A program made the translations under genes and the position numbers. This document shows, one piece after another, positions 1-64,000 of a stretch of DNA of 64,000 nucleotides; the first letter of the stretch is position 1, and the number at the start of each line of letters is the position of its first letter. The DNA comes from a virus (lineage: Duplodnaviria; Heunggongvirae; Uroviricota; Caudoviricetes), in IMG/VR virus record IMGVR_UViG_3300045988_134250. The stretch is one strand, 5' to 3'. The notes below the pieces were generated by a model. That model was not told the origin of the DNA. It saw only the letters and a list, made by a program, of their open reading frames with translations, and made no database searches.

Positions 1-498
1 GTTCGCGTGGTGTGAATGGAATGACAGGCAGGCTGCCGAGCGATTTTCGCAATAAAGCCAGCTGGTCCTCTGCCTTTTTGGCGCTGCTTGCCTCAACGAA
101 TACCAGATGGTTGCTGCGGTCGATCAGGATTTTGGCGAGTGATTTTCTCGTGAAAGCACGAGGAAGAAGAGAGTGAAGCACTTCATCCTTCAGCGAATCT
201 TTTTCGGTCTTCTTCAGCTTTCTGTCTTGCTCTTCTTCAAGTGTCAGGATTTTTTTCTGTAACTCTTCTTTGAGCACTTGAGAAGGTAGGATTTTTTCCT
301 CTCGTTTATGCTGTATCAGAAGAAAACCCTGGTATTCATGGGTGAGGTTGTCACCAAGAACGGAGGTCCAACCAGCTTTAGCCATATCCTGAGAACCGCA
401 TGGGGTAAACACAAACTTGCTAAGGGCTGCATTTACTTCTGCAGTATCCCAGCTAACTTCGCGTGAAAGACGATAGATGAAGATATTTTTGAAAGCGA
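1..498 (-). CDS. rdgC: RdgC-like recombination-associated protein, N-terminal 166 aa only; gene runs off the window edge
   Basis: Manual minus-strand translation from ATG at 498-496: [21 protein letters not shown]...[13 protein letters not shown]...[23 protein letters not shown]...[26 protein letters not shown], matching recalled E. coli RdgC; not in ORF track because incomplete. Confidence 0.75.
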
Positions 499-567
499 CT
501 GATCTCATGTCTCACCATTTGTGTTAGAAAATACATATTAATTATCTAACACAAATGGGTGCATTTT

Positions 568-1221
568 CTATCCTTTCTTGAAATCGAAGTTGCCAGCAGT
601 GGCCTGAAAGGTTCCTCCTGCCTTGAAAGCTATGTCTCCGTTAGCGGTGACAGCAATATTTTCCCCTTTAACATTGATGTTGTTGGTTGATTTGACGTTA
701 ACACTCCCTCCTGCATTCACGATTACATCAGCCGGACCAATGATATATATCTGCCCGGACTCATTCATGCCAATCCTTGAGCCTGCTGCCGTATTGGCAA
801 TTTCATAGCCGCCACCAGCAGTTCGTACTTCAAGAATATTGTTGCGGTGAATAACGAAGTCTTTCGTTGCTGAGATTTGGGGGCGGGGAGGTGCTCCATC
901 TACTTCCGGCGGCGTCCAGCCGTTGCCTTTGCCAGATGCTTCTGGTGCAACGTTTGGAATTCCTCCCGGTGCATCCTGAGCGGCACCAACTATCATTGGG
1001 CGTCTGGTGTCTATTCGACCGTTAACATCTAAATAAGGAAACTCTACCCAGACCAGGTCACCTTTGACTGTGGGTACAAAAGCGTTTCCGATGGGTAACA
1101 GGTATTCCGCCCAGGGTAGATCGTCATCAGGAACGCCATTCCAGTCAGGTAAAACACGGACTTGAGCACGCATAAGCCCTGCCGGGTGCACAGTTCCAAC
1201 AATTTGCGCTCTACGCTTCAT
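568..1221 (-). CDS. Putative phage structural protein with Gly/Asn-rich beta-helix-like C-terminus (baseplate or tail-spike-like)
   Basis: 217 aa ORF; repetitive GGxVNV / NINVKGENIAV segments; start overlaps stop of upstream gene (1218-1221). Confidence 0.35.
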   Translation of the reverse strand: MKRRAQIVGTVHPAGLMRAQVRVLPDWNGVPDDDLPWAEYLLPIGNAFVPTVKGDLVWVEFPYLDVNGRIDTRRPMIVGAAQDAPGGIPNVAPEASGKGNGWTPPEVDGAPPRPQISATKDFVIHRNNILEVRTAGGGYEIANTAAGSRIGMNESGQIYIIGPADVIVNAGGSVNVKSTNNINVKGENIAVTANGDIAFKAGGTFQATAGNFDFKKG

Positions 1222-2198
1222 TTGTTCGGCACTCCCAATATCATTCGTGTTGTGTAGCCTACGCGGTCTTCAAAGTGCGCAACATTTTTTACTATCAGCT
1301 TACGGGGCATTGATTCATCAATGCGGTTTTCCTGGTCATAGCGGTATACGATAATCTCTATCACCATCCCCGGTTTTATATCAGGATTGCCTGCGACTTC
1401 TATATCCATTTTGGGGACGAGAGACAGCTGCATATTACGAAGAGTTTCCATATCAGAGTCGGATATATAACGCACTGGGAGTGAGCTATCGCCATATTCG
1501 ACGTAGCCATCGGTCATGGAATACCCAACAAAACGATATTGATTCTTTGCTGTTGTCGCATGTTCCTGTTGGAGTAGGCGCATTTTGGACAAAGTGTATT
1601 CTGCTTTAGGGTTATTCCCCTCGTAGGTAAATGATGGCGTTTGCTTCATCAGATCAGCCAGGGTGTAAAAGTTAAATTCCCCCCGGCATACCCAACATAA
1701 TGCACCTTTGTCTCGCGCTATCTCCGAAAGCATTTTTGACGGTTTGTCACCGGCATTCAGATGATATGTAACTGCGCGTTTTAGCACGCTGCTGGTAATT
1801 TTAAGCTTGCCGGAATATGCCTTGAATATAGCGTCTGGTGTTTTGTTGGTATGTAAATTTGTGCGCGGGGAGGGGATCTTAAACCTGCGCACGTCTTCAC
1901 TGACAGCAATAACGGTAACAACATCACCAGCCAGCATTGCAGACGTAACAAAGAAATCTGTTTTAAAAGTGCCTGCATTACCGTTTGGATCGCCCATTTC
2001 AGCCACCAGCGATGCACCGTATTTGGCTTTCCAGTCATCAATTACGGTGCCGGTAGCGTCATGAATTTCCAGTTTTAGCAAAGGGGCTTTGAGGCTGGTT
2101 TTTTCTACATATACTGCGGTAAAAATCCAGTCTCGTGGCACTTTGTTATCGTTAATGAGCACTGACTGTAGAAAATATTGTTGTAACTCCTGGGCCAC
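1218..2198 (-). CDS. Hypothetical phage protein (probable virion or morphogenesis protein)
   Basis: 326 aa ORF in a co-directional block of coupled genes; no recognisable motif. Confidence 0.35.
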   Translation of the reverse strand: MAQELQQYFLQSVLINDNKVPRDWIFTAVYVEKTSLKAPLLKLEIHDATGTVIDDWKAKYGASLVAEMGDPNGNAGTFKTDFFVTSAMLAGDVVTVIAVSEDVRRFKIPSPRTNLHTNKTPDAIFKAYSGKLKITSSVLKRAVTYHLNAGDKPSKMLSEIARDKGALCWVCRGEFNFYTLADLMKQTPSFTYEGNNPKAEYTLSKMRLLQQEHATTAKNQYRFVGYSMTDGYVEYGDSSLPVRYISDSDMETLRNMQLSLVPKMDIEVAGNPDIKPGMVIEIIVYRYDQENRIDESMPRKLIVKNVAHFEDRVGYTTRMILGVPNK

Positions 2199-2201
2199 TT
2201 A

Positions 2202-2969
2202 TCACCCCATAGATATCGAGGTTTCGGTAATAATACGTTTTGCGTCCAACTCCCATGCTGTGATCACGTCTGCAATCACACTTATCGGCGCTTGTGTGGC
2301 ATAAATACGCTCTTCTCCAATTGGTGCTGAAACATCCGTAAAGCCGACTTCTTTGGCATCCTGTATCGAGCAAATCAGCGGGACCGGGACACGAACAAGG
2401 TGAGTGGTTGCTTCAAATTGTGTACCTGTCATCAGGCGAAGCCGTGCGCCCAGCGAATTACACATCAGACTCATGGTCGCTTTATCAGTTGCCATTAACG
2501 TAACGTCATACGTCAGAATGGCCTGGGTGTATTCCAGTTCTGCTAAAGGCATTCCGGTATCCGGTTCGCAAAAACTGGCTACTTTTTTGCGGTCAATCTG
2601 CTGATCATCGTTGATATAATTGATATCCATATTGCGTGAGATATTGACCAGGGGGAGAGCATCCCGGTTAATGTTCTGGTTTTCAGGTTTTCTCCCTTGC
2701 CCGGCATTTGCGCGACGAACTGCTTTAAGAAACTCGATCGCATTGTCGAAACGGGCCACATAGACACGCTCTGCTGGTGGACGATTCAGGAATGACGCAA
2801 AGCGTTTTTCTTCCGGCGCGGGGGCCACCAGTAAGATATCAGAAAAAATGTTGCTGATTAGCGTCGCAAACGCGTTATCCACGTTTTCAAAGCCCGTGGT
2901 CTGGAATTTTCCTGTGCGTGAGGTTTGCCATTCACCTGTTCGCGCCAGGAGGGTTTTATTTGAAGTCAT
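2202..2969 (-). CDS. Hypothetical phage protein
   Basis: 255 aa ORF, same operon, overlaps the upstream gene at 2966-2969. Confidence 0.35.
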   Translation of the reverse strand: MTSNKTLLARTGEWQTSRTGKFQTTGFENVDNAFATLISNIFSDILLVAPAPEEKRFASFLNRPPAERVYVARFDNAIEFLKAVRRANAGQGRKPENQNINRDALPLVNISRNMDINYINDDQQIDRKKVASFCEPDTGMPLAELEYTQAILTYDVTLMATDKATMSLMCNSLGARLRLMTGTQFEATTHLVRVPVPLICSIQDAKEVGFTDVSAPIGEERIYATQAPISVIADVITAWELDAKRIITETSISMG

Positions 2970-3769
2970 TCGATCACTCCGTTTTGAGTCGTATCAAAAT
3001 TCCTGGCAGGTATGCAGTAGTAAAGCGAACCAACATGCTGTGTGCCGTAGCTAAAAATACGGTGCACGTACCACCAGCGGCGCGCTACGCCGTTTACCAT
3101 CTCTTCATTCCATTCAAGAATTGAGCCGACGGGGACGTTATTTGCTGCAATACGCAGAATCAGAACATCATCGGTTAAGCCATCCTGCTCACCGTCTGCG
3201 TCAATCGCATGGAAAGAGTCACGCCCGTCAGGGTTATCCAGCACATAAACGATTTCAGGTTCCTGGTAAGTCAGTTCGCGTTGGTTGTTATCCAGTTCGG
3301 TGAATGACTCTTCTCCTGTTTCGTCGCTGACTACCCCATATGTGCCAACATCTGGTCGATATAAGAGAGCCTGAAACGCGTCTGGGCTGGATTCAATAAT
3401 CAGCATCCAGTCTGCGCGGATTTGGTCGTTAAAGGCTTTATGCCCGTTATAGCGTGCTTTTAACTGTGGAGTCGGTTCTCTGCCAGCCAGGGAAGATGGA
3501 AGTATGGCTATATCTGATTCGCCAGCATCCGGAGTAAGGCCACCGTTGCTATCAGCAAAATTATCATGGCTATCAGCTTTGGCGGCGGGTTGCTCTTCCA
3601 GAATGCTGAATGAATCCGAACCGGTATTGCCATGTTCCGGCGCGCCTCCTGCATTCGCTTCAATCGGCGCTGGCGTTTCTCTCTGCGTGCTGTCATGTTC
3701 TGACTCCTTACTTGCCAGGTTTGCATCGTCAGCAAACCATTCGTCAAAACGGCCCATAAGCATCCTCAA
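2966..3769 (-). CDS. Hypothetical acidic phage protein
   Basis: 267 aa ORF, Asp/Glu-rich N-terminal half; first gene of the minus-strand block. Confidence 0.35.
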   Translation of the reverse strand: MRMLMGRFDEWFADDANLASKESEHDSTQRETPAPIEANAGGAPEHGNTGSDSFSILEEQPAAKADSHDNFADSNGGLTPDAGESDIAILPSSLAGREPTPQLKARYNGHKAFNDQIRADWMLIIESSPDAFQALLYRPDVGTYGVVSDETGEESFTELDNNQRELTYQEPEIVYVLDNPDGRDSFHAIDADGEQDGLTDDVLILRIAANNVPVGSILEWNEEMVNGVARRWWYVHRIFSYGTQHVGSLYYCIPARNFDTTQNGVIE

Positions 3770-3919
3770 AGGTCGATCTGTCAGGTATCGAAAGGAAGAT
3801 TTTCTGGAGATTGTGATTTTGGATGAAGGAGGGGGAATTCATAAAATGCACTTGCGCACAGTGCAACGGTGCGCTATAGTTATGGCATTCGGTAATCATC
3901 ACGGAGGATCAAATGACTA

Positions 3920-4222
3920 ATGACCAAAAAAATTAACATAAAGGATTTCAGGGATGCGTGGCTTGATGATTTTTTTGAATTTTCAACACCACATAGAAAG
4001 ATACCTCCTGATATTCATATGACATTGTCACGGAAGTTGGACATTATCAATGCCGCAACTACCTGTAAGGATTTAAGATCACCACCAGGTAATCGGTATG
4101 AGGAACTGTCAGGGAAGCTAAATGGCTATTCATCAGTAAGGGTGAATAAGCAATATAGGTTAATTTTTAGGTGGGTTAACGGAAAGGCCGAGGACTTGTA
4201 TCTCGACCCTCACAAATACTAA
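3920..4222 (+). CDS. higB: HigB toxin (RelE/ParE superfamily, plasmid-killer type)
   Basis: 100 aa; C-terminal GKLNGYSSVRVNKQYRLIFRWVNGKAEDLYLDPHKY resembles recalled HigB family; followed by an HTH antitoxin. Confidence 0.8.
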   Translation: MTKKINIKDFRDAWLDDFFEFSTPHRKIPPDIHMTLSRKLDIINAATTCKDLRSPPGNRYEELSGKLNGYSSVRVNKQYRLIFRWVNGKAEDLYLDPHKY

Positions 4223-4292
4223 AACAGATACCCGGTTACGGACCGGGTTCTGACCAGAGTCCACTTAATACGCACGCTAGTAAGGGCAAAAA

Positions 4293-4631
4293 ATGAAACA
4301 GGCAACCAGAAAACCGACGACCGTAGGTGATATCCTGCTGTACGAATACCTGGAGCCGTTAGAGCTGAAGATCAACGAGTTAGCAGAAATACTTCATGTT
4401 CATCGTAACACCGTAAGTGCTCTTGTTAATAATAATCGTAAGCTAACGATGGATATGGCATATCGCCTGGCAAAAGCATTCGATACTTCTGTAGATTTTT
4501 GGATTAATCTTCAGACCGCAGTAGACCTGTGGGAAGTCGAAAATGATATGCGCGTTCAGGAAGAGTTAAGTCGTATCAATACTGCTGAAAAATTTATTTC
4601 TCAGCGGAACCTGAATAAAAAAGCAGCCTGA
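4293..4631 (+). CDS. higA: HigA antitoxin (XRE-type HTH)
   Basis: 112 aa; HTH segment LKINELAEILHVHRNTVSALVNNNRKLTMDMAYRLAKAF; immediately downstream of higB. Confidence 0.8.
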   Translation: MKQATRKPTTVGDILLYEYLEPLELKINELAEILHVHRNTVSALVNNNRKLTMDMAYRLAKAFDTSVDFWINLQTAVDLWEVENDMRVQEELSRINTAEKFISQRNLNKKAA

Positions 4632-4649
4632 TATAGTAAAACACATACA

Positions 4650-4681
4650 AAAAGCCCACTTAGCAAGTGGGCTTTCCTTTG
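4650..4681 (+). terminator. Rho-independent terminator after higA
   Basis: Hairpin aaagcccact-tagc-aagtgggcttt followed by a T-rich run. Confidence 0.6.
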
Positions 4682-4687
4682 TAATTA

Positions 4688-5047
4688 ATGAACATTAAAC
4701 CTATCCGTACAGAACAAGATTATGAGGCCGCACTGCGTGCGGTCGAACCGATGTTCGATAACGAACCGGAAATGAATACTCCGGAAGGTGATTTCTTTGA
4801 GGTTATGTGTCTTCTCATTGAGGAGTACGAGAAAAAACATTACCCAATTGAGCCACCATCACCTATTGAGGCCATTAAATTCCGTATGGAACTGCAAGGA
4901 CTGACCGTGAAGGATCTGGAACCGGCAATTGGTAAGTCAAACCGTGTTTACGAAGTGCTTAATGGGACACGAAATTTGACGTTACCTATGATTCGTCGTT
5001 TACATGCCCAGTTTGGTATTCCACTGGAAAGCCTGGTTGGCGTTTGA
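4688..5047 (+). CDS. Second HigA-family HTH protein (E. coli K-12 HigA type), with no cognate toxin upstream
   Basis: 119 aa; C-terminus GLTVKDLEPAIGKSNRVYEVLNGTRNLTLPMIRRLHAQFGIPLESL parallels recalled E. coli HigA. Confidence 0.6.
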   Translation: MNIKPIRTEQDYEAALRAVEPMFDNEPEMNTPEGDFFEVMCLLIEEYEKKHYPIEPPSPIEAIKFRMELQGLTVKDLEPAIGKSNRVYEVLNGTRNLTLPMIRRLHAQFGIPLESLVGV

Positions 5048-5052
5048 GTTTT

Positions 5053-5077
5053 GCGGTCTGGATGACCGCTGTTTTTA
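5053..5077 (+). terminator. Rho-independent terminator after the second HigA-like gene
   Basis: gcggtc-tggat-gaccgc stem-loop followed by tgttttta. Confidence 0.55.
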
Positions 5078-5110
5078 TAAAAAATAGATACTAGAAATTT
5101 GGTAGCATAT

Positions 5111-5890
5111 ATGAGTACAGATTCATCAGTAAAGAAGACATCTGAATCAGATAAAGAAAATGAGTCCGTTGTTGATTCCGTCAAGAATACAATGGAATAT
5201 GTTATAAAAGATAAAGTATTTAATAAGCTTTTTGCATATATTTTTATATCTTTTCTGGTTGTTAACTGGAGAGATATATTAATTTTGTTCAAATCAAAAG
5301 AAGATGTTCTATATACTCTGTCAATAGTTTTTACCGGTGAAAAAATACAATTTCTTGATGGCGAGATTTTACCTCCTTGGTTTGCCCACTTTTTCTTGCC
5401 GTTTTTCTATGGTGTGATTGCGTCGATTGTGGCACCAGTAATTACACTTGCGGTATCTTGCATTACAACTAAGGTGTACTATAAAATAAAAATTTTGGAC
5501 AATAAAACAGACGAAAACGAGAAAGAGAAATTAGCAAAAAGAGCCAAGAAAAGAGCTGAGCGTGAAATAGAGGCTAGCTATAGCCAACAAAAGCTGGATG
5601 AAAGAAAAAAAGAACTGGAAGACATTTTAAACAAAATAGAAGATGAAAAAGAAAAATATGATAAAATGAAAGAAAGGTTTGATGATGCCATAACGCTTAC
5701 ATATAAAAATATTCACATTTTGCCTACTCTGTATGAGAATAGGAAATGTAAAATTGAAACTCCGCAGGATTTATATGATTTTATTGCAGCAATAAAGAAA
5801 ACATCATTCTATAGTACTGATTTTAATGAATTGTTCTCTGATATTTCTCGATTGTATTCTGAAATGCAAACTGATTTATCAGAAAAGTGA
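5111..5890 (+). CDS. AT-rich membrane protein with two predicted TM helices and a Lys/Glu-rich coiled-coil
   Basis: ORF track starts at a TTG (5099); ATG at 5111 gives MSTDSS...; hydrophobic FAYIFISFLVVNW and FFLPFFYGVIASIVAPVITLAV; KEKLAKRAKKRAEREIEASYSQQKLDERKKELEDILNKIEDEKEKYDKMKERF. Confidence 0.5.
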   Translation: MSTDSSVKKTSESDKENESVVDSVKNTMEYVIKDKVFNKLFAYIFISFLVVNWRDILILFKSKEDVLYTLSIVFTGEKIQFLDGEILPPWFAHFFLPFFYGVIASIVAPVITLAVSCITTKVYYKIKILDNKTDENEKEKLAKRAKKRAEREIEASYSQQKLDERKKELEDILNKIEDEKEKYDKMKERFDDAITLTYKNIHILPTLYENRKCKIETPQDLYDFIAAIKKTSFYSTDFNELFSDISRLYSEMQTDLSEK

Positions 5891-5925
5891 AAGCCTGGCA
5901 TAGACCACCAGGCTATATGTGTGGT

Positions 5926-7119
5926 TTATGCTTTTTTTACATACGCCATAAACATTTTTTCAGCATGTTCTTGTGGCGTTCCTGCCATGACAAGCGCATC
6001 AATAAACGCCTGCTTCTTCAGTGCGAACTGATCGGCCAGGCGTTGCTGAAGCTCCTTGTTTTTCTGTTTCTCACGTTGCAACGCCGCTTCTTTTGCTGCC
6101 GCCCGTTTTTTCTGTGCGTCTGACAACTTTCTGGCCTTGGTCAGTTGGTCACGTAGCTTGTCAATCTTGCCGTTGTCCTTTGCCAGTTTTGTGCTTAAAG
6201 CGGCCTGGCGCTTCTGATAGAGTCTCCATTCTCGCTTGGCAGCGTCAACGTTCGTTTTACTGCTACGATTGCGATTAAACTCCTTCTCGTCTTCTTTTGA
6301 GAAGTGTTTGGTTGTACGGCGGCGATCGTCACCAAATGCAATTTGCGTTGCAGCCTTTTGTAGTGCACGAGCAATACTCATTTGCCAACTTGCGGACTGT
6401 AACCGCGTCATTGAGTGGATCACGTGTTTACAGGCGACGCCTTGTAGCTTAGGGTTACGAACTTTTGGATAGGCGTATTCTTTTGGCGGGGCCAGGGCAA
6501 AGTTACCCGCAGTAGCGATGTAACGATACCAGTATTGATGACGACCACAGTCACAATCGAAAGACACTCGCCCGGCGCACAGTGATTTAGTGATTTTGAG
6601 AGCTGATTTATCGTCTTCTGCGATGTCATCGACCATCTGATCCCATTCTTCAAAGCGTATCCGGACGATATGGTGCTGGTGGACGGATATATCCGATGCT
6701 TCTACGCGGATATTAATCACGTTGTGGCGAAGAGATACGGGGGTAGCTCTTTTGATACCAGATCCGTCATCCACGGCGTTATTTGCACGCTTAATATCGA
6801 TTGCCTGGCTGGATGCCACCAGCTGGGCGTATGTGATGCCAGCCGTCTTGCTGTCATATTTTTCGCGTGTTTTACTCCGTAGCTTTTCGAAACCTTTCAG
6901 GTCGTCTCGCGTGAAGAACGTGCCGCCTTTTTTCTTCCCTAACTTGAGAATATCTTCGGCGGATTTGTTCCTCAGTCTACCTGGCGTCAGCGTCCGGTGA
7001 GCTTGTCGGCGCTTACGGGTTTGTTCTTTCCTGATAAGCTCGAATATACGCGTGAAGTCCTTAGAGGACAGACCGTCAGTGATATAGCGCCCGTCCTGGT
7101 TTTTCAGGAAATCAGGCAT
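5926..7119 (-). CDS. SWIM-type zinc-finger protein with Lys/Arg-rich coiled-coil C-terminus
   Basis: 397 aa; CDCGRHQYWYRY...GVACKHVIH fits CxC...CxH; C-terminal KKRAAAKEAALQREKQKNKELQQRLADQ. Confidence 0.45.
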   Translation of the reverse strand: MPDFLKNQDGRYITDGLSSKDFTRIFELIRKEQTRKRRQAHRTLTPGRLRNKSAEDILKLGKKKGGTFFTRDDLKGFEKLRSKTREKYDSKTAGITYAQLVASSQAIDIKRANNAVDDGSGIKRATPVSLRHNVINIRVEASDISVHQHHIVRIRFEEWDQMVDDIAEDDKSALKITKSLCAGRVSFDCDCGRHQYWYRYIATAGNFALAPPKEYAYPKVRNPKLQGVACKHVIHSMTRLQSASWQMSIARALQKAATQIAFGDDRRRTTKHFSKEDEKEFNRNRSSKTNVDAAKREWRLYQKRQAALSTKLAKDNGKIDKLRDQLTKARKLSDAQKKRAAAKEAALQREKQKNKELQQRLADQFALKKQAFIDALVMAGTPQEHAEKMFMAYVKKA

Positions 7120-7441
7120 TTTCTATCTCCGGTTCCGCGCTTGCGTAATCACGGATCTTGTTCCTCAGCCATGCCACATCAGGAAGAGTTAACGTGGTCC
7201 CTGCGGGCATTTCTTCCATTTCTGACTCATGGCCCACCAGCACCCGGAATACCCAGCGCAAATCTGCATTGCCATACGCCCGGTAGGCTGCAAGGTCTGA
7301 ACGATATACTTCATCAATCTTTATCGTGTACTGGAAATTATCAGAGTGATACTCCGATACCCGCTTAATCATTTCCTGGTGAAACAGCGCACGAAAAATA
7401 TCGTCTTCAATGTACCTGTCGTCGAGTCTGCTATAGCCCAT
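7112..7441 (-). CDS. Hypothetical protein
   Basis: 109 aa ORF overlapping the downstream gene start by 8 nt. Confidence 0.4.
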   Translation of the reverse strand: MGYSRLDDRYIEDDIFRALFHQEMIKRVSEYHSDNFQYTIKIDEVYRSDLAAYRAYGNADLRWVFRVLVGHESEMEEMPAGTTLTLPDVAWLRNKIRDYASAEPEIENA

Positions 7442-7634
7442 AACAAAGCCTCTCAGTCATAACCTGGGGGAAACTGTATGCAGGGTGTGAAATGTGAGAA
7501 ACAGACAGGCCACCAGTTCAGGGGGATGTGGTTCATAAATCCCCTCACTGGTGACAAGTGACTTTCATTAATCTTTGTGCGGGGGCCAGCTTCATTTGCT
7601 GGCATTAGATTAAAAATTAAACGGAGTGAATGAC

Positions 7635-7769
7635 ATGGATGTTATATTCGAATTATTAATGCTAATTGATCTGTTTATGAACGCTTCATTGACCACTCAA
7701 ATACTCGCGTCAATATTTTTGTTACTCTTCTACCTGGTATTGAGGGAGTTAACAAAGCTACTAATGTGA
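7635..7769 (+). CDS. Candidate small hydrophobic peptide (44 aa)
   Basis: Manual translation MDVIFELLMLIDLFMNASLTTQILASIFLLLFYLVLRELTKLLM; GGAG 9 nt upstream of the ATG; below the ORF-track size cut-off. Confidence 0.3.
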   Translation: MDVIFELLMLIDLFMNASLTTQILASIFLLLFYLVLRELTKLLM

Positions 7770-8465
7770 TCAAAGTATCACGGTATCTTCATCAACTTCT
7801 TTCCCAGTCAGCGACTTTGGCTGGGAGGTGCCTGCTTTAACTTTTTCATGCCCAATAATGGACAGGAACGAAGCGAGTATGCCTGTTTTTTGCTCTTTCT
7901 CGACTGTACCGGTCATCTGCTCTACGTAATCCGCACTGGCAACATTGTGGTATACGGTCGCGTAGCAACACAGGATCATCAAAATATGTTCCGGCCTAAT
8001 ATCCTGCCAGTTCACCCGGTAAACTTCTTCTCCGTTACCGTTGTATTCGGTGTCAACGATGGAGTCGGGAATTTCGAAAGCACCTTTATTGTTTTGCGGC
8101 AGGGATAATAGCTTCTGGAGTTTTAGCTCTCTGTATCTTTCCATCCCTACGATGATCGCAGCTCTGCCGTCGGCATGACGTGTCTTGAGTGTTACCTGGC
8201 TTGCTCCGGTGCCAGCGGAGATCGTTGGCGTAATTTCGTCTACCAGCACCTTAAATTTGCTTTTCCGCAGGGCTGCTATAGCTGGAGGAATCTTTTGCTT
8301 TTGTTCCAATGCTGACGCGGGAAGGGGTTTTACTTCGTTAATCACGAGAGCACCGTCTTTCAGTATTGCAGTGAGCATTTGCGGTTTGCTGGTGGTCAGG
8401 CTGAATATTGCTATCTTCTCCATTGTCCTTCCTCCACGGATGACGGATACAAAAAAAGGCCGCAC
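7770..8465 (-). CDS. Hypothetical phage protein (true start may be the internal Met near 8423)
   Basis: 231 aa ORF; a hairpin plus A/T run at 8452-8476 overlaps the annotated start. Confidence 0.4.
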   Translation of the reverse strand: MRPFFVSVIRGGRTMEKIAIFSLTTSKPQMLTAILKDGALVINEVKPLPASALEQKQKIPPAIAALRKSKFKVLVDEITPTISAGTGASQVTLKTRHADGRAAIIVGMERYRELKLQKLLSLPQNNKGAFEIPDSIVDTEYNGNGEEVYRVNWQDIRPEHILMILCCYATVYHNVASADYVEQMTGTVEKEQKTGILASFLSIIGHEKVKAGTSQPKSLTGKEVDEDTVIL

Positions 8466-8691
8466 ATGGCGGCCTGCTTTGGCGTTATGACTCCCTACCG
8501 CGCTTCGGCTGAAAGTTAATCGTCAAAAGAACCTTCAACGGGAGCCGTTAGCGCGATGGATTATGTGCAGTTTGTGATTTCCAAAATAGTGTCAACCACT
8601 TTTTGTGGATTTTATTTTTTGACCGAAATTTGGCCTAAATCATGTTGATGTAGTTGATTGTTTTTGTAACATAAAACTTCATTTTGTTTAC

Positions 8692-9315
8692 ATGAAGGAC
8701 GGTGTAGTGAAGTTAAGGGTTTTAGGGACCGCGCTCGCGGCTATGTTGGGATGCGTATCTGTTAATACAGCCAATGCAACTGCGTTACCTGCACAATTCA
8801 GGGCAGGGCAGCAGGTTATGAATAACGCTGGTGGGGATCATTCACAAGCGGCAATTATGGACTTTTGCAAGAGAGAGGGCATTCCATTACGGCCTGTTGG
8901 AACTCAGTTTATTGGTAAAACTGACTTTTGCGTTTTTGCATATACAGCATATCTGACGGACAAAGCTATAACAAAAACAGGTTATTCAACCAAAGATACT
9001 CTTTCCAGATTAAGTCAGGGATGGCAGCAATTCGAAGTGTATCGCCAGCAAGGATTAGGTGAGTTATTACAACCACTTTTTATGCTTGCGCTGGTGCCCG
9101 AGGGGCAGCAATTTTTGGTTAAAAAGGGAATGCTTCGCCAAAGTGATATTGCCGGGTTCGATAGCATGATGGCTTATGAGCGCAAACTAACCGAGCAGCG
9201 AAATAAAAAACCATCTGCTTCATGTGTGCAAAGTAAAACAGCAGAATACAGTGCAGTAGCCGGGCCTTTAGCCAAACAAATGGCAGAGCAATGGTGTAAA
9301 AAATACGGGCAATAA
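8692..9315 (+). CDS. Putative secreted protein
   Basis: 207 aa; N-terminal hydrophobic signal-like segment LRVLGTALAAMLGCVSVNTANA. Confidence 0.45.
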   Translation: MKDGVVKLRVLGTALAAMLGCVSVNTANATALPAQFRAGQQVMNNAGGDHSQAAIMDFCKREGIPLRPVGTQFIGKTDFCVFAYTAYLTDKAITKTGYSTKDTLSRLSQGWQQFEVYRQQGLGELLQPLFMLALVPEGQQFLVKKGMLRQSDIAGFDSMMAYERKLTEQRNKKPSASCVQSKTAEYSAVAGPLAKQMAEQWCKKYGQ

Positions 9316-9335
9316 GTTACGCAGCGGAGGCAGAA

Positions 9336-9728
9336 TTGAAAAGATTGGCTATTGCTTTACTGGCGTCTTTCCCTTTGATCGCGAGCGCCGGAAATTTACA
9401 AGTTAAGTGCGGTAGGTTTGATATAAAAATCTATCCAGATGCCATATTTCTGAATGGGAATAAGGTTGATAACGCACACCGAAAAACTGAATCTGACGTA
9501 ATGAGCTATGTGTTCCAGGAGTATGCGGAGATGGGGGGAACTTACACGCTGTACTCGCTGGATGTTCCTTCTCGCGGTGATATGACATTATCCCATCAAT
9601 GGCAGAACGCCGATGGCGAAGCTCTGCGCGAGGTTAAAACAGAAAAATGTGGCACTTTCCATTCTTTTAAAGGGAAAGCGCCAAATGTTAAATCTGTGCT
9701 TGAAAAACAGCGCGCAGGTGAGCTTTAA
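9336..9728 (+). CDS. Putative secreted or periplasmic protein
   Basis: 130 aa; signal peptide MKRLAIALLASFPLIASAGN; convergent overlap with the minus-strand gene at 9725. Confidence 0.5.
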   Translation: MKRLAIALLASFPLIASAGNLQVKCGRFDIKIYPDAIFLNGNKVDNAHRKTESDVMSYVFQEYAEMGGTYTLYSLDVPSRGDMTLSHQWQNADGEALREVKTEKCGTFHSFKGKAPNVKSVLEKQRAGEL

Positions 9729-10036
9729 ACACCTTTAACCACGGAGATGCCGTTCCCTGCACGATAGCGGCGGGGAACGGAATTCTCCATCAGGTCACGA
9801 ATTACTCCCGCCTCATGTAGTTCCTCTGTTTCCCAGTATCTGTTTGTCACCAGATCGAGGCTGGCTATGACCTTGTGCCGGTCATTAGGCATAGCCAATT
9901 TTTCTGCTATAACCATCAGTGAAAACTCTTCATCCAGTAGGATTTGATACCAGACTTTTGACAGTTCCAACTCTCTAATGAGGGTGAAGCGCCGCTCAAG
10001 TGTGGCGGCAGAATAAGTGAAATCTATTTTTTTCAT
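9725..10036 (-). CDS. Hypothetical protein downstream of the Rha-like gene
   Basis: 103 aa ORF. Confidence 0.4.
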   Translation of the reverse strand: MKKIDFTYSAATLERRFTLIRELELSKVWYQILLDEEFSLMVIAEKLAMPNDRHKVIASLDLVTNRYWETEELHEAGVIRDLMENSVPRRYRAGNGISVVKGV

Positions 10037-10095
10037 CGTGCGGATAATCCGATTATTTGGCAGTTAAATCCCCGGCGTCGCCGGGGATGCAGCAT

Positions 10096-11037
10096 TTAAC
10101 TAACAATCCAGTCCATAGCAATAACATCCTCTGGAGCTAAATCAATAGCATGGATTTTCCCGTCACGGATGGTGCGCCAGTGCTTTCGTGATCCACCTTC
10201 GGGCCACACCCATATACCTTCAGGCCAGGAAGAACGACGACACACTGTTGCGTATCCAGTCCTGATCTTCTCTCTGGCGGTATGTAGTGACAGATTATCC
10301 TTTGGGCTTTCAGGCACAGGATGGTGGATTGCCTGAAACATCCCCATCTTTGGATGATACCAGCGTTTATTGCGTGGTTCTGCCTCCGACATCACCTGCT
10401 TAAAGGCTTTCCGGAAGGGGGCAAGGGCCACAATGGAGCGTCGCGCAAGCAAGCCATCGGGGGTCAAAAACTCATGTGTATCGGTGGGAATCCGGTAAGC
10501 GTTGACAAGGTTACGGCATTTGGCTTCAGTCAGGCCACATTTCGCCGCCAGCTGGCGGTAGCCAATGTAGCCTTCCGGCATATTGCCTTTCTTGATTTGC
10601 TCAACGGTTTCAGCGACCCTGGACACTTGTGCCGATACCTCGGCTACCTGGGCATTTACGGCGTTGATCCGGCGTTCATGCTCAAGATGCATTTGCGCCA
10701 TTTCAGCCAGGATTTCGGCTTTTGATTTTAACTGTACCCGGGCATTCTCCAGTTCGCGCCAGCGGTCCACCAGCCGGGCGGTAAATTCGGGAGAGAGCTG
10801 CGCGACGACGACAATACTATCGCGCTTGCCTTGTTCGCCTTCGAAGAAATAGGCTTTTGTGTATTTATTAGGGCTAAGTGATTGATTATTCTCAACTGTA
10901 GCCAATGGCGTATGTTGGATAACTCCTTTAGCAACAAGTCTTTCGATGCTGCGTTTAACATCAGAGTGACGACTTCCCACCAGTTCCGCGATCTCAATAC
11001 TGGTCATTGTCGCTTTTTGAGAGATGGACAGATTCAT
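10096..11037 (-). CDS. Rha-family phage regulatory protein (antirepressor-like) with a C-terminal W-rich small domain
   Basis: N-terminus MTSIEIAELVGSRHSDVKRSIERLVAKG typical of Rha; C-terminus REKIRTGYATVCRRSSWPEGIWVWP...EDVIAMDWIVS shares the motif of ORFs 27497-27937, 35584-36159 and 49844-50044. Confidence 0.75.
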   Translation of the reverse strand: MNLSISQKATMTSIEIAELVGSRHSDVKRSIERLVAKGVIQHTPLATVENNQSLSPNKYTKAYFFEGEQGKRDSIVVVAQLSPEFTARLVDRWRELENARVQLKSKAEILAEMAQMHLEHERRINAVNAQVAEVSAQVSRVAETVEQIKKGNMPEGYIGYRQLAAKCGLTEAKCRNLVNAYRIPTDTHEFLTPDGLLARRSIVALAPFRKAFKQVMSEAEPRNKRWYHPKMGMFQAIHHPVPESPKDNLSLHTAREKIRTGYATVCRRSSWPEGIWVWPEGGSRKHWRTIRDGKIHAIDLAPEDVIAMDWIVS

Positions 11038-11252
11038 CAGTGCACCTCCACGCAGTTCATCGGCAGATTCCAGTAATTGAGGATCTCCATCGCATCAAGA
11101 GTGAAGCGAGCAGCAAAAATGCAGGGTTCTTCGGGAAGGTATGAGCGCGCCTCTGCTTCGGTAGCAGCCATGACGCAGATATACAGGTGTTTTTGGCAGG
11201 AATAGAAACGCCAGATAAATTCAGAATGAGTTGGGGTAGGGATAGTAGCCAT
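11037..11252 (-). CDS. Small protein preceding the Rha gene; paralog of 50748-50972
   Basis: 71 aa; shares SEFIWRFYSCQK / AATEAEARS with the 74 aa ORF upstream of the second Rha gene. Confidence 0.5.
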   Translation of the reverse strand: MATIPTPTHSEFIWRFYSCQKHLYICVMAATEAEARSYLPEEPCIFAARFTLDAMEILNYWNLPMNCVEVH

Positions 11253-12063
11253 ATTGGCAGCCTCCTTTGACTAAGTTAAGGAGCTACCGCGTGAGGTTCC
11301 AATCTCAATGGCGGTAGCACTGACTGGGTTGGAACTACCGGCGTCAAAGGGAACCGGCCTGCCTTTCGGCAGCCCAGCCAGCACTACCATTGATCTCTGA
11401 GCTAAACGCTAAGTATGGCTGTGCGATGGCATGACACAAAAAAAGACGCGTTCGGCGTCTGTGTCGCCTTTGACATTATCCGGGGTTCCAATCCCGGCAC
11501 CCGTTTTTCTAAGGTGCCGTAGAAATATACCCCACGATAATGCCAGGGCGCAACAGTCAGTATTTTATGCTTTGGCGGATTTCTTCCTGACTTGCTTGCA
11601 GGCGTAGGCCATTGCTTTAGCTTTCACTTCATCCAGCTTCCCGGTGATCACTTCTTTTCCGAGAGTGACAAACCAGTCATAGCAACCGCCAGTAATGTTC
11701 TTGATTTGAAAGTTGAGGTAGCGAACAGTCATTTTGACACCCCCGGCGCGAGCAAAGAATGCAGATTATCGCGTGAGTGGTGGAAGACGAGTGATGGGAA
11801 AAGACTGTAGTTGTTCATAGTGTTGTGACTCCTTGCTTTCGGAGCCGCCATCGACTGTTCCACGGTCTGGTGGCGGCGCAATAAAGGCTGGAACACCGTG
11901 AGTCAACGGGGGCTTTTCAGCCACCTATATTGCACCGCCATAGGTATGGCGGAGGCAATAATACGAAAAACTAAACAGTTTGTCTCAAAAAGTTGACCGG
12001 TGTGCCAATCGGTAGTGAATGTACATCGGAGAGTTTTTCAATTCAACTTAAAATGTTAGAAAA

Positions 12064-12642
12064 CTAATTTATCAACTCAATCGCCATCTGATACAACGTC
12101 ATTTCATCGGCATTGTGCCGCATGAAATCTGCTTTTCCGCCTATTTTTCCGTCAGCATGAACAGGGACCAGCCAGGGATATTGTTCTCTGACCTCGGCTG
12201 GCGCTGCGTACTGGTGGTGCCATTTACACAAAGGGAGGACATATTTATGCGCGTTCTCTGCCGTTCTCCCGAAGATATGGTGCAGGGATACCACTGGGCT
12301 ATGTTGCCCGTGAATATGGCAGGCAATGCAGGGGAGAGCACCGATAGCGGTCTGTATCCGGCGTTCATCGGCTGTGAGTGATCTGCCTTTCAGGCCGCGT
12401 GACGTGCGTGTTTTTTTGGACGGAGCGGATACAGCTTTATCTTTTCTCCGCTGTTCATATTGCTTTGCTTTTTCAATTTTCTTTTGCCGATATTCAGGCG
12501 ATGCGGCTTTTTCTCTCGCTCGCTGCTGCTGGCGTTGAGCTTGTTGAAGGCGCTTTGCCCTTTGTTCCTCTCGCCAGGCCGGGTCAGCCAATTTTTGCAT
12601 GGCTTTTTGTCTCTGTTTCTCCCAATAACTCTGTTTCTGCAT
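12064..12642 (-). CDS. ref: Ref-like HNH endonuclease (recombination enhancement function family)
   Basis: 192 aa; Lys/Arg/Gln-rich N-terminus then CIACHIHGQHSPVVSLHHIFGR...LPLCKWHH, an HNH-type Cys/His cluster as in P1 Ref. Confidence 0.65.
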   Translation of the reverse strand: MQKQSYWEKQRQKAMQKLADPAWREEQRAKRLQQAQRQQQRAREKAASPEYRQKKIEKAKQYEQRRKDKAVSAPSKKTRTSRGLKGRSLTADERRIQTAIGALPCIACHIHGQHSPVVSLHHIFGRTAENAHKYVLPLCKWHHQYAAPAEVREQYPWLVPVHADGKIGGKADFMRHNADEMTLYQMAIELIN

Positions 12643-12914
12643 GATGGCAGTCTCTTACTTTTCAACGATTTTTCTATGATTGATCAAAATGGTTAGATAT
12701 TCAAAATTGATTTTCTAACACAAAACATTAATATCATTCCTGATAACTGTTTGGAGGACATGATGCTTATAGCTTTAAGTGCGATCCACCAGCCATCTGT
12801 GAATGAGATTGGCCTGTTCTATGTGTTGTTTTTCGGGGCGTTGGCGCTACTTGAGCTTGGTATTGAGCTTTTCGCAGTGCTTATGTTTTGCGTCACGATT
12901 CTGGGGAAATTTTG

Positions 12915-13526
12915 ATGGTGAAACGTGTTTTGAAAATTTACATCGCGGGGCCGATGACTGGTTATCCAGATTACAACCGTGCGGCGTTTAATGCGAAAGC
13001 GAGCGAGTTGATGGCTGAAGGGCATATCGTTCTGAATCCAGCTATGTTACCTGGTGGCCTTTGTCAGAGTGAATACATGGATATTTGCCTGGCAATGGTG
13101 CGTTCTGCTGATGCGATCTACTTGCTCAATCGATGGGAAGAATCGGTTGGTGCTCGCGCAGAGCACGCGCTGGCTGAAAAGCTGGGGCTGACTGTAATTT
13201 ATGAGTCACCAACCAACATTGAATGCCAGGTTGCTCCGCATATTTACCGGGAACTGGTCAATGCACTGCGTGATATCGCTGCTGTATATCACGGCACAGA
13301 ACAGCTTCGTGAGCGTTTAGCCCATACCATTTCCTATTACCTGTCTTTATCTCATGAGCACAAGCTCCGCCAGAAGGTAATGATCAAATTTATCATGAGG
13401 TTATCGAAATCCCTGGCAAACGCCGATCCAAAGAATCCATTACCGAAAGAGGCAATGAATTACCTGAAGTCCTGCAACGTTGTTTCTGAAGATGGCGTTC
13501 TTTTGGTTAGAAGGAGTTCTGCGTGA
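12915..13526 (+). CDS. DUF4406-like protein (nucleoside 2-deoxyribosyltransferase-like fold)
   Basis: Start taken at internal ATG 12915 (MVKRVLKIYIAGPMTGYPDYNRAAF...); Rossmann-like IYIAGPMTG motif. Confidence 0.6.
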   Translation: MVKRVLKIYIAGPMTGYPDYNRAAFNAKASELMAEGHIVLNPAMLPGGLCQSEYMDICLAMVRSADAIYLLNRWEESVGARAEHALAEKLGLTVIYESPTNIECQVAPHIYRELVNALRDIAAVYHGTEQLRERLAHTISYYLSLSHEHKLRQKVMIKFIMRLSKSLANADPKNPLPKEAMNYLKSCNVVSEDGVLLVRRSSA

Positions 13527-13840
13527 GCTGGCGGGGATGGGGAAGGGCAGAAATCATGATACTCCGCCAGTGCGCCGGAACTATGACGGTCGAGAGTATT
13601 GGGAAGCTGATCGGTCGTACCGGTGATGCCGTCAGGACTAAAGCGCGGGAGTTGGGGATCAGCATGATTCTGAAAGGAGACTTTCATCCGTCAGCCAAAT
13701 TCCGGCAGAGCGATATAGAACTGGCGCGGCAGCTTCATCAGTGTGGTGTTCCCCGCCGTGAGATCGCGGAAAAACTCGAAATGCCCCTGGGCATGATTAA
13801 TCAGTACGTTTATTTCGAAAGGAGAGTACATGAAGTCTGA
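13523..13840 (+). CDS. Small phage protein with a probable HTH
   Basis: 105 aa; overlaps the upstream stop (translational coupling). Confidence 0.45.
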   Translation: MSWRGWGRAEIMILRQCAGTMTVESIGKLIGRTGDAVRTKARELGISMILKGDFHPSAKFRQSDIELARQLHQCGVPRREIAEKLEMPLGMINQYVYFERRVHEV

Positions 13841-14333
13841 AGGTTTAACGCCAGCACAACTGGCAGAGCGTAACGCTGAGTATGTAACGGAAATTTCCCG
13901 ACTTGAGAAAGCGTGTGCTGCGCTGGCGGCGGAGAATGCGAGACTGAATGCGATATGTGAGGATCGCCGCACGTTCATTATGAATGGCGTGCAGCTTGGC
14001 TTTATCAAGGTGCCAACAGTGGAAATAGATCCAGCTCTCGAAACAATTCGTCTCGCCCTATCACCACAAAAAACCACTCCTGCGACCGACACTTTCCTGG
14101 ATGAAGTGAAGACTGAAGCACGCAAGGAGGGCGCTTACTTTGTGGCGAACAGGATGCTGGCTGCTTGGGAAGCTGGTTTTATTGATGATACTGCGAAGAA
14201 CGCCGCGGATATTGCCCGGATGATTCTTACCTCTACTGAGTTTATGGCTAATGCGCGGGAAGGCGATTTTGACCGCTCATTCTCTGATGGCGTTCTCGAA
14301 GATATCGCCGAACAGCTTAGAAAAGGAAGGTAA
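13830..14333 (+). CDS. Ead/Ea22-like coiled-coil protein (paralog family, copy 1)
   Basis: Contains ACAALAAENARL encoded by gcggcgctggcggcggag-like DNA shared with three paralogs. Confidence 0.6.
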   Translation: MKSEGLTPAQLAERNAEYVTEISRLEKACAALAAENARLNAICEDRRTFIMNGVQLGFIKVPTVEIDPALETIRLALSPQKTTPATDTFLDEVKTEARKEGAYFVANRMLAAWEAGFIDDTAKNAADIARMILTSTEFMANAREGDFDRSFSDGVLEDIAEQLRKGR

Positions 14334-14336
14334 ACA

Positions 14337-14585
14337 GTGAGTAATACCGCACGACTACAGCTTGGTTTTTCACCGCTATCAAAAACCATCGTGTTGGCAA
14401 AAATGCGTGACTTAGGGGATGGAACAAAACGTCGTGTTGGCAATGATCGCGGTCGTGATGTAACCAACGAGGCCGCTCAACTCCTCTGGCATCTGGTCAT
14501 GGCAGAAGGCGGTGAAATTAATTGGGAGCTGGATGATGGTTCTCGCATGGTATTGAAGGCAGAAAAGCAGGAACCACCACAGTGA
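14337..14585 (+). CDS. Hypothetical small protein
   Basis: 82 aa ORF in the plus-strand early-type operon. Confidence 0.4.
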   Translation: MSNTARLQLGFSPLSKTIVLAKMRDLGDGTKRRVGNDRGRDVTNEAAQLLWHLVMAEGGEINWELDDGSRMVLKAEKQEPPQ

Positions 14586-14857
14586 ATATCGACACCACGA
14601 TAACGCTCGATACGGCCCTAAATACCGGTCTGGCACTTCTTGGTTGGCTTTACATCATGTCCCGTACCTGGCGATGGCTGGGTTCCATTTTCCTAAAAGA
14701 GTGGAAAAAACGGCGCAAACAGGAACTACGCCAGAAGGCATTAGAAGCGTTCTATGACGCATTTGAACTTAGCCGCATTGAACCAGGCACAACAGCCAGA
14801 ATAGCGACAAAAGGCGACCTGATGATAGTGATGTTCAGACAGGAGAAAACCAAATGA
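14582..14857 (+). CDS. Small membrane protein
   Basis: 91 aa; TM segment LNTGLALLGWLYIMS; start overlaps the upstream stop. Confidence 0.45.
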   Translation: MNIDTTITLDTALNTGLALLGWLYIMSRTWRWLGSIFLKEWKKRRKQELRQKALEAFYDAFELSRIEPGTTARIATKGDLMIVMFRQEKTK

Positions 14858-15078
14858 CAGAACAGACGATGACAAATCGCGAACTTGTTGATGCCGCGAT
14901 TGAACTTGCTGGCGATTTTTATTCCATGATGGGGTACACGCATCGCCCAGGCTTCAAATATTGGGAGTCTCCGCACCCGCAAGAGCAACGGGTATTTCAA
15001 ATGGCCTGCCGCGCTTTTGAAGTTATTCGCGGTTCTGATGTGATGGACGCGGTTGCTGATTTGGAGGATGAAGAGTGA
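14854..15078 (+). CDS. Hypothetical small acidic protein
   Basis: 74 aa, coupled to flanking genes. Confidence 0.4.
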   Translation: MTEQTMTNRELVDAAIELAGDFYSMMGYTHRPGFKYWESPHPQEQRVFQMACRAFEVIRGSDVMDAVADLEDEE

Positions 15079-15386
15079 ACACAATTAAAGAAATGCCGGT
15101 AGAACGTGATGAATATGGCTGCTGGACACATCCGGAGTATGAGAAGTTTTGCGCAGGTCGTGAATATATTTCCACTGAGGAATTTGACGCCTGGATGAAG
15201 GAAAATAATCTTCAGTGGACTATTCGCAGTATGGATGAAGATGATTTTGATCTGGACGCAGCTGGTCCCGATATTGCCGCCTGGGAACCGGAGCGACCAG
15301 AGGGTGAAGGCTGGTTTGTTGGCTCTATTCATGACACTGAAGATGGTCCGGTTTGTATCTGGCTGCGTGAGAAGGTTGCCGCATGA
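15075..15386 (+). CDS. Hypothetical small acidic protein
   Basis: 103 aa, coupled. Confidence 0.4.
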
Positions 15387-16075
15387 CCCAGGCTCTGCAT
15401 GAAGTGAATTTATATAGCCGTATTGATGGTTCTGGCTATAGAAACATATGGGTTGTTGGTGATCTGCATGGTTGCTACACCAGACTGATGTCCGAACTCC
15501 ATCGTGTGGATTTTGACCCGGCGCAGGATTTACTGATATCGGTTGGCGACCTTATCGATCGCGGTACTGAAAATGTCGAATGTCTGGAACTATTGCAGAT
15601 GCCCTGGTTCAGGGCAGTAATGGGGAACCATGAGCGGTTGATGCTTGATGCGTTAAGTCCTGATGGCAACGTGAATAACTGGCTAATGAATGGCGGACAA
15701 TGGTTCTTCATGCTGGACACTGATCAGGAAATATTAGCCAAGGCGCTGGTGGAGCTGGTAAAGCGTCTGCCATATATCATTGAGTTGAACACCGGGCATG
15801 AAACTATCGTTATAGCCCATGCCGACTATCCAGGTGGAGAGTACCAGTTCGGTAAGGATGTGTCGCTTTTTGATGTTGTCTGGTCGCGCAGTCGCGTCGG
15901 TGATTCGATAGATGGCATTGGTGGAGAAATCACAGGCGCAGATCGCTTTATCTTTGGGCACACACCGGTACGAAGACCAAAAGCATACTGGAATCAGCAC
16001 TACATAGACACGGGCGCGGTTTTTAGCGGAAATCTGACGCTAATGCAGGTGAAGGGAGGGCAGCTTAAAGTCTGA
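15383..16075 (+). CDS. Ser/Thr protein phosphatase, lambda-PPase / calcineurin-like metallophosphoesterase
   Basis: 230 aa; GDLHGCY, GDLIDRG and GNHE motifs; equivalent of the P1 ppp-type gene. Confidence 0.8.
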
Positions 16076-16173
16076 TCAAATCATTTACGCACTCAAAATT
16101 ACGTTAGAACATTGATTTTAGTTTTCTAACATATTATTTTACCGATCGGAACAAAACAGAGTCGGTATGCATT

Positions 16174-17169
16174 ATGAGTGCAATAATCACCCCATATGTC
16201 GTAAATGAAACTGGTGTGGCTGTCTTTCCTGTAGATAAGCCCACCAGCAATTACATCGGCGCAGGACGCCGTTTTCTTATATCCCCATTGCCGCGTGAAC
16301 AGGCTGAAAACACCCCTGATGGTGTCGTTGACCTGAATTATTCACTGGTTGCCAACCAGTCACTGGCACCCTTTTTTCAAAGTGAGCGCGTATTTAACGC
16401 GTTAGGTGGTGAGGATTCTCTCGTTCACTGGGTTAGCACCAACATTCACGATTGCCAGGTGCATGATAAGCGCGATTGCAGCCACCAGCTAACCACCCAT
16501 TTCTATAACGGTTCTGCCGTTCGCCTGTGCTGGAAGCATGATGCGGAATACATGATGAAGGGATACGGCAAGCTGGAAGACCAACTGTCACTGAATCGCG
16601 CCAACTGGATTATGAACTGGGCTGCCAGCGAGTTAAAACTTCCGCCAGATCGCGATCTGAGCATGGTTGAACTCACCTTTTGGGCCATTCGCCGGAATCT
16701 TAAAGACGAACTGCCTGATGAAGCTGGTCGCATTGCATTTTGTCAGCCAAAAACTGAAATCCCTACCGGCACTCTGAAAGAGTCGGATATTACTTGGGAG
16801 CATAGTACCCGCGAGCTGGTGGATATTTCCGCAGAGCAGATCGTCAATCTGTCCGTCGATGAAGATTCTGGCCTCCTATATATGCGCCGTCCAAAAACCT
16901 TACTCGGAAAAAGCCCGGCTTATCTCCGGTTTGTGGTGTCTCGCCCGTGTGTAGGCTGCGGCGGCAAGGTTAATCACCCATTCATGTACCGCGCCCGCTC
17001 GTTAAACGAACACGACCGCTGGACTGTTCCTCTTTGCGATGACTGCGCCAGAAGCGCAGAAAACGATGTCCGGGCATGGGAAAAAGCACATGGCATACGC
17101 CTTTACGTAGCCGCTAACCAGCTTTTCGACTTCGCCATTGAGCGCGGAGTGATCACGTTCAATAACTGA
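16174..17169 (+). CDS. Hypothetical protein with C-terminal zinc-ribbon-like Cys cluster
   Basis: 331 aa; CVGCGG...CDDCARS; palindromic GTTAGAAC...TTCTAACA site about 40 nt upstream. Confidence 0.5.
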   Translation: MSAIITPYVVNETGVAVFPVDKPTSNYIGAGRRFLISPLPREQAENTPDGVVDLNYSLVANQSLAPFFQSERVFNALGGEDSLVHWVSTNIHDCQVHDKRDCSHQLTTHFYNGSAVRLCWKHDAEYMMKGYGKLEDQLSLNRANWIMNWAASELKLPPDRDLSMVELTFWAIRRNLKDELPDEAGRIAFCQPKTEIPTGTLKESDITWEHSTRELVDISAEQIVNLSVDEDSGLLYMRRPKTLLGKSPAYLRFVVSRPCVGCGGKVNHPFMYRARSLNEHDRWTVPLCDDCARSAENDVRAWEKAHGIRLYVAANQLFDFAIERGVITFNN

Positions 17170-17182
17170 TGGGAGCAATGCA

Positions 17183-17476
17183 ATGAGTCAAGGTAATGGT
17201 GACGGAGCTGCAAAGTGCAGAATCTCCACTTGTTTGATTAATGACAAAAAAATAGAACCGTGCGCGGCGTTGGCACAATCTCTGGAGCAGGATGCTGAAT
17301 ACACGACGCGGAAAGGTCTGCTGAAATACAAAATCTATAACCATGAATTAATTCATTCACAAGACCTGATCATGCTGCGGTCTGGTGAATTTTCTAAATC
17401 GCCTATTCGAGTTTCATTTTGCCCATTCTGTGGTGAAAGTCTGAAAACGTGGGAAGCGGAGGCAACCAGTGAATAA
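17183..17476 (+). CDS. Small protein with CxxC motif
   Basis: 97 aa; FCPFCGESL. Confidence 0.4.
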   Translation: MSQGNGDGAAKCRISTCLINDKKIEPCAALAQSLEQDAEYTTRKGLLKYKIYNHELIHSQDLIMLRSGEFSKSPIRVSFCPFCGESLKTWEAEATSE

Positions 17477-18113
17477 CCGCTTTTACATGATGTGCTTGCG
17501 TGAAACTGTGGGTAATAACGCCTCATTCCATTGCCATAACGGCAATGGTTACAGTTCTGATATCGATCGCGCTCATATTTACACGCTGGAAGAAGCCCAA
17601 AAAGCCTGGAATTGTGGGCGAGATATCGATCAGCCTGTTTGTGCCGATAGTGTGGATGCAATGGCTGTGTGGCACGTTGATTGCCAGTACATCCCTACAG
17701 AAAGCCTGATTGAGTCAGATTGCACTGAGTATGTGGCCTACAAAAAAGGTAGCTGGAACGGCAACGATGTTTACTGGCTTCAACACGGTGGATTGCCAAC
17801 AGATGACTTCAGTAAAGCGACCATCTTTAGCTTCGCCAACAAAAACGAACCAGGAATAGTTTGGTTGCCATTTTCCATTGCTGATGCAGCAAAGCGCCGG
17901 ACGTTCAATATCAATAACTTTAACCGCAGAACAATGGTTCAGGGCGCAGGTTTGGTCATGCCTGACTGGTTGAAAGAGCAGAACAGAAGAAAGAAGTCGC
18001 GAAGCGGGAAGGTGCGTTGGAATTGTCCGCATTGCGGAAAAATAACCTGGCAGTACAGCCCATATGATTTTGAAGGCTGTCGTGATTACAACTGTGAAGG
18101 ATGGCGAGAATGA
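17469..18113 (+). CDS. Hypothetical Cys-rich protein
   Basis: 214 aa; C-terminal CPHCGKITWQYSPYDFEGCRDYNCEGW. Confidence 0.45.
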   Translation: MNNRFYMMCLRETVGNNASFHCHNGNGYSSDIDRAHIYTLEEAQKAWNCGRDIDQPVCADSVDAMAVWHVDCQYIPTESLIESDCTEYVAYKKGSWNGNDVYWLQHGGLPTDDFSKATIFSFANKNEPGIVWLPFSIADAAKRRTFNINNFNRRTMVQGAGLVMPDWLKEQNRRKKSRSGKVRWNCPHCGKITWQYSPYDFEGCRDYNCEGWRE

Positions 18114-18823
18114 CAATTGACTATCAGGTACTGCGTGAGGCGGCAGAAAAGGCAACACCAGACGAATGGGTCGCATTTATTTCGACGGATACTGGTACTT
18201 ATGCGGTGCACACGCCCGGTGATGAACGATGTGAAGACGTTATCAAATGGACCGGCTTTGATGGACAGAAAAATGCAGAGAACAACGCTCGTTATGTTGC
18301 CGCGTTCAACCCAAAGGTTGCACTGGAGCTTCTTGGTGAAATTAAGCGCCTGGAGGACACAAATATTGATGCTATGTGTCGAATTGCAGAGCTTGAGACT
18401 AATCTCGCGGCGCTGGCGGCGGAGAATGAACTGGCTCGTAAGGCAGTTCAGGCATTCTGCGATGTTGTTGGCGACAACACCGAGGTTATCGCTGAGGAGG
18501 TTGGGCGAGATGGCGTTCTGGTTATTTTGGAGGCCATGAAGGCAACAGGAAATATGCCAGCCACCGATGCTTTTCTGGCTGAAATTCGTGCGGAAGCACG
18601 CAACGAGGGAGTTAACTATACCGCCAGCCGTCTTGCTGCTGCGTTCAATCACGGATTTATCAATAAGTCTTTGCGTGAAGTTTTCGACGTTACACGCATG
18701 ATTTTGTCAGCGAAAGAAGAGTTGGCTAATGAAGCGCATCCGATTGATGGCCTGTCTGGTGAATATGCGGAGAAATCCCTTGAAGAATGGGCGGAACAGA
18801 TTCGCAAAGGAGCTGACAAGTGA
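18101..18823 (+). CDS. Ead/Ea22-like protein (paralog family, copy 2)
   Basis: 240 aa; LAALAAENELARKA motif; N-terminus YQVLREAAEKATPDEW shared with ORF 19759. Confidence 0.6.
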   Translation: MARMTIDYQVLREAAEKATPDEWVAFISTDTGTYAVHTPGDERCEDVIKWTGFDGQKNAENNARYVAAFNPKVALELLGEIKRLEDTNIDAMCRIAELETNLAALAAENELARKAVQAFCDVVGDNTEVIAEEVGRDGVLVILEAMKATGNMPATDAFLAEIRAEARNEGVNYTASRLAAAFNHGFINKSLREVFDVTRMILSAKEELANEAHPIDGLSGEYAEKSLEEWAEQIRKGADK

Positions 18824-19230
18824 AGAAGATGATTTTTATCGCGGCATTGTTGGTGAATATCCAACAAGTGCATGCTTCAGCAGCTATTGTAGCCTCTACC
18901 GCCGCGACTACGGCTGCTGTAGCTGCTGCGAACTCTGCGAATATCGCAAACCAACAGGCACAGCGTGCTGCTAATGCATCAGCCAGCGTTCACTCAATCA
19001 CCATTAAGAGCAGTAAGCAAAATCTGGGATTCATAACGTGCGGCACGCGTTCTAATGAAGCTGTAGGTTCACTTGGATGTACGGTATATGGGGGTAGTGA
19101 GAATAGAGAAATTCCATGGAAAACGTGGCCCGGATACGTTCTTGGCTCGAAGCTCCCGGCCAGTTATGAAGTAAACGCCGTATCGTTTGATCACTATAAC
19201 GGCGTGGCAACGGTCTATTTTGCATATTGA
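18820..19230 (+). CDS. Putative secreted small protein
   Basis: 136 aa; signal peptide MKKMIFIAALLVNIQQVHASAA then Ala/Thr-rich stretch. Confidence 0.45.
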   Translation: MKKMIFIAALLVNIQQVHASAAIVASTAATTAAVAAANSANIANQQAQRAANASASVHSITIKSSKQNLGFITCGTRSNEAVGSLGCTVYGGSENREIPWKTWPGYVLGSKLPASYEVNAVSFDHYNGVATVYFAY

Positions 19231-19772
19231 GGCTCCGCATGAAATTCTCCAAATTTTCTGAGTTGGTGAATCGTATTTTGTTGAATCGTATTTTGTCCAA
19301 CAACCACAGCCATCGTCGCGATATGGATGTAACGATCGTTGTTCATTCGCCTGGCAGCATTGGTTCAACACCCTCAGTTGAGGTTCAGTCAATTCACGCT
19401 GGTTTTGATTGGGATTCCGGGAAAGTGCTGATTTTCCCAGCACAGCCACTGACCACTCTAACACCAGAACAGATTACTGATATTACTGATAGTGTGCGCA
19501 AAGGTCAGTCCTGGCACGCATATCAGGAATACAAGAAGCATAAAGAGCAGTTGGAAAAATTATCGATTGAACTTGATACCGCAAAACAGCGCATTGCAGA
19601 GCTGGAGAGCAATCGCGCGGCGCTGGCGGCGGAGCATGGTATTCAGATTGCAATAAATGAACTGCTTGCTCTGGCCCCGCGTCTGGATAAACGAGCGGTG
19701 GATGCACTCTCTGTGGCTGTGGAGCACCTGTGTAAACTGATTAAGAAGGAGGCAGTCAGTGAGCAAAATTAA
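19227..19772 (+). CDS. Ead/Ea22-like protein (copy 3)
   Basis: 181 aa; NRAALAAEHG motif. Confidence 0.5.
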   Translation: MRLRMKFSKFSELVNRILLNRILSNNHSHRRDMDVTIVVHSPGSIGSTPSVEVQSIHAGFDWDSGKVLIFPAQPLTTLTPEQITDITDSVRKGQSWHAYQEYKKHKEQLEKLSIELDTAKQRIAELESNRAALAAEHGIQIAINELLALAPRLDKRAVDALSVAVEHLCKLIKKEAVSEQN

Positions 19773-20397
19773 TTACCAGGCACTGCGTGAGGCGGCAGAG
19801 AAAGCAACGTGGGGAGACTGGGACTCATATAAACCACACCGTGGCGCACGTGGTTATAAGGTCCGACTAAGTGGTCAGGCCATTGCGCAACACGTTCTGA
19901 AAAACAACGCTGAATTTATTGCTGCCTTTAATCCAAAGGTTGCTTTGGCATTACTGGATGAACTGGAAAGAAACCAGCAATACATCAAATCTCGCGACCA
20001 GGAGAACGAGGATATTGCGCTTACGGTAGGGAAGCTGCTAATCGAAAACGGCCGGCTTGTTGCCGATACGCTACGCCACTTAGCTGATAACGAAATCGAC
20101 TCTGATTATTTTGCTATCACCTCAACGAATGAGAACGGTACTGAAATTGATCATGAGATGGCTATTACCGATTACGCACTGCAAGCTGCCGGAACTGTAG
20201 ACGAATTGGTTGCGGCGTTGGAATCCGCAGAGAAGCGCATTGCAGAACTGGAAGCACGGGAAATATCGCTCCCAGAACGTAGCAGCATGCTTCATCGAAC
20301 AGATTTTCACGAGGATTACCAAACGGTAATGGCATACAAAGTTTCTGAAGTCATCGATGCAATCCGCGCTACTGGCATTCGCATCAAAGGAGAGTGA
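19759..20397 (+). CDS. Ead/Ea22-like protein (copy 4)
   Basis: 212 aa; N-terminus YQALREAAEKATWGDW; ELEAREIS coiled coil. Confidence 0.5.
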   Translation: MSKINYQALREAAEKATWGDWDSYKPHRGARGYKVRLSGQAIAQHVLKNNAEFIAAFNPKVALALLDELERNQQYIKSRDQENEDIALTVGKLLIENGRLVADTLRHLADNEIDSDYFAITSTNENGTEIDHEMAITDYALQAAGTVDELVAALESAEKRIAELEAREISLPERSSMLHRTDFHEDYQTVMAYKVSEVIDAIRATGIRIKGE

Positions 20398-20398
20398 G

Positions 20399-20809
20399 AT
20401 GAACGCTATAACCAAAGAACGTATCAAATTATTCATTAAAAATCCGCTTGATAACGGACTTACTCGTGGCGAACAAATGGAACTGGCACGAATTGCTCTG
20501 GCATCGCTGGAAGCAGAGGCAGTTATGTTCTGTATATCAGGACAAAATGTAGATTCAGAAGAACATGTATCAACCAGCAAAGCGGTTGTTGATGCCTGGG
20601 TTGAAGAATGGAATCAGGTTGACGGAAGTCCTGGCGAACCACTGTACAAAACTATGCCACTCTACTATCACGCTGCCTTGCCAGCGCCGGTAGTGCCGGA
20701 TGAAATGTATTGGCAGGATGCGCCAGTTGAAGGCAGCAGCAAAGCGGCTGCATACGCTACAGGCTGGAACGCCTGCCGCGCCGCTATGCTTCATGGGAAA
20801 GGAGAGTGA
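20399..20809 (+). CDS. Hypothetical protein, short paralog of 21085-22605
   Basis: Start at ATG 20399 (MNAITKERIKLFIKNPLDNGLTRGEQMELARIALASLEAE) with AGGAG upstream; about 105 nt of the 5' end repeated at 21097. Confidence 0.5.
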   Translation: MNAITKERIKLFIKNPLDNGLTRGEQMELARIALASLEAEAVMFCISGQNVDSEEHVSTSKAVVDAWVEEWNQVDGSPGEPLYKTMPLYYHAALPAPVVPDEMYWQDAPVEGSSKAAAYATGWNACRAAMLHGKGE

Positions 20810-20810
20810 T

Positions 20811-21074
20811 ATGGCAACTTTAACAAAAAAAGAACGGGCATGGTTGAACGAATTACAGGACGTTCTTGATCGCTGCCCATCACCGAAAAAAATTGGTTTT
20901 TACACCATTGGCGATAAAAGCATTTACCTGTATGACCTGCGCCGCATGGATGAAATCATGGAGACTCTTGATAATCGTTCGTCGATGGATTGGTGTGTTG
21001 CTGTTCATGATATGAATGCAGGGTTTGATGAAAAGATTTTGTTCCCCTCATCAGTTGAAAGCACTGCGGGTTAA
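20811..21074 (+). CDS. Hypothetical small protein
   Basis: Start at ATG 20811 (MATLTKKERAWLNEL...), 1 nt after the upstream stop. Confidence 0.45.
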   Translation: MATLTKKERAWLNELQDVLDRCPSPKKIGFYTIGDKSIYLYDLRRMDEIMETLDNRSSMDWCVAVHDMNAGFDEKILFPSSVESTAG

Positions 21075-21084
21075 GGAGTAACAC

Positions 21085-22605
21085 ATGACCACTATTACCA
21101 AAGAACGTATTGAATTGTTCATTAAAAATCCGCTTGAAAACGGGCTTACCCGTGGTGAACAAATGGAACTGGCACGGATTGCGCTGGCATCGCTGGAAGC
21201 AGATCCAGTTAAACGAGTTAACTCAGATCAGATGCGCCGAGTCTGCTTAGAAGCTAATCGCCATTTAGATAAATATGACGCGATGGCGAAAGAGGTAAAT
21301 AAGTTGCTTGGACGCATCGCCCCGCCAGCGCCGGTAGTGCCGGAAGAAGCAACTCCGGAAAACGTAGAAATGCTCTCTGGCTATGTTTCCACGTACAAAT
21401 TAACCGATAGCGAGCGCGATATTGCTGCCGAAATATGGAACGCCTGCCGCACCGCCATGCTTCAGTCCGGAAACTTTCGGGAAAGCAAGAATTCGTCAAC
21501 CAATAATTTTCGGGAAATCGCGGAAACGTCAACCAACTATCCGGTAATTCCTAGTGAGGTGTTGTCAGCAATCCTGAAGTTTGCCAGAGTTCGTGCCGAT
21601 TTCGATGATTTTGACGGTGACAGGCGAGGTATCGGTGATTGTCTGGATGAGGCCGAGCAAGAGCTTATCGTTACCATTAACAAATATGCCAGTCAGTTGG
21701 CAGCAGAACCGATAGCGACTAATGACGTTCGAGAGCAAACAGCCGTTCCGCCAATACAGGCTGATGTCGCGCAAGCAATTGAAAATCTCAAGCAGAAGTT
21801 AGTGGAATGCAATCGCTATAACTACTGCGCAGATGCAGTTAAAGGCGTAGAGGATGCCAGCCGCGTCTTGGCACTCCAAAATCAAAATATGTCAGCACCG
21901 GTAACGCCGGAGGCCATTGAAAACGCAATTGAATATATCCGCAGTATCGCTTTTCACATCGATGAAGACGATTACCACGGCAAGCATATTGCGTATTTCA
22001 TGCGACAAGCATTGGCCTGGCTGGAAGGGCATTCATGCAGCGACGACAGGCTGGGTAAGGCCGACAATCAACCCGCATCTGGTAACCAGTCTGCCGAATC
22101 CAATCGCGGTAATGAGTGGACCGGCAATCCTGATATTGATAACGCCATCATCATGCTCGACCGCATAGATACGGCGGAAAGTTGCGATGATGACCGTATT
22201 GAGGCCGTTAAGGCTGTGTTGCGTAGACTGGCAGGCAACTATCCGGATATTCCGGATAGTTCGGTGCCAGCGCCAGGAAAGGGCGTCACCGGTGAACGTA
22301 TCCGCATTAAGCCGCATGTTTATCGCGAACTGGTTAACCGTCTCCACGATACAGCGATCAAGTGTGCTGGCACCCAGCAATTACGAGAAAGAATTAGCCG
22401 TGTTTTGGGCGACGTTATTACACCAGATCATCATAAACAAGCCGAGAAAAGTGGCCTGGAAAGGTGTCGCCTTGAGGCGGCATTAAACATTAAGCCGGGG
22501 CATACGCTTGGCATTATTGATGCACTATTGGTTCATAAGATGGCCAGGGCTTTATTGCCGCTGGTGGCTGAAAAGCATGAGGTGGACCATGCCAACGAAA
22601 GCTGA
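21085..22605 (+). CDS. Hypothetical protein, long paralog sharing its N-terminal domain with 20399-20809
   Basis: 506 aa; MTTITKERIELFIKNPLENGLTRGEQMELARIALASLEA. Confidence 0.5.
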   Translation: MTTITKERIELFIKNPLENGLTRGEQMELARIALASLEADPVKRVNSDQMRRVCLEANRHLDKYDAMAKEVNKLLGRIAPPAPVVPEEATPENVEMLSGYVSTYKLTDSERDIAAEIWNACRTAMLQSGNFRESKNSSTNNFREIAETSTNYPVIPSEVLSAILKFARVRADFDDFDGDRRGIGDCLDEAEQELIVTINKYASQLAAEPIATNDVREQTAVPPIQADVAQAIENLKQKLVECNRYNYCADAVKGVEDASRVLALQNQNMSAPVTPEAIENAIEYIRSIAFHIDEDDYHGKHIAYFMRQALAWLEGHSCSDDRLGKADNQPASGNQSAESNRGNEWTGNPDIDNAIIMLDRIDTAESCDDDRIEAVKAVLRRLAGNYPDIPDSSVPAPGKGVTGERIRIKPHVYRELVNRLHDTAIKCAGTQQLRERISRVLGDVITPDHHKQAEKSGLERCRLEAALNIKPGHTLGIIDALLVHKMARALLPLVAEKHEVDHANES

Positions 22606-22873
22606 ATTACAGGTGCGCGTAGATGAGCTTGAAAAAGAGAACGCGAGCCTCAAAAAAATGCTGTCGCGGGCGGAAAGGGAATTATCAGGCAAATTATTGC
22701 CAGAAGAACTGCCACCAGCAGATATACCTGATCGAGTGTCCTGGTGGATGAAGTATTTCCGTGCACCGTGGGAGGCGTTTTGGTGCTACGACCATCGCAG
22801 ATGGTGTGATGAGCTTGATAGCAGTTTCCCCTATTTTGCAGAAGGGAACTCTTGCCCTGAATGTAGGCGTTAA
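22589..22873 (+). CDS. Small coiled-coil protein with C-terminal CxxC (tandem paralog 1)
   Basis: Start at ATG 22589 (MPTKAELQVRVDELEKEN); ends WEAFWCYDHRRWCDELDSSFPYFAEGNSCPECRR. Confidence 0.45.
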   Translation: MPTKAELQVRVDELEKENASLKKMLSRAERELSGKLLPEELPPADIPDRVSWWMKYFRAPWEAFWCYDHRRWCDELDSSFPYFAEGNSCPECRR

Positions 22874-23178
22874 TGATGACCGGCGAGCTTTATTTTAAAA
22901 TGGCACGGGAGCGGCGTGTGCATCTGGATCGGATATTTCATCTCCAGAAGAGAGTAGAAGAACTGGAACGTCGTCTGAACTGTTATCCTGTTGATATGGT
23001 GTCTGCAATACCGCCGATTCCAATAGAAATGCAGATCCGCCTATGGATGGAAGAATATGGAATGCCGTGGGAGATATTTTTCTGCTTCGACCATAAACAG
23101 TGGGTAGATGAGCTGGATAATAGTTTCCCATATTTCACAGAGAACACATGCCCAGTATGCAGGAAGAACGGAATATGA
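22873..23178 (+). CDS. Small coiled-coil protein with C-terminal CxxC (tandem paralog 2)
   Basis: 101 aa; ends WEIFFCFDHKQWVDELDNSFPYFTENTCPVCRK. Confidence 0.45.
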   Translation: MMTGELYFKMARERRVHLDRIFHLQKRVEELERRLNCYPVDMVSAIPPIPIEMQIRLWMEEYGMPWEIFFCFDHKQWVDELDNSFPYFTENTCPVCRKNGI

Positions 23179-23699
23179 CAAAATTTGGAAAGCTGGAAGC
23201 TCATTTGCTAACTCGCAACTACCGCCATGATATACACCCATATAGACAGTGGATCGATGAAAGCGAAGGAGTAGTTACATTCCCTCTCTACAGGTTTGAT
23301 GGGATGTTGGCTGGGTATCAGACATATAGACCAGGTGCACCTAAGCAGCATAGCAATCCGAAGATGGCCCGGTATTTCACGCGATCACACGGCAGACAGT
23401 TACTTTGGGGAACCTATCTTCCTTTAAAAGATGGCCCAATATGGATAACTGAGTCTATTTTTAAGAGCGCAGCTGTACACAACGCGGGCGGCAATTCGTG
23501 GGCGCTGTTAGGTTCAACTTTCTCCGCAGGATTACGCCGTCAACTTGCGATGCTGCCGTATGACTTTCGCGTAATAGGTGACAATGATGCGGCTGGTGAA
23601 TCACTTGTGAAGTCTTTCGGAAAAGGTTTTGTGGCCCCGGATCTTGACGAGCTACAACCACATGAAGTGTCTCATTTGATTTTTAGCCATAGCCAATAA
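23175..23699 (+). CDS. Small protein with Toprim-like acidic motifs
   Basis: WITESIF...VIGDNDAAGE resembles the Toprim E...DxD signature; last gene of the long plus-strand operon. Confidence 0.35.
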   Translation: MTKFGKLEAHLLTRNYRHDIHPYRQWIDESEGVVTFPLYRFDGMLAGYQTYRPGAPKQHSNPKMARYFTRSHGRQLLWGTYLPLKDGPIWITESIFKSAAVHNAGGNSWALLGSTFSAGLRRQLAMLPYDFRVIGDNDAAGESLVKSFGKGFVAPDLDELQPHEVSHLIFSHSQ

Positions 23700-23907
23700 G
23701 CATCTCTCCCCTTTGAGGTCACAATTAGTGGCCTTAAACAATGTGTTTTCTACCTCGATTTAGCCTTTATTATCGTTTTGCATTTCTCTAATCCGGGCAA
23801 CGAGGTTACGCTGATTCGTTGGTGATGAATAGTAGCAAAGCGCACAAAATCATCTGCGGTGGTTGATGTACGTAACGCGTTTGCACCAAATGTGTCTCTT
23901 TAATGTA

Positions 23908-23927
23908 TACTGTATAAATGAACAGTA
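23908..23927 (+). promoter_or_regulatory. LexA (SOS) box upstream of the umuD-like gene
   Basis: tactgtataaatgaacagta fits CTGT-N8-ACAG, about 20 nt upstream of the start at 23947. Confidence 0.65.
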
Positions 23928-23946
23928 TTATTGAGGTGAAAACGCT

Positions 23947-24336
23947 ATGGGCTTCCCTTCTCCTGCGGCGGACTATGTTGAAAGCCGAATTTCTCTTGAT
24001 CAGCAACTAATCAGGCATCCATCAGCGACATACTTCATGCGGGCGGCAGACAGCCATCACCGTGAGGGAATATTGCAGGGTGCTTTGCTGGTGGTTGATT
24101 CTTCGCTTACTCCAGTTGATGGTTCGCTGCTTGTGTGCGCTATGGAGGGAGAATATCGCGTAAAAAGATACCGGAAGTATCCGCGCCAGCACCTGGAGGA
24201 TTTAAGCACCGGGAAGAAAGAGGCGTTACCAGTAGATGACGATGGTTACACGGGTAGTAATGCTGTTTTTGGTGTGATCACCCACATTATCAATGACGCC
24301 AGGGGCGGTGAATTTGATGATAGTCCTGCTATATGA
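23947..24336 (+). CDS. humD: UmuD'-like S24 peptidase-family protein (P1 HumD-type), with no umuC partner
   Basis: 129 aa; [36 protein letters not shown] parallels UmuD [37 protein letters not shown]; preceded by a LexA box. Confidence 0.7.
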   Translation: [129 protein letters not shown]

Positions 24337-24470
24337 TTTGTTTTCAGAGAAACCATAGAGAGGCATGACTGGATCTATATCGCCCTGGCCATTTAAATGA
24401 TTCCTCCCATTAGACGCGGTTACTCACTTGAAGATAAGATGAGGTTATAATTCTCTTTTTAGGTACGCGA

Positions 24471-24893
24471 ATGAGTTCGTCTGCTTTTGTCACTGTTGTC
24501 ACTGGAGTAAGCGTTTTTGTCCTAGGTCGACTCATCATCAAGGGGGTTGAGTCTTACATTTCATTCAAGGAACAGTTGGGGGAAATATCGCATCTGTTAT
24601 TGTCTAACCAAGCAAAGCTATCGAATCCCCGCTCTGACTTAAAACAAGAAATCATCCATGATTTGAAAGATGCGGCAGCACAGTTACGGGTGAAGTACGA
24701 ACTATTACCTTTCTATATCAAAATGTTACACATCGGTTTTCGCCTTGTTCCATCAGAAACTGAAATTCGTAAAGCGGCGCAAGAATTGAATCTGATAGCC
24801 TCGATACATGATGGTAAAACCGGAGAGCTGCCATATGAGCACATAGCCAAGATTGGATTACTGCTCAGAATTCCAACCACTTATTCTGCTTAA
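24471..24893 (+). CDS. Hypothetical membrane-anchored protein, AT-rich, between humD and phd
   Basis: 140 aa; N-terminal TM FVTVVTGVSVFVLGRLII. Confidence 0.45.
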   Translation: MSSSAFVTVVTGVSVFVLGRLIIKGVESYISFKEQLGEISHLLLSNQAKLSNPRSDLKQEIIHDLKDAAAQLRVKYELLPFYIKMLHIGFRLVPSETEIRKAAQELNLIASIHDGKTGELPYEHIAKIGLLLRIPTTYSA

Positions 24894-25001
24894 TCCCAGC
24901 AATTGCAAGACTGCATCTCGAGGATTTAAGGCACCAAGAAGTGGTATTCAGCATCATTAAAACCTATAATTGCGTACACATAACGAGCACACGAGGTGTT
25001 T

Positions 25002-25223
25002 ATGCAATCCATTAACTTCCGTACCGCGCGCGGCAACCTTTCTGAAGTGCTCAACAATGTTGAAGCCGGGGAAGAGGTTGAAATCACCCGCAGAGGCCGT
25101 GAGCCAGCAGTAATTGTCAGCAAGGCTACTTTTGAAGCCTACAAAAAAGCGGCGCTGGATGCCGAATTTGCATCCCTGTTTGACACCCTGGACTCCACCA
25201 ACAAGGAACTGGTTAACCGATAA
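25002..25223 (+). CDS. phd: Phd antitoxin (prevent-host-death)
   Basis: [49 protein letters not shown] matches recalled P1 Phd; stop overlaps the doc start. Confidence 0.9.
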
Positions 25224-25603
25224 TGAGGCATATATCACCGGAAGAACTTATTGCGCTTCATGATGCGAATATAAGCCGCTACGGCGGCCTGCCGGGAATG
25301 TCAGATCCGGGTAGGGCAGAGGCCATTATCGGGAGAGTTCAGGCCAGAGTTGCCTACGAAGAGATCACCGACCTTTTCGAAGTCTCCGCCACCTACCTGG
25401 TGGCTACGGCGAGAGGGCATATATTCAATGATGCCAATAAGCGTACCGCGCTAAACAGTGCGCTGCTATTTCTACGCCGTAACGGTATACAGGTATATGA
25501 TGATCCCGTGCTGGTGGAGCTTGCAGTGGGGGCTGCAACTGGTGAAATCCCCGTATCTTCAGTAGCGAAAAAACTACGTGAACTATATGGTTCCAATATT
25601 TGA
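25223..25603 (+). CDS. doc: Doc toxin (death-on-curing, Fic-fold)
   Basis: 126 aa; [25 protein letters not shown]...[11 protein letters not shown] matches recalled P1 Doc. Confidence 0.9.
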
Positions 25604-25638
25604 AAAGAAGCCCGCTCAACCAGGCGGGCTTCTTACTA

Positions 25639-26733
25639 TCACTCAATGATTTTTTCTGCTGTCAGCCAGCTAATTTCTTGCCTGTCTTTCGGCGGTTTTA
25701 GCATGTGGGCGTATTCAGCGACATTCTCCCACGGAATTGTTTTTGCCCACTCAACGATAGCATTGTGATCTGCAGTGAAGAGTGGAATGGTGTGCGATTT
25801 CAACCATTCTAATGTCGTGACGCCATGTTTTTTGGCGTGGTGCTGCGCATGATGCCGGGCTATCACTCGTAATGGTATTGTCCATTCACTACCATCAGGC
25901 ATCGAAAAGCGCATTGTCTTCGGCATATCTGATTCAAGAACAGCCTCCCTAATACCAGGGAACTCACCAAGAATCATACGACGATAGTCATCACTATTTC
26001 GCCCGCCATACCTTTCGGCAAAATGATCAAGATATTCTTGGGTAATAAATGGTGAATCCTCCGCACTCAGCTTAATGGCTTTATATACACCACTCGGATT
26101 ATCTTCAGCTAAAGCACGTCCATGATGTGAATCATAAAAAAAGCCTATTTCCTCTGGTGACGGAATTGAAGTGAGCAATATGCGTGAATCACCACTAGTC
26201 ATGCTTGCCCACACAATGCTGTATGCCCGATCGCTGATATGTGCGGAATCCACAATAATGAATAAAAGATGGTCGGCGTAGTGACCTGCAATGCTATCTT
26301 CATAGTTAAGGCGGAAGTTACAAAAGCACATTCCCCAAAATTCATTGAACATCAGACCGCTATCACCGACCTTAAAATACTCAATGATAAAAGGTTGTTT
26401 TTTCAGCAATGCCTCCCAACATTGCCACACATATGCAACAATTCCTCTTTTGCAAACATTTGATTTTGGATAAACAATTACTGTCCGGGAATCAGGATAC
26501 ATAATCGTATAAAGGGTACTAATAACAGCAAGCACTTGCGGTCGTCCGATCCCATACGGAGTGGTGACAGTAGCTTTTGCATTATTGGGCTGTATAGCTT
26601 CAACAATTTGTTGTTGCTGGTGGCTTAAATCAATATCAAACAATTCTTTTGCTGCCAGTACCCAATTGTCTTTATATTTCTCCACCAGCGACAGCCAGCG
26701 CGGATCTTTATAAATATTGCTCTTAGTCGCCAT
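25639..26733 (-). CDS. Large-terminase (PacB-type) ATPase-domain paralog with degenerate Walker A/B and no nuclease domain
   Basis: Start at ATG 26733 (MATKSNIYKDPRW...) overlapping the upstream stop (ATGGCGACTAA); aligns to PacB-like ORF 31822-33330 (PSHQQQQI, FFYDSHH, EYGGR) but has TTPYGIGRPQ where PacB has TSGHGTGKSS, and IIVDSAH where PacB has LILDEAS. Confidence 0.65.
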   Translation of the reverse strand: MATKSNIYKDPRWLSLVEKYKDNWVLAAKELFDIDLSHQQQQIVEAIQPNNAKATVTTPYGIGRPQVLAVISTLYTIMYPDSRTVIVYPKSNVCKRGIVAYVWQCWEALLKKQPFIIEYFKVGDSGLMFNEFWGMCFCNFRLNYEDSIAGHYADHLLFIIVDSAHISDRAYSIVWASMTSGDSRILLTSIPSPEEIGFFYDSHHGRALAEDNPSGVYKAIKLSAEDSPFITQEYLDHFAERYGGRNSDDYRRMILGEFPGIREAVLESDMPKTMRFSMPDGSEWTIPLRVIARHHAQHHAKKHGVTTLEWLKSHTIPLFTADHNAIVEWAKTIPWENVAEYAHMLKPPKDRQEISWLTAEKIIE

Positions 26734-27490
26734 CTGCCACTTCCTTAACTTCTTCTTTGGCCTGTTCTGCAATCGCCGCACGGCATTTCGCCCTGGCTGT
26801 AGCGATTGCTTCAGCTCGCACATCGTCTGGAATCGTTGACGTGATATACATATCCAGTTCTTCGGCACGGAATACTGTTTGGTCCAGATATTCGCGTAGC
26901 ATCCAGGTAAATTCGAAATCACACGCGATAATCTCTGCGCTACCTTCTGCACCATTTGGGAAATGAATAAATGCCTGTTTAGCCAAACCGATAACACGAC
27001 ATGCGGTTGCCAAAACAGCGACAACTAGGTTTACATTTTCACACGCTACGGGCTGGTTAACGCCGGAGATTACTCCATTTAACTGTCGGTTATATGGAAG
27101 GTAGTTTGAGATGCGTTCTACGCGCCATGTGCCAGTCAGGCTGCCATTTTTAAATATAATTGGTGTAACGGATAGCCCAAGCTCGCGTATAAGTCGTTGC
27201 GCTATAGCAGGATCATTAAACAGGTCTAATGCTACACATTCGAAAGACTGCGCAAGGGCAAACAGTTCTTCCAGAGAGTAGTCTTTGCCCCTGGCGGTGA
27301 TGTAACGACGAACGCCGCTGTCTGCATCACTCCATATAGCTACGCCATGCTCTTCATTCAGCTCTTCATTAAAGCCGAGATACGTCATGATAGTGCGTTC
27401 AATCGTGTCAAACGGCAGTGACATGTCGGCGTTAACAGCCACCAGCAGGCCATTACGCAAGCGGTATTGAATTGTTTTAGTGCTTTCCAT
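26723..27490 (-). CDS. Hypothetical protein translationally coupled to the terminase-like paralog (small-subunit position)
   Basis: 255 aa; stop overlaps the downstream ATG. Confidence 0.45.
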   Translation of the reverse strand: MESTKTIQYRLRNGLLVAVNADMSLPFDTIERTIMTYLGFNEELNEEHGVAIWSDADSGVRRYITARGKDYSLEELFALAQSFECVALDLFNDPAIAQRLIRELGLSVTPIIFKNGSLTGTWRVERISNYLPYNRQLNGVISGVNQPVACENVNLVVAVLATACRVIGLAKQAFIHFPNGAEGSAEIIACDFEFTWMLREYLDQTVFRAEELDMYITSTIPDDVRAEAIATARAKCRAAIAEQAKEEVKEVADGD

Positions 27491-27496
27491 GTCAAA

Positions 27497-27937
27497 TCAC
27501 TCCACAACAAACCAGTCACAGGCCAGCAGGTCGCCAACTGAAGGCACCCACGGAACAACTACACCTTGTGCATTTTTTAAGGCGAAATAAGCACCATACG
27601 GAACGAGGTCGCCGGGGAAATATCCCTTAATGGCTTCCATTCGTGCCGGGTACTGTCCTTCAGGAACCAGCCAGCAGAATTGGTTTTCGCCGTTCCACCC
27701 GCGTCGAGCAACTTTCTTGCCTTCCTTCAGCCACATCAGCGCGTCTGAAAAGTCGGCTGCTTCAAGGTCGATTTCTTCTTGCTGGGTGGTGATGCCACCA
27801 GCAGAAATAGTTACGCTCCCGGTAAGATTAATCATCACGCCGTTGTCATCCGTAATGATGACCGTGGTTCCATTTTTTTTGTGAGCTTTGTATTTGGGAC
27901 GGAACTTAAAAAGCTCTTTCGTTGCCATGTTATTCAT
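27497..27937 (-). CDS. Small protein with W-rich domain resembling DUF2829 (the family that includes Thoeris anti-defence Tad2)
   Basis: 146 aa; ALMWLKEGKKVARRGWNGENQFCWLVPEG ... DLLACDWFVVE; family assignment from memory, not HMM-verified. Confidence 0.5.
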   Translation of the reverse strand: MNNMATKELFKFRPKYKAHKKNGTTVIITDDNGVMINLTGSVTISAGGITTQQEEIDLEAADFSDALMWLKEGKKVARRGWNGENQFCWLVPEGQYPARMEAIKGYFPGDLVPYGAYFALKNAQGVVVPWVPSVGDLLACDWFVVE

Positions 27938-27951
27938 AGTCTTTTCTCTGC

Positions 27952-28446
27952 TTATAACTTTTCGTACTGAAGCGGTGAACGCTTAATTTCAAAGTGGCCT
28001 TCCGATGTGCTACCAAAGCCACCAGCACCACGCTCCGTTTCGTTGAGTTCCTCAACCTCGACTAGTGAGACTTGTTCAACACGCTCAAAAATTCCTTGCA
28101 TGACAGCCATTCCAGGCTTGAGACAAACGCCTTCCCCGCCGGGATCAGTAATCAGTTTTGCCATGATTTCGCCGCGATAATCGGAGTCGATAATTCCTAC
28201 GCAGTTAGCCAGGCGAGTATGTTTTTTGCAGCCCAATCCTGATCGCGGATAGAGTTTCAGACACCAGCCGGGCGGGATCTCCATAGCCAGTCCGGTATAC
28301 ACCCACCAGCTTGAGGAAATTGCACCATTGCTATCGACGCATGGTTTTATTTCAACAGCCTCAAAATCCATCGCCGCCGATCCGGAGGTGGCATAAGCTG
28401 GAAGTTTTGCTGCCGGATGTAGGCGTTTCACTTTTACGTAAATCAT
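27952..28446 (-). CDS. dut: dUTP diphosphatase
   Basis: 164 aa; RSGLG, GIIDSDYRGE and C-terminal RGAGGFGSTS motifs. Confidence 0.85.
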   Translation of the reverse strand: MIYVKVKRLHPAAKLPAYATSGSAAMDFEAVEIKPCVDSNGAISSSWWVYTGLAMEIPPGWCLKLYPRSGLGCKKHTRLANCVGIIDSDYRGEIMAKLITDPGGEGVCLKPGMAVMQGIFERVEQVSLVEVEELNETERGAGGFGSTSEGHFEIKRSPLQYEKL

Positions 28447-28925
28447 TGTTTTTTAGCTCTCTGCGTGAAGGTGTAAACCCGACGTTTGATATGTGGAACG
28501 GTAGGAACAGGAAGACAGGAACTTTCAATAACTCCTTGCTCATCCAGCGATCGCACCGCCCGCAAGAACTGCGACGTGTCGCCGCCAAACTGGCGGGCAT
28601 AGGTGCTGCCGTTATGAAGTATTTGAGCTATTACCCGAGTTTTTGTCTGGCTGTCACGATATGCGAATAGCCGCACGGCCTCTTCTGGCGCAATCGCTAA
28701 CTGATAGCCTTTCCCGGCACGGTGTCGAATGAATCCATGCGCCAGTAGGTTTTTGAGTTCGTTACGAGTGCGAACAGATCCGTAACCCAGGAAGTGTGGA
28801 TTGATAACGACTGGCTTAAACCATTCCGTAGGTGCTTTAGCTAATAGAGCTAACAGCTTCCCGGATAATTCTGGATAGGAAGACGGGTAACAATTCAGAG
28901 ATGGGTAATAAGTTTTCACCGACAC
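28443..28925 (-). CDS. Hypothetical protein, possible winged-helix DNA-binding
   Basis: 160 aa; overlaps the dut start. Confidence 0.4.
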   Translation of the reverse strand: MSVKTYYPSLNCYPSSYPELSGKLLALLAKAPTEWFKPVVINPHFLGYGSVRTRNELKNLLAHGFIRHRAGKGYQLAIAPEEAVRLFAYRDSQTKTRVIAQILHNGSTYARQFGGDTSQFLRAVRSLDEQGVIESSCLPVPTVPHIKRRVYTFTQRAKKQ

Positions 28926-29260
28926 CCCCTTGCAGGATATCGACCGGCATTAGTATCCGGTGCAATAAAGCCGGTAGTGGGGCGAGTGAAAGCGAGATTA
29001 ATCTTCTCGACCATAGTGCGATAATTTTCCTGATAGTGGGCCAGGAGTTTTTCGGCGGCAATGATGGTTACTTTCCGGACGTAGCTTTCTGCTTCCTCCA
29101 GATTTCGCCAGTTTTTTTCGAGGGTAAACACAGGGACGGCCTCAAGCCCGGTCATGATGCCGAACACAACGACAGCATGACTGTTCTTAACACCAGCGGC
29201 GAAGGTTACGGTGTAACCATCCACCTTGAAGCGTCTTGATTCCGTGATTTGACTCTGCAA
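28916..29260 (-). CDS. Hypothetical protein downstream of dre
   Basis: 114 aa; GTGTTAGAAA site about 60 nt upstream. Confidence 0.4.
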   Translation of the reverse strand: MQSQITESRRFKVDGYTVTFAAGVKNSHAVVVFGIMTGLEAVPVFTLEKNWRNLEEAESYVRKVTIIAAEKLLAHYQENYRTMVEKINLAFTRPTTGFIAPDTNAGRYPARGCR

Positions 29261-29333
29261 AGCACCCTCCTAAATAGGCGAGGGTACTTTACAGCAAAGG
29301 CGTTAATCTAAAAAGATGTGTTAGAAATTTAAT

Positions 29334-30362
29334 TTACGAATCCATCAGGCGGCTATTAGCCCCCACAGACACGCCGCCACGGCGAAGATACCGCATAAGT
29401 GTTTCCGGTTTCTTCCAGGTTCCTTCCTGCATGATCTCCACCATAGACACCTGCTTTTCAGCCATATCAATAGCGGCCCCGACGCGTGCACTATGCCCGG
29501 TCCACGTCCGGTATCTTCCTTTGTTTGGCGTAGCATCTCTTTTATTCAGCAACACCCAGGCGTCGCTGAATATTTTCTCCATTGCAGGTGCAGTAAGGGG
29601 CGTTGTCGTGATCCTGGCCTTATTGCTACGGTGTATCGGCGGGAACAGCACTGCGTCAGGATGTTCGCGAAGCCCGGAAACATCCAGCCAGTCATTCAGC
29701 ACAGCGGTAGTGCGACGGGAAAGCACCTTATCAAGCCCGGCGGCGGTCGTTATTGTCTTCGTGTGTGAAATATGTAGCGTGACAGTGTCACCTGTTTGAT
29801 CCAGATCTCCTACACGAATACGCGAGATTTCCGACATACGCATCAGCGTATTGTATGCAACAAAGAGAAAAGCCCGGTTGCGCAGGTCCACCAGCCGTTC
29901 TGACCTGGACAACAGGACGTCGAGCAGTTTCAGATCGTCCCACCGAAGCGGTATAGCCTGGCCTGTTCGTTCGCCTTTTTCAGTTGCCGCTTCGCGCCGG
30001 ATGCGCCGCATAGCCAGAGAAACACTTTTATCATCCGAAAGTGGCGGAAGGCCACAATGCGAAAGCAGCATATTCAGCATGGCGTAGTGCTTATCAATGG
30101 TGGTCGAAGCCAGATCGGCATCATGCAGCTGAAGAAAATACTCGCGGGCCATTTCTGGTGAGATCGGAAACCAGGCAAGCTGGCGAGCGTGACACCAGCG
30201 CGCCCATGAATGAAACACCAACCGGAGGTCGCGCAGAGTATTCGGCGCATAAGCCCCCTGGTCATTCATGAACCGCATAAAGTTTTCTGCGGCCTCCTGG
30301 TACTCTTTGCCAATGTTGCGCAGAAAACCACCGGAGCTGCCAGAGATAATTAATTCACTCAT
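29334..30362 (-). CDS. dre: Tyrosine site-specific recombinase, Cre family (Dre-type)
   Basis: 342 aa; aligns along its length with recalled Cre (NLAFL.IAYNTLLR, WSGHSARVGAA.DMA); rox-type 32 bp site lies about 150 bp upstream. Confidence 0.85.
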   Translation of the reverse strand: MSELIISGSSGGFLRNIGKEYQEAAENFMRFMNDQGAYAPNTLRDLRLVFHSWARWCHARQLAWFPISPEMAREYFLQLHDADLASTTIDKHYAMLNMLLSHCGLPPLSDDKSVSLAMRRIRREAATEKGERTGQAIPLRWDDLKLLDVLLSRSERLVDLRNRAFLFVAYNTLMRMSEISRIRVGDLDQTGDTVTLHISHTKTITTAAGLDKVLSRRTTAVLNDWLDVSGLREHPDAVLFPPIHRSNKARITTTPLTAPAMEKIFSDAWVLLNKRDATPNKGRYRTWTGHSARVGAAIDMAEKQVSMVEIMQEGTWKKPETLMRYLRRGGVSVGANSRLMDS

Positions 30363-30514
30363 GAAACTATTTAACCTCTATATACAGATAACGCTACGCG
30401 AAAAATATAAAAATGACAGGGTAGCTATAAGTTAATTTTCAAGATTCAAGCCTTTGATTCGAGGCGCGTATTTTCAGTGATGTCAATACTGATCATCTAC
30501 CCATAATTATAGCC

Positions 30515-30546
30515 TAACTTTAAATAATGCCAATTATTTAAAGTTA
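30515..30546. other. rox-type recombination site (lox-like inverted repeat)
   Basis: TAACTTTAAATAATGCCAATTATTTAAAGTTA: perfect inverted arms around a GCCA core, matching the recalled Dre target rox. Confidence 0.8.
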
Positions 30547-30756
30547 TAAAATGGCGATTTTTTTTAATCCATCACAGATTGATTCTGACCAGTAACACGT
30601 TGCCTTCATGGTCTTTAATTTGCGAAGCGTGGTTTATACAGTTGGTTTTCTAAATTTGATGACAAAAAATCACAGTTCGATCCTTTACTCACTCTGTTAT
30701 TCGACATAAATTTGTCATAGTAATTTTATGTTAGAAAACTAAATCGAGTAGGAATA

Positions 30757-31794
30757 ATGAGTAAGAAGTCGATCGAGAAAGAGTACAAACGGTTCCTGCA
30801 AACCGCTGAACGGTGGAAAGAGCTGGTGGTCGCAAACTCTGTTTTCCATGATACCAGTTATGCTGGCGAGGAATTCCGCCATGTTGCATTAACGCATGAC
30901 CAAAACATATTAGAAGAAGCTGAAAAATGTCTTGCTGAATGGAAAGCCTTCGTTGACATGTGCCGCGATGCCGACGGCAAAGCGTCGAACATTGTTGAGT
31001 CTGTATATTCTCCGATCCCATTCATCATTGAGGACACCAATCAAAGCACGCATGTTGTTGTGCAAAGCGCTACAACAACACGTACATTTACACGTGAACA
31101 ATTGCTCAAAAAATACGACAAAATCATAAAGAAAAGCCTGAAAAATAGGGTTTTTTCTCAAATCGTAGGTGCTCTTGAAGAAGAACAGCGCTTCTTTGAA
31201 GCTGAGCCTGAAGGCGAGATCTACCGGGCGCGTAAAGAGGCATATACAGATGTTGTGCTGACAACAAACATCGAAGGCAGCAATGCCCTTTCTCGCTTTA
31301 GAGTTGGCGCACATGGCGCATTGGTTTTCGCAAGACTACCGAAGACAACGATCCCCGTTGTCAATAATGTTGGTGAGCGCCGGAGCATTACAATTTATTC
31401 TGGCGTCGAATCGGTACCTTGCAGCCTTCTCGGCGATTTTAACTTATATCGTGTTCGTGACCTGGAAAAACACCAGCCAAGCTACGTTGCGAAGTCGTAC
31501 ATCTTAAGGAACATCGATATTCGCAATGAAAGCCTTAAGCAGAAATCCGCTAAGATGCTGGAGGATGCCGATCCGGCTATTCGCCATATCATTGAGCGTA
31601 AGATACGTACATCACGTGAAGCAATGGCAAGGCTGGATAAAATGGATCTGGAATTGTTAGACGTAATGATGGCCTCTGGAGACGACCTGACCGGCATAAA
31701 ACTGAATGAAGCTCGTAAAAAATACGGCAAAGCAATCGAAGAACGTTACGGATACACATTCCCCCAAACGCAGTACGCCGCGAAGCTCTGGTAA
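30757..31794 (+). CDS. Hypothetical protein divergent from dre, in the position c1 occupies in P1; candidate regulator
   Basis: 345 aa; TGTTAGAAAA site about 20 nt upstream of its start; no similarity to recalled P1 C1. Confidence 0.45.
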   Translation: MSKKSIEKEYKRFLQTAERWKELVVANSVFHDTSYAGEEFRHVALTHDQNILEEAEKCLAEWKAFVDMCRDADGKASNIVESVYSPIPFIIEDTNQSTHVVVQSATTTRTFTREQLLKKYDKIIKKSLKNRVFSQIVGALEEEQRFFEAEPEGEIYRARKEAYTDVVLTTNIEGSNALSRFRVGAHGALVFARLPKTTIPVVNNVGERRSITIYSGVESVPCSLLGDFNLYRVRDLEKHQPSYVAKSYILRNIDIRNESLKQKSAKMLEDADPAIRHIIERKIRTSREAMARLDKMDLELLDVMMASGDDLTGIKLNEARKKYGKAIEERYGYTFPQTQYAAKLW

Positions 31795-31821
31795 TCACAA
31801 CCGGCCCCGCATCGCGGGGCT

Positions 31822-33330
31822 TTATATATCCAGATCCGGCATTTCGATATCCGCCAGAACCTGATCTCGGAAAGTTGCCATTTCGGCACCAATATCTTCA
31901 TTAGCAGGCACATAGTCCACCAGCATAGTGAAGCAGTAGGTATCCCATCGGTCAGGCGATTTGATGTTTAGCTTTTGCCGCATGTGCTCTTTGCGCATCA
32001 TCGCCATTTTCCCTTCTTCATTCAGTAAAAAGGGGATTTTTGACGCTTGCTCTGCCGTTTTAGGGTCACTGTCTATCCGCATACGCCCTGACTTTATGGC
32101 ATCTCGCGCCATAATATTTGCGTAGGCACGCTGATTAACAAATCGCTCCCTGTCTTTGTTCGCAAACATGGGTTTTCCCCACCGAATACGTACCGGGTTC
32201 GCACCACGACGCACCAACTGCGCACACGTATCAGAACCAAAACCATCAGCATCAACCGCGATTGTTATATTCGGGTATTTTTCCGGCGTACATTCGTTAT
32301 ATATGAAGTCAGCAAAGGCCAATGGGTCCATAGTGCCAGGCATCTCCATTACCTTAAAGTTAACAACGCGCCGCTTATCCCTGTGACCTGATACCTTGCA
32401 GATGTTGAGGACCGACTTATCTCGCCCATTACCAACGTCAGCCGTTGCCACCCATCCCCAGTTTTTCTCCAACAACACCTTGCGGCGAGCAGAGCGATCG
32501 CATTCATCACGACCAAGCAAATAGCCGTTAATTTCTCGTGGGAACTGACCAAGCACCTTGACCATGTACTCAATAGAATCGCGCCCACCATATTCCAGAA
32601 GCTTCTCCTTGATGAATTGTGGTGTGACGAACGGTGATTCTTCCGAGTTAAGAACAATTGCTGTCCAGATCCCTTTCGGGTTGTCTGGGGTTTTTGCTCG
32701 AGAATGGTGCGAATCGTAGAAATAACCACTTGGCCTTGTTGGCTGGGATAGCATCAACATCCGGTTATCTTCTTCAGTAAGAGCACCGGTCATTACGCCG
32801 ATCGCCTTATCAGATATACCAGATGCTTCATCCAGAATTAGAAGCAAATGTGCCGCGTGTTCCCCCGCCAGCGCTTCTTCGTTGCCGAGTCGATAACCTT
32901 TGCAGAGAACTTCCCAAATCCCCTTACGGGAGCGCTCATAAAACATGGTGTCAGAGAGGACAAAATAGGTCTGCAACCACCCATGACGCTTAACTGCATT
33001 CGCCCAATACTGTTTAACGTATTTGAATACGCCTGTTTTTACCTGGCCTATCTTGTTAGCAACAATGATGACACGGGCATCGGGGAACAGGATCATAAAA
33101 ATCAACAGCAACATCGCGGTAAGGGACGACTTCCCCGTTCCGTGTCCGGACGTGACGGTCGTCCTACTCCCCGTTTCCTGCACTGACTGAATGATCTGCT
33201 GCTGCTGGTGGGAGGGGAACATCCCAAAAATATCGACTACAGCCTGGGTAAAGTTGTAGCGGTATTTGATTACCATATCGCGCCAGCGTGGATCGCTGGT
33301 GACGCATTTAATCTTGCGCCCGCCAGCCAT
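31822..33330 (-). CDS. pacB: Terminase large subunit (PacB-type)
   Basis: 502 aa; Walker A TSGHGTGKSS, Walker B LLILDEASG, C-terminal nuclease-like region VATADVG...IAVDADGFG; start overlaps the pacA-like stop. Confidence 0.75.
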   Translation of the reverse strand: MAGGRKIKCVTSDPRWRDMVIKYRYNFTQAVVDIFGMFPSHQQQQIIQSVQETGSRTTVTSGHGTGKSSLTAMLLLIFMILFPDARVIIVANKIGQVKTGVFKYVKQYWANAVKRHGWLQTYFVLSDTMFYERSRKGIWEVLCKGYRLGNEEALAGEHAAHLLLILDEASGISDKAIGVMTGALTEEDNRMLMLSQPTRPSGYFYDSHHSRAKTPDNPKGIWTAIVLNSEESPFVTPQFIKEKLLEYGGRDSIEYMVKVLGQFPREINGYLLGRDECDRSARRKVLLEKNWGWVATADVGNGRDKSVLNICKVSGHRDKRRVVNFKVMEMPGTMDPLAFADFIYNECTPEKYPNITIAVDADGFGSDTCAQLVRRGANPVRIRWGKPMFANKDRERFVNQRAYANIMARDAIKSGRMRIDSDPKTAEQASKIPFLLNEEGKMAMMRKEHMRQKLNIKSPDRWDTYCFTMLVDYVPANEDIGAEMATFRDQVLADIEMPDLDI

Positions 33331-34694
33331 TAATCATCCTCCGGCGGTTCTATCGCGATATCATCATCTCCGGCGTCATACCCTGCATCAGATGCATCAT
33401 AATCACCGTAAATTTCAGCCGTTGCCGAAGGGTCAATATCCAGCTCTTCGTCGTTGGCCTCGAATTCTCCAGCTTTACGCTCGCCATTGCGGTCGTAATC
33501 TCCGCACCCCAATTCTTCAACAATGGTTGCCACATCCGCCCGGCGCTCTGCCAGCCATTGCGGATGGTTAGCCTGAAGCGTTGCAAACTCCCTTGCCTCT
33601 TTGTCCAGCTGTTCATCATCAACATCATTGACGTCAGAAACAGGTGGTTCGAGAAGAGTGATAGCTTTCGCCGCGCGCGCCGCGAGGATAGCCGGGACGC
33701 TGACACCCTGGCGCTCGATGTATTCAGCAACACCGATATCATCCAGTTCCTCGCGCTCACGCATACGTATAGCGGCGGCGATAACTCTGGCTGCGCGTGC
33801 GTCAGCGCCAATGCGATATTCAATCTCTTTGCCACGCTGTTCGGCCTGTAGGCGTGCTAATTCGAGTTTTTCTCTGGCCTCAGCCTCTTTGAATGCTTGC
33901 TGGCGAGCGCTCTGACGAAGCTTTTCATCCCCCTGTCGCAGCTTTTGTTCGGACTGATATATAGCTGCCAACCTACTGATAAAATCATTCATGTAGTAGG
34001 CCGCGTCACTGATTAGACCGAGAAGGCGCTGCCCAGGGTGCATTCCTTCTGGCTCTTTATCGCCCAAGGCGTCTATTTCCGCCTGTAGACGTTCGGCCTC
34101 CTGATCAACAATGCTTTGATACTGAAGTGCGCGCTCTTGCGCCATTTGAATTGCTAACCGCAGGTGTTCTTCTGCGCCGTTCTTCATCATATCGCGAGCC
34201 ACATTCGTAGTTGGCAATGTGGCACGCTGCACAGCACCGTCAGGGATCATTGCAGAAGATCCCTCAATTTTTGGGGCGTTTTTATCTTCTTCGGGGATCA
34301 TTTTCGCCATTTTTTCGCGCAATGATCTCCTGACAGATTCTTTTATCTCATTGTTATTATTTGAATTATTTTCATGATCCGAAGTTTTCTTTCTCGGCAT
34401 ACTTCGGAAAGAACCTGCGCCCTGCGAATTGTCAATTTCTGTAAATTTTGTTTTTTCTGCACCCTCTTCCAGCTTTTTTGTTGCTCTTCCCGCCCGTTTT
34501 TTTTCAGGTGATTTGGTGCTTTTTTTTGTTGTCTTTACCTGCGACCGCACCTCATTTTTTTTCATATTGAGATGCTTTCTGGCTGTATTGAAGCTAAGGC
34601 CATGCTCCTCACAGTATTCCTTTACAGTGATCCCTTTTTCTTCACGCAACGCTATAAAGCGGGCGCGGTGCTCCTCCCAATTAACCAGACTCAT
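33330..34694 (-). CDS. pacA: Terminase small subunit-like protein (PacA-type), with Asn-rich low-complexity insert and acidic tail
   Basis: 454 aa, coupled upstream of the large subunit; N-terminal HTH-like region; NNSNNNNEIKE segment; C-terminal DASDAGYDAGDDDIAIEPPEDD. Confidence 0.6.
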   Translation of the reverse strand: MSLVNWEEHRARFIALREEKGITVKEYCEEHGLSFNTARKHLNMKKNEVRSQVKTTKKSTKSPEKKRAGRATKKLEEGAEKTKFTEIDNSQGAGSFRSMPRKKTSDHENNSNNNNEIKESVRRSLREKMAKMIPEEDKNAPKIEGSSAMIPDGAVQRATLPTTNVARDMMKNGAEEHLRLAIQMAQERALQYQSIVDQEAERLQAEIDALGDKEPEGMHPGQRLLGLISDAAYYMNDFISRLAAIYQSEQKLRQGDEKLRQSARQQAFKEAEAREKLELARLQAEQRGKEIEYRIGADARAARVIAAAIRMREREELDDIGVAEYIERQGVSVPAILAARAAKAITLLEPPVSDVNDVDDEQLDKEAREFATLQANHPQWLAERRADVATIVEELGCGDYDRNGERKAGEFEANDEELDIDPSATAEIYGDYDASDAGYDAGDDDIAIEPPEDD

Positions 34695-35083
34695 AAAGCA
34701 ACACCACGCTTTTTAACGGCGGCATTCCACAGCTTATTCGCCATGTCCACCAGCTCTCGTTGCTCTTTTCGCGCCTGTTCGACTGATTTCCTGCTACAGT
34801 TTTTAACCAGTAAACTGCCATATTCAGGGGTTCGCCCACGCACCTTGAACTGATATCCGTTCAGGCCATGCAACCAGTATTTTCGTGGGTAAACACGATC
34901 ATCAAGCTCACAGATTGCCCTGCTTGAACGAACAAAATGACGAATGATGTTAGTTACACTTACTCGTGAAACATGGAGATGAGGGTATTTTTCTTTGGCG
35001 AGAGTGGTAATTTCAGTGACTGTCAGATAGCAGTCAGCCCTGATCATGATATCCGCAATTTCTGCGCTGCTGATTTGTTCCAT
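34691..35083 (-). CDS. Small HTH protein immediately upstream of pacA (position of lpa in P1)
   Basis: 130 aa; LTVTEITTLAKEKYPHLHVSRVSVTNIIRHF. Confidence 0.4.
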   Translation of the reverse strand: MEQISSAEIADIMIRADCYLTVTEITTLAKEKYPHLHVSRVSVTNIIRHFVRSSRAICELDDRVYPRKYWLHGLNGYQFKVRGRTPEYGSLLVKNCSRKSVEQARKEQRELVDMANKLWNAAVKKRGVAL

Positions 35084-35191
35084 TAATCCCCCGGGCAGGA
35101 AATGACCGAGGGGATGATAATGAGAATGTTAAAACTGTATAGACTGGTAAAAAGATGAATATGTTAGAAAATTAATACTAAATATCTAATG

Positions 35192-35584
35192 CTACCAGCG
35201 AGACAAACGAACAACATGTTTCACTTTTGCGATCCACTGTCCGCGATAACTATTGATTACGGCCTGTGCCAGCTTCAAATTGGCTTCAAAATCAGCCTTA
35301 CTACCATCAGACTCCACCAGCATTCCTCCATCTATTTCTGGTAAACATAGATAATCCTGCTCAACCTGCAGCGGCATTGATGGCTCTCTGAATGGGGTTA
35401 CTTGCTCTGCTTTCCAGCGAAATCTAACCCTTATCCCCCTGGTGGTCATTACTAGATAGCCTGTTATAGTGCTTTTATGGCCCACATCAGTACGCGTGGC
35501 ATTGCATGACTCGATCTTACAGTTAGCGATAGACCACTCCATATTGGTGGCCTGTTGAGTGCTTAATTTGGTAGTCCCGTACAT
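35192..35584 (-). CDS. Hypothetical protein
   Basis: 130 aa ORF. Confidence 0.4.
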   Translation of the reverse strand: MYGTTKLSTQQATNMEWSIANCKIESCNATRTDVGHKSTITGYLVMTTRGIRVRFRWKAEQVTPFREPSMPLQVEQDYLCLPEIDGGMLVESDGSKADFEANLKLAQAVINSYRGQWIAKVKHVVRLSRW

Positions 35585-36159
35585 CAGAAAGCCTCCCAGT
35601 CAGTCGCGATAATATCCACACCAGTTGCAAACCAGTCTGTCTGCGCCTGTAAATCCCCATTCATCATTACCAGGCGAGGCATCACCATCACATCGCACCC
35701 TTCCACAATATCGAATGCCTCTTCCGGCAAGAATTCGAAGAGCTTTTCTTTGCTGCCAATACTGCCACGGAACATCGATATATAGCTCCCTTTGGGCCAT
35801 GATGTCCGCCGGGCATCAAGCCCTTTCATCATCCAGTAAAAAGCCGAGGAAAAAGGGATATTCTTTTTGCCAATGATTACATTATTCGCTTCTGTGTATT
35901 TCAGGAACTTAACTAACCTTACCATTGACTCGGATAACGCAACGTATGGCTCATGATTGATTGCTGACACGCTTACACCGTGCAATCCAACGCTTACCAC
36001 TGTCATATCGCCGCTCTGTGCGGTTTCGATATTGACGCCTTTGCGAACTAATGAGGCGTAAATTTCCTCTCGCTTTTGGGTCCAGCGTTCACGCTTCCCT
36101 ATGAAGTCACTCAAAATGAGATCTTCTTCTGTATATGCGTTATCGTTCGCCATTAACAT
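35584..36159 (-). CDS. Hypothetical protein with C-terminal W-rich DUF2829-like domain
   Basis: 191 aa; FYWMMKGLDARRTSWPKGSYISMF ... DIIATDWEAF. Confidence 0.45.
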   Translation of the reverse strand: MLMANDNAYTEEDLILSDFIGKRERWTQKREEIYASLVRKGVNIETAQSGDMTVVSVGLHGVSVSAINHEPYVALSESMVRLVKFLKYTEANNVIIGKKNIPFSSAFYWMMKGLDARRTSWPKGSYISMFRGSIGSKEKLFEFLPEEAFDIVEGCDVMVMPRLVMMNGDLQAQTDWFATGVDIIATDWEAF

Positions 36160-36602
36160 AACGTTTCCTTTTTTACACGCGCGACTATCCCCCGGAAGTA
36201 CCGGTAGTGATGTCGTAACTTCGTATTAATTAAGGGGTACAGCCTGAGCGGCTATATGATGAATTGAAAGGAGTTGTGGCGGTGGTGCCTCCACCTGCCA
36301 GGTTAGCCACTCCTGGCGACGTCACTTATCAGAACGTAGTGAATGAAAATGGCTTCGTCACGAGCGCATAGCCGCAATTACCACAACGGAAACGGCGCTC
36401 ACGCTAATTAAACGCCTTTTCCTGTTGTGCGCCGTGCTCTTCCGGCTGTCACACCGAATCGCCAGGATGGTGAATCCGCAGTCCGACGCTATGAACGGGG
36501 CTTGCACATTCCGGCTACCTGGTGTGCCCATGCAGTGTTAGTAAAAGGTACCTAACAGCTACACCAGACCGCTAACGACGCATGTGCCATACGCCGTGTT
36601 AC

Positions 36603-36678
36603 AACCAAATGTGGTGGCCCCTACCGGACTTGAACCGGTGACCGTGCGATTATGAGTCGCCCGCTCTAACCACTGAGC
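36603..36678 (-). tRNA. tRNA-Ile2-type (anticodon CAU; ileX-like)
   Basis: GGCCCTTTAGCTCAGTGGTTAGAGCGGGCGACTCATAATCGC...GGTTCAAGTCCGGTAGGGGCCACCA; near-identical to recalled E. coli ileX; encoded CCA. Confidence 0.8.
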
Positions 36679-37116
36679 TAAAGGGCCAGATTACTGTTAA
36701 TTACGCTTACGCTTTTTGCCAGAACCGCGTAAGGCTTTTGCCGCTTGCTCTACCCCGTATGCAACCACCAGCAGAAACAATAATGTCCACTCCGGGTTTT
36801 TATCGGCAAACGCCCAAAAATCCATCACTTGCAGCCACCTTTTAAGACAAAACGCCATTGCTGTTAGGTTGCGGTGCCGGGCGCCTCCCGGTGACGTTAA
36901 CCAGTTAACAATTAACGCCGGATCACTTATGGATTCTCGTTACGCCAGTAAAAAGACCACCTTTACTGTTTTAACTGTTCCGCGTGCGCTTAGCCGCATT
37001 CACCGCAATGGTAAGAGCATTTGGCTGACTGGGCGGCGATGACGCCTGTACGCATTTGGTGATCCGGTTCTGCTTCCGGCATTCGCTTAATTAGCCAAAT
37101 ACCCTTAATGTTGCAC

Positions 37117-37203
37117 TGGCGGAGAGTAATGGAATCGAACCATCATCGCTTGCGCAATGGGACGGTTTTCAAGACCGCTTGAGCACCATGCTCCCTACTC
37201 TCC
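37117..37203 (-). tRNA. tRNA-Ser (anticodon UGA), type II with long variable arm; atypical D-arm
   Basis: 7-bp acceptor GGAGAGT/ACTCTCC, anticodon stem-loop CGGTCTTGAAAACCG as in E. coli serT, T-arm GATGG-TTCGATT-CCATT, discriminator G, CCA. Confidence 0.6.
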
Positions 37204-37338
37204 CGTTATTGTGGCGACCGGTGCTGATCTCCGGCTTGCGGTTATTTCAGACTCTCACGGGCGTTTAATTGCCCCGCCGAACAGCTCTTTTCCGCAATAG
37301 CTGCAATGTCTTTCGCGCATCAGCCTGCGCATTCACCA

Positions 37339-37428
37339 CAATGTTGAGAACACTGGTTGTCACGCTGCAACGCAACATTTATTCGTAGATTGGGATATGA
37401 CCCCGTTACGCCAGTGTTCTCAACGTTG
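37339..37428 (-). repeat. Long hairpin element (18-bp stem, one mismatch) next to a degenerate tRNA 3'-end remnant
   Basis: caatgttgagaacactgg ... ccagtgttctcaacgttg; followed by gtgccggtta, which resembles the tRNA-Thr 3' end. Confidence 0.5.
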
Positions 37429-37575
37429 TAGTGCCGGTTACGGTTCCGGCCAGACCTCTTCCTCAACGGGGTGTTCTCCATACGGACTACCGTTTATTGG
37501 TCGTTCCTGCGGTTTATGTTGTGAAGCCAGATGCTTATCTTCTGGTTGCTTCAAAGAGCTGCACTTCATCACAAC

Positions 37576-37649
37576 GGTAAGAGCATTTATGGCTCGCATC
37601 GCGGGAAAAAGCCCACGGTAGAGAGTCGAACTCTACAAATGCTCTTACC
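37576..37649 (-). repeat. Long hairpin element (13-bp perfect stem, 48-nt loop) directly 3' of tRNA-Thr
   Basis: ggtaagagcattt ... aaatgctcttacc; the same 13-mer ggtaagagcattt recurs at 37012. Confidence 0.5.
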
Positions 37650-37657
37650 TGTTGTGT

Positions 37658-37733
37658 TGGTGCCGGTTAACGGGATCGAACCGCTGACCATTCGCTTACA
37701 AAGCGACTGCTCTACCAACTGAGCTAAACCGGC
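37658..37733 (-). tRNA. tRNA-Thr (anticodon UGU)
   Basis: GCCGGTTTAGCTCAGTTGGTAGAGCAGTCGCTTTGTAAGCGA...AGCGGTTCGATCCCGTTAACCGGCACCA; folds canonically. Confidence 0.8.
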
Positions 37734-37737
37734 AATT

Positions 37738-37824
37738 TGGTGGGGAGTGATGGAGTCGAACCACCCGAGTCGCAATGACAGTAGATTTACAGTCTACCCC
37801 GCTACCCCTACGGACTAACTCCCC
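37738..37824 (-). tRNA. tRNA-Tyr (anticodon GUA), long variable arm
   Basis: Acceptor GGGGAGT/ACTCCCC, anticodon arm GTAGA-CTGTAAA-TCTAC, T-arm GGTGG-TTCGACT-CCATC, CCA. Confidence 0.65.
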
Positions 37825-37829
37825 TAAAT

Positions 37830-37904
37830 TGGCGATGGTGGGTGGATTCGAACCACCGACCAGTTGGTTAACAGCCAACTGCTCTACCGCTGAGCTACAC
37901 CATC
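37830..37904 (-). tRNA. tRNA-Asn (anticodon GUU)
   Basis: GATGGTGTAGCTCAGCGGTAGAGCAGTTGGCTGTTAACCAACTGG...GGTGGTTCGAATCCACCCACCATCGCCA; acceptor GATGGTG/CACCATC. Confidence 0.75.
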
Positions 37905-39139
37905 ACTTGCCGGGTACGTCTCCGGCGAGGGCTTCCACCTCCGTATGCTTTTCGGCGCACCGCGCCCTGGCTGCAATTCGGTAACAGGGGATGCACAACC
38001 CTGGCTTCCAGCGTGATTAGCGCCTTCAGCATGACGGGATATACCCGTTACAAGAAGTTCTCCCAGGATGCCATTAAGCAATGGCTGTTACGCGGGAAGG
38101 ACGCAACAGGTAAGGGCGCTGACCAGAAAGACCTGACCCTTCTCATTCATCTGGTTAATCACACCAGCGCCCTTGCCTGTTATGCCTCCCCGTTCCCTAA
38201 TACACAGACGGGGACACTCTGCGGTCGATTTTTTTGACGGGGGACGACTCATACCCCGTGGCGTCTGGCTTCTTAGCCCGCTACCATCATCAGATCATCG
38301 TTTGCATTTACTTTAATGGTCAGTTTCTAAACCGCCGCAAAGTCGCTAACCATGACGAAAACCCTAAAAAAGCCCACCCGAAGATGGGCAAATACGCTAC
38401 ATCTCACACAAGAAAGAAGCCGACTGCCTGAGCTGGATTCACTTTCAAATGCCCGCTGAAAGGGATCACAAGTCGGCTTCTTTCTTGATGCGGCACTCTC
38501 TCCGCCCGTCACCGCTCTGTCTCGGTTGTCGCGTTTGCCACGCCAGCCGTAACGAGGTTTAAAGTCTTTACACGTTTCCATCACTCGACTGCCGTCTGTG
38601 GCTGTTCGTTGCAGCGGGGGTGCCTCCCCCTGGGGATATCCCCGGCCTTACCCCATTCTTTCAAGACACAATGCAAGGCCACATCCGCATAGGTGCATTA
38701 CCGCAACATTAAGGAGACTCAGGGCAAAAGGTAACCGCCACAAAAATCCCTATGCCTCCTTAATGTTGAAGATGTGCATTGATGATTAGATGCAGCATGT
38801 ACCGTTACTCTCTGCCGGACCATCATCAATGAACACCTTAAAAAGACCTTCCGTGGCTCAACATGTATTGTCGTTTACTCCGCAAAGTGCTCTCTCTGAA
38901 ACCACTTTCCGCACTAAACCTGCTGAACTTTGGCCTGCACGGTGCCAAAGCGTGCTCTTGCATTACTATACATTTCTAACACTTTAATTTGTTAAATGCT
39001 GGTGGGCGAACAATAACCAATAAGTGACTATCAAGCCCAGCAAGCGAAACGTGGGTACCGCCCACCAGCAAGGAAAATTCTATGTTAAGTTATCTTCACA
39101 ATCAATACATTCGAATTGTGATTTTAGATTTCTAACACA

Positions 39140-40348
39140 TTATTTCCCATAAAGATCTTCTACACCCCCATTCTTCTTATCCCATTCGTTCGCCCATACC
39201 CGGCAAGCGTCAATGATTTCCTGACGACGATCTCCTTGCATGAACGGGATGCTTTCATGGAAACAGCTTGGAATGCAGGCCACACTGAATACAGTATCAA
39301 ACTCCGTCTGCTTGATTGCCTCCAGCGTCTCCGGACGCATTTTTAATTCATCGATTGGCGCATCCTTAGAGTCCATAATCCGGCGATATAAGCGCGGAAA
39401 ATCCGTCTCCAGATACGCCATAATTTTATCTGCGAGACATTCGTCTATGTCGGTATTCCAGTCCTTTTCGAAGCCCGGCAGGCGATAGTAAAGCGGCGTT
39501 CCCCATACCGATGGGATCACATCCATCGTTAACAGGCGATTGGTTCTGATTTGTTGATGGTAATTAGCCGTCAGCAGTGCTTCGCCACGCTGCCCAGTTT
39601 CCGCAACCAGGCCGTGCGGATACTCATGGATGTAGGCAATGGCATCCCTTCCATCATACATAAGTGGAAATGTCTCTGGTCTTTGTCCCATGCCACAAGC
39701 ACGGTTCAGATCGTGACCAAGCTGTGAGCACTCTCGCTTTAATGTTTCGATAATGCTCTGCGCTGTAGCCAACTTTTTACGCAGTGTGACGCCTTCGCCT
39801 TGATAATCAATGCATTGCTGATTGAGCTTGGTTAAACGCTCTTTTAGTTCCCGGCGCTCTCTTTTCAGCGTGCGGTTATCCTTCTCCGCAACATCCAGCC
39901 GCTTTGTCAGGCTTGGCGGATAGTCTTTTTTGTAACGGTTCAAATCGGCTTCGGCAGATTTACGCAGTGTATTTGCCTGTTCAAGACGCGCTTCCAGATT
40001 GCCGATCTCATTACGCATATTCGCGGCAAATTGATTAACTGCATCACCCAGGCTTTCAACTGTCGCTGATACGCCTGTGACTTGTGAAAAACGGATCAAG
40101 CCATCATTAACTGCTTGTTGGTATTCCTCAAACTGATCCACCAGCTTATTGTAATCAACTGCCCCATCATCAAGCAGCTTGTTGATTTCCGCCACCAGGT
40201 TATCTGTAGTGGCAATGACACTCTCGTGCAGTCGCTTTGACAGGTCATCACCCGGATTCCGTTTCTGTATAAGAGCGATTTGTGTGCGCAGCGTTTCAAT
40301 TGCTGTCGAGATAATTTCCAGATTAGAAGTATCAGTGTGTTGACTCAT
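39140..40348 (-). CDS. Hypothetical protein with long N-terminal coiled coil
   Basis: 402 aa; TTTCTAACA-type site about 35 nt upstream of the start. Confidence 0.45.
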   Translation of the reverse strand: MSQHTDTSNLEIISTAIETLRTQIALIQKRNPGDDLSKRLHESVIATTDNLVAEINKLLDDGAVDYNKLVDQFEEYQQAVNDGLIRFSQVTGVSATVESLGDAVNQFAANMRNEIGNLEARLEQANTLRKSAEADLNRYKKDYPPSLTKRLDVAEKDNRTLKRERRELKERLTKLNQQCIDYQGEGVTLRKKLATAQSIIETLKRECSQLGHDLNRACGMGQRPETFPLMYDGRDAIAYIHEYPHGLVAETGQRGEALLTANYHQQIRTNRLLTMDVIPSVWGTPLYYRLPGFEKDWNTDIDECLADKIMAYLETDFPRLYRRIMDSKDAPIDELKMRPETLEAIKQTEFDTVFSVACIPSCFHESIPFMQGDRRQEIIDACRVWANEWDKKNGGVEDLYGK

Positions 40349-40425
40349 TGCTATTCCCGTTACTTTGTTAAATTATTTTTCTAACATATTTTATTAGTTT
40401 GATGACAGTATCGAAAGATGCAATA

Positions 40426-40453
40426 AACAAAAAACCCGCTAATTGGCGGGTTT
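40426..40453 (-). terminator. Rho-independent terminator (bidirectional hairpin)
   Basis: aaaaacccgc-taattg-gcgggttttt between the 104 aa and 402 aa genes. Confidence 0.6.
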
Positions 40454-40461
40454 TTATGCAA

Positions 40462-40776
40462 TTACTGTGTTGCAGCCTGATAAATAAGATACGCGATAAA
40501 TACAGGTACGATGGCCCATTGCAGCAATGAAAGTAGCCTCATTACTGTTATTGGGGTAACTCCATCCACGTATTGTTTCTCTGACATTTTCCCGAACCAA
40601 CTAACCGACAACAGTGCCGAGTTTTCCCCCAATTCCAGCTCTCTGAGAGCTTCACGGATTAACGGCGCTGTCACAGCCTTAACCGGTGTGCTCAACGTGA
40701 TACTCCGCGTCCTCCCCGCATCGTCAGCGAACGCCAGACTCACATAATATTTTTTGCTCAATGTACAAACTCCCAA
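40462..40776 (-). CDS. Small protein with C-terminal TM helix
   Basis: 104 aa; C-terminus VMRLLSLLQWAIVPVFIAYLIY. Confidence 0.4.
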   Translation of the reverse strand: MGVCTLSKKYYVSLAFADDAGRTRSITLSTPVKAVTAPLIREALRELELGENSALLSVSWFGKMSEKQYVDGVTPITVMRLLSLLQWAIVPVFIAYLIYQAATQ

Positions 40777-40958
40777 TCATCAGCGCTTGCACTTTCCGGG
40801 GTTATGTGAACCTTATCGCCAGTAACAATATTGCGAGCTTCAAAACTTCCATTGATACGTTTCGAGATCTCAATACATAGAGCCTGCTGCCATGAGCGAC
40901 GACGAGCGATAGCATTAGTTCCTGCAGGGATAAGTTCTGCCACGTTAAGTAACCGCAA
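40758..40958 (-). CDS. Hypothetical small protein
   Basis: 66 aa ORF coupled between the VRR-NUC and membrane-protein genes. Confidence 0.35.
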   Translation of the reverse strand: MRLLNVAELIPAGTNAIARRRSWQQALCIEISKRINGSFEARNIVTGDKVHITPESASADDWEFVH

Positions 40959-40972
40959 AACGATTTCTCCGT

Positions 40973-41467
40973 TTAATCAAGACAAACATACTCCGTGATA
41001 GCTTTTATGGCTTCAGCGGCACTGCGCGCCTCAAAGCAGTAGTAACCGGCTTCTGTGAGGCGAGTCATCCAGACGAGTTGTTCGGGAGTCAGGCGATTTC
41101 TCCCATGTTTCATCTCAATGCGCATTCCGTGGTATCCCCCACAAGCAAGGTCTATAGAAAGATCGGGATATCCCTTCTTTTGGCCCTCTGCCACCATTTT
41201 TATTGCCGTCCTTATGCCTCGCAGGCCACCGTTTGGAGTGGCGTGAGTATGCTCATACACATAACGCATATTGCGATACATCCAGTCCAGGACGCGAACC
41301 TGCTCGTAATGCTCATGGTTCCTTTTGATTAGATCTGGGTTTTTCTCCAGTTCTCTAAGAGCTGCGGCATGTGGGGATGTTTCAGAATATTCACTACGAC
41401 GCCTTCTCTTTCGCGCTATTTTTCTAACACACCCATTGATAGTAAATATGCGAAATAATAACAACAA
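40973..41467 (-). CDS. VRR-NUC-domain nuclease-like protein with Arg-rich N-terminal extension
   Basis: 164 aa; GYPDLSIDLACGGYHGMRIEMK fits the PD-(D/E)xK VRR-NUC pattern; a GTGTTAGAAAAA site lies inside the annotated N-terminal codons, so the start is uncertain. Confidence 0.5.
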   Translation of the reverse strand: MLLLFRIFTINGCVRKIARKRRRRSEYSETSPHAAALRELEKNPDLIKRNHEHYEQVRVLDWMYRNMRYVYEHTHATPNGGLRGIRTAIKMVAEGQKKGYPDLSIDLACGGYHGMRIEMKHGRNRLTPEQLVWMTRLTEAGYYCFEARSAAEAIKAITEYVCLD

Positions 41468-41603
41468 CGTTAGATTTGTAAAACAAGAGAGATACTACTC
41501 AAGGATGGTCTATATGCAACAGGTCGGATTTGCTTTTAGAGTAAAGAGTGACCTTAATCAACAAGGAGGGTAAATCGCATGGCATTTACCCAACCTGTTA
41601 TTT

Positions 41604-41864
41604 TTAAAGGGTTATTTTATCCTGTTCGGATAATTCTTTGATTGTCTTGTCGATTGCGATCAACCAACCTTCATAGGTTAAATCATCAACAAGTTCTACC
41701 AACTTATCATCGGTGTGAGGAAAGTATATCCAGCTCCAGTTCGCAGGGTTTTCTGCTTTTCGCAGCGTAAAAACCTTCTTGTATCGGTGGAACTCAAGGA
41801 TATACCCCTTCGATATGGAATATTCCTTTAGGTCTTCGACCGTAAACCTACGATTCTTTCGCAT
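41604..41864 (-). CDS. Hypothetical small protein
   Basis: 86 aa; start overlaps the upstream stop (ATGA). Confidence 0.4.
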   Translation of the reverse strand: MRKNRRFTVEDLKEYSISKGYILEFHRYKKVFTLRKAENPANWSWIYFPHTDDKLVELVDDLTYEGWLIAIDKTIKELSEQDKITL

Positions 41865-41866
41865 GG

Positions 41867-42301
41867 CTACCCCATAATTCGATATTTCTCTATAGACTCG
41901 TCGTAACTTGTGTACACGTATGGCTCTGTATCATCGGCATAAGGTGCGACTTCCAGAGCATGAACAGGATTGTATACCGCGTCATTTTCCAGGCGATCGC
42001 TCGAATACAGATGCCCAGCCAAAACCGTAAGCGCCGGGCGACTCATTTTGTAGATCTCTGCCACATCACTATCTACAACTTGTCCAAATGATATGTCGCC
42101 GCGCTCCAGCAATAACGTTTTAAGCGCAGGCCACCACGGCCCATAAAGGTGATAAAGCTGTGGATCTCGTTTCAGCCTTTCCACCATGCCATTCAGATAT
42201 GCATCCAGAAACGCCTCTTCACTCCTGCCATTGAGCGCCTGCGGCAAAATGTCCTCAAGGTAGGATTCCGTCGGTTTTACAGTGTCAATTAATGTCGTCA
42301 T
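41867..42301 (-). CDS. Hypothetical protein immediately downstream of the DarB-like gene
   Basis: 144 aa ORF. Confidence 0.4.
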   Translation of the reverse strand: MTTLIDTVKPTESYLEDILPQALNGRSEEAFLDAYLNGMVERLKRDPQLYHLYGPWWPALKTLLLERGDISFGQVVDSDVAEIYKMSRPALTVLAGHLYSSDRLENDAVYNPVHALEVAPYADDTEPYVYTSYDESIEKYRIMG

Positions 42302-42337
42302 TCAAATTCGGCCCCAGTTGGGGCCGCTCCTTATCTG

Positions 42338-45300
42338 TTAGGCCGCATCGGCGATTATTTTACGCAGTTCATCTACCGAGTAACGCGTAGATACCATCCA
42401 TGCAGGACGGTCAAAGTTCACATCAGCAACCGGGTTTGCTTCAAAATTCCAGAAACGTCCGCCAATCTTCTTAATCGCGTCTTTGGCGTTCCGTATTGTC
42501 GAGGAACCTGGTTGGTCGGCAATGAGATAAACCGCGCCAACGTCCTCGCTGACGCTCCACCAGCGCCCGCGAACACGCGCCTTAGCGCGAATCGGCTTAT
42601 CATTAACCACAATGATATAGTCATCATTCGCCGCTTCATCAGCTCTGGCTTCAGCCACTGCCGCCTGCTCTTCTCTTTTGCTTTCAGCCTGCTCAAGCCT
42701 TTCCGCGATCTCTGATTCAGTGGCCCCGCCGTTTTTCAGCGATACATAGTCCTGCCACGTTGCCGATTTGAGCGTATCCGGCAACTCATTCACATAGTCG
42801 CCGTCTTTCAACTCACGGGCGCGGCGGGTAGCCATTTCTACCAGGCGATTAACAGAAACAGCATCAGCAAAATCGTCCTTACTAATGTGTTTTTCATCAA
42901 ATGCATTGATGACAGCCCCCACCTTAATCCACTGTGCTGCCGGTGATTCCAGGGGGTTATCAGCCTGAACAATGGCGAGTTTCGCTCCATCTACCCCATT
43001 ATTCGCCAGCTGTTCCAATGCCGCCCATCCATCTGCATCACTGAGTGATTTATATTGCTCAAACAATGCATCGCGCCAGGCCACCAGCGCAGAACGTGTT
43101 TTTTCGATCTTCGCCTTAATTTTCGCGATCTTGACCTGATTAAACATCCGTTCAATATCATCGATATTGCTAAAGGCTTTCATCCTGCCCTGGAATAAAC
43201 GGTATGCCAGCACGGTCCTCCAGAATGATTCCAGACCTTCTCCGGACGGTTTGCGGAACAAGCTAAGAATATCTTCAGAAGTGACTTTATTAAGCGAACG
43301 ACCTGACAGACCACGCCCAGCCATCCAGTTTTCGAACTCATGGGCAACATCATCCATCGTTGCCTGTGCGCCCCATGCCTGCATTCCCTGGGTGTAATCA
43401 TACCCATACAATGCCTGGAGGAATCCCTCGCCGTCCACGATATTCAGCGGGTTATCACTGGCTTGTATTTTTGCCACTTCACGCTTCAGCGCCTCGTCGT
43501 TGCCATCAGGATATATCCATCGCTCAGGTGCTATATCCGATGCTCGCCCGATTTTTTGGCCTATCACGCCATCATAGGCCGATGACAGCGCGATCTGACC
43601 ATCATCTGTGCGATATGCCCAGTATTTAATAGCTGACCCACCGCCCCATGCATTACCAGGTTTACCAGCAATAACATTCATTACCCCATTGCGAATAGCA
43701 TCATAGAACTGATCGCGAGTAAGTATTGTTGATAGCTGGTGGCACTGAACACCACGCGCAGCCGTTGCGCGCGATTCAGCTACCCCCTCTTCAAAAGTTA
43801 CCGCTTCAATCACAGAGTCAAACGGCAATGTAACGATTGACCCCGGTGCTCGAGCGTAACGACTTGCTCTATCCAGCCAGGCGATACGGCAGAGGTATTG
43901 TGCTTTTTCACCGTCAATTTTTTCCACCCGGACAATCGCTGTTGTTTCGCGATCATCAATGACTGCACGGTAATAACTACCTTTATGCAACAGGATATTC
44001 TTGTCAGTGCGCATATATTCCTGTGGGTTCTGAATAACATCGATACTGATATCCAGCACACCAGACTTAATAGCGCGCTCCACATCACCACGAGAGCGTT
44101 TCATTATGGTATCCGCGTCTTTTGCCCTGGTGATCGCAAACCGCAGCACCCGCGCACGTTTTCTGTAGCTACTCAACTGCTCAAGCGCGTATTTTTGCCC
44201 ATTCCTGTTCGTACCCGCTTTTATCAGGTCGTCAAGATTGCGCTGGTAATACTCTATCTGTTCCATCGCGCTTTTCAGTTCTGTCTCCATCATGCCGATA
44301 TCTTTTCCGGCGGCGTTTGCCGCTTTCAGGTAGATATCGAGAGCATTGTTGGCCTCGCGCTGTGCTTTCAGTTTCAGACGTTCTTCACGCTCTTGCGCCT
44401 GGCGAGCCATGATTGCGCGGCGTTCTTCCGGGTTTGCCGCCAGCATAATGGCGCGTTCATCAGCATCATCCGCATCACCATTGGCGATCTCTGACATGTC
44501 GGATGTCATCACCATCTTGATCCAGTCTTTCTTACGTTTCAGCGTATCCAGACGGAAGTCGTCGAATGTGCCTTTGCCACAATAGTAGTGAACATTGACC
44601 TTTTCTTGCGGTGAACCTACGCGCGCACCGCGCCCATTTCGTTGGTCGATACTGGCTGGTGTCCAGGGTAGTGTCAGGTGGTGGATATCGGTTGTCCCGA
44701 TGTGCAGGTTAATACCTACTTCAGCCTTCTTGTTACAGATTATGATGCGCGTGCGACCTTCGTTATAGTCGGCGGCAATACCTTCCATGCCCTCAAGGCC
44801 AGCATCATTTTTAGCGGAGAGATAATCCTCATATTGGGCAAGTTTGCTGTAGTAGGTTTCCCATGCCCCTTCTTTGTATTCACCGTTTTTGTTTGGAGTA
44901 GGTTCGGTCGGCTTATTCACCTTCTTCAGCTTGATGCCACCAGCCTGGCTAACTGTCGTCGCATTGATAATGCCAATCTCCTGCTCCGGCATTTGCAGTG
45001 CACTGGCGATAATACGGCGCAGCTTCTGGTGCTGGGCTTTTTCATCAATAAAGACGATCTGCTTACCGTTCTTCAGACCTTCACGAAGATTTTCGATCAG
45101 CGCGGCATACTTCGGCGGGATGGGGTGCGACACCTGCTGCATATCAATGCCGGCAGCCGCAATGGCCTTCAGTATTTCAGCTTCCAGTTCAATGCTGGCA
45201 CGTATTTCAACATGCGTCGGATGTTCACTAAAAGCGGTCTTCACTACCTTGCTGGTACGCGTACTGACCAGCCCGCCAGCGCCGTCTTCCTCGGCCTCAT

Positions 45301-48300
45301 CAACATCATCTGCCACTTTACCGCCAGCTACTTTTGGCAAGGCATCAGCAATAGCTTTTACCTGGTCTGCAAGCTCAACGGGGAACTGGAATGTAATCGC
45401 ACTGGCATACAGATCCGGGTCTATAGCAACCTTATCCATGTCACGGATGATGGAGAAGATGAAATCATCCGGTTTGTCGTTAGTGATATGCCCGTTTTCA
45501 TCGACTGTCAGCTCATCATTGCGACTTAACTCCTGAGCACGCTTACGAAGCTCTTCATAAGCAGTCTCCTGCTCCCCTGTCATCGGGATCTGCAAGGTGT
45601 TCTCGATGATGTCGGGAATTTTAACCGTCGCTCCGACATCTGCAGCAGTCTTCAGAGTGGTCCAACGATGGAAAATACCACGCAGGCCGTCAAGGTTCTG
45701 GAAGCCCACCAGCCCCTGCTTCTCTTCCACTTCCCCGGAAATTTTCTGGACCTGAACTGTGGCTGTTTTGCCAAACACACGAACGAAATCATCAGGCGTA
45801 ATGATGCCCATACGCATCCACTCTTCCTGCGGAATGACAGTAGACAGCATGTTGAAGGCATCAATCGGACTGTTCACCAGCGGTGTTGCCGTCAGCATGA
45901 CTACACCACGCCCGTTGTTGCGTTTCATCATGTACGCAGCTTTTACAGCCATGTCGCGGGCCATCTTGGATACTGCCGGGTTAGGCAAATATGCCAGTTG
46001 TCCCGCTTCACGCCCGGCATTAAAGGAGTTGCGGTAGTTATGCCCCTCGTCGGCAATCACGCTATCGAAGTTCATATCCTCAAAGTAAGGGATATTCTGC
46101 TTCTTCGTTGTACCGGTATTCGCGGCCTGATCCTTAATCTTGTTCTTCTTCTGCGCATCACGGTGTTTACCGGACGCCAGGTCAAGACGCCCCATTTCCA
46201 CAGCATTAAAGACAGCTTGCTGTGAGTTCTCCTCGATGGTTTTTTCTCGTAGCGGGATAGACGCGAATTGTTCTTTTGTCATGATGACCGTTCGCCAATT
46301 TGACGACGGGATCATGTTCATACGCTGAACGATAACGGCGCTGGAGGACTCTTTCACAACATTTCTGGTAAGAGGCTGCCCGTTACTGTCGAGGCGTGGT
46401 TCGCCATTTTCATCAAGCACCGGCGCGGTCAGAATATTTCCGCTGTCATCACGAACTTCATCCAAACCGATAAACATCATATTGGCGAAGGCATCAGCAC
46501 TGTAGAAACTCTGTGCCTCGTGATACCAGTTCTGATAAACCGCCTTCGGAACAACAATACACGTGCGTTTAGTGCGACCTGTTTCGAAGTTATACGCCTC
46601 AAGCGCAAGCGCGGTCGTGGTTTTACCCAGCCCGGTACCAAATCCCATGATGCCACGCCCATCTTCTGACAAGCGCCGAACTTCTTCATTCTGATAAGTC
46701 AGAGGAATGCGCTTTCCACTAATCCCTTCCAGGCCAAGCGGTGCGTCAGAATGTGTGAACGGAATGAAACCATTGAATGCGTCGTTATAGTCACGGGCTA
46801 TCTGATCCGCCTGCGGGTGGGTGCGTAACCAGTCGTTAAAGCTAACTTCCAGTTGAGCAATTTTATCCAGGTACTCGTTAGCGTTCTGCCCACGCGGTTT
46901 AACACCGTTCAGGTAGTTTTCTAACTGGTTCAGGAAGCCGTCTTTATTGTTGGCCTTCTTGAACTCATTCCCGTTTTTGCCGTTTACGGTTCGTAGCTGA
47001 TAGCCGGTAAATACCCCGTCCTTACCTTCGTAATCGTCCGGAGATACCAGAATGCCATCGACGACCTTCAGATCAGGTTCAGTGTACTTAAACTCGTCAT
47101 AGCCCTGCTCTGCCAGGAACTCTTTTATCAAGCGGCGATCCAGCCAGCGGGCATTCAGATTAACGGTGACTTTATTTAGTGGCGTGAAAATGCGTTTCTC
47201 TTCGATTTTCGCCAACTGACGCTCAAAGTTCGCTTTCTGCTCACCTGTTGACGCATCACGCCAGCCCACCAGCAGTGCTGTTTTGGTTGCAACATCGCCG
47301 CTGGTGGCGCGGTCCATCGGCAGCAGACAGCCATACCCATCAATAGCGATATCATCAAATTTCGCCAGGTATTCAAGGACCGCGTCGTCGTCCTCTGGCA
47401 GTTCACCAGCAAACGCCTCACGAAAGTCGCCCAGCGTTATAGGATTAAGGGCTACATCACTAAAAAGATGTGCTATCACTTGTTCAGGACGCGTAAAGTC
47501 AATACCGGCAGCACCATCCGTTACATCAAGTCGCCCTGCCAGAAGGTCAGAAGTGGAACCATCCTGTTTCACATTGCCAGTGAACGTCATCCAGTTTTTA
47601 GCGCCAGCTTCAGCAAGCCCATTCAGCTTAATCGCGTGCGGTGGTCCATACTTCGCAACTTCTGCTGCCGCCAAGCGGGATGCATCTGCCAGTTTGTCAT
47701 CAACGTTCACCCCCAGGTTACGCAAATCAAGTGCCTTGTTGATCAACTGACCTATCAGTGCACCGCGCATAACGCGCTCCCTGTCTTTTTCTCGCTGCTT
47801 GCCAGCAAAGCGAATCATTGCTGCCACTTCATCACTGACAACCGATGGATAGTCGGACGCGATCGCCGATATCTGGTCCCATGACAAAGCCAGAATCCCG
47901 TTTGTTGACTGGAACGCGATCTGCAGATCGCCAAACGTCGAAACACCATATCGACTTACATCAAGCGCGGAGGATTTGGTTGTCGTGTCCTGAACCCATT
48001 TCAGACCATCAAACTCATGCCAGATACCGCCTACAAGGCGTTTATCGCCCACTTTCGCGCCCTGCCATGCCTGAGTAGTTACGCCGAGCAAATCCCAATT
48101 GATGCGACTATCAAAGCGACGAGATAGCGCGGTTTTCATCGACTCATTGGATACACGACCGTCTTTTTTCACCACTAGGGTATTGCGGAAGCTGGTACGT
48201 TCCATGTCGCCGTAAACAAATCGCTTCCCTTCGGTTGTAAACCATTTCCCTTTGAGGAAGGTAACCCAAAGGACGTTTGCCGATTTGAGCGTCGAATCAT

Positions 48301-49174
48301 CCGTATCGGGGATCATCTCCAGGAAGGCTTCCGGGTGTTTACGCAATACCCATACGTCCACCACGGTATCTGTACCTGATTCACTGAACGTACCGGAAGG
48401 CATACGATGCGCGCCCAAAAATTCCGCTTTACGGCTGACTTTATCGCGCAATTTTTTGTATTTCGTACCATCAGTCATGCCATTCGGCACCACCAATACG
48501 ATAAGCCCACCAGGTTTAACCTTGTCGATCGTGCGCAGCACAAAGTAATTGCCAACGTTCTTCTCGTTTGCATATGCCGGATCAAGCCCTGCAACGCCGG
48601 AACGGCCTTCGCCAAACGGTACGTTACCAACAGCGTGGTCATACATTGCGTCTTTCGCCGCCAGAGCCTCAAACGCCCCAATGTTCACATCGTCTTCCGG
48701 GTGCAACAGCTGGTTGATTCGACCGGAGATCGGAGACAGCTCGGCGCTGGTCATTATCATTCCCTGCCGTTTTGTCTCCTGGAAAATACCCGTGCCAGCT
48801 GATGGTTCCAGTACGTGACCGCCATCAATACCGTAGTCAGCAAACAGCTCCCATATACCTTCAGCCATAAACTGTGGCGTGTAGTATTCGTATTGGCTGC
48901 CCTCACCATCTGTCAGGCCGCCTTCACCGGTATACCCAGCAAGAATCTGACGTTGTTCGTCAGTTAATTTCGCCCCATCGAAGCCGGGCGGAAGGGAATT
49001 AAGAAGATTTACTGCGGCATTGTTTGCTGCCCGGCGTGTTTTCTGAATACTGACGCCATCGGCTTTCCTGACGCCAAAGGTCGCAACAGCACGTAATTTA
49101 TGCAACCGACTAACAATTTCAATCAGTTCGCCTAAGCTGGAGGCTTCACTGATTGAATGAAGTAGTTTGTCCAA
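42338..49174 (-). CDS. darB: Giant DarB-like antirestriction protein: N6-adenine methyltransferase domain fused to SF2 helicase domain
   Basis: 2278 aa; MTase motifs EPSAGTGIF and GNVPFG; helicase motifs GFGTGLGKTTTA and IADEGHNYRN; size and architecture match P1 DarB. Confidence 0.7.
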   Translation of the reverse strand: MDKLLHSISEASSLGELIEIVSRLHKLRAVATFGVRKADGVSIQKTRRAANNAAVNLLNSLPPGFDGAKLTDEQRQILAGYTGEGGLTDGEGSQYEYYTPQFMAEGIWELFADYGIDGGHVLEPSAGTGIFQETKRQGMIMTSAELSPISGRINQLLHPEDDVNIGAFEALAAKDAMYDHAVGNVPFGEGRSGVAGLDPAYANEKNVGNYFVLRTIDKVKPGGLIVLVVPNGMTDGTKYKKLRDKVSRKAEFLGAHRMPSGTFSESGTDTVVDVWVLRKHPEAFLEMIPDTDDSTLKSANVLWVTFLKGKWFTTEGKRFVYGDMERTSFRNTLVVKKDGRVSNESMKTALSRRFDSRINWDLLGVTTQAWQGAKVGDKRLVGGIWHEFDGLKWVQDTTTKSSALDVSRYGVSTFGDLQIAFQSTNGILALSWDQISAIASDYPSVVSDEVAAMIRFAGKQREKDRERVMRGALIGQLINKALDLRNLGVNVDDKLADASRLAAAEVAKYGPPHAIKLNGLAEAGAKNWMTFTGNVKQDGSTSDLLAGRLDVTDGAAGIDFTRPEQVIAHLFSDVALNPITLGDFREAFAGELPEDDDAVLEYLAKFDDIAIDGYGCLLPMDRATSGDVATKTALLVGWRDASTGEQKANFERQLAKIEEKRIFTPLNKVTVNLNARWLDRRLIKEFLAEQGYDEFKYTEPDLKVVDGILVSPDDYEGKDGVFTGYQLRTVNGKNGNEFKKANNKDGFLNQLENYLNGVKPRGQNANEYLDKIAQLEVSFNDWLRTHPQADQIARDYNDAFNGFIPFTHSDAPLGLEGISGKRIPLTYQNEEVRRLSEDGRGIMGFGTGLGKTTTALALEAYNFETGRTKRTCIVVPKAVYQNWYHEAQSFYSADAFANMMFIGLDEVRDDSGNILTAPVLDENGEPRLDSNGQPLTRNVVKESSSAVIVQRMNMIPSSNWRTVIMTKEQFASIPLREKTIEENSQQAVFNAVEMGRLDLASGKHRDAQKKNKIKDQAANTGTTKKQNIPYFEDMNFDSVIADEGHNYRNSFNAGREAGQLAYLPNPAVSKMARDMAVKAAYMMKRNNGRGVVMLTATPLVNSPIDAFNMLSTVIPQEEWMRMGIITPDDFVRVFGKTATVQVQKISGEVEEKQGLVGFQNLDGLRGIFHRWTTLKTAADVGATVKIPDIIENTLQIPMTGEQETAYEELRKRAQELSRNDELTVDENGHITNDKPDDFIFSIIRDMDKVAIDPDLYASAITFQFPVELADQVKAIADALPKVAGGKVADDVDEAEEDGAGGLVSTRTSKVVKTAFSEHPTHVEIRASIELEAEILKAIAAAGIDMQQVSHPIPPKYAALIENLREGLKNGKQIVFIDEKAQHQKLRRIIASALQMPEQEIGIINATTVSQAGGIKLKKVNKPTEPTPNKNGEYKEGAWETYYSKLAQYEDYLSAKNDAGLEGMEGIAADYNEGRTRIIICNKKAEVGINLHIGTTDIHHLTLPWTPASIDQRNGRGARVGSPQEKVNVHYYCGKGTFDDFRLDTLKRKKDWIKMVMTSDMSEIANGDADDADERAIMLAANPEERRAIMARQAQEREERLKLKAQREANNALDIYLKAANAAGKDIGMMETELKSAMEQIEYYQRNLDDLIKAGTNRNGQKYALEQLSSYRKRARVLRFAITRAKDADTIMKRSRGDVERAIKSGVLDISIDVIQNPQEYMRTDKNILLHKGSYYRAVIDDRETTAIVRVEKIDGEKAQYLCRIAWLDRASRYARAPGSIVTLPFDSVIEAVTFEEGVAESRATAARGVQCHQLSTILTRDQFYDAIRNGVMNVIAGKPGNAWGGGSAIKYWAYRTDDGQIALSSAYDGVIGQKIGRASDIAPERWIYPDGNDEALKREVAKIQASDNPLNIVDGEGFLQALYGYDYTQGMQAWGAQATMDDVAHEFENWMAGRGLSGRSLNKVTSEDILSLFRKPSGEGLESFWRTVLAYRLFQGRMKAFSNIDDIERMFNQVKIAKIKAKIEKTRSALVAWRDALFEQYKSLSDADGWAALEQLANNGVDGAKLAIVQADNPLESPAAQWIKVGAVINAFDEKHISKDDFADAVSVNRLVEMATRRARELKDGDYVNELPDTLKSATWQDYVSLKNGGATESEIAERLEQAESKREEQAAVAEARADEAANDDYIIVVNDKPIRAKARVRGRWWSVSEDVGAVYLIADQPGSSTIRNAKDAIKKIGGRFWNFEANPVADVNFDRPAWMVSTRYSVDELRKIIADAA

Positions 49175-49325
49175 AGGATTTCCCCCTCTAAACCGTAAAA
49201 AATTCCGCTATGCGGTACGGTTGAGAGGGTATGGAGAATGTTATTTTCAGGGGGACGATACTACCGTCAAAATCACATACTCCCCATAGTTTGCCTACTT
49301 ATTAACCCATGACCGGGAGAAAAAT

Positions 49326-49811
49326 ATGGCAAACATTGAACCTCGCTGGCTAATTGAAGCCCGTAAGCACATTGGCTTGACTGAAATAAAAGGCGCTAAA
49401 CACAACCCTGAAATCGTTCAGTTCTGGCGCGACATCAAGCGCGGCGGAATTAAAGACGATGAAACGCCGTGGTGCGCAGCATTTGTCGGTGCAATGCTGG
49501 AACGTGTAGGCATTCGCTCAACAAGATTTGAGTCGGCAAAATCCTATCTGGATTGGGGCGAGAAATTAGATACACCGGCATACGGATGTATCGTTGTATT
49601 TACCCGCGTAGGCGGTGGGCACGTAGGCTTCGTTGTCGGACGCCGCGCCAATGGCGATCTGCTTGTCCTGGGTGGGAACCAGGGGGATGCGGTTAATATT
49701 CGCGCATTCCCAACATCAAGAGTGTCTGGCTATCGCTGGCCTGCTGGCGAACCACGCAATACCGCCCTGTTACCAGTCGGAGACGCAGCAACCTCAACTA
49801 ATGAGGCATGA
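49326..49811 (+). CDS. Putative Cys/His peptidase-like protein (CHAP / TIGR02594-like)
   Basis: 161 aa; PWCAAFV and GGGHVGFVV candidate catalytic Cys/His; family assignment from memory. Confidence 0.4.
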   Translation: MANIEPRWLIEARKHIGLTEIKGAKHNPEIVQFWRDIKRGGIKDDETPWCAAFVGAMLERVGIRSTRFESAKSYLDWGEKLDTPAYGCIVVFTRVGGGHVGFVVGRRANGDLLVLGGNQGDAVNIRAFPTSRVSGYRWPAGEPRNTALLPVGDAATSTNEA

Positions 49812-49835
49812 AAAAAGCCCCGGCCAGGCCGGGGC
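49811..49835 (-). terminator. Rho-independent terminator downstream of the second Rha module
   Basis: gccccgg-ccagg-ccggggc with A-run on the plus strand (U-run on the minus-strand RNA). Confidence 0.55.
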
Positions 49836-49843
49836 ATCACGCT

Positions 49844-50044
49844 TCAAGTCACGATCCAATCATTACCGACTATATCAGCCGTCGATAAATCAACTTCCCG
49901 GATCTGGAGTCCATTAATACAAAACCATCCGGTAGTAGAGTAATTATCAGGCCAGGCCCATACACCAACACTCCATGCTTTACGGCGGCACACTTCAGCC
50001 TGTCCTTCCCTGATTTTTTTTACCGCCTGCATGATGTCCATCAC
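49844..50044 (-). CDS. Stand-alone W-rich small domain protein (DUF2829-like), coupled to Rha
   Basis: 66 aa; AVKKIREGQAEVCRRKAWSVGVWAWP ... ADIVGNDWIVT; homologous to the C-terminal domain fused to Rha at 10096-11037. Confidence 0.5.
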   Translation of the reverse strand: MMDIMQAVKKIREGQAEVCRRKAWSVGVWAWPDNYSTTGWFCINGLQIREVDLSTADIVGNDWIVT

Positions 50045-50748
50045 TCACCTCCCCAACCGATCACCTGGAATTGCCCCATTTTGGGGTGATACCAGCGTTT
50101 TCCTCGGTGTTCAGCCTCCGACATCATCCGGTTAAAAGCATTCATGAAGGGAGATAAGGCCACGATGGAACGACGCGACAATACCCCCTCTGGAGTCAAA
50201 AACTCATGTGTATCGGTGGGAATCCGGTAAGCGTTGACAAGGTTTCGGCATTTGGCTTCAGTCAGGCCGCATTTCGCCGCCAACTGGCGGTAGCCAATGT
50301 AGCCTTCCGGAATATTGCCTTTCTTTATTTGCTCGACGGTTTCAGCGACCTGGCTAACCTTTGACTCAACAGCATGAATCAGCTTTTGCTGCTGAACTGC
50401 ATTCGCAGCCATTGCAGCGATCATCTCTATTTCGGTCAACGGCTGGCGTACTTGTTCTTCCAGTTCGCGCCAGCGGTCCACCAGCCGGGCGGTGAATTCG
50501 GGAGAGAGCTGCGCGACGACAATGATGCTGTCTCGTTTGCCTTGCTCGCCTTCGAAGACGTAAGCCTCAACGCCACGACGCAATCCTAAGTTATTGATTT
50601 TTTCGAAAACAGCCATTGGCGGTTTTCGGATAATGCTTCGAGCAACCATACGCTCAATACTACGTTTAACGTCAGAGTGTTGGCTTCCCACCAGCTCCGC
50701 AATCTCAATGCTGGTCATTGATAGTTTTTCGAGAATGCAGATACCCAT
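50041..50748 (-). CDS. Rha-family phage regulatory protein (second copy, without fused C-terminal domain)
   Basis: 235 aa; MTSIEIAELVGSQHSDVKRSIERMVAR; paralog of 10096-11037. Confidence 0.75.
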   Translation of the reverse strand: MGICILEKLSMTSIEIAELVGSQHSDVKRSIERMVARSIIRKPPMAVFEKINNLGLRRGVEAYVFEGEQGKRDSIIVVAQLSPEFTARLVDRWRELEEQVRQPLTEIEMIAAMAANAVQQQKLIHAVESKVSQVAETVEQIKKGNIPEGYIGYRQLAAKCGLTEAKCRNLVNAYRIPTDTHEFLTPEGVLSRRSIVALSPFMNAFNRMMSEAEHRGKRWYHPKMGQFQVIGWGGE

Positions 50749-50972
50749 CAGTGAGCCTCCGCAATGCCGGGATTGGTAATATTGCGATACCAGGGATTAG
50801 TGTTTGGTTGTGGGGAAGTAGAGAAACGACCAGTAAGAACACCATGCTGATCAGGGATCAGAGAACGGGCTTCTTTTTCGGTTGCGGCAATTGCGAAGTG
50901 ATCGCAGCGTTTTTGCAGGGAGTGGAAACGCCAGATGAATTCTGGACGTGAGCAAGGATTGGCATTAACCAT
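50748..50972 (-). CDS. Small protein preceding Rha (paralog of 11037-11252)
   Basis: 74 aa; PEFIWRFHSLQK / AATEKEARS. Confidence 0.5.
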   Translation of the reverse strand: MVNANPCSRPEFIWRFHSLQKRCDHFAIAATEKEARSLIPDQHGVLTGRFSTSPQPNTNPWYRNITNPGIAEAH

Positions 50973-51385
50973 AGTTACGGCCTCACTAACAGGTTTAACA
51001 ACCTGCCACCCGCTGTCAAACAGGTGGCAGGACGTGACAGGGTTGACAGACTGGCGTTAGTGAAACCAGCAGGCCGAAGCCTCCCCATCACGCCCCACCA
51101 TAATTCGGGCGTAACGCGGTTTACGGACACAAAAATACCGCAATATCGGAAATCTGCGGTTGTCCGCACTAACATTCAGGCTGTCAAACCCGGTCGCAGA
51201 ATTTGCTACGACGGCATGAATATAAGCCTGAAAACATGGAAGATCAACTAAAAATTTCAGCAATGGATGACTTCAGTCGATGATGCAGATCATACATTCC
51301 GTTTTAGAAACAGCAAATTAATTTTCTAACATAAATAATCGGCCGAGCATTTTCCGATCATTGGGATGTTTTGTAGACACACAGG

Positions 51386-52348
51386 TCATCCCCTAAATCC
51401 CGCAGGGATTGACCAATCCTCACGGTCAAATTCAGACCGATAGCCACGCTGTTTCATCAGGTCAAAGGCTTCACCAATGGTTGCACACCCCTGGGAGCCA
51501 GAATAATCCATTGAGAAATCTAGGGCACTGGATTGTTTAGGCTTATTCACTGCGGTAGCGGCACTACGTATCCATGCAAATTTTTTTGCCAGATTTTCAG
51601 CGGTACGATACAGAGCCTGCCGTTTTGCGTGCCCCTCGTCTGAACGACGCTTTGCAGCTCTCGCTTTTGCCGCCGCCAGGCAGTGGTTGGTATGTTCTTC
51701 CCTGATTACTGGTTTTTTATCCAGTACCCCGTTATCCGTTTGAGAACTATCTGCAGGTGAAGCCTTTGGCTGAACCGCGCATGATCTTTCTCTTCTTTTG
51801 GCTATAGAGTGACTCTTATTTTCTATTGGCTGTTCATTTTGAACATGGGGGGACTTGTTCAATTTGAACAGGGGGTTCCCAGTTTCAAAAAAATAACGAA
51901 CCTTTGAAATCAACTGCTTAACCAGTTTTGTGGCGTTGGCAAATTTGATGCCCTGCTTACCCCCTATCTCCATTGCTACATGAATGAAGTGGAGAAATTG
52001 TGTCGTAAACCGATATACGTTACACACCTGGGCATTGTTATTCGCTACCTGATGTTGCTTAACAAGCATTCCGCACTTCGTCGCTTCAGCAAATGCCCGG
52101 CGCACAGTAGAAATACTGCGTCCTGTAATCTCGGACATATCAGCATATGAGCGACGGATCATGTATTCATCGGTAGACCCTGCCAGGTTGGCGAACTCGG
52201 CAATAATGGCGCTATGTGAAGGGGAAAGAAGACCGCTATGACGAGCAAAAAAACTCAACTGATGACCTTTGATTTTTTTGTGGTATTCAGTGTTGTTTTT
52301 ATACTCAGAAGTGTTGAAAGTTACTGAAACTGAATTTAAAATACTCAC
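51386..52348 (-). CDS. HTH-containing protein with basic C-terminal half; candidate replication or regulatory protein
   Basis: 320 aa; YADMSEITGRSISTVRRAFAEATKCGMLVK; TGTTAGAAA site in its upstream region. Confidence 0.4.
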   Translation of the reverse strand: MSILNSVSVTFNTSEYKNNTEYHKKIKGHQLSFFARHSGLLSPSHSAIIAEFANLAGSTDEYMIRRSYADMSEITGRSISTVRRAFAEATKCGMLVKQHQVANNNAQVCNVYRFTTQFLHFIHVAMEIGGKQGIKFANATKLVKQLISKVRYFFETGNPLFKLNKSPHVQNEQPIENKSHSIAKRRERSCAVQPKASPADSSQTDNGVLDKKPVIREEHTNHCLAAAKARAAKRRSDEGHAKRQALYRTAENLAKKFAWIRSAATAVNKPKQSSALDFSMDYSGSQGCATIGEAFDLMKQRGYRSEFDREDWSIPAGFRG

Positions 52349-52409
52349 CAGATAGTTCCGTGAAAAAATCTATCTACCGTATAAATCTATGGCAGTGGAT
52401 TTATACACC

Positions 52410-52446
52410 CAAAAAGCCGCTGAGAAGCGGCTTTTGCTTTTTTGGC
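52410..52446 (-). terminator. Bidirectional Rho-independent terminator after the protease-like gene
   Basis: aaaagccgc-tgagaa-gcggctttt flanked by A/T runs on both sides. Confidence 0.55.
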
Positions 52447-52548
52447 AGTCGCTACCGGAGCAGTGACCGCGATCCTACTCGATCCCATCCACCAGGATCA
52501 ACAGTGTATATAAATACACTATGTTAGAAATTTAACTTAACAAGGCGA

Positions 52549-53547
52549 TTACCCCCTTCTGGAAACGAAGAGTAACGGGGTAGTGTTTTTGTTCTCCTTC
52601 GGTGATAACTCTGGTTCTTTCTTGCCTGATACCGGTAAGCCATAAGTAGCATTTGCCCCAAGAGATTCAAGCATCGCAGCCACTATGCGGGCATCATCTT
52701 CAGACTGCATACGGCAGAGCGCCCGGCGCTGTTCTGCGCTGATAAAAACAGGCATTTCCTGGATAGCTTCACGCAAAATCCGGCGGTATTGCTTTGCATT
52801 TTCCCCCTGGCTTTCCATCATCGCTGTTTGAGCGCGCAGCTTATCTCGAAGCTGTATGTTTTCCACTTCAAGGAGCATCAATTCTGATTCCAGGGCTTCA
52901 CGATGTGCAGATTCGAGCATGGCTTGCTGATTTTTCATTGCTGAAAAGTGGTGAACCAGATCCGTAGCAGCGTTATCGGTAAAACCTTGTTCGATAAGTG
53001 CTGCATGAATAGCCGCATCGCGCTCTTCTGCTGATTCAAGCATCAGGCTTTTCTTGTCGAGGCTGATATAGTTAGGCACAGTTACGTAATCAAAGCCGTG
53101 GAAAGACTTTACCAGGGATACCGATGAATCTGGACCAGATGTAGCCCACGACCAACCACCAGCACCAGAATTAATCATGCCCTGAACAATACGCCCGGTG
53201 TCTGTATCCAGTATTTCCTGCGTATGAGTAACAATGCCGTTGTCGTCAATCGAAATGTCGATAGTCCTGTTTGACGGCACGTTCTCCAATACAACAGGCT
53301 TCCCATCTACCATCACAACAGAGACTTCCGGCAAGTTCAGGCTTTTCGTTTTGTTATAGTGCATCGCCCGGCGACCATGACCGTAATAACCATACATCTC
53401 ACCCAGCGCGATACGCTCTTTTGTTTCTGGCGAGTTGAATGTGTCTCGTACCGACTGAATGACGTAATTTCGGTTGTTCTGCGGTGTGTGTTTGCGGATT
53501 TTCTCTACCAGGGAGAAGCGATCCGTAACAGTATTCAGTGATTGCAT
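52549..53547 (-). CDS. Putative head-maturation protein (protease/scaffold candidate, by position after the portal-like gene)
   Basis: 332 aa, 14 nt after the 560 aa gene; coiled-coil C-terminal half; function inferred from gene order only. Confidence 0.35.
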   Translation of the reverse strand: MQSLNTVTDRFSLVEKIRKHTPQNNRNYVIQSVRDTFNSPETKERIALGEMYGYYGHGRRAMHYNKTKSLNLPEVSVVMVDGKPVVLENVPSNRTIDISIDDNGIVTHTQEILDTDTGRIVQGMINSGAGGWSWATSGPDSSVSLVKSFHGFDYVTVPNYISLDKKSLMLESAEERDAAIHAALIEQGFTDNAATDLVHHFSAMKNQQAMLESAHREALESELMLLEVENIQLRDKLRAQTAMMESQGENAKQYRRILREAIQEMPVFISAEQRRALCRMQSEDDARIVAAMLESLGANATYGLPVSGKKEPELSPKENKNTTPLLFVSRRG

Positions 53548-53560
53548 TATTTCCCTCCGG

Positions 53561-55243
53561 TTAATTGCTCATCACAAATTTTGCAAAGTTTATTAACTGT
53601 TCTGGCGTCCAGTTTTCCGGATCGTCACCGGACGACAACGGCGCGGATTCGTACATACCATGCTCGTTGTTTTGCTCTGATTCATTCGCCTTAAACTCTT
53701 TGATCATGGTGTTGAGAGTGTCATCGTCGATGTGCAACTGCTCAGTGAACAGATAACGCATAAACGCGTCGCTACCAGCCAGTTTCGGGTTGTTCTGGAT
53801 CTGGTCCATAATTTGGGAGATGACAGCAACAAAGTTGGCGCGTGCATCCAGTTCTCGGTTTTCCTCTTCCTGGATAGCTGTGTTCATTGAGTTGAATTGC
53901 ACGTCATAAGGGCGGTTTGTTTCGGTGTAAACCTTGCCGTATTTATAAGCGAGGTGAATGTCCAGAAGCCGATAAATAGTTCGCTGGGCGGCCTGTCTGA
54001 TCCAGTTCGCACGCAATGCAGCCTGGATAGCAGTTTGCTGCCAGCCGCCTTCTCCAAGCCCTCCGCTCATCTGATCAGCCCAGCCAAGCATTGTTGCGTC
54101 AATGCCGAGGCTTGCAGCAAGCTGCCGGAGGTGAAACATAACGTCTTCGATACCACTGATATCTGCGGGTATGGATTGCGTATCAATGGTGATGCCGTTC
54201 TTCCCGTCTCCCATAACAGGTATCAGATGGTTAAGCACAGTCGGAATAGCGTTGGCATTAATCGACCTTTGCGCCACCAGGTCACTATGACGCTTCAATG
54301 CCTGGCTGACGCCACGCGTATAGTTCGCCGCATTAACCGGGTCCAGTGTGTTCGTCGTAAGAGCAATCAGGCGGTCAATTTTGGCTGCATTATTTCGCGT
54401 TGATTTCAGCGCGGCGAGCGAAGCACATAAATTAAGGTAAGGTTCATAGCTGTATTCCAGGAATGAAGTTCCGTAATTCTGCGTCTCCATTAACGGCTTA
54501 TCAGCCTGATCACTTAACAGTGAGTACCCTTTTGTGCCGTAGCTAACCGGAATAACTTTATGCTGTGGCGTCCAATAGGGATTTTTCATGGAAACCAGAT
54601 TCCACGGTTCGGTTATTACTCTGCGCAAACTATGCGTATCCAGAATGTAATCACCACTGAAACCTACCAGCTGGCTACCACGATAAAACTCCTGGACGAA
54701 GTGTGGCAGAGTGTAATAACTGGACTCAATGCCTGTTATCCCCCTGCCCTGTTCAGCATAAGGTCGGACATAAGACACCCCAAAGATCGCCATAATCATG
54801 GCCCATGAAGGAAGTCCGTCATTAATCATCGTCCCCAAATCAGCGGTTAACTCTTCACATCTACTTACTGCCTCGGCATCGGAACCATCCTTTGGCGAAA
54901 GGATGAATGCTTGTCCGGTTTTTTTTGAAGGCGCAAGCGCATGTGCAATGTGAATATTTAAAGCCGTCGAGATAGTCGGGCTTTTAGCCATCGTTTCCAG
55001 GATGTTGTACTTTTGCAGGCGGTCGCCGGGCAGTTCTGCCGAAATTGATACTGTATCTGCCGCGCTTGTCATGCCATCGCTATTGCCACCCAGTATCCCC
55101 GGACGTAAAGCGGACAGACCAGAACGCGCAACGACACTATGACCGCTCGTAAAAACGACCGGATCGGCAGGCGTGACATCGCCACTGTTGAAGGCTTTCT
55201 TCAATGCCGACAGAAAGCCTTTGTTTTTGTCTTTCGTTGCCAT
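53561..55243 (-). CDS. Putative portal protein (P1 prt-like, by size and position)
   Basis: 560 aa in the morphogenesis block upstream of a protease-like gene; no motif verified. Confidence 0.4.
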   Translation of the reverse strand: MATKDKNKGFLSALKKAFNSGDVTPADPVVFTSGHSVVARSGLSALRPGILGGNSDGMTSAADTVSISAELPGDRLQKYNILETMAKSPTISTALNIHIAHALAPSKKTGQAFILSPKDGSDAEAVSRCEELTADLGTMINDGLPSWAMIMAIFGVSYVRPYAEQGRGITGIESSYYTLPHFVQEFYRGSQLVGFSGDYILDTHSLRRVITEPWNLVSMKNPYWTPQHKVIPVSYGTKGYSLLSDQADKPLMETQNYGTSFLEYSYEPYLNLCASLAALKSTRNNAAKIDRLIALTTNTLDPVNAANYTRGVSQALKRHSDLVAQRSINANAIPTVLNHLIPVMGDGKNGITIDTQSIPADISGIEDVMFHLRQLAASLGIDATMLGWADQMSGGLGEGGWQQTAIQAALRANWIRQAAQRTIYRLLDIHLAYKYGKVYTETNRPYDVQFNSMNTAIQEEENRELDARANFVAVISQIMDQIQNNPKLAGSDAFMRYLFTEQLHIDDDTLNTMIKEFKANESEQNNEHGMYESAPLSSGDDPENWTPEQLINFAKFVMSN

Positions 55244-55426
55244 GAGTCACCGCGAAATGTTTTCAGTTTGCGGCAGCATAATCAGTATGTGATTTTTGAT
55301 GATGGATCTTTTCAACTAGAAATATTGGCTGGCCCCTCTCGTAACAAAGTGAAGAATAAAACTTGAATATGCACATTGTGCGCATTAAGATTGAAAAAGT
55401 TGACCACTTTGCTGCGGAGAAATCCC

Positions 55427-55729
55427 ATGAAAAGCTCTTTAATTAATTCCAAATTACACCAACTTGCTATCAAAAATCGAGTTCCTGCATGGTCGGTTTA
55501 CATGCATATCAGCCGCGCATGTCTGAGCAATGAAAACATTTACAATCTGCAAATTCTAAGCCGGGAAGGCAGGACTTTGTTTAGCGTTGCAGAGGATTCC
55601 TATAAGGCCTGGGATATGCTGGATGACGCGTTAAGCCAATACGCGCAAACAGAAGAATGCCAAAAAGAATGGGCCAGGTACTGTGATGAAGGGATGCCAT
55701 GCTGCGGTCTATTCGGCGCAGCTCTGTGA
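55427..55729 (+). CDS. Hypothetical Cys-containing small protein
   Basis: Start at ATG 55427 (MKSSLINSKLHQ...) with GGAGA upstream. Confidence 0.35.
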   Translation: MKSSLINSKLHQLAIKNRVPAWSVYMHISRACLSNENIYNLQILSREGRTLFSVAEDSYKAWDMLDDALSQYAQTEECQKEWARYCDEGMPCCGLFGAAL

Positions 55730-55741
55730 ATCGATTCAACG

Positions 55742-56005
55742 ATGATATACTTCGTTGCGAATCACAGCATTGGCAAAGGGCATATTGTGAAACAACTCCC
55801 ACCAAACACCCCGGAAACTATAATTGAAATCCGCCAGCGAATGGGGCTAACGCAAACGGAGTTAGCCCACAAAATGGGGTATCAACTCCGGGCTTGGCAA
55901 TTCAAAGAAGATAGAAATAAACCGAGACGCCTTATGGCTGGTGAATTTGAGTACCTGTTATTGCTTGCTGGAGAGCATCCTGAATTTATTCTTACACCAC
56001 GCTAA
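55742..56005 (+). CDS. XRE-type HTH protein (position of hxr in P1)
   Basis: 87 aa; IIEIRQRMGLTQTELAHKMGYQ. Confidence 0.5.
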   Translation: MIYFVANHSIGKGHIVKQLPPNTPETIIEIRQRMGLTQTELAHKMGYQLRAWQFKEDRNKPRRLMAGEFEYLLLLAGEHPEFILTPR

Positions 56006-56039
56006 AAAAACCCGCCTGACGGCGGGATTATCAATCATA

Positions 56040-56333
56040 TCAATTCACATCAATGTCTTGATATGATTCGCCAGTATCGTCTTCGTCGTCAGGATCTCCT
56101 TCCACCTCTGGCCACTCAACCTCCCAGCCAACAGTTTCCAGGCTCCGCAGAACAAACACCCCATCGGCATGAATGGTATTCACGATCCCCATTGCGGAAT
56201 TTGTGTTGATAAAGCGTAAATCTTGCGCAATATTTTCTTCCGAAATATCGCCTTCAAATATACGCAATGTGCCGTCATCAGAGCATTCAACAATCCCTCT
56301 AATCCCAGCGGGACTCACAATGCTATACTTCAT
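56040..56333 (-). CDS. Hypothetical acidic small protein
   Basis: 97 aa; overlaps the stop of the large upstream gene. Confidence 0.4.
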   Translation of the reverse strand: MKYSIVSPAGIRGIVECSDDGTLRIFEGDISEENIAQDLRFINTNSAMGIVNTIHADGVFVLRSLETVGWEVEWPEVEGDPDDEDDTGESYQDIDVN

Positions 56334-59300
56334 TTTGCAACTCCTTCATACATCCCAAGAAAAATTCCAGCACGCCGTCATTGTTTAATACAGAGTTAGT
56401 CGCCTGCTCCGGATCGGCATACATCTGCAAGGCCATAGAAAAAATCTCAGTCGCCCTGCAATTGCTTAATGCAGGTGGCTTTGATATAAATCTGCCGCTG
56501 ACAGAACTTACCGTATTTTCCATATAAATTTTAGACATATATCCATGACTTAGGTCGGTTCGCACCAAATACTCAGCACTGCCACGGCTACCAATATTAT
56601 GATAAGAAACTTTACCGTTAGTTTTTGATTTAATGAAGGCTTTGGCCCTCTCCAATAGATGGGGATTTGAATGTTCTATATGGTGACCTATTTCATGCCA
56701 TAATACACGCTCGTGATCACTATTAGCATCAATTGTTATATTCCCATTTCGACTTGCAAAAGCACGAACATTGTTCTTGTGGTTAATATTTTTTAATGTA
56801 GATAAAGTCCCTCCTGAAATAATATAGGCTTTTTCAATCGTCTCGCGAATACTGTATGCTTTACGGGAGAAAGTTTCATTATCGTGACCACTTAACTGCT
56901 CTGCTTCATCAGAAATAGCAATCCCACGACTCCATTCCTTAGACTGGTCATGTGACACATTTGACGATTCAAGAATCATGTCAAATGCGGCTCTGACTTT
57001 TTTATGTACTACATTTTCAAGCGCATTAGGATAGGCTTTTTGTCCACGTGTTAATGAAGCTATTTCATATAGTTCTGCTTGCAAGTCTTCCGGTATGTCC
57101 AGATTAAAAACAAGCATTTTTTTCAGATCATATCCAATCCCATGATCATTCTGGTGCAAAACCTCAGCAAGGTAGTCAGTGAGTTTTTCCTTATTTGACC
57201 TAACTTTATTGATTTGTTCTATAGTAAAGTCAACACGCTCCTTGATTCCGTAATATGAGGAATGCTCTGCTAATTCCACTATCTCCTTAAGCCTGACAAG
57301 TGTCTCAATATACGCATCAGCGATCTCCTCTGCCGTTAGTTCAGAGCTAACTCCGACACTGGCTGTTATTTTCCTACCAGCCGCCATAATATCGTCGATA
57401 TTATGCAAGCTCTTTTTGAATAACTTCAAAGTATTTTGGATTATGCACACCATCTCTTCTGCGCTTCCAGCTTTATTCATTTCCTTTCTAAATCTTAAAG
57501 CTGTTTTCTCTGCAATAGACGCTGGAGATTTTAAATAGTTACCTAACCAAACAAGACAACCATTGCGCAATTCATCAATACTAAAGTCATCAGGAATATG
57601 TTTTGCTGCATTATGTAAAACACGTATAAATTGTTCAGCGGGCACGCCTTCTTCTGATATGTTGCAAAACGTTTCAATATCACAATCAATATTTCTTTCA
57701 TCTGCGAGCGAAGGAGCTTCATCTCCTTTTTCAATCGCGTCACGCAGTGCGTTAGCATAAAAATTGCTGCGTTGATAAGACAATAACATCGTTGTTAACA
57801 CAGCGTCGCTGTATCCATAACGTTTAGCCCACTCCTTAATCTCATTAACGGTGACATTGCGAATATAAAAACCAAGTTCCAAAAATACATTGCGCTTTAT
57901 TTTTTTTGCGGACTCCTTAATTTTTTCTGACACCTTCACGATTCGGATCAAGTCCTCCACGCTGGTCGCATCAGCAATTAGCTTTGAAATGTATGGTTCG
58001 ACCTCTCCTGAAACCGATTCAAACATGGCGAAATTAAGCCCTTTACCTTCGCCATACTCAGCCTCAATTTCATCAGAAACGGCAGATAAAATGCTACGCA
58101 GATCGACATCTCCGCCGCCGAACATATCGCCTAACGCTTGTTGCTGGTGAATAAGTTCATCGTTAATTTTTTGCGCCAGTTTCTTGAAAGCTGCCCCCAT
58201 TCGCTTAGCGCTTCGGTTGTTGGCAACAATAAACAGAGCAAGCGCTTCTGCTTCCGGAGTGCTATCTCCAAACAATCCACGCTGTGCGATCACCTCTTCT
58301 ACTGCCTGACCGTTATCTTTTGCTTCACGAACAAGGTTAATTGCTTCCTGTAGCGCGGCAATAGCCTGTTTATCCAGACCATTCAATTGCTCTATACCGT
58401 CTACCAGTCCGGTTACCGTGTCATGGTGAACATCACCTGAAAGCGACTGCATTTGCGCAAAATCGCTGGCTGCCGTATTTAATGCGGTAAGAATGTTACG
58501 CATTTCCGGATCTGGCTCTTCCGCCACCAGCCGAACAAGCCTTTCATCCTTGTACGCTTTGGCAAAAATTGCATTCTGGATGCGGTCGATAAGTTGTTTC
58601 GTTGGACGCCCATCGGCAGTAAGCAAACCTGCCGTCGCCGTATCACCTATTTCGCGCAAAAACGCACGAATAAACGCATCATTGGACCGCGCCAGTAGAT
58701 TTCCATCATCTGAAGGATTAAATAGCGCCATGACGCTCTCAGTGAGAAATTGCGCATCCGCATACGCTTTTTCACTTGCAGCCATCTCTTGCAGATCGCT
58801 GATGTTTGAATCGCGGGCAAATTGTGCGCGGTCTACATCTGTGAGTCTTTCTCGCACCAATACGGGCATAGACATTTGTGAAATGTCGTCAGGATTCAGA
58901 CCAAACTCTTTTGCATGATCGATCAGGTACTGGCGATATTCATCCGCCTGCCCTTGCTCATAGGCACGCCAGATACCCATGCTCCTTCCGTTGCCGGATT
59001 CAACAACGTTGTCCGGACCAACTATCGGCGCTCCGTGGCTGCTCATGCCGGAATCCGTTAATTGTGCCGGGCGTAAATTGGAGGCAATACGGTTAACCTG
59101 GAGTTTGCTTGATAGCCGTGTACGGTCACGTGGCTGGAGTTCTTCCGGGAAGGCCGGATTAATCGTACCGTCAAGGTTGTTCGAAATGATCAGACTGCTG
59201 GCATCAACGACCTTAAAAGCCGTCTTTACCTCTGCCCCTTTACTGGTGACTACGTAACTACTGCGCCCCTGGCGTGTTTCTCGCCTCTCTAATGAAGAAA

Positions 59301-59364
59301 CCAGCGCAATAACACTGTTAATGTCTGCTGCTTCGGATAGCGCGGAAGTAACTGACTTGTTCAA
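56323..59364 (-). CDS. DdrB-like large virion-associated protein (by position in a dar-type operon), containing an HExxH motif
   Basis: 1013 aa; WHEIGHHIEH near the C-terminus; 4th gene after the holin pair, as in P1 hdf-darA-ddrA-ddrB. Confidence 0.45.
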   Translation of the reverse strand: MNKSVTSALSEAADINSVIALVSSLERRETRQGRSSYVVTSKGAEVKTAFKVVDASSLIISNNLDGTINPAFPEELQPRDRTRLSSKLQVNRIASNLRPAQLTDSGMSSHGAPIVGPDNVVESGNGRSMGIWRAYEQGQADEYRQYLIDHAKEFGLNPDDISQMSMPVLVRERLTDVDRAQFARDSNISDLQEMAASEKAYADAQFLTESVMALFNPSDDGNLLARSNDAFIRAFLREIGDTATAGLLTADGRPTKQLIDRIQNAIFAKAYKDERLVRLVAEEPDPEMRNILTALNTAASDFAQMQSLSGDVHHDTVTGLVDGIEQLNGLDKQAIAALQEAINLVREAKDNGQAVEEVIAQRGLFGDSTPEAEALALFIVANNRSAKRMGAAFKKLAQKINDELIHQQQALGDMFGGGDVDLRSILSAVSDEIEAEYGEGKGLNFAMFESVSGEVEPYISKLIADATSVEDLIRIVKVSEKIKESAKKIKRNVFLELGFYIRNVTVNEIKEWAKRYGYSDAVLTTMLLSYQRSNFYANALRDAIEKGDEAPSLADERNIDCDIETFCNISEEGVPAEQFIRVLHNAAKHIPDDFSIDELRNGCLVWLGNYLKSPASIAEKTALRFRKEMNKAGSAEEMVCIIQNTLKLFKKSLHNIDDIMAAGRKITASVGVSSELTAEEIADAYIETLVRLKEIVELAEHSSYYGIKERVDFTIEQINKVRSNKEKLTDYLAEVLHQNDHGIGYDLKKMLVFNLDIPEDLQAELYEIASLTRGQKAYPNALENVVHKKVRAAFDMILESSNVSHDQSKEWSRGIAISDEAEQLSGHDNETFSRKAYSIRETIEKAYIISGGTLSTLKNINHKNNVRAFASRNGNITIDANSDHERVLWHEIGHHIEHSNPHLLERAKAFIKSKTNGKVSYHNIGSRGSAEYLVRTDLSHGYMSKIYMENTVSSVSGRFISKPPALSNCRATEIFSMALQMYADPEQATNSVLNNDGVLEFFLGCMKELQNEV

Positions 59365-59457
59365 AATACACTCCCCTTACATAGAAAGCAGGAAGTGTAA
59401 AAAGTGTGTGATTTATGGACTTACAGGAAAGTGAAAGGGGCATTTCAGCCCCTTTGA

Positions 59458-59826
59458 TTACCCTGCATAACCGTTGGCTTTCACCCAGCTTATGGTCTGC
59501 TCTTTTGCCTGTTCCAACGTAAGGAACTCGCCAACATAGTTTGAGATCCCACGCAGCGCATCAATAAATTCCATTTGTGTGGACTTTGTGAACACACCGC
59601 CCAGGAAGTCAGTCACTATCTTAGGAACTTCATCTACAACAGGATCAGTCTGTTGTTGCGGTTCCGCTGCCGGTTGCGCGGCAGTCCCCAAGCCCAATTT
59701 CAGCATCACATCAACAATCTGCTTACCAATGGTGACGCGTTGCAATACTGGCGCCGTTTTCTGCGCCTGCATTAGATCTGATAGCTCTTTACCTAATTTC
59801 AGGCGGTCTAAAACAGAGATGGTCAT
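59458..59826 (-). CDS. DdrA-like small protein (by position)
   Basis: 122 aa; start overlaps the stop of the DarA-like gene. Confidence 0.4.
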   Translation of the reverse strand: MTISVLDRLKLGKELSDLMQAQKTAPVLQRVTIGKQIVDVMLKLGLGTAAQPAAEPQQQTDPVVDEVPKIVTDFLGGVFTKSTQMEFIDALRGISNYVGEFLTLEQAKEQTISWVKANGYAG

Positions 59827-61757
59827 TAAGCACCTCCCTGCTGAATTTCAGCCAGAATGTTGATCAGGTAGTCAACTGCTGCACCAACAGTGGCTTCGTT
59901 CTCGTCGTATCGACCTGCGCTGATTAGAGCGTTTGCTGCTTCCTGCACATGATCAAGTTCAGCACTGATGACCGTCAGATCGCGGGATGTAAACTGCTCC
60001 GGCACGGATTTCAGGTACTCCAGTGCTTTATCTGCCTCCTGATCAGCTTCACTTGCTGATTCACCAGCTTCTTCTGGCTCCGGCTCCTGTTCTGGTGCTG
60101 GTTGTGGTTGTGATTCCGGCTCAACCACATGCTCTGTTTTTACTTCGCTTGAATGATTTTGAAGGGCGTTATACACGTCCATAATGAAAAGGTTCTCCCC
60201 ATCACCAAGTGGATACGCCACGTTTGGAAACGCTTTGCGGAAAAGAATTTTCACTTGCGCCTTGAATGTTTTCAGGTCACTGCCAAACAGGTCTACATAG
60301 CCATCAATATGTTTCGACATGCTGGACACAACCAATTGGCCTGCAAAATCTTTCAGCTCATCTTCATCAGGAAGATAGAGCAACTCGTACTGGCTGACTT
60401 CTTCATCTGTCAGTTTACGGTCATACGTAATGATACCGTGACGAGCATATTCGTAATACTGATCAGCCTGGTCAGGACGATCAAGCACGGCTTTATTTCC
60501 ATCCGGCACAGCACCAACACCAGCCGGGCGAGATTGAAGTGCATAGTGGTATTTACCTACATCCTGGCTCTCTGGTTGTGATACTGGGTTCGTCTCGGGG
60601 TCTGTCTGTGGTGGTTCGGGGTCTTCCTGCTGGCCTGGTAACACATCAACTTTATATTTATCTGCGTTATGCTCTCGGTAGGCTTTAAGTAATTTGGTTG
60701 CAGCATCTGCCAAACTGCCTCCTTTGACAGCACTGGCATCAATACTGAATTTACCTTCAGGTGCTACTATCGTAACGAAATTGTCACTGCCGGACGTGAT
60801 ATAATTAACTTCAGCGCCATTATCCAGCACTGTTTTTCCGTCAATGGCAAGATTATGTTTTACATGTCGCAGCTGGTCACTAAACGCTCGTTCCTTCGTT
60901 TTTTCACCTTTAGCAGACAACAATTTATCGCGTTTTTCTTGTAATTCCTCGTTGATGGCTTTCTGGGCATCAAGTTTTTTTTGCATCTCCGTAAGAGCAG
61001 CACGCTTTTCAGTCAGCCCACGTTGCGCAACGTCCACCTGATCAATCATTATTGACCGTTCTTCTGCCAGTTTATCTGCTTCATTGAGATAACTCTCAAT
61101 ATCTGCCTTCATTTTGTCCTGGCGCTCTTTTGCTTTCTTAAATTTTTCGCTGTTACGCTCAATCAAATTAGATAGCGCCTGGCATACCTGGCTTAAAGAA
61201 ACATCTCTCCCACCAATCGGGGCGACAACGTGAGTTACGTTACGCTTATTAAGTAAAAACTGAAATGCAACAAGCTCGTCGTTACTCTTTATTTTTGCCC
61301 CGTCAGCTGTTGGAGAGTGGAAAATTATGCTTGTACTCTGCCCGTCAGTAAGCGGTATCTGCGCGGTCAAAACAGGGATATTAGCTACCCGACGTACACG
61401 ACCGATAATCGCACCACCAATACAATTACGTCCATTTTCATCGGTCCCGGCTTCATCAGTCCCTGCCATAATATTCGTACCATTCAGGCCACGATTCAGC
61501 GCACGGACGAAAGCTCGCATTGTTTGAGCTAACCGAATTCTGGTTGTAGTTATGGACTCAAACATAGCTTCGTCAGACACAACCAGAATTTCATTGCCCA
61601 TATAGGCAAGCTCAATATCTTCTAAGGTCGCCGCCTCAAAAATCAGGTCATCTTCGCTTAATTCTTCTGAAGACCAGCGACTTGGCACATAGCCGGGGAT
61701 CGTATCAGCAAAAGTAGACTGAATATTAATTCGTAAAGGATTGTTAATCATGCTCAT
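59826..61757 (-). CDS. DarA-like antirestriction/capsid-associated protein (by position and size)
   Basis: About 640 aa; start set at an internal Met because the longest ORF overlaps the upstream gene by 47 nt; Glu/Lys coiled-coil and acidic PEPE-rich C-terminal region. Confidence 0.45.
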   Translation of the reverse strand: MSMINNPLRINIQSTFADTIPGYVPSRWSSEELSEDDLIFEAATLEDIELAYMGNEILVVSDEAMFESITTTRIRLAQTMRAFVRALNRGLNGTNIMAGTDEAGTDENGRNCIGGAIIGRVRRVANIPVLTAQIPLTDGQSTSIIFHSPTADGAKIKSNDELVAFQFLLNKRNVTHVVAPIGGRDVSLSQVCQALSNLIERNSEKFKKAKERQDKMKADIESYLNEADKLAEERSIMIDQVDVAQRGLTEKRAALTEMQKKLDAQKAINEELQEKRDKLLSAKGEKTKERAFSDQLRHVKHNLAIDGKTVLDNGAEVNYITSGSDNFVTIVAPEGKFSIDASAVKGGSLADAATKLLKAYREHNADKYKVDVLPGQQEDPEPPQTDPETNPVSQPESQDVGKYHYALQSRPAGVGAVPDGNKAVLDRPDQADQYYEYARHGIITYDRKLTDEEVSQYELLYLPDEDELKDFAGQLVVSSMSKHIDGYVDLFGSDLKTFKAQVKILFRKAFPNVAYPLGDGENLFIMDVYNALQNHSSEVKTEHVVEPESQPQPAPEQEPEPEEAGESASEADQEADKALEYLKSVPEQFTSRDLTVISAELDHVQEAANALISAGRYDENEATVGAAVDYLINILAEIQQGGA

Positions 61758-62364
61758 CCTCCAGGCGCGCGATTTCTTCTTTAAGAGCACGTGTCTTAGC
61801 TACTTCCTGAGACAAGGCAGCTTTAACGTTACCCGTATCTTGCATTACTTTGTCTGACTTGCTCTGGAGTTTAGACAGTTTGTCGTTAGCATTAGCGATA
61901 TCTTCACGGAGTGCATCACGTGATTCTTTCGCTTCAGCTAATTTCTGAGCGTTAGATTTAACTCCCTGCCGCTTCTTATTTCCGTCATCAATATTTTTTG
62001 CTGCACGAGCAAGTTTTCGAGCTAATGACTTCTGGAAAGAAGTTGCTCCGCGATTAAATAAAGCCGCAAGAGATTGCCCCAAAGCCGACATTGTTTTTAC
62101 TGGCTTGAACGGTACTGTTTTACCATTCAGTTTGATCCCAGATATATCACCGGTATCGTTAACCTGAACTTCCATTGTCTGTTCATCAATACCAATAAGG
62201 GTAAACGTGCGCGTCATGATCCCATCTTTCTTCCTGCCATTACTTGCAGGGATCACCCTCGCTATCTTGTAACCACCTTTGCTGATTTCTTTGACGAGTT
62301 TTGCCAGCCCCTTTTCGTTTAACTCATCATAATTAAGAAGAACATAATTATTCTTATTTGACAT
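61744..62364 (-). CDS. Hdf-like protein (by position upstream of the DarA-like gene)
   Basis: 206 aa; Lys-rich coiled-coil C-terminus. Confidence 0.4.
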   Translation of the reverse strand: MSNKNNYVLLNYDELNEKGLAKLVKEISKGGYKIARVIPASNGRKKDGIMTRTFTLIGIDEQTMEVQVNDTGDISGIKLNGKTVPFKPVKTMSALGQSLAALFNRGATSFQKSLARKLARAAKNIDDGNKKRQGVKSNAQKLAEAKESRDALREDIANANDKLSKLQSKSDKVMQDTGNVKAALSQEVAKTRALKEEIARLEDEHD

Positions 62365-62800
62365 CCCAGTCTCCTTTACGCTTTTCGATCGTAAACTGGC
62401 GCTCTATGCAGTCATTGATAGGGAAAATGCGATAAAGCGGATTCAGTCGGCAGTTACCGTTAGTCAATGTGACTTTCAGATCCCACTTCGTTGGCTCAAG
62501 ATATTTCGTATCGATGAGCAAATACTCTTCTCTCTCACCGCGTTTTGAGGCGTCAACTGGTCGCGTTTTCCCTGAAATAACCACAGATGGATTTTTCAGG
62601 TCTTGCAACCAATATTCGATTTGAGCATTGCTGACCCAGCTTCGCTTAACACGTAGCGAAACAGGAAATGCTATAGCGGATTCTTTCACTACAGCGTCAC
62701 CAATACTCAAAATCTCAACACTCTTGCGACGAAAAATGAAACGGTCAATGATGGCAACAAATGCCATGATAAAAATGAAATAATTTCCAAAGTTACCCAT
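62354..62800 (-). CDS. LydB-like lysis-timing protein (antiholin candidate), one N-terminal TM
   Basis: 148 aa; MGNFGNYFIFIMAFVAIIDRF; immediately downstream of a holin-like gene. Confidence 0.45.
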   Translation of the reverse strand: MGNFGNYFIFIMAFVAIIDRFIFRRKSVEILSIGDAVVKESAIAFPVSLRVKRSWVSNAQIEYWLQDLKNPSVVISGKTRPVDASKRGEREEYLLIDTKYLEPTKWDLKVTLTNGNCRLNPLYRIFPINDCIERQFTIEKRKGDWDVK

Positions 62801-63126
62801 TATTTCTCTCCACCTTTTCCCCCATTCGCTATTACGCTTAAGAGATTCAAGACGTAACTAGCTCTGGACTTCAAGCCCTGTAAAATTTCACTACCGTTGT
62901 TACTGGCAATCAGAACAACGCAGAAAATGATACCTTCAGGCCATTCTTGGCTAACCGCCACCCCATACCCCGCAAGCCCGGCTGTTACCGCAGTAAACAA
63001 TTCACTCGCAAGATTGAGCAGGGACGCAGAAATGCGCCCGTCTCTAACTCCGAGAAGGAATACGCCGGTTCCACTTAGTAGGGATGTTATGACTACTACA
63101 GCCAGATTTTCATAATCTGCAAACAT
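62800..63126 (-). CDS. Holin-like membrane protein (LydA-type)
   Basis: 108 aa with 2-3 hydrophobic segments (LAVVVITSLLSGTGVFLLG; IIFCVVLIASN); GGAGGGG RBS before the ATG. Confidence 0.5.
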   Translation of the reverse strand: MFADYENLAVVVITSLLSGTGVFLLGVRDGRISASLLNLASELFTAVTAGLAGYGVAVSQEWPEGIIFCVVLIASNNGSEILQGLKSRASYVLNLLSVIANGGKGGEK

Positions 63127-63229
63127 ACCCCTCCAGAAATAACATCTAATGCGCCACTAACTTAGTCAGTTTGTTATTTCCTTACAGGACATCTTCTAGG
63201 ATCGTATCCTTAGCATACAAGGGAGACAT

Positions 63230-63265
63230 ATGCTTATTGGATACATTCGCATATCAACAAATGAT
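63230..63265 (+). repeat. Inverted partial copy of the cin 5' end (start codon plus about 11 codons)
   Basis: atgcttattggatacattcgcatatcaacaaatgat resembles, in opposite orientation, the cin start atgctgattggctacatacgtgtgtcaacaaatgac at 63915-63880. Confidence 0.55.
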
Positions 63266-63342
63266 GATGCGCCGCGCGATAAATGCACTCTATCTTGTGC
63301 GATAAATGGCATCCACGCGGCGTTTCATTATTTGAAAAAGAA

Positions 63343-63915
63343 TTACATTTCAGGTTGCGTTATGACAGTCCCAACAGGGTGATAGCGGTAGATCGTTGAC
63401 AGTCCAATATCATAGATAATTGCCAGCCGCTTTCTGTCATACCCTTTCTGGAGCAATCTTGCGATCTGCTCATGCTGCTCCTTCGTCAGTTTCGGGCGAC
63501 GTCCTCCAACTCTTCCTTGTACTCGCGCAGCAGCCAGTCCTGCCAGCGTGCGCTCAACTATCAGTTCACGCTCCATTTCTGCCAGTGCACCCATCATATG
63601 AAAAAAGAACCTTCCCATCGGAGTGCTGGTATCGATTGAATCCGTCAGACTGCGAAAATTGACACCTTTTGCGCGTAACTCTTCTGTGAGAGCAATGAGG
63701 TGTTTCATTCTTCTACCCAACCGATCCAGCTTCCAGACCACCAATGTATCCCCTCTTTTAAGGCACTTTAAAGCGCGTTTCAGGCCTGGTCGTTCCGACT
63801 TGGTTCCGCTCATTTTGTCCTCAAAAATCTGTTCACATCCTGCGCACATTAATGCATTGCGTTGCAAATCTGTGTTTTGGTCATTTGTTGACACACGTAT
63901 GTAGCCAATCAGCAT
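63343..63915 (-). CDS. cin: Serine DNA invertase of the Hin/Gin/Cin/Pin family
   Basis: 190 aa; MLIGYIRVSTNDQNTDLQRNAL...GDTLVVWKLDRLGR...C-terminal HTH GLSTIYRY. Confidence 0.85.
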   Translation of the reverse strand: MLIGYIRVSTNDQNTDLQRNALMCAGCEQIFEDKMSGTKSERPGLKRALKCLKRGDTLVVWKLDRLGRRMKHLIALTEELRAKGVNFRSLTDSIDTSTPMGRFFFHMMGALAEMERELIVERTLAGLAAARVQGRVGGRRPKLTKEQHEQIARLLQKGYDRKRLAIIYDIGLSTIYRYHPVGTVITQPEM

Positions 63916-64000
63916 TAAAAATACTCCCTTTTGAGTGGTTAAAGTACTGAGATAATGTGGGGAGGATTTGAGAGATAAACGTTGGTTTGGGGGAAGGCTC

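What the first reader, a model, noticed from the sequence alone, without database searches (positions are those of the whole stretch)
37906..39140. A 1.2-kb gene-poor region with several long perfect inverted repeats
Between the tRNA cluster and the 402-aa gene there is no convincing ORF, but there are perfect inverted repeats with 40-45-nt loops: 15 bp at 38411-38425 / 38471-38485 (agaaagaagccgact / agtcggcttctttct) and 13 bp at 38704-38716 / 38756-38768 (caacattaaggag / ctccttaatgttg), plus a GC-rich palindrome near 39010-39070 and two operator-type sites. The architecture is compatible with structured non-coding RNAs or an origin/partition-like region.
Basis: seen in the sequence. Interest (0 to 1): 0.45.

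Follow-up and report, generated by a model that had tools for sequence, protein, structure and literature searches.

The report
Structured leader of phage tRNA operon
The "gene-poor" 1.2 kb is most likely the repressor-controlled promoter and long, hairpin-rich, untranslated leader RNA of a D6/P1-type phage tRNA operon, and at least one hairpin belongs to a widespread, apparently undescribed phage hairpin family also present at the DicF processing site of E. coli's Qin prophage.

Summary
No ORF survives across relatives.

The window is a D6-like phage-plasmid. The left 487 nt are 91-92% identical to the leader of P1's C1-repressed ban operon. The right 750 nt occur only in D6-like elements.

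On the minus strand I find:
- an invariant sigma-70 promoter (39105-39077) flanked by two copies of a dispersed motif (TTTCTAACA, 13 copies in the window), which also sits upstream of c1, lpa and ref and is probably the D6 C1 operator;
- five hairpins whose stems are kept by compensatory changes and minus-strand-only G·U pairs;
- a strong intrinsic terminator (38389-38366);
- the tRNA genes.

A covariance model built only from lambdoid prophage hairpins detects the 38090-38187 hairpin (E about 1e-5), three more in the tRNA array, and one in the Qin dicBF operon, where RNase III makes the 190-nt DicF precursor. This family keeps its stem constant while its loops are unrelated.

Best reading: a non-coding leader built of RNA processing or stability hairpins. 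An origin or partition role is not supported. Transcription and cleavage are untested.

The parts
39128..39144 (+). Operator-like site O2 (ATTTCTAACACATTATT). It overlaps the pmgS stop codon and lies about 50-66 nt upstream of the predicted transcription start.
   Evidence: The core 9-mer TTTCTAACA occurs 13 times in the window against about 0.5 expected. It is conserved in all relatives. In L004-type relatives it is part of a full inverted pair abutting the -35 hexamer.
39077..39105 (-). Sigma-70-type promoter: -35 TTGATT (39105-39100), 17-nt spacer, -10 TAGAAT (39082-39077). Predicted transcription start near 39070.
   Evidence: It is the only consensus promoter in 37500-39500. Both hexamers are invariant in 26 distinct relatives (one G/A change, giving TAAAAT) while the spacer varies freely. 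The start site is inferred, not measured.
38997..39070 (-). 5'-proximal hairpin: 12-bp perfect stem with a 50-nt structured interior, beginning at the predicted start of the transcript.
   Evidence: minus strand -33.8 kcal/mol, z -4.4; plus strand -29.9. Compensatory CG>GC change at A1 columns 46/104 and UA>GC>AU at the inner helix 68/87.
38972..38988 (+). Operator-like site O1 (ATTTCTAACACTTTAAT). It lies in the spacer of a second candidate promoter (38995-38965: TTAACA, 19 nt, TATAGT).
   Evidence: GTGTTAGAAA is invariant in A1. The -10 of the second promoter is not conserved in every lineage, so that promoter is doubtful.
38766..38842 (-). Imperfect hairpin (21-nt arms, 86% complementary).
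   Evidence: minus -26.8, z -4.1; plus -21.2, z -2.6. 96% of cells are paired in A1 helix 5, but without double-sided changes.
38700..38772 (-). Hairpin with a conserved stem and a hypervariable loop (38717-38755). In two relatives the loop is exactly inverted.
   Evidence: Compensatory changes AU>GC (columns 371/431), GC>AU (386/416) and CG>UG>UA (365/437). G·U pairs exist only on the minus strand. Folding: minus -32.2 against plus -25.6 kcal/mol. The family model gives only a marginal match (11.7 bits, E 0.65).
38605..38705 (-). Core that is 99% conserved, with three small hairpins (38644-38680, 38632-38643, 38616-38630). The first relies on four invariant G·U pairs.
   Evidence: Conservation profile. 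Identical even in L005, which is 72% identical elsewhere. Helices 9-11. Its function is unknown. IS421 is inserted here in L012.
38405..38491 (-). Hairpin with a 17-bp perfect stem and a 45-nt structured interior, directly upstream of the terminator.
   Evidence: z -5.1. Two to three compensatory pairs in L004-type relatives: AU>UA at 661/729, GC>AU at 663/727, UA>AU at 673/709.
38366..38389 (-). Intrinsic terminator GCCCAUCUUCGGGUGGGC followed by U6 (UUCG tetraloop).
   Evidence: Conserved in all relatives and in P1, with one-sided changes only (GC>GU, UG>CG). In P1 and L004-type relatives the 'dicF-like' module sits just upstream of it. The window has lost that module.
38253..38362 (-). Highly conserved post-terminator segment, homologous to part of the Q-to-holin late leader of lambdoid prophages.
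   Evidence: 82-85% identity to 152 chromosomal places. In L063 it lies 175 nt downstream of the Q antiterminator gene.
38090..38187 (-). Hairpin (arms 38105-38121 / 38165-38181) that is a member of the widespread phage 'constant stem, variable loop' hairpin family.
   Evidence: Model R1, built from 15 lambdoid hairpins only, scores it 27.6 bits, E about 1e-5, better on the minus strand than the plus (23.3). Its arm matches CAACAGGTAAGAGCA with 2 mismatches. Folding -48.6 kcal/mol, z -5.5. Shared with P1 (L002 4191-4286).
37830..37904 (-). tRNA-Asn, the first gene downstream of the leader. It is followed by tRNA-Tyr and tRNA-Thr, two more family hairpins, tRNA-Ser, an STnc100-like element, a tciB-like ORF and tRNA-Met.

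Best explanation
The region is the control region and roughly 1.17-kb untranslated leader of the D6-type counterpart of the P1 ban operon, an early, prophage-repressed operon that here carries tRNA genes.

Proposed sequence of events on the minus strand:
1. Transcription starts at a sigma-70 promoter (39105-39077). It is flanked by two D6-type C1-repressor operators, so it should be silent in the lysogen.
2. The RNA begins with a stable 5' hairpin and folds into a series of long-stemmed hairpins.
3. Most transcripts end at a strong intrinsic terminator (38389-38366), giving a structured RNA of about 700 nt.
4. Read-through transcripts continue through a fifth hairpin (38090-38187) into tRNA-Asn, tRNA-Tyr, tRNA-Thr and beyond.

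The hairpins act at the RNA level as double-stranded processing and stabilising modules, most likely RNase III substrates with RNase E cutting nearby. They would separate the leader, the tRNAs and the downstream cistrons, as happens at the homologous dicF locus of the Qin prophage. What matters is the stem. The loops are largely free to vary, which explains the hypervariable and even inverted loop at 38717-38755.

Shown here: the repeats, the lack of coding capacity, the conservation, the covariation, the promoter and terminator sequence signals, the homology to P1, Qin and lambdoid leaders, and family membership of one hairpin.

Inferred: transcription itself, the start site, repressor binding, RNase III/E cleavage, and the balance between termination and read-through.
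For: Identity and context:
- The region is 99% identical to phage D6. Its left 487 nt are 91-92% identical to P1 just upstream of tRNA-Asn.
- P1 annotates Pban, the C1 operators Op72a/b and a 'dicF-like region' there, all on the tRNA strand.

Non-coding:
- No ORF is conserved. Conservation is equal to or higher than in pmgS.

Promoter, operators and terminator:
- The promoter hexamers are invariant in 26 distinct sequences while the spacer varies.
- The operator motif has 13 exact copies against about 0.5 expected, while the P1-type operator has none.
- Copies lie upstream of lpa (Pfam BPP1_LPA), of ref, and of c1, the last by D6's own annotation.
- L004-type relatives have an inverted operator pair abutting the -35 hexamer.
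- The terminator is conserved, including in P1.
- There is no promoter between the terminator and the tRNAs.

RNA structure:
- In the leader alignment, 96.7% of cells are paired (0 of 500 shuffles reach this). Sixteen pairs carry double-sided changes, against 8.9 in shuffles and 2-9 in slid controls.
- Several helices rely on G·U pairs that would be A·C mismatches on the plus strand.
- Four of five hairpins fold more stably on the minus strand.

Hairpin family:
- A model built from lambdoid hairpins alone finds 38090-38187 (E about 1e-5) and three more members in the tRNA array, all scoring better on the minus strand.
- Across the family, 11 of 19 stem pairs covary (6.2 in shuffles) with frequent G·U.
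- At least 7 unrelated loop families sit on identical arms in more than 120 viral contigs.

Mechanistic precedent:
- P1's dicF-like module is homologous to the segment just upstream of DicF in Qin.
- A family hairpin lies at L062 1409-1507.
- The 190-nt DicF species has an RNase III-made 5' end (PMC10448788). By length arithmetic, that end falls in the 3' arm of this hairpin.
Against: - No transcription, start-site or cleavage data exist for this region in any D6-like or P1-like element that I could find.
- Only one of the five hairpins is a statistically supported family member. The 38704/38768 hairpin is marginal (E 0.65) and 38409/38487, 38766/38842 and 38997/39070 are not detected.
- The compensatory changes come from few independent events in a narrow clade. 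They could partly reflect DNA-level arm-to-arm correction by template switching, and the exact loop inversion in L007/L023 shows that such events do occur.
- The wobble signal is mixed for some stems.
- The operators flank the better promoter rather than overlapping it.
- A strong terminator upstream of the tRNAs, with no known antiterminator, leaves tRNA expression unexplained.
- The RNase III position in Qin is my estimate (about +/-10 nt) from a gel-sized RNA. The paper's own coordinate (813/814) could not be mapped.
- Neutral loops would be expected to drift gradually rather than be replaced wholesale.
Confidence: 0.6

Rival explanations
1. The hairpins are sRNA cassettes. A conserved stem acts as a processing scaffold and the variable loop is the functional part, released or displayed as a trans-acting antisense RNA against host or competing-phage transcripts, in the manner of DicF, P1 c4 or P4 CI.
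For: - The family carries at least 7 unrelated loop sequences on identical arms. The 38717-38755 loop is hypervariable between relatives whose flanks are 99% identical.
- The homologous Qin locus makes the trans-acting sRNA DicF by RNase III/E processing.
- The equivalent lambdoid leader regions are known to be dense in Hfq-dependent sRNAs such as PasA/C, PasD/STnc100, AgvB, AsxR and StxS.
- Loops differ by wholesale replacement rather than drift.
Against: - No complementarity of 13 nt or more to a plausible target was found in the 64-kb window. There were 4 twelve-mer hits against 8.5 in shuffles.
- Two relatives carry the loop in inverted orientation, which would destroy an antisense function.
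- Rfam's C4 and DicF models do not match.
Confidence: 0.15
2. The repeats act at the DNA level. They could be conserved 'linker' sequences or MITE-like elements that promote recombination and cassette exchange (for example of tRNA genes) between temperate phages, or simply cruciform-prone DNA maintained by template switching, with no RNA function.
For: - The stems are near-perfect.
- L007/L023 carry an exact loop inversion, the classic product of intramolecular template switching or recombination.
- The region is clearly mosaic. L016 is a recombinant, modules are present or absent between relatives, and the first tRNA differs (Asn or Arg).
- Family hairpins flank tRNA genes in both P1/D6 and lambdoid leaders.
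- IS elements have inserted nearby.
Against: - G·U pairs are frequent and strand-specific in the family (G-C 34 against G·U 31 at one pair; U·G, C-G and U-A at another). On DNA these would be A·C mismatches.
- The model scores the operon-sense strand higher at every site.
- A conserved bulged A sits in the 5' arm only.
- No flanking target-site duplications are visible in 15 lambdoid copies.
- Inner helices within the loops also covary.
Confidence: 0.1
3. The hairpins form a cis-acting attenuation or antitermination device. Alternative RNA structures, or a put-like RNA acting on RNA polymerase, would decide whether transcription stops at the 38389-38366 terminator or reads through into the tRNAs.
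For: - A strong terminator sits between the only promoter and the tRNAs. In P1, ban is expressed from the homologous promoter through the same terminator (my own knowledge of the P1 literature).
- In the lambdoid locus L063, the 3' arm of a family hairpin can instead pair with downstream sequence to form an 11-bp stem followed by a T-run.
- The region is homologous to the Q-antiterminated late leader.
Against: - I found no convincing alternative pairing between the 38409/38487 hairpin and the terminator in the window.
- Most hairpins lie far from the terminator.
- Family members also occur between tRNA genes, where there is no terminator.
Confidence: 0.1
4. The region is a replication origin, partition site or other plasmid-maintenance element.
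For: Only the presence of inverted repeats and the lack of genes. The host element is a plasmid prophage.
Against: - There are no iterons and no DnaA boxes. GATC is depleted and GC is 50%.
- The homologous P1 stretch is a transcribed operon leader.
- pGF4-B is maintained with IS421 inside the conserved core. Other relatives carry 105-125-nt deletions or insertions.
Confidence: 0.02
5. The region encodes small cysteine-rich peptides. Reading frames through several family hairpins end in ...CSY(R/H)CGEC(A)G.
For: Six of seven lambdoid loop families keep an open frame through the hairpin into this motif. Two window ORFs (36990-37082 and 37320-37481, minus strand) end in HCGECG or HCGECAG (and my reading of the sequences).
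Against: - Within the finding, no ORF is conserved.
- The upstream sequence is a terminator or a tRNA, with no start codon or ribosome-binding site.
- Loops this short are stop-free by chance about half the time.
- The shared motif is explained by nucleotide conservation of the 5' end of STnc100.
Confidence: 0.03

Closest known systems
Leader of the bacteriophage P1 ban operon (Pban, C1 operator Op72a/b, 'dicF-like region', then tRNA-Asn and tRNA-Thr)
   Same: Same genomic slot and strand. The 487 nt next to tRNA-Asn are 91-92% identical. It has the same intrinsic terminator and the same 38090-38187-type hairpin. A repressor-controlled promoter lies at the far end.
   Different: P1's leader is about 650 nt and the window's is about 1170 nt. 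The extra 600-700 nt, with four hairpins and the conserved core, exist only in D6-like elements. P1-type operator sequences are absent and replaced by a different motif. The window has lost the dicF-like module itself. The upstream neighbour is pmgS rather than dmt.
The dicF region of the dicBF operon, Qin cryptic prophage of E. coli K-12
   Same: P1's dicF-like module is 77-79% identical to the segment about 25 nt upstream of DicF. A member of the same hairpin family precedes it. The STnc100/dicB leader that follows DicF is homologous to window 37022-36870. The RNA is processed by RNase III (190-nt species) and RNase E (53-nt species) from a repressor-controlled polycistronic transcript.
   Different: No DicF homolog is present: Rfam RF00039 does not match the window or P1. 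The D6-specific 750 nt have no chromosomal relatives. tRNA genes are inserted here.
P_R'-t_R' late leader of lambdoid/Stx phages (StxS, the tRNA genes ileZ-argN-argO, PasA/C, PasD/STnc100)
   Same: The layout is promoter, short terminated RNA, hairpin(s), tRNA genes or remnants, then an STnc100-type RNA. Window 38253-38362 and the array hairpins have direct sequence homologs between Q and the holin gene. Family hairpins sit immediately after the terminator.
   Different: There the promoter is constitutive and read-through needs the Q antiterminator. Here the promoter appears repressor-controlled and no antiterminator is known. The terminated RNA here is about 700 nt, not about 70.
RNase III processing hairpins between cistrons of phage T7 early RNA
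   Same: Long-stemmed hairpins punctuate a polycistronic phage transcript. The stem matters and the loop does not (my own knowledge of the T7 literature).
   Different: There is no sequence relationship. Cleavage is proven for T7 and untested here. The present family has a conserved stem sequence and a conserved 3' flank (GUUGYGGUGAAUGC).
P1 c4 and P4 CI antisense RNAs
   Same: Hairpin RNAs of about 70-80 nt cut out of the leader of a phage operon (my own knowledge).
   Different: Rfam's C4 model does not match. No complementary target sites were found in the operon or in the window.

Membership tests
P1 ban-operon-type leader | Lies directly upstream of the tRNA-Asn/Thr cluster, on the same strand, with sequence homology to P1 | tested here: met
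   91-92% identity over 487 nt adjacent to tRNA-Asn.
P1 ban-operon-type leader | Promoter controlled by C1 operators of the P1 consensus ATTGCTCTAATAAATTT | tested here: not met
   No match with up to 3 mismatches anywhere in the window. A different dispersed motif (TTTCTAACA, 13 copies) occupies the equivalent loci. So it works like an operator but is not the P1 sequence.
P1 ban-operon-type leader | Contains the 'dicF-like' module | tested here: not met
   The module is absent from the window and from D6. It is present in P1 and in L004-, L005- and L006-type relatives.
P1 ban-operon-type leader | Intrinsic terminator within the leader | tested here: met
   38389-38366, conserved with P1.
DicF sRNA (Rfam RF00039) | Match to the covariance model | tested here: not met
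   No hit at E up to 10 in 37880-39200, or at E up to 0.5 in P1/L004. The same search finds true DicF in Qin at 76.7 bits.
   27.6 bits, E about 1.3e-5 over the whole window with filters off. The minus strand scores higher than the plus. The arm matches the 15-mer with 2 mismatches.
   11.7 bits, E 0.65. The arms and 3' flank (GTTGCGGTAATGC) resemble the family by eye only.
   Not among hits at E up to 10. They share the architecture only.
RNase III processing site | Extended double-stranded RNA stem conserved by covariation on the transcribed strand | tested here: met
RNase III processing site | Cleavage by RNase III in vivo or in vitro | not testable with these tools
   The only support is indirect: the 190-nt DicF species in Qin (PMC10448788) combined with a family hairpin at the inferred cut.
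Replication origin / partition site | Iterons, DnaA boxes, an AT-rich unwinding element or GATC clusters, and indispensability for maintenance | tested here: not met
   IS421 insertion in a maintained plasmid.
c4/CI-type processed antisense RNA | Rfam C4 match, and target sites complementary to the hairpin loops in the same phage | tested here: not met
MITE-like mobile element | Terminal inverted repeats flanked by target-site duplications | tested here: not met
   Inverted arms are present, but no flanking direct repeats appear in 15 aligned lambdoid copies. Empty sites were not searched for.

The most novel reading that the evidence does not exclude
Temperate enterobacterial phages (lambdoid, P1-like, D6-like) may share an undescribed modular RNA device. 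It would be a sequence-conserved stem of about 19 bp with a bulged A and a conserved 3' flank, serving as an RNase III processing scaffold, into which unrelated 35-55-nt inserts are exchanged. In effect these would be pri-miRNA-like cassettes that release or display variable small RNAs from operon leaders. On this reading the D6 leader is an array of such cassettes, and the hypervariable 38717-38755 loop is a specificity element under diversifying selection.
Probability: 0.15. Interest if true: 0.75.

Novelty: new variant of a known kind. Interest (0 to 1): 0.45.

Why it matters
It turns an unannotated 1.2-kb gap, present in more than 100 sequenced D6-like phage-plasmids of E. coli, Salmonella and Shigella, into a concrete and testable model: a repressor-controlled promoter, a long structured leader RNA and a terminator ahead of phage tRNA genes.

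It proposes the D6 C1 operator sequence, which differs from P1's.

It links three regions usually treated separately: the P1 ban leader, the DicF locus of Qin, and the Q-dependent late leader of lambdoid/Stx phages. All three share segments and one hairpin family. As far as I could find, that family is not in Rfam or the searchable literature, although it occurs in more than 120 viral contigs and at the site where the DicF precursor is cut.

If the hairpins are RNase III sites, they would explain how phage tRNAs and sRNAs are released from these operons. If the loops are functional, this would be a new class of exchangeable phage sRNA cassettes.

Tried and rejected
- Rfam scans of the region at permissive thresholds gave only chance-level hits. 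P1's 'dicF-like' region is not recognised as DicF.
- The P1 genome paper and the D6 genome paper are not held. Literature searches for the ban operon or P1 transcriptomics of this leader found nothing useful.
- More distant relatives were sought through the neighbouring PmgS protein and through exact DNA words. Genome contigs returned nothing and viral contigs returned only the same narrow D6 clade. Covariation within the D6-specific part therefore rests on about 6 lineages.
- Coding potential is rejected.
- Origin or partition features are rejected.
- Antisense targets within the window are rejected.
- No second promoter was found between the terminator and the tRNAs.
- The resemblance of the 3' flank of the 38704/38768 hairpin to the family flank is not significant by pattern search or by the model.
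- A full-text search for the hairpin arm sequence gave only irrelevant hits.
- The idea that the hairpins are degenerate tRNAs or RNase P substrates was considered and dropped. ARAGORN finds none and there is no 3' CCA, although the array hairpin at 37576-37649 does contain a T-arm-like stem-loop (UUCGACU).
- Two pSa1423 plasmid sequences (L003, L010) were excluded as likely error-ridden assemblies, with many 1-2-nt indels and fragmented genes.
Full report

| Left arm | Right arm | Arm | Loop |
|---|---|---|---|
| 38409-38425 | 38471-38487 | 17 bp, perfect (reader reported 15) | 45 nt |
| 38704-38716 | 38756-38768 | 13 bp, perfect; 21 nt at 86% | 39 nt |
| 38997-39008 | 39059-39070 | 12 bp, perfect | 50 nt |
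| 38105-38121 | 38165-38181 | 17 nt, 94% (missed by reader) | 43 nt |
| 38766-38786 | 38822-38842 | 21 nt, 86% (missed by reader) | 35 nt |

Dinucleotide shuffles of the region give a mean of 0.06 for the nested count of perfect repeats of at least 10 bp with loops up to 60 nt. Five distinct sites were observed. The chance of an arm of 12 bp or more was 0.006. Across the whole 64-kb window, perfect repeats of at least 11 bp with loops of 39 nt or more are found only between 37343 and 39070. Three are in the finding and two lie between the tRNA genes. All other perfect repeats in the window have shorter loops (3-31 nt), most of them terminator-like. Each element spans 65-82 nt.

**2. Identity and context.** The window is a D6-like phage-plasmid: 99% identity to Escherichia phage D6 across the finding.
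- The five tRNA genes to the left (Met, Ser, Thr, Tyr, Asn) are on the minus strand. So is the 402-aa PmgS-like gene to the right.
- The 487 nt next to tRNA-Asn are 91-92% identical to P1, P7, SJ46 and relatives. P1's curated record shows this stretch as the leader of the ban operon. On the tRNA strand it contains Pban with the C1 operators Op72a/b, a 'dicF-like region', tRNA-Asn, tRNA-Thr, tciABC, tRNA-Ile, ban and dbn.
- The remaining 750 nt (38392-39140) occur only in D6 among deposited phages. They are present in 121 plasmids and in 99 of 5426 complete E. coli genomes, always on plasmids, at 79-100% identity.

**3. Not coding, not an origin.**
- None of 12 candidate ORFs keeps its start, frame and stop across 13 divergent relatives. 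The window even has a private extra T in the run at 38226-38232, which creates one of its ORFs.
- The region is nevertheless as conserved as pmgS or more so. A 100-nt core (38605-38705) is 99% conserved, even in L005, which is 72% identical in the flanks.
- There are no iterons and no DnaA boxes. GATC is under-represented (2 against 4.6 expected) and GC is 50%.
- pGF4-B carries IS421 inside the conserved core. Other relatives carry 105-125-nt insertions or deletions. The region is therefore not needed for plasmid maintenance.

**4. Promoter, operators, terminator (minus strand).**
- The only consensus promoter in 37500-39500 is TTGATT, 17 nt, TAGAAT at 39105-39077. In an alignment of 26 distinct relatives, both hexamers are invariant apart from one G/A change that gives TAAAAT, while the spacer varies. 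The start site would then be near 39070, the first base of the 38997-39070 hairpin. This is an inference.
That 9-mer occurs 13 times in the window against about 0.5 expected, often as an inverted pair or preceded by AAATTA. The P1 operator consensus does not occur at all.
- Copies lie just upstream of lpa (Pfam BPP1_LPA), of ref (RecA-dependent nuclease), and of the ORF that D6's record calls 'prophage repressor, similar to P1 gene C1'. These loci carry C1 operators in P1. That last statement rests on my own knowledge of Lobocka et al. 2004, which is not held in the library.
- In L004-type relatives, a full inverted pair (ATGTTAGAAA...TTTTCTAACA) abuts the -35 hexamer.
- One site (38972-38988) lies in the 19-nt spacer of a second, less conserved candidate promoter at 38995-38965.
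- A strong intrinsic terminator (GCCCAUCUUCGGGUGGGC followed by U6) lies at 38389-38366 and is conserved in P1.
- No promoter-like site lies between the terminator and the tRNAs.

**5. RNA structure.** I counted a consensus structure of local hairpins on the 26-sequence alignment.

| Measure | Observed | Shuffles | Slid controls |
|---|---|---|---|
| Cells forming a standard pair | 96.7% | 94.2% (0 of 500 reach the observed value) | 38-50% |
| Pairs with double-sided changes | 16 | 8.9 | 2-9 |
| Cells with double-sided changes | 62 | 18 | 2-12 |

- Robust examples of compensatory change:
  - 38704/38768 hairpin: AU>GC, GC>AU and the series CG>UG>UA.
  - 38409/38487 hairpin: AU>UA, GC>AU and UA>AU.
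  - 38997/39070 hairpin: CG>GC in the stem and UA>GC>AU in an inner helix.
- Several helices depend on G·U pairs that would be A·C mismatches on the plus strand. The core hairpin 38644-38680 has four invariant ones.
- Four of five hairpins fold more stably as minus-strand RNA.
- Caveats: the clade is narrow, so independent events are few. L007 and L023 carry an exact inversion of the 38717-38755 loop, which shows that DNA-level template switching acts on these repeats. The loop of this hairpin exists in at least four unrelated versions while its stem is constant.

**6. Homology outside the P1/D6 group.**
- P1's 'dicF-like' module is absent from the window but present in L004-, L005- and L006-type relatives. 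It matches 4428 of 5426 E. coli genomes at 75-79% identity.
- In a K-12-type strain the match lies in the Qin prophage between ydfC and dicB, about 25 nt upstream of true DicF (Rfam 76.7 bits). It is followed by STnc100, the dicB leader.
- The first 50 nt of that STnc100 region are homologous to window 37022-36960. Rfam reports a partial STnc100 match there.
- Window 38253-38362, just past the terminator, has 152 chromosomal matches. In one lambdoid prophage it lies between the antiterminator Q gene and the holin gene, that is, in the P_R'-t_R' late leader.
- That prophage's leader also holds a near-copy of the window's array hairpin 37576-37649. It also holds a second hairpin with the same arms but an unrelated loop.

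**7. A hairpin family.**
They carried 19 distinct loops falling into at least 7 unrelated families of 35-54 nt. The hairpins typically sit immediately after an intrinsic terminator and are followed by TGGTGAATGC....
- I built a covariance model from 15 lambdoid members only, with no P1/D6 sequence. Run over the whole window with filters off, it gave:

| Position (minus strand) | Element | Bits | E-value |
|---|---|---|---|
| 37558-37659 | array hairpin | 49.2 | 6e-12 |
| 36370-36432 | short-loop hairpin downstream of tRNA-Met | 39.3 | 5e-9 |
| 37325-37433 | array hairpin | 29.6 | 3.5e-6 |
| 38090-38187 | the finding's own hairpin | 27.6 | 1.3e-5 |
| 38690-38773 | the 38704/38768 hairpin | 11.7 | 0.65 (not significant) |

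  Every hit scores better on the minus strand. The other three hairpins of the finding are not detected.
- Over 98 loci the model also finds four members in P1 and one in the Qin dicBF operon at L062 1409-1507.
- In the resulting alignment (79 distinct rows, fitted to the model), 97.5% of cells pair. Eleven of 19 stem pairs show double-sided changes, against 6.2 in shuffles and at most 5 in slid controls. G·U is common, for example G-C 34 against G·U 31 at one pair.

**8. Mechanistic precedent.** Ragunathan et al. (PMC10448788) show that DicF is cut from the polycistronic, repressor-controlled dicBF RNA. RNase III makes the 5' end of a 190-nt species and RNase E makes the 53-nt form. Counting 190 nt back from DicF's 3' end (L062 about 1674-1678) gives about 1485-1489. 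That falls in the 3' arm of the family hairpin, which folds as one long stem. This placement is my arithmetic (about +/-10 nt), because the paper's own coordinate could not be mapped. The equivalent lambdoid leaders are also known to encode processed or terminated regulatory RNAs: StxS (PMC7547250), PasA/C, PasD/STnc100, AgvB and AsxR. I found no description of the hairpin itself.

**9. Conclusion.**
- The finding is the control region and long untranslated leader of the D6 version of the P1 ban/tRNA operon. It is built from serial long-stemmed RNA hairpins.
- One hairpin is a demonstrable member of a widespread phage hairpin family tied to RNase III processing at the DicF locus. The other four share its architecture and show RNA-level conservation, but are specific to the D6 lineage.
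- The most likely role is RNA processing and stabilisation in a repressor-controlled, partly terminated transcript. I put this at about 0.6.
- The alternatives are exchangeable sRNA cassettes (0.15), DNA-level recombination elements (0.1) and an attenuation or antitermination device (0.1).
- An origin or partition function and coding are essentially excluded.
- Nothing about transcription, repressor binding or cleavage has been measured.

Noticed in passing
window 37558-37659, 37325-37433 and 36370-36432 (minus strand): Three more members of the same hairpin family lie between and after the tRNA genes (E 6e-12, 3.5e-6 and 5e-9). The first contains a T-arm-like stem-loop (UUCGACU). Their 3' arms and flanks form a direct-repeat family (36995-37022, 37328-37352, 37565-37588).
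   Followed up: partly
window 36870-37007 (minus strand): A partial STnc100 (RF02076) match at 39 bits, below the gathering score of 47. It lies upstream of a tciB-like ORF (36697-36858) and is homologous to the dicB leader of Qin. Compared with D6, the window appears to lack tciA at this spot.
   Followed up: partly
window 35584-36159 (minus strand): A 191-aa ORF with a Tad2-like (Thoeris anti-defence 2) Pfam domain, E 9.5e-10. RefSeq calls its relatives 'MW1434 family type I TA system toxin'.
   Followed up: no
L007 2825-2889 and L023 823-887, corresponding to window 38704-38768: The 39-nt loop between the 13-bp arms is exactly inverted in two relatives. This small hairpin-mediated inversion is evidence that template switching or recombination acts on these repeats.
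   Followed up: partly
13 sites in the window: 522, 12054, 12712, 16123, 29319, 30729, 35162, 38973, 39129, 40378, 41421, 51323, 52522: The dispersed motif TTTCTAACA, often as an inverted pair or preceded by AAATTA, is probably the D6-type C1 operator and is distinct from P1's ATTGCTCTAATAAATTT. Sites at 40378 and 41421 lie beside the morphogenesis genes pmgS and pmgM, which was not explained.
   Followed up: partly
L002 (P1) 3252-3345, 3513-3621 and 3746-3847 (minus strand): Three family hairpins lie antisense to P1's annotated upl and plp genes (L002 3306-3875, plus strand). Those two ORFs of unknown function may be artefacts of the hairpin array.
   Followed up: no
L001 (D6 RefSeq record NC_050154) 2233-3999: The D6 record annotates its tRNA genes on the wrong strand and omits tRNA-Met. 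ARAGORN places all four on the strand of the operon. The tRNA set next to the leader differs between relatives: Asn-Tyr-Thr in the window, Asn-Thr in D6 and P1, Arg-Tyr-Thr in L004.
   Followed up: yes
L012 near window 38617-38629, and L064 1291-2460: Mobile elements have inserted in this leader in relatives. IS421 sits in the conserved core of pGF4-B, and an InsQ/TnpB (IS605-type) gene sits between dmt and the leader of a P1-like plasmid.
   Followed up: no
L063 2476-2501: In a lambdoid late leader, the 3' arm of a family hairpin can alternatively pair with downstream sequence to form an 11-bp stem followed by a T-run. This is a possible terminator/antiterminator switch.
   Followed up: no
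window 38226-38232: The window has T7 where every relative has T6. This private 1-nt insertion alters the apparent ORFs.
   Followed up: yes

Follow-up and report, generated by a model that had tools for sequence, protein, structure and literature searches.

A stump of the resident cin gene abuts the terminus of a BcepMu-like transposable phage in a D6-like phage-plasmid

That P1-type and Mu-type phages have similar invertible tail-fibre modules has been known since the 1970s. Plasmid p15B, a relative of P1, reportedly carries a truncated 5' region of cin beside min, as set out by Sandmeier, Iida, Arber and colleagues in 1991/1992, and the change is said to have been described only as a 'substitution'. 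According to the P1 GenBank record, P1 31570–31832, which comprises the region upstream of cin together with cin nucleotides 1–173, is 89% identical to p15B nucleotides 7147–7408. A reversed, cin-related, Min-like invertase accompanied by a modified C segment has also been described on the P1-like plasmid pJIE250-3 (PMC6906374, 2019); its authors considered a loss of function probable and presented no junction analysis (PMC6906374). On the chromosomal side, the 2067-bp segment of prophage Phi2 in E. coli EC958 was recovered in both orientations in PacBio assemblies (PMC4134206, Table 3). A truncated cin beside a substituted invertase is thus an already known kind of feature. What appears to be new in the locus described here, within the literature searched, is that the breakpoint coincides with the terminal base of a BcepMu-like phage, which names both the donor and the mechanism of joining.

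The DNA analysed is a 64,000-nucleotide stretch (IMG/VR record IMGVR_UViG_3300045988_134250), hereafter the window, which by sequence comparison is a D6-like (P1-family) phage-plasmid. In D6, the genes darA, hdf, lydB, and lydA (all on the minus strand) are followed by cin (plus strand), the C segment, and S, and the site cixL overlaps the 3' end of cin; the cin gene of both D6 and P1 is directed toward the invertible segment and has cixL in this position. The window shares with D6 and P1 the backbone order darA, hdf, lydB, lydA, and then cin, as well as the same cin start and the same N-terminus of S. When positions 62800–64000 were searched with BLAST, homology to D6 at 97.4% identity spanned 62800–63264 and ended there. 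The last intact gene of the D6-like backbone before this limit is a lydA-type holin gene encoding 108 aa on the minus strand (62800–63126). Its stretch is 97.4% identical to D6 31152–31618, annotated as holin and as similar to P1 lydA, and the same gene is annotated as holin in the near-identical plasmid pB2C_96. Next to it lies a D6-type lydA–cin intergenic region (63127–63229) that is kept whole and is collinear with D6 and with plasmid pKOr024_2 up to the cin start codon. This region presumably carries divergent promoters. A promoter and terminator scan of 63000–64000 returned one weak promoter-like site within lydA and zero terminators, with no excess over shuffled sequences, and the P1 LPdar and cin promoter regions have diverged too far from the intergenic region of the window for promoter annotations to be transferred.

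The D6 cin gene (L001 7433–7993, plus strand) begins at the base equivalent to 63230, after the same intergenic sequence. Aligned with it, the plus-strand stretch 63230–63264 corresponds to the first 35 nt of a D6-type cin, that is, codons 1–11 plus two nucleotides; we refer to this fragment as psi-cin. It matches the psi-cin of pKOr024_2 at 35/35 positions and D6 cin at 33/35, whereas the neighbouring minus-strand invertase gene matches at 29/35; for P1 cin, Mu gin, and e14 pinE, the counts range from 26 to 30 of 35. The fragment starts with ATG and opens a 50-codon ORF (63230–63382; translation MLIGYIRISTND...), which is unannotated in the RefSeq copies. The 50-aa product has no Pfam match, whereas D6 Cin matches Resolvase and HTH_7. 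Thus psi-cin is the remnant of the resident D6-type cin, retained in its native place and orientation, truncated, and without a recombinase domain. It is an ordinary and inert pseudogene fragment, with no evident activity or role in recombination. As in p15B, a P1-family plasmid has had its Cin-type system replaced by a Pin/Min-type one, with the upstream region and start of cin kept by the new invertase. The two cases differ in that the backbone of the window is D6-like rather than P1/p15B-like and the stump measures 35 nt against ~173 nt; moreover, the breakpoint in the window can be assigned to the terminal base of a BcepMu-like phage, the comparison with p15B being made through the notes of the P1 record. 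The backbone likewise separates the window (D6) from pJIE250-3 (P1).

The initial annotation had noticed this position through a mirrored 36-nt sequence with about 80% identity on opposite strands, and that observation is real. A repeat search returned inverted arms at 63230–63264 (plus) and 63881–63915, each of 35 nt, 83% complementary, and spaced by 616 nt, with 29/35 identical positions, or 29/36 (80.6%) over the 36 nt originally considered. The matches per 12-nt block number 10, 8, and 11, and then drop to 2/12, marking a sharp loss after nt 35/36. The chance expectation for at least 29/36 matches is 3e-6 (binomial, all pairs in 62800–64000), and 100 shuffles of the same interval reached a maximum of 27, so that the observed 29 exceeds every one of them. 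The plus-strand copy had also been placed just beyond the stop of the invertase gene; 78 nt (63265–63342) in fact separate the arm from the stop at 63343. The minus-strand ORF (63343–63915) opens with MLIGYIRVSTND, and the mirror symmetry is explained by the family-wide conservation of the codons of the serine-invertase N-terminus, because both arms are the starts of homologous serine-invertase genes encoding the catalytic MLIGY(I/V)RVSTNDQ. An identity of 80% that includes the start codon might suggest that the 5' end of the neighbouring gene was duplicated to give the plus arm, as the initial annotation had it. However, the arm is closer to D6-type cin (33–35/35) than to that neighbour (29/35), follows 100 nt of D6-type sequence from upstream of cin, and occupies the position of the D6 cin start, and no fragment of this kind adjoins the invertase module in its chromosomal copies. 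Collinearity with D6, the identity counts, and the chromosomal flanks together refute the duplication, to which we attach practically no probability. The initial annotation had also offered a remnant of a second invertase gene as an explanation, and here it was correct, the remnant being the first 35 nt of the resident D6-type cin behind the lydA–cin intergenic region.

Beyond psi-cin, the sequence from 63265 begins TGATGCGCCGCGCGATAAATG..., and the stretch from 63264 or 63265 to 64000 is ~99.5% identical in BLAST to a piece of E. coli chromosome annotated with a 'recombinase' and a 'tail fiber protein'. Across 5426 complete E. coli genomes, this segment was found at 647 chromosomal places, with the homology always starting at 63259–63265. 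The terminal base, at TGATGCGCCGCG..., abuts seven different flanks: the cin stump and six unrelated chromosomal loci, namely the start of ycaL, ssuB, irp2, malE, a gene for a thiamine-pyrophosphate (TPP) protein, and one more locus. A complete prophage copy of 38.2 kb (L005 5289–43534) interrupts ssuB. It encodes Mor, gp16, Mu Gam, an AAA ATPase, and an rve-domain transposase, followed in our inventory by a Mu-type portal, Mu F, a virion morphogenesis protein, and a contractile tail; a tail-fibre gene and silent tail-fibre cassettes are also present, and the invertase closes the gene order. Pfam matches in this prophage comprise rve, AAA_22, Mor, Phage_Mu_Gam, Portal_Mu, and Phage_Mu_F, and its transposase shares 69% amino acid identity with the Burkholderia phages phiE255 and BcepMu and 98.8% with Escherichia phage PhiKM. 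Base 63265 is accordingly the right terminus of a BcepMu-like transposable phage, because the same terminal base is joined to many unrelated targets and the complete copies are of Mu type. A lambdoid prophage attR, considered as the source of the junction from a first match near aroA, was rejected, as the same terminus occurs at many loci in Mu-type prophages.

By the limits of D6 and prophage homology, the junction falls at 63264/63265, with AAATGA (63259–63264) as the predicted 6-bp target directly abutting the phage terminus. The 78 nt at 63265–63342 represent the right terminal part of a BcepMu/phiE255-like transposable prophage, reading inward as 5'-TGATGCGCCGCGCGATAAATGCAC.... Within them, two direct repeats CGATAAATG (63277–63285 and 63300–63308) lie 23 nt apart and are candidate transposase-binding sites; a related motif, GAGATAAAT, occurs twice at the left end of the prophage. 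Both prophage ends start with TGAT, and the right terminus is identical to the right end of phage Mu at 17/25 positions. The window keeps only the last ~4 kb of the element, without the transposase and without the left end, and the left end is missing from the sister plasmids as well. The element resembles Mu and the BcepMu-type phages in its 5'-TG termini, in its combination of a DDE transposase and ATPase with Mor, Gam, and Mu-type head genes, and in its many insertion sites. The order of tail-fibre gene, invertible segment, invertase, and right end is likewise that of Mu and of BcepMu/phiE255-like phages such as PhiKM. Unlike Mu, no com/mom lies between the invertase and the right end, and the early operon is inverted in the prophage, with Mor adjoining the left end. 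The target duplication of Mu measures 5 bp, whereas the two complete insertions examined here carry duplications of 6 bp (TCGAGA in ssuB and CCCTTT in irp2).

The minus-strand gene at 63343–63915 is predicted to encode a Din-family serine DNA invertase of 190 aa with the N-terminus MLIGYIRVSTNDQ... and two Pfam domains, Resolvase (5.7e-50, residues 3–135) and HTH_7 (1.3e-12, residues 138–180). Its product is 99.5% identical to the prophage copy, 75% to PinE, 72.6% to Gin, and 71% to the Cin proteins of P1 and D6, and the corresponding RefSeq entry (WP_000904922.1) appears in the annotation of plasmid pB2C_96 as well as of chromosomal prophages. The label cin given to this gene in the initial annotation is misplaced: at 99.5% amino acid identity to the prophage copy and 71% to P1/D6 Cin, the gene is the Gin/Pin-like invertase of the BcepMu-like prophage and part of a Mu-like module. 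The P1 GenBank record places the enhancer of Cin-mediated inversion at cin nt 19–90. At the equivalent nucleotides of the minus-strand gene (63826–63897), purely by homology of position, we predict a recombinational (Fis-dependent) enhancer, which is identical to the P1 enhancer at 54/72 positions; Mu gin scores 55/72 over that stretch.

A motif search located one 26-bp crossover site, GAGAGATAAACG TT GGTTTGGGGGAA, at 63970–63995, with its central dinucleotide at 63982–63983. It is the sole match in the window, against 0 expected, and lies 55 nt upstream of the invertase start codon. Its partners fall outside the window and are known from the near-identical plasmid pB2C_96 (L002), where a second site in the same orientation is found at 9610–9635 and the tail-fibre gene S contains an inverted partner, TTCTCCTAAACC-AA-GGTAATTGAGGA, at 11213–11238. 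The site at 63970–63995 would therefore mark the invertase-proximal boundary of an invertible tail-fibre region that runs past the end of the window. In contrast to D6 and P1, the invertase of the window reads away from the invertible segment, and the crossover site sits upstream of its start, which is the arrangement of Mu gin. In E. coli EC958, the Phi2_3prime and Phi2_5prime sites have exactly the sequences of the crossover sites of the window and pB2C_96, so that both 26-bp sites are shared with that prophage (PMC4134206). Unlike EC958 Phi2, which is a complete chromosomal prophage, the module in the window is grafted onto the tail-fibre gene of a phage-plasmid. The inversion boundaries of the plasmid are accordingly predicted at 63982/63983 and within S, not around the invertase gene.

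The initial annotation had raised the possibility that the 5' region of the gene takes part in inversion. Read in this way, the 35-nt inverted repeat would be functional, as a site for a recombinase or as a substrate of homologous recombination, and inversion of the invertase gene would place a hybrid but intact invertase downstream of the old cin promoter. Such an inversion would indeed yield a complete, in-frame hybrid ORF, and in Din systems the recombinational enhancer does lie in the 5' part of the invertase gene (cin nt 19–90, P1 record), although psi-cin covers just 17 of these 72 positions. The sequence expected from recombination between the arms was used as a query against 72,556 plasmids, and none of them matched the predicted isomer. 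The best match spanning the junction had 91.6% identity over 80% of the query and came from plasmids with D6-type cin sequence. An identical 140-nt junction is present in 16 plasmid records, all 16 collinear with the window. The arms also lack the cix/gix-type dyad TTNNNNNAAACC-NN-GGTTTNNNNNAA and contain no AAACC..GGTTT core; the only place in the window matched by the probe TTCCCCCAAACCAACGTTT with at most three mismatches is 63977–63995, and the AAACC-NN-GGTTT motif resides in the site at 63970–63995 instead. Between the arms, the longest perfect run is 11 nt, which falls short of the roughly 25 nt that RecA-dependent recombination in E. coli needs. With an intact cin at the place of the plus-strand copy in related genomes and zero inversion isomers among the plasmid records, participation of the arms in inversion is refuted on the terms of the initial annotation itself, and we consider it very improbable.

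The structure is best explained by a history of two steps, transposition into cin and a later deletion between tail-fibre genes, and as a whole we hold this explanation of psi-cin to be very probable. The ancestor would have been a D6-like phage-plasmid of the P1 family with the order lydA (minus), cin (plus), cixL, C segment, and S (minus). In the first step, a BcepMu/phiE255-like phage would have inserted itself by transposition between nt 35 and 36 of cin, its right end facing lydA, an orientation that would set the prophage tail-fibre gene parallel to the plasmid S gene. In the second, recombination between both tail-fibre genes at a common ATPKAVKAAYDLA repeat motif would have removed the resident C segment together with the remainder of both the prophage and cin. 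This would leave psi-cin, the prophage right end, the prophage invertase, the crossover site, the invertible cassettes, and a hybrid S gene. That the join at 63264/63265 was made by transposition is well supported, because the junction is a base-exact phage terminus. For the second step, we infer a deletion via S × S recombination. In pB2C_96, D6 homology resumes at L002 12915, within the region of the tail-fibre gene S, and the S protein is D6-like (95%) over aa 1–203 and prophage-like thereafter, the switch falling at the ATPKAVKAAYDLA motif common to both parents. Selection may account for cin as the target: only insertions between lydA and S would be resolvable by S × S recombination without the loss of an essential gene, and cin would be the one dispensable gene in that interval.

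A search with the early region of the prophage found no D6-like plasmid carrying a complete prophage. The reciprocal junction, in which the left end, AAATGA, and cin from nt 36 onward would follow one another, had 0 records among the 5426 complete E. coli genomes. The sequence predicted for that junction is ...TCTGATCA/AAATGA/CCAAAACACC.

Other D6-like plasmids carry further junctions between cin and a phage right end. In pCUVET16-559.2 and W444 unnamed3, the same kind of terminus is found at cin nt 52 (...CACCGCTTTGC/TGATGCGCCGCG); in both plasmids, 17 nt of the cin start are duplicated in tandem and most of the invertase is deleted. In pKOr024_2 and pNCYU-26-73-5, cin persists in decayed form over at least 307 nt, interrupted by a stop codon and frameshifts and shortened by a 9-nt deletion; a 73-nt spacer and then the terminus come next. 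This spacer showed no convincing similarity to cin in either orientation and no chromosomal match. The module of these two plasmids is more divergent, with an invertase of 84% amino acid identity and nine crossover sites, and is Min-like.

These junctions bear on whether transposition is needed at all. In a module swap, the D6 cin and C segment would have given way to the invertase/tail-fibre module of the prophage by two ordinary crossovers, an illegitimate and a homologous one, and it would be coincidence that the left breakpoint falls at the prophage end. Mosaic exchange is known to concentrate in tail-fibre regions, the right junction does lie in a common repeat motif, and the searches for an intermediate, a full prophage in cin, found none. 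Against this, the breakpoint is, to the base, the terminus that abuts six unrelated chromosomal loci, and the same kind of terminus forms the breakpoint at two further cin positions in other plasmid lineages; three random breakpoints on the final base of a 38-kb element would be a very improbable coincidence. We consider such a swap improbable and retain transposition as the preferred origin of the left junction.

Within the transposition model, the nt-35 junction might itself be secondary. It corresponds to the nt-52 junction with exactly the 17 nt CCAAAACACCGCTTTGC beside the terminus missing, and an older, deeper insertion of the nt-52 type could have been followed by a deletion extending from the phage terminus, for instance as a product of intramolecular transposition; the history of the junction would then change, with the identity of the stump unaffected. 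This would suit the difference of 17 nt at the terminus between the window and pCUVET16-559.2/W444 unnamed3, as well as the similar backbones and the 98.8% identity of the right ends. However, there is no useful microhomology for simple slippage, both TGA copies being kept, and the nt-52 plasmids carry a 17-nt duplication and an invertase deletion that are absent from the window. Independent insertions 17 nt apart fit the data equally well. On balance, a secondary deletion seems rather unlikely. The nt-35 and nt-52 junctions thus reflect either separate insertions or a deletion adjacent to the terminus, and the terminus is a special end either way.

Tentatively, and with slightly less than even confidence, we suggest that P1-family phage-plasmids repeatedly gain host-range switches from BcepMu-like phages by transposition into cin and subsequent recombination of tail-fibre genes. 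The junctions at nt 35, at nt 52, and after the decayed cin of at least 307 nt with its spacer would then be independent instances. The Min substitution of p15B, and perhaps the old P1–Mu C/G homology, could share this two-step origin.

For annotation, the minus-strand gene at 63343–63915 should not carry the name cin. The value of psi-cin itself is that of a dated, base-precise evolutionary scar, which points to transposition as the mechanism of joining. It shows that these E. coli phage-plasmids, a widespread group, took over their entire host-range switch from a transposable phage of Mu-like type, which is present in ~12% of complete E. coli genomes if the 647 places fall in nearly as many genomes. 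More broadly, the scar gives a testable route by which P1-type and Mu-type temperate phages may have come to share invertible tail-fibre modules.

Two further inverted repeats, each with 19-nt arms matching at 84%, lie near the invertase gene and the junction between the phage terminus and the resident D6-type cin. The first (window 63833-63851 and 63953-63971) encloses the invertase start codon together with its upstream region and reaches 2 nt into the crossover site. This repeat could reflect chance or be a component of invertase autoregulation. The second (63258-63276 and 63316-63334) crosses the boundary between the cin stump, psi-cin, and the terminus of the transposable phage. Its inner GCGCCGCG/CGCGGCG part is phage-end sequence. 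Pairing of the outer part involves target DNA, and since the flanks differ there at other insertion sites, this portion is probably fortuitous.

A 73-nt spacer separates the transposable-phage terminus from a decayed psi-cin of at least 307 nt in the D6-like plasmid NZ_CP147095.1 (6727-6799) and in CP042620.1 (about 1429-1501). By-eye estimation puts its conservation at ~80% between these two diverged plasmid lineages. Searches of chromosomes returned no match to the spacer, and comparison with cin revealed no clear similarity.

The E. coli chromosomal locus NZ_OZ038879.1 carries a complete BcepMu-like prophage whose early operon (within 5289-15108), encoding the transposase, ATPase, Gam and Mor, is transcribed toward the left end, opposite to the direction in phage Mu; the prophage has target duplications of 6 bp, compared with 5 bp for Mu. 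In the plasmid collection, a 145-nt fragment resembling the left end of the BcepMu-like prophage (query 10-154) at ~90% identity was recovered from ~70 E. coli and Klebsiella plasmids, mostly conjugative (for example, NZ_CP019055.1, 183133-183276), and these fragments may be scars of past insertions.

Elsewhere in the window, a minus-strand ORF of 1013 aa (56323-59364) encodes an N-terminal ddrB-like ParB domain (Pfam PF18763, 1e-41), the same domain as in the 454-aa orf25 of D6. Homology to D6 is confined to this N-terminal part, with the C-terminal extension of ~560 aa, which contains a HEIGHH motif, being absent from D6.

Directly past the right end of the window, the near-identical sister plasmid pB2C_96 (NZ_CP035876.1, 11397-12937) encodes a hybrid S tail-fibre gene with about five near-identical tandem repeats of 300 nt (100 aa), the fibre-repeat unit including ATPKAVKAAYDLA; these repeats are an amplification relative to the S gene of the prophage. 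The NZ_CP147095.1 plasmid (7491-12585) harbors nine crossover sites, in contrast to three in the lineage of the window, and six silent tail-fibre cassettes in a single orientation; it is a multiple-inversion system, as is Min of p15B.

In two other D6-like plasmids, NZ_CP150992.1 (937-1005) and NZ_CP122510.1 (893-961), the same phage terminus abuts cin at nt 52, rather than at nt 35 as in the window, and the cin start is tandemly duplicated (17 nt, two copies of ATGCTTATTGGATACAT). Both plasmids have lost almost the entire invertase gene, and their tail-fibre switch is therefore probably frozen.
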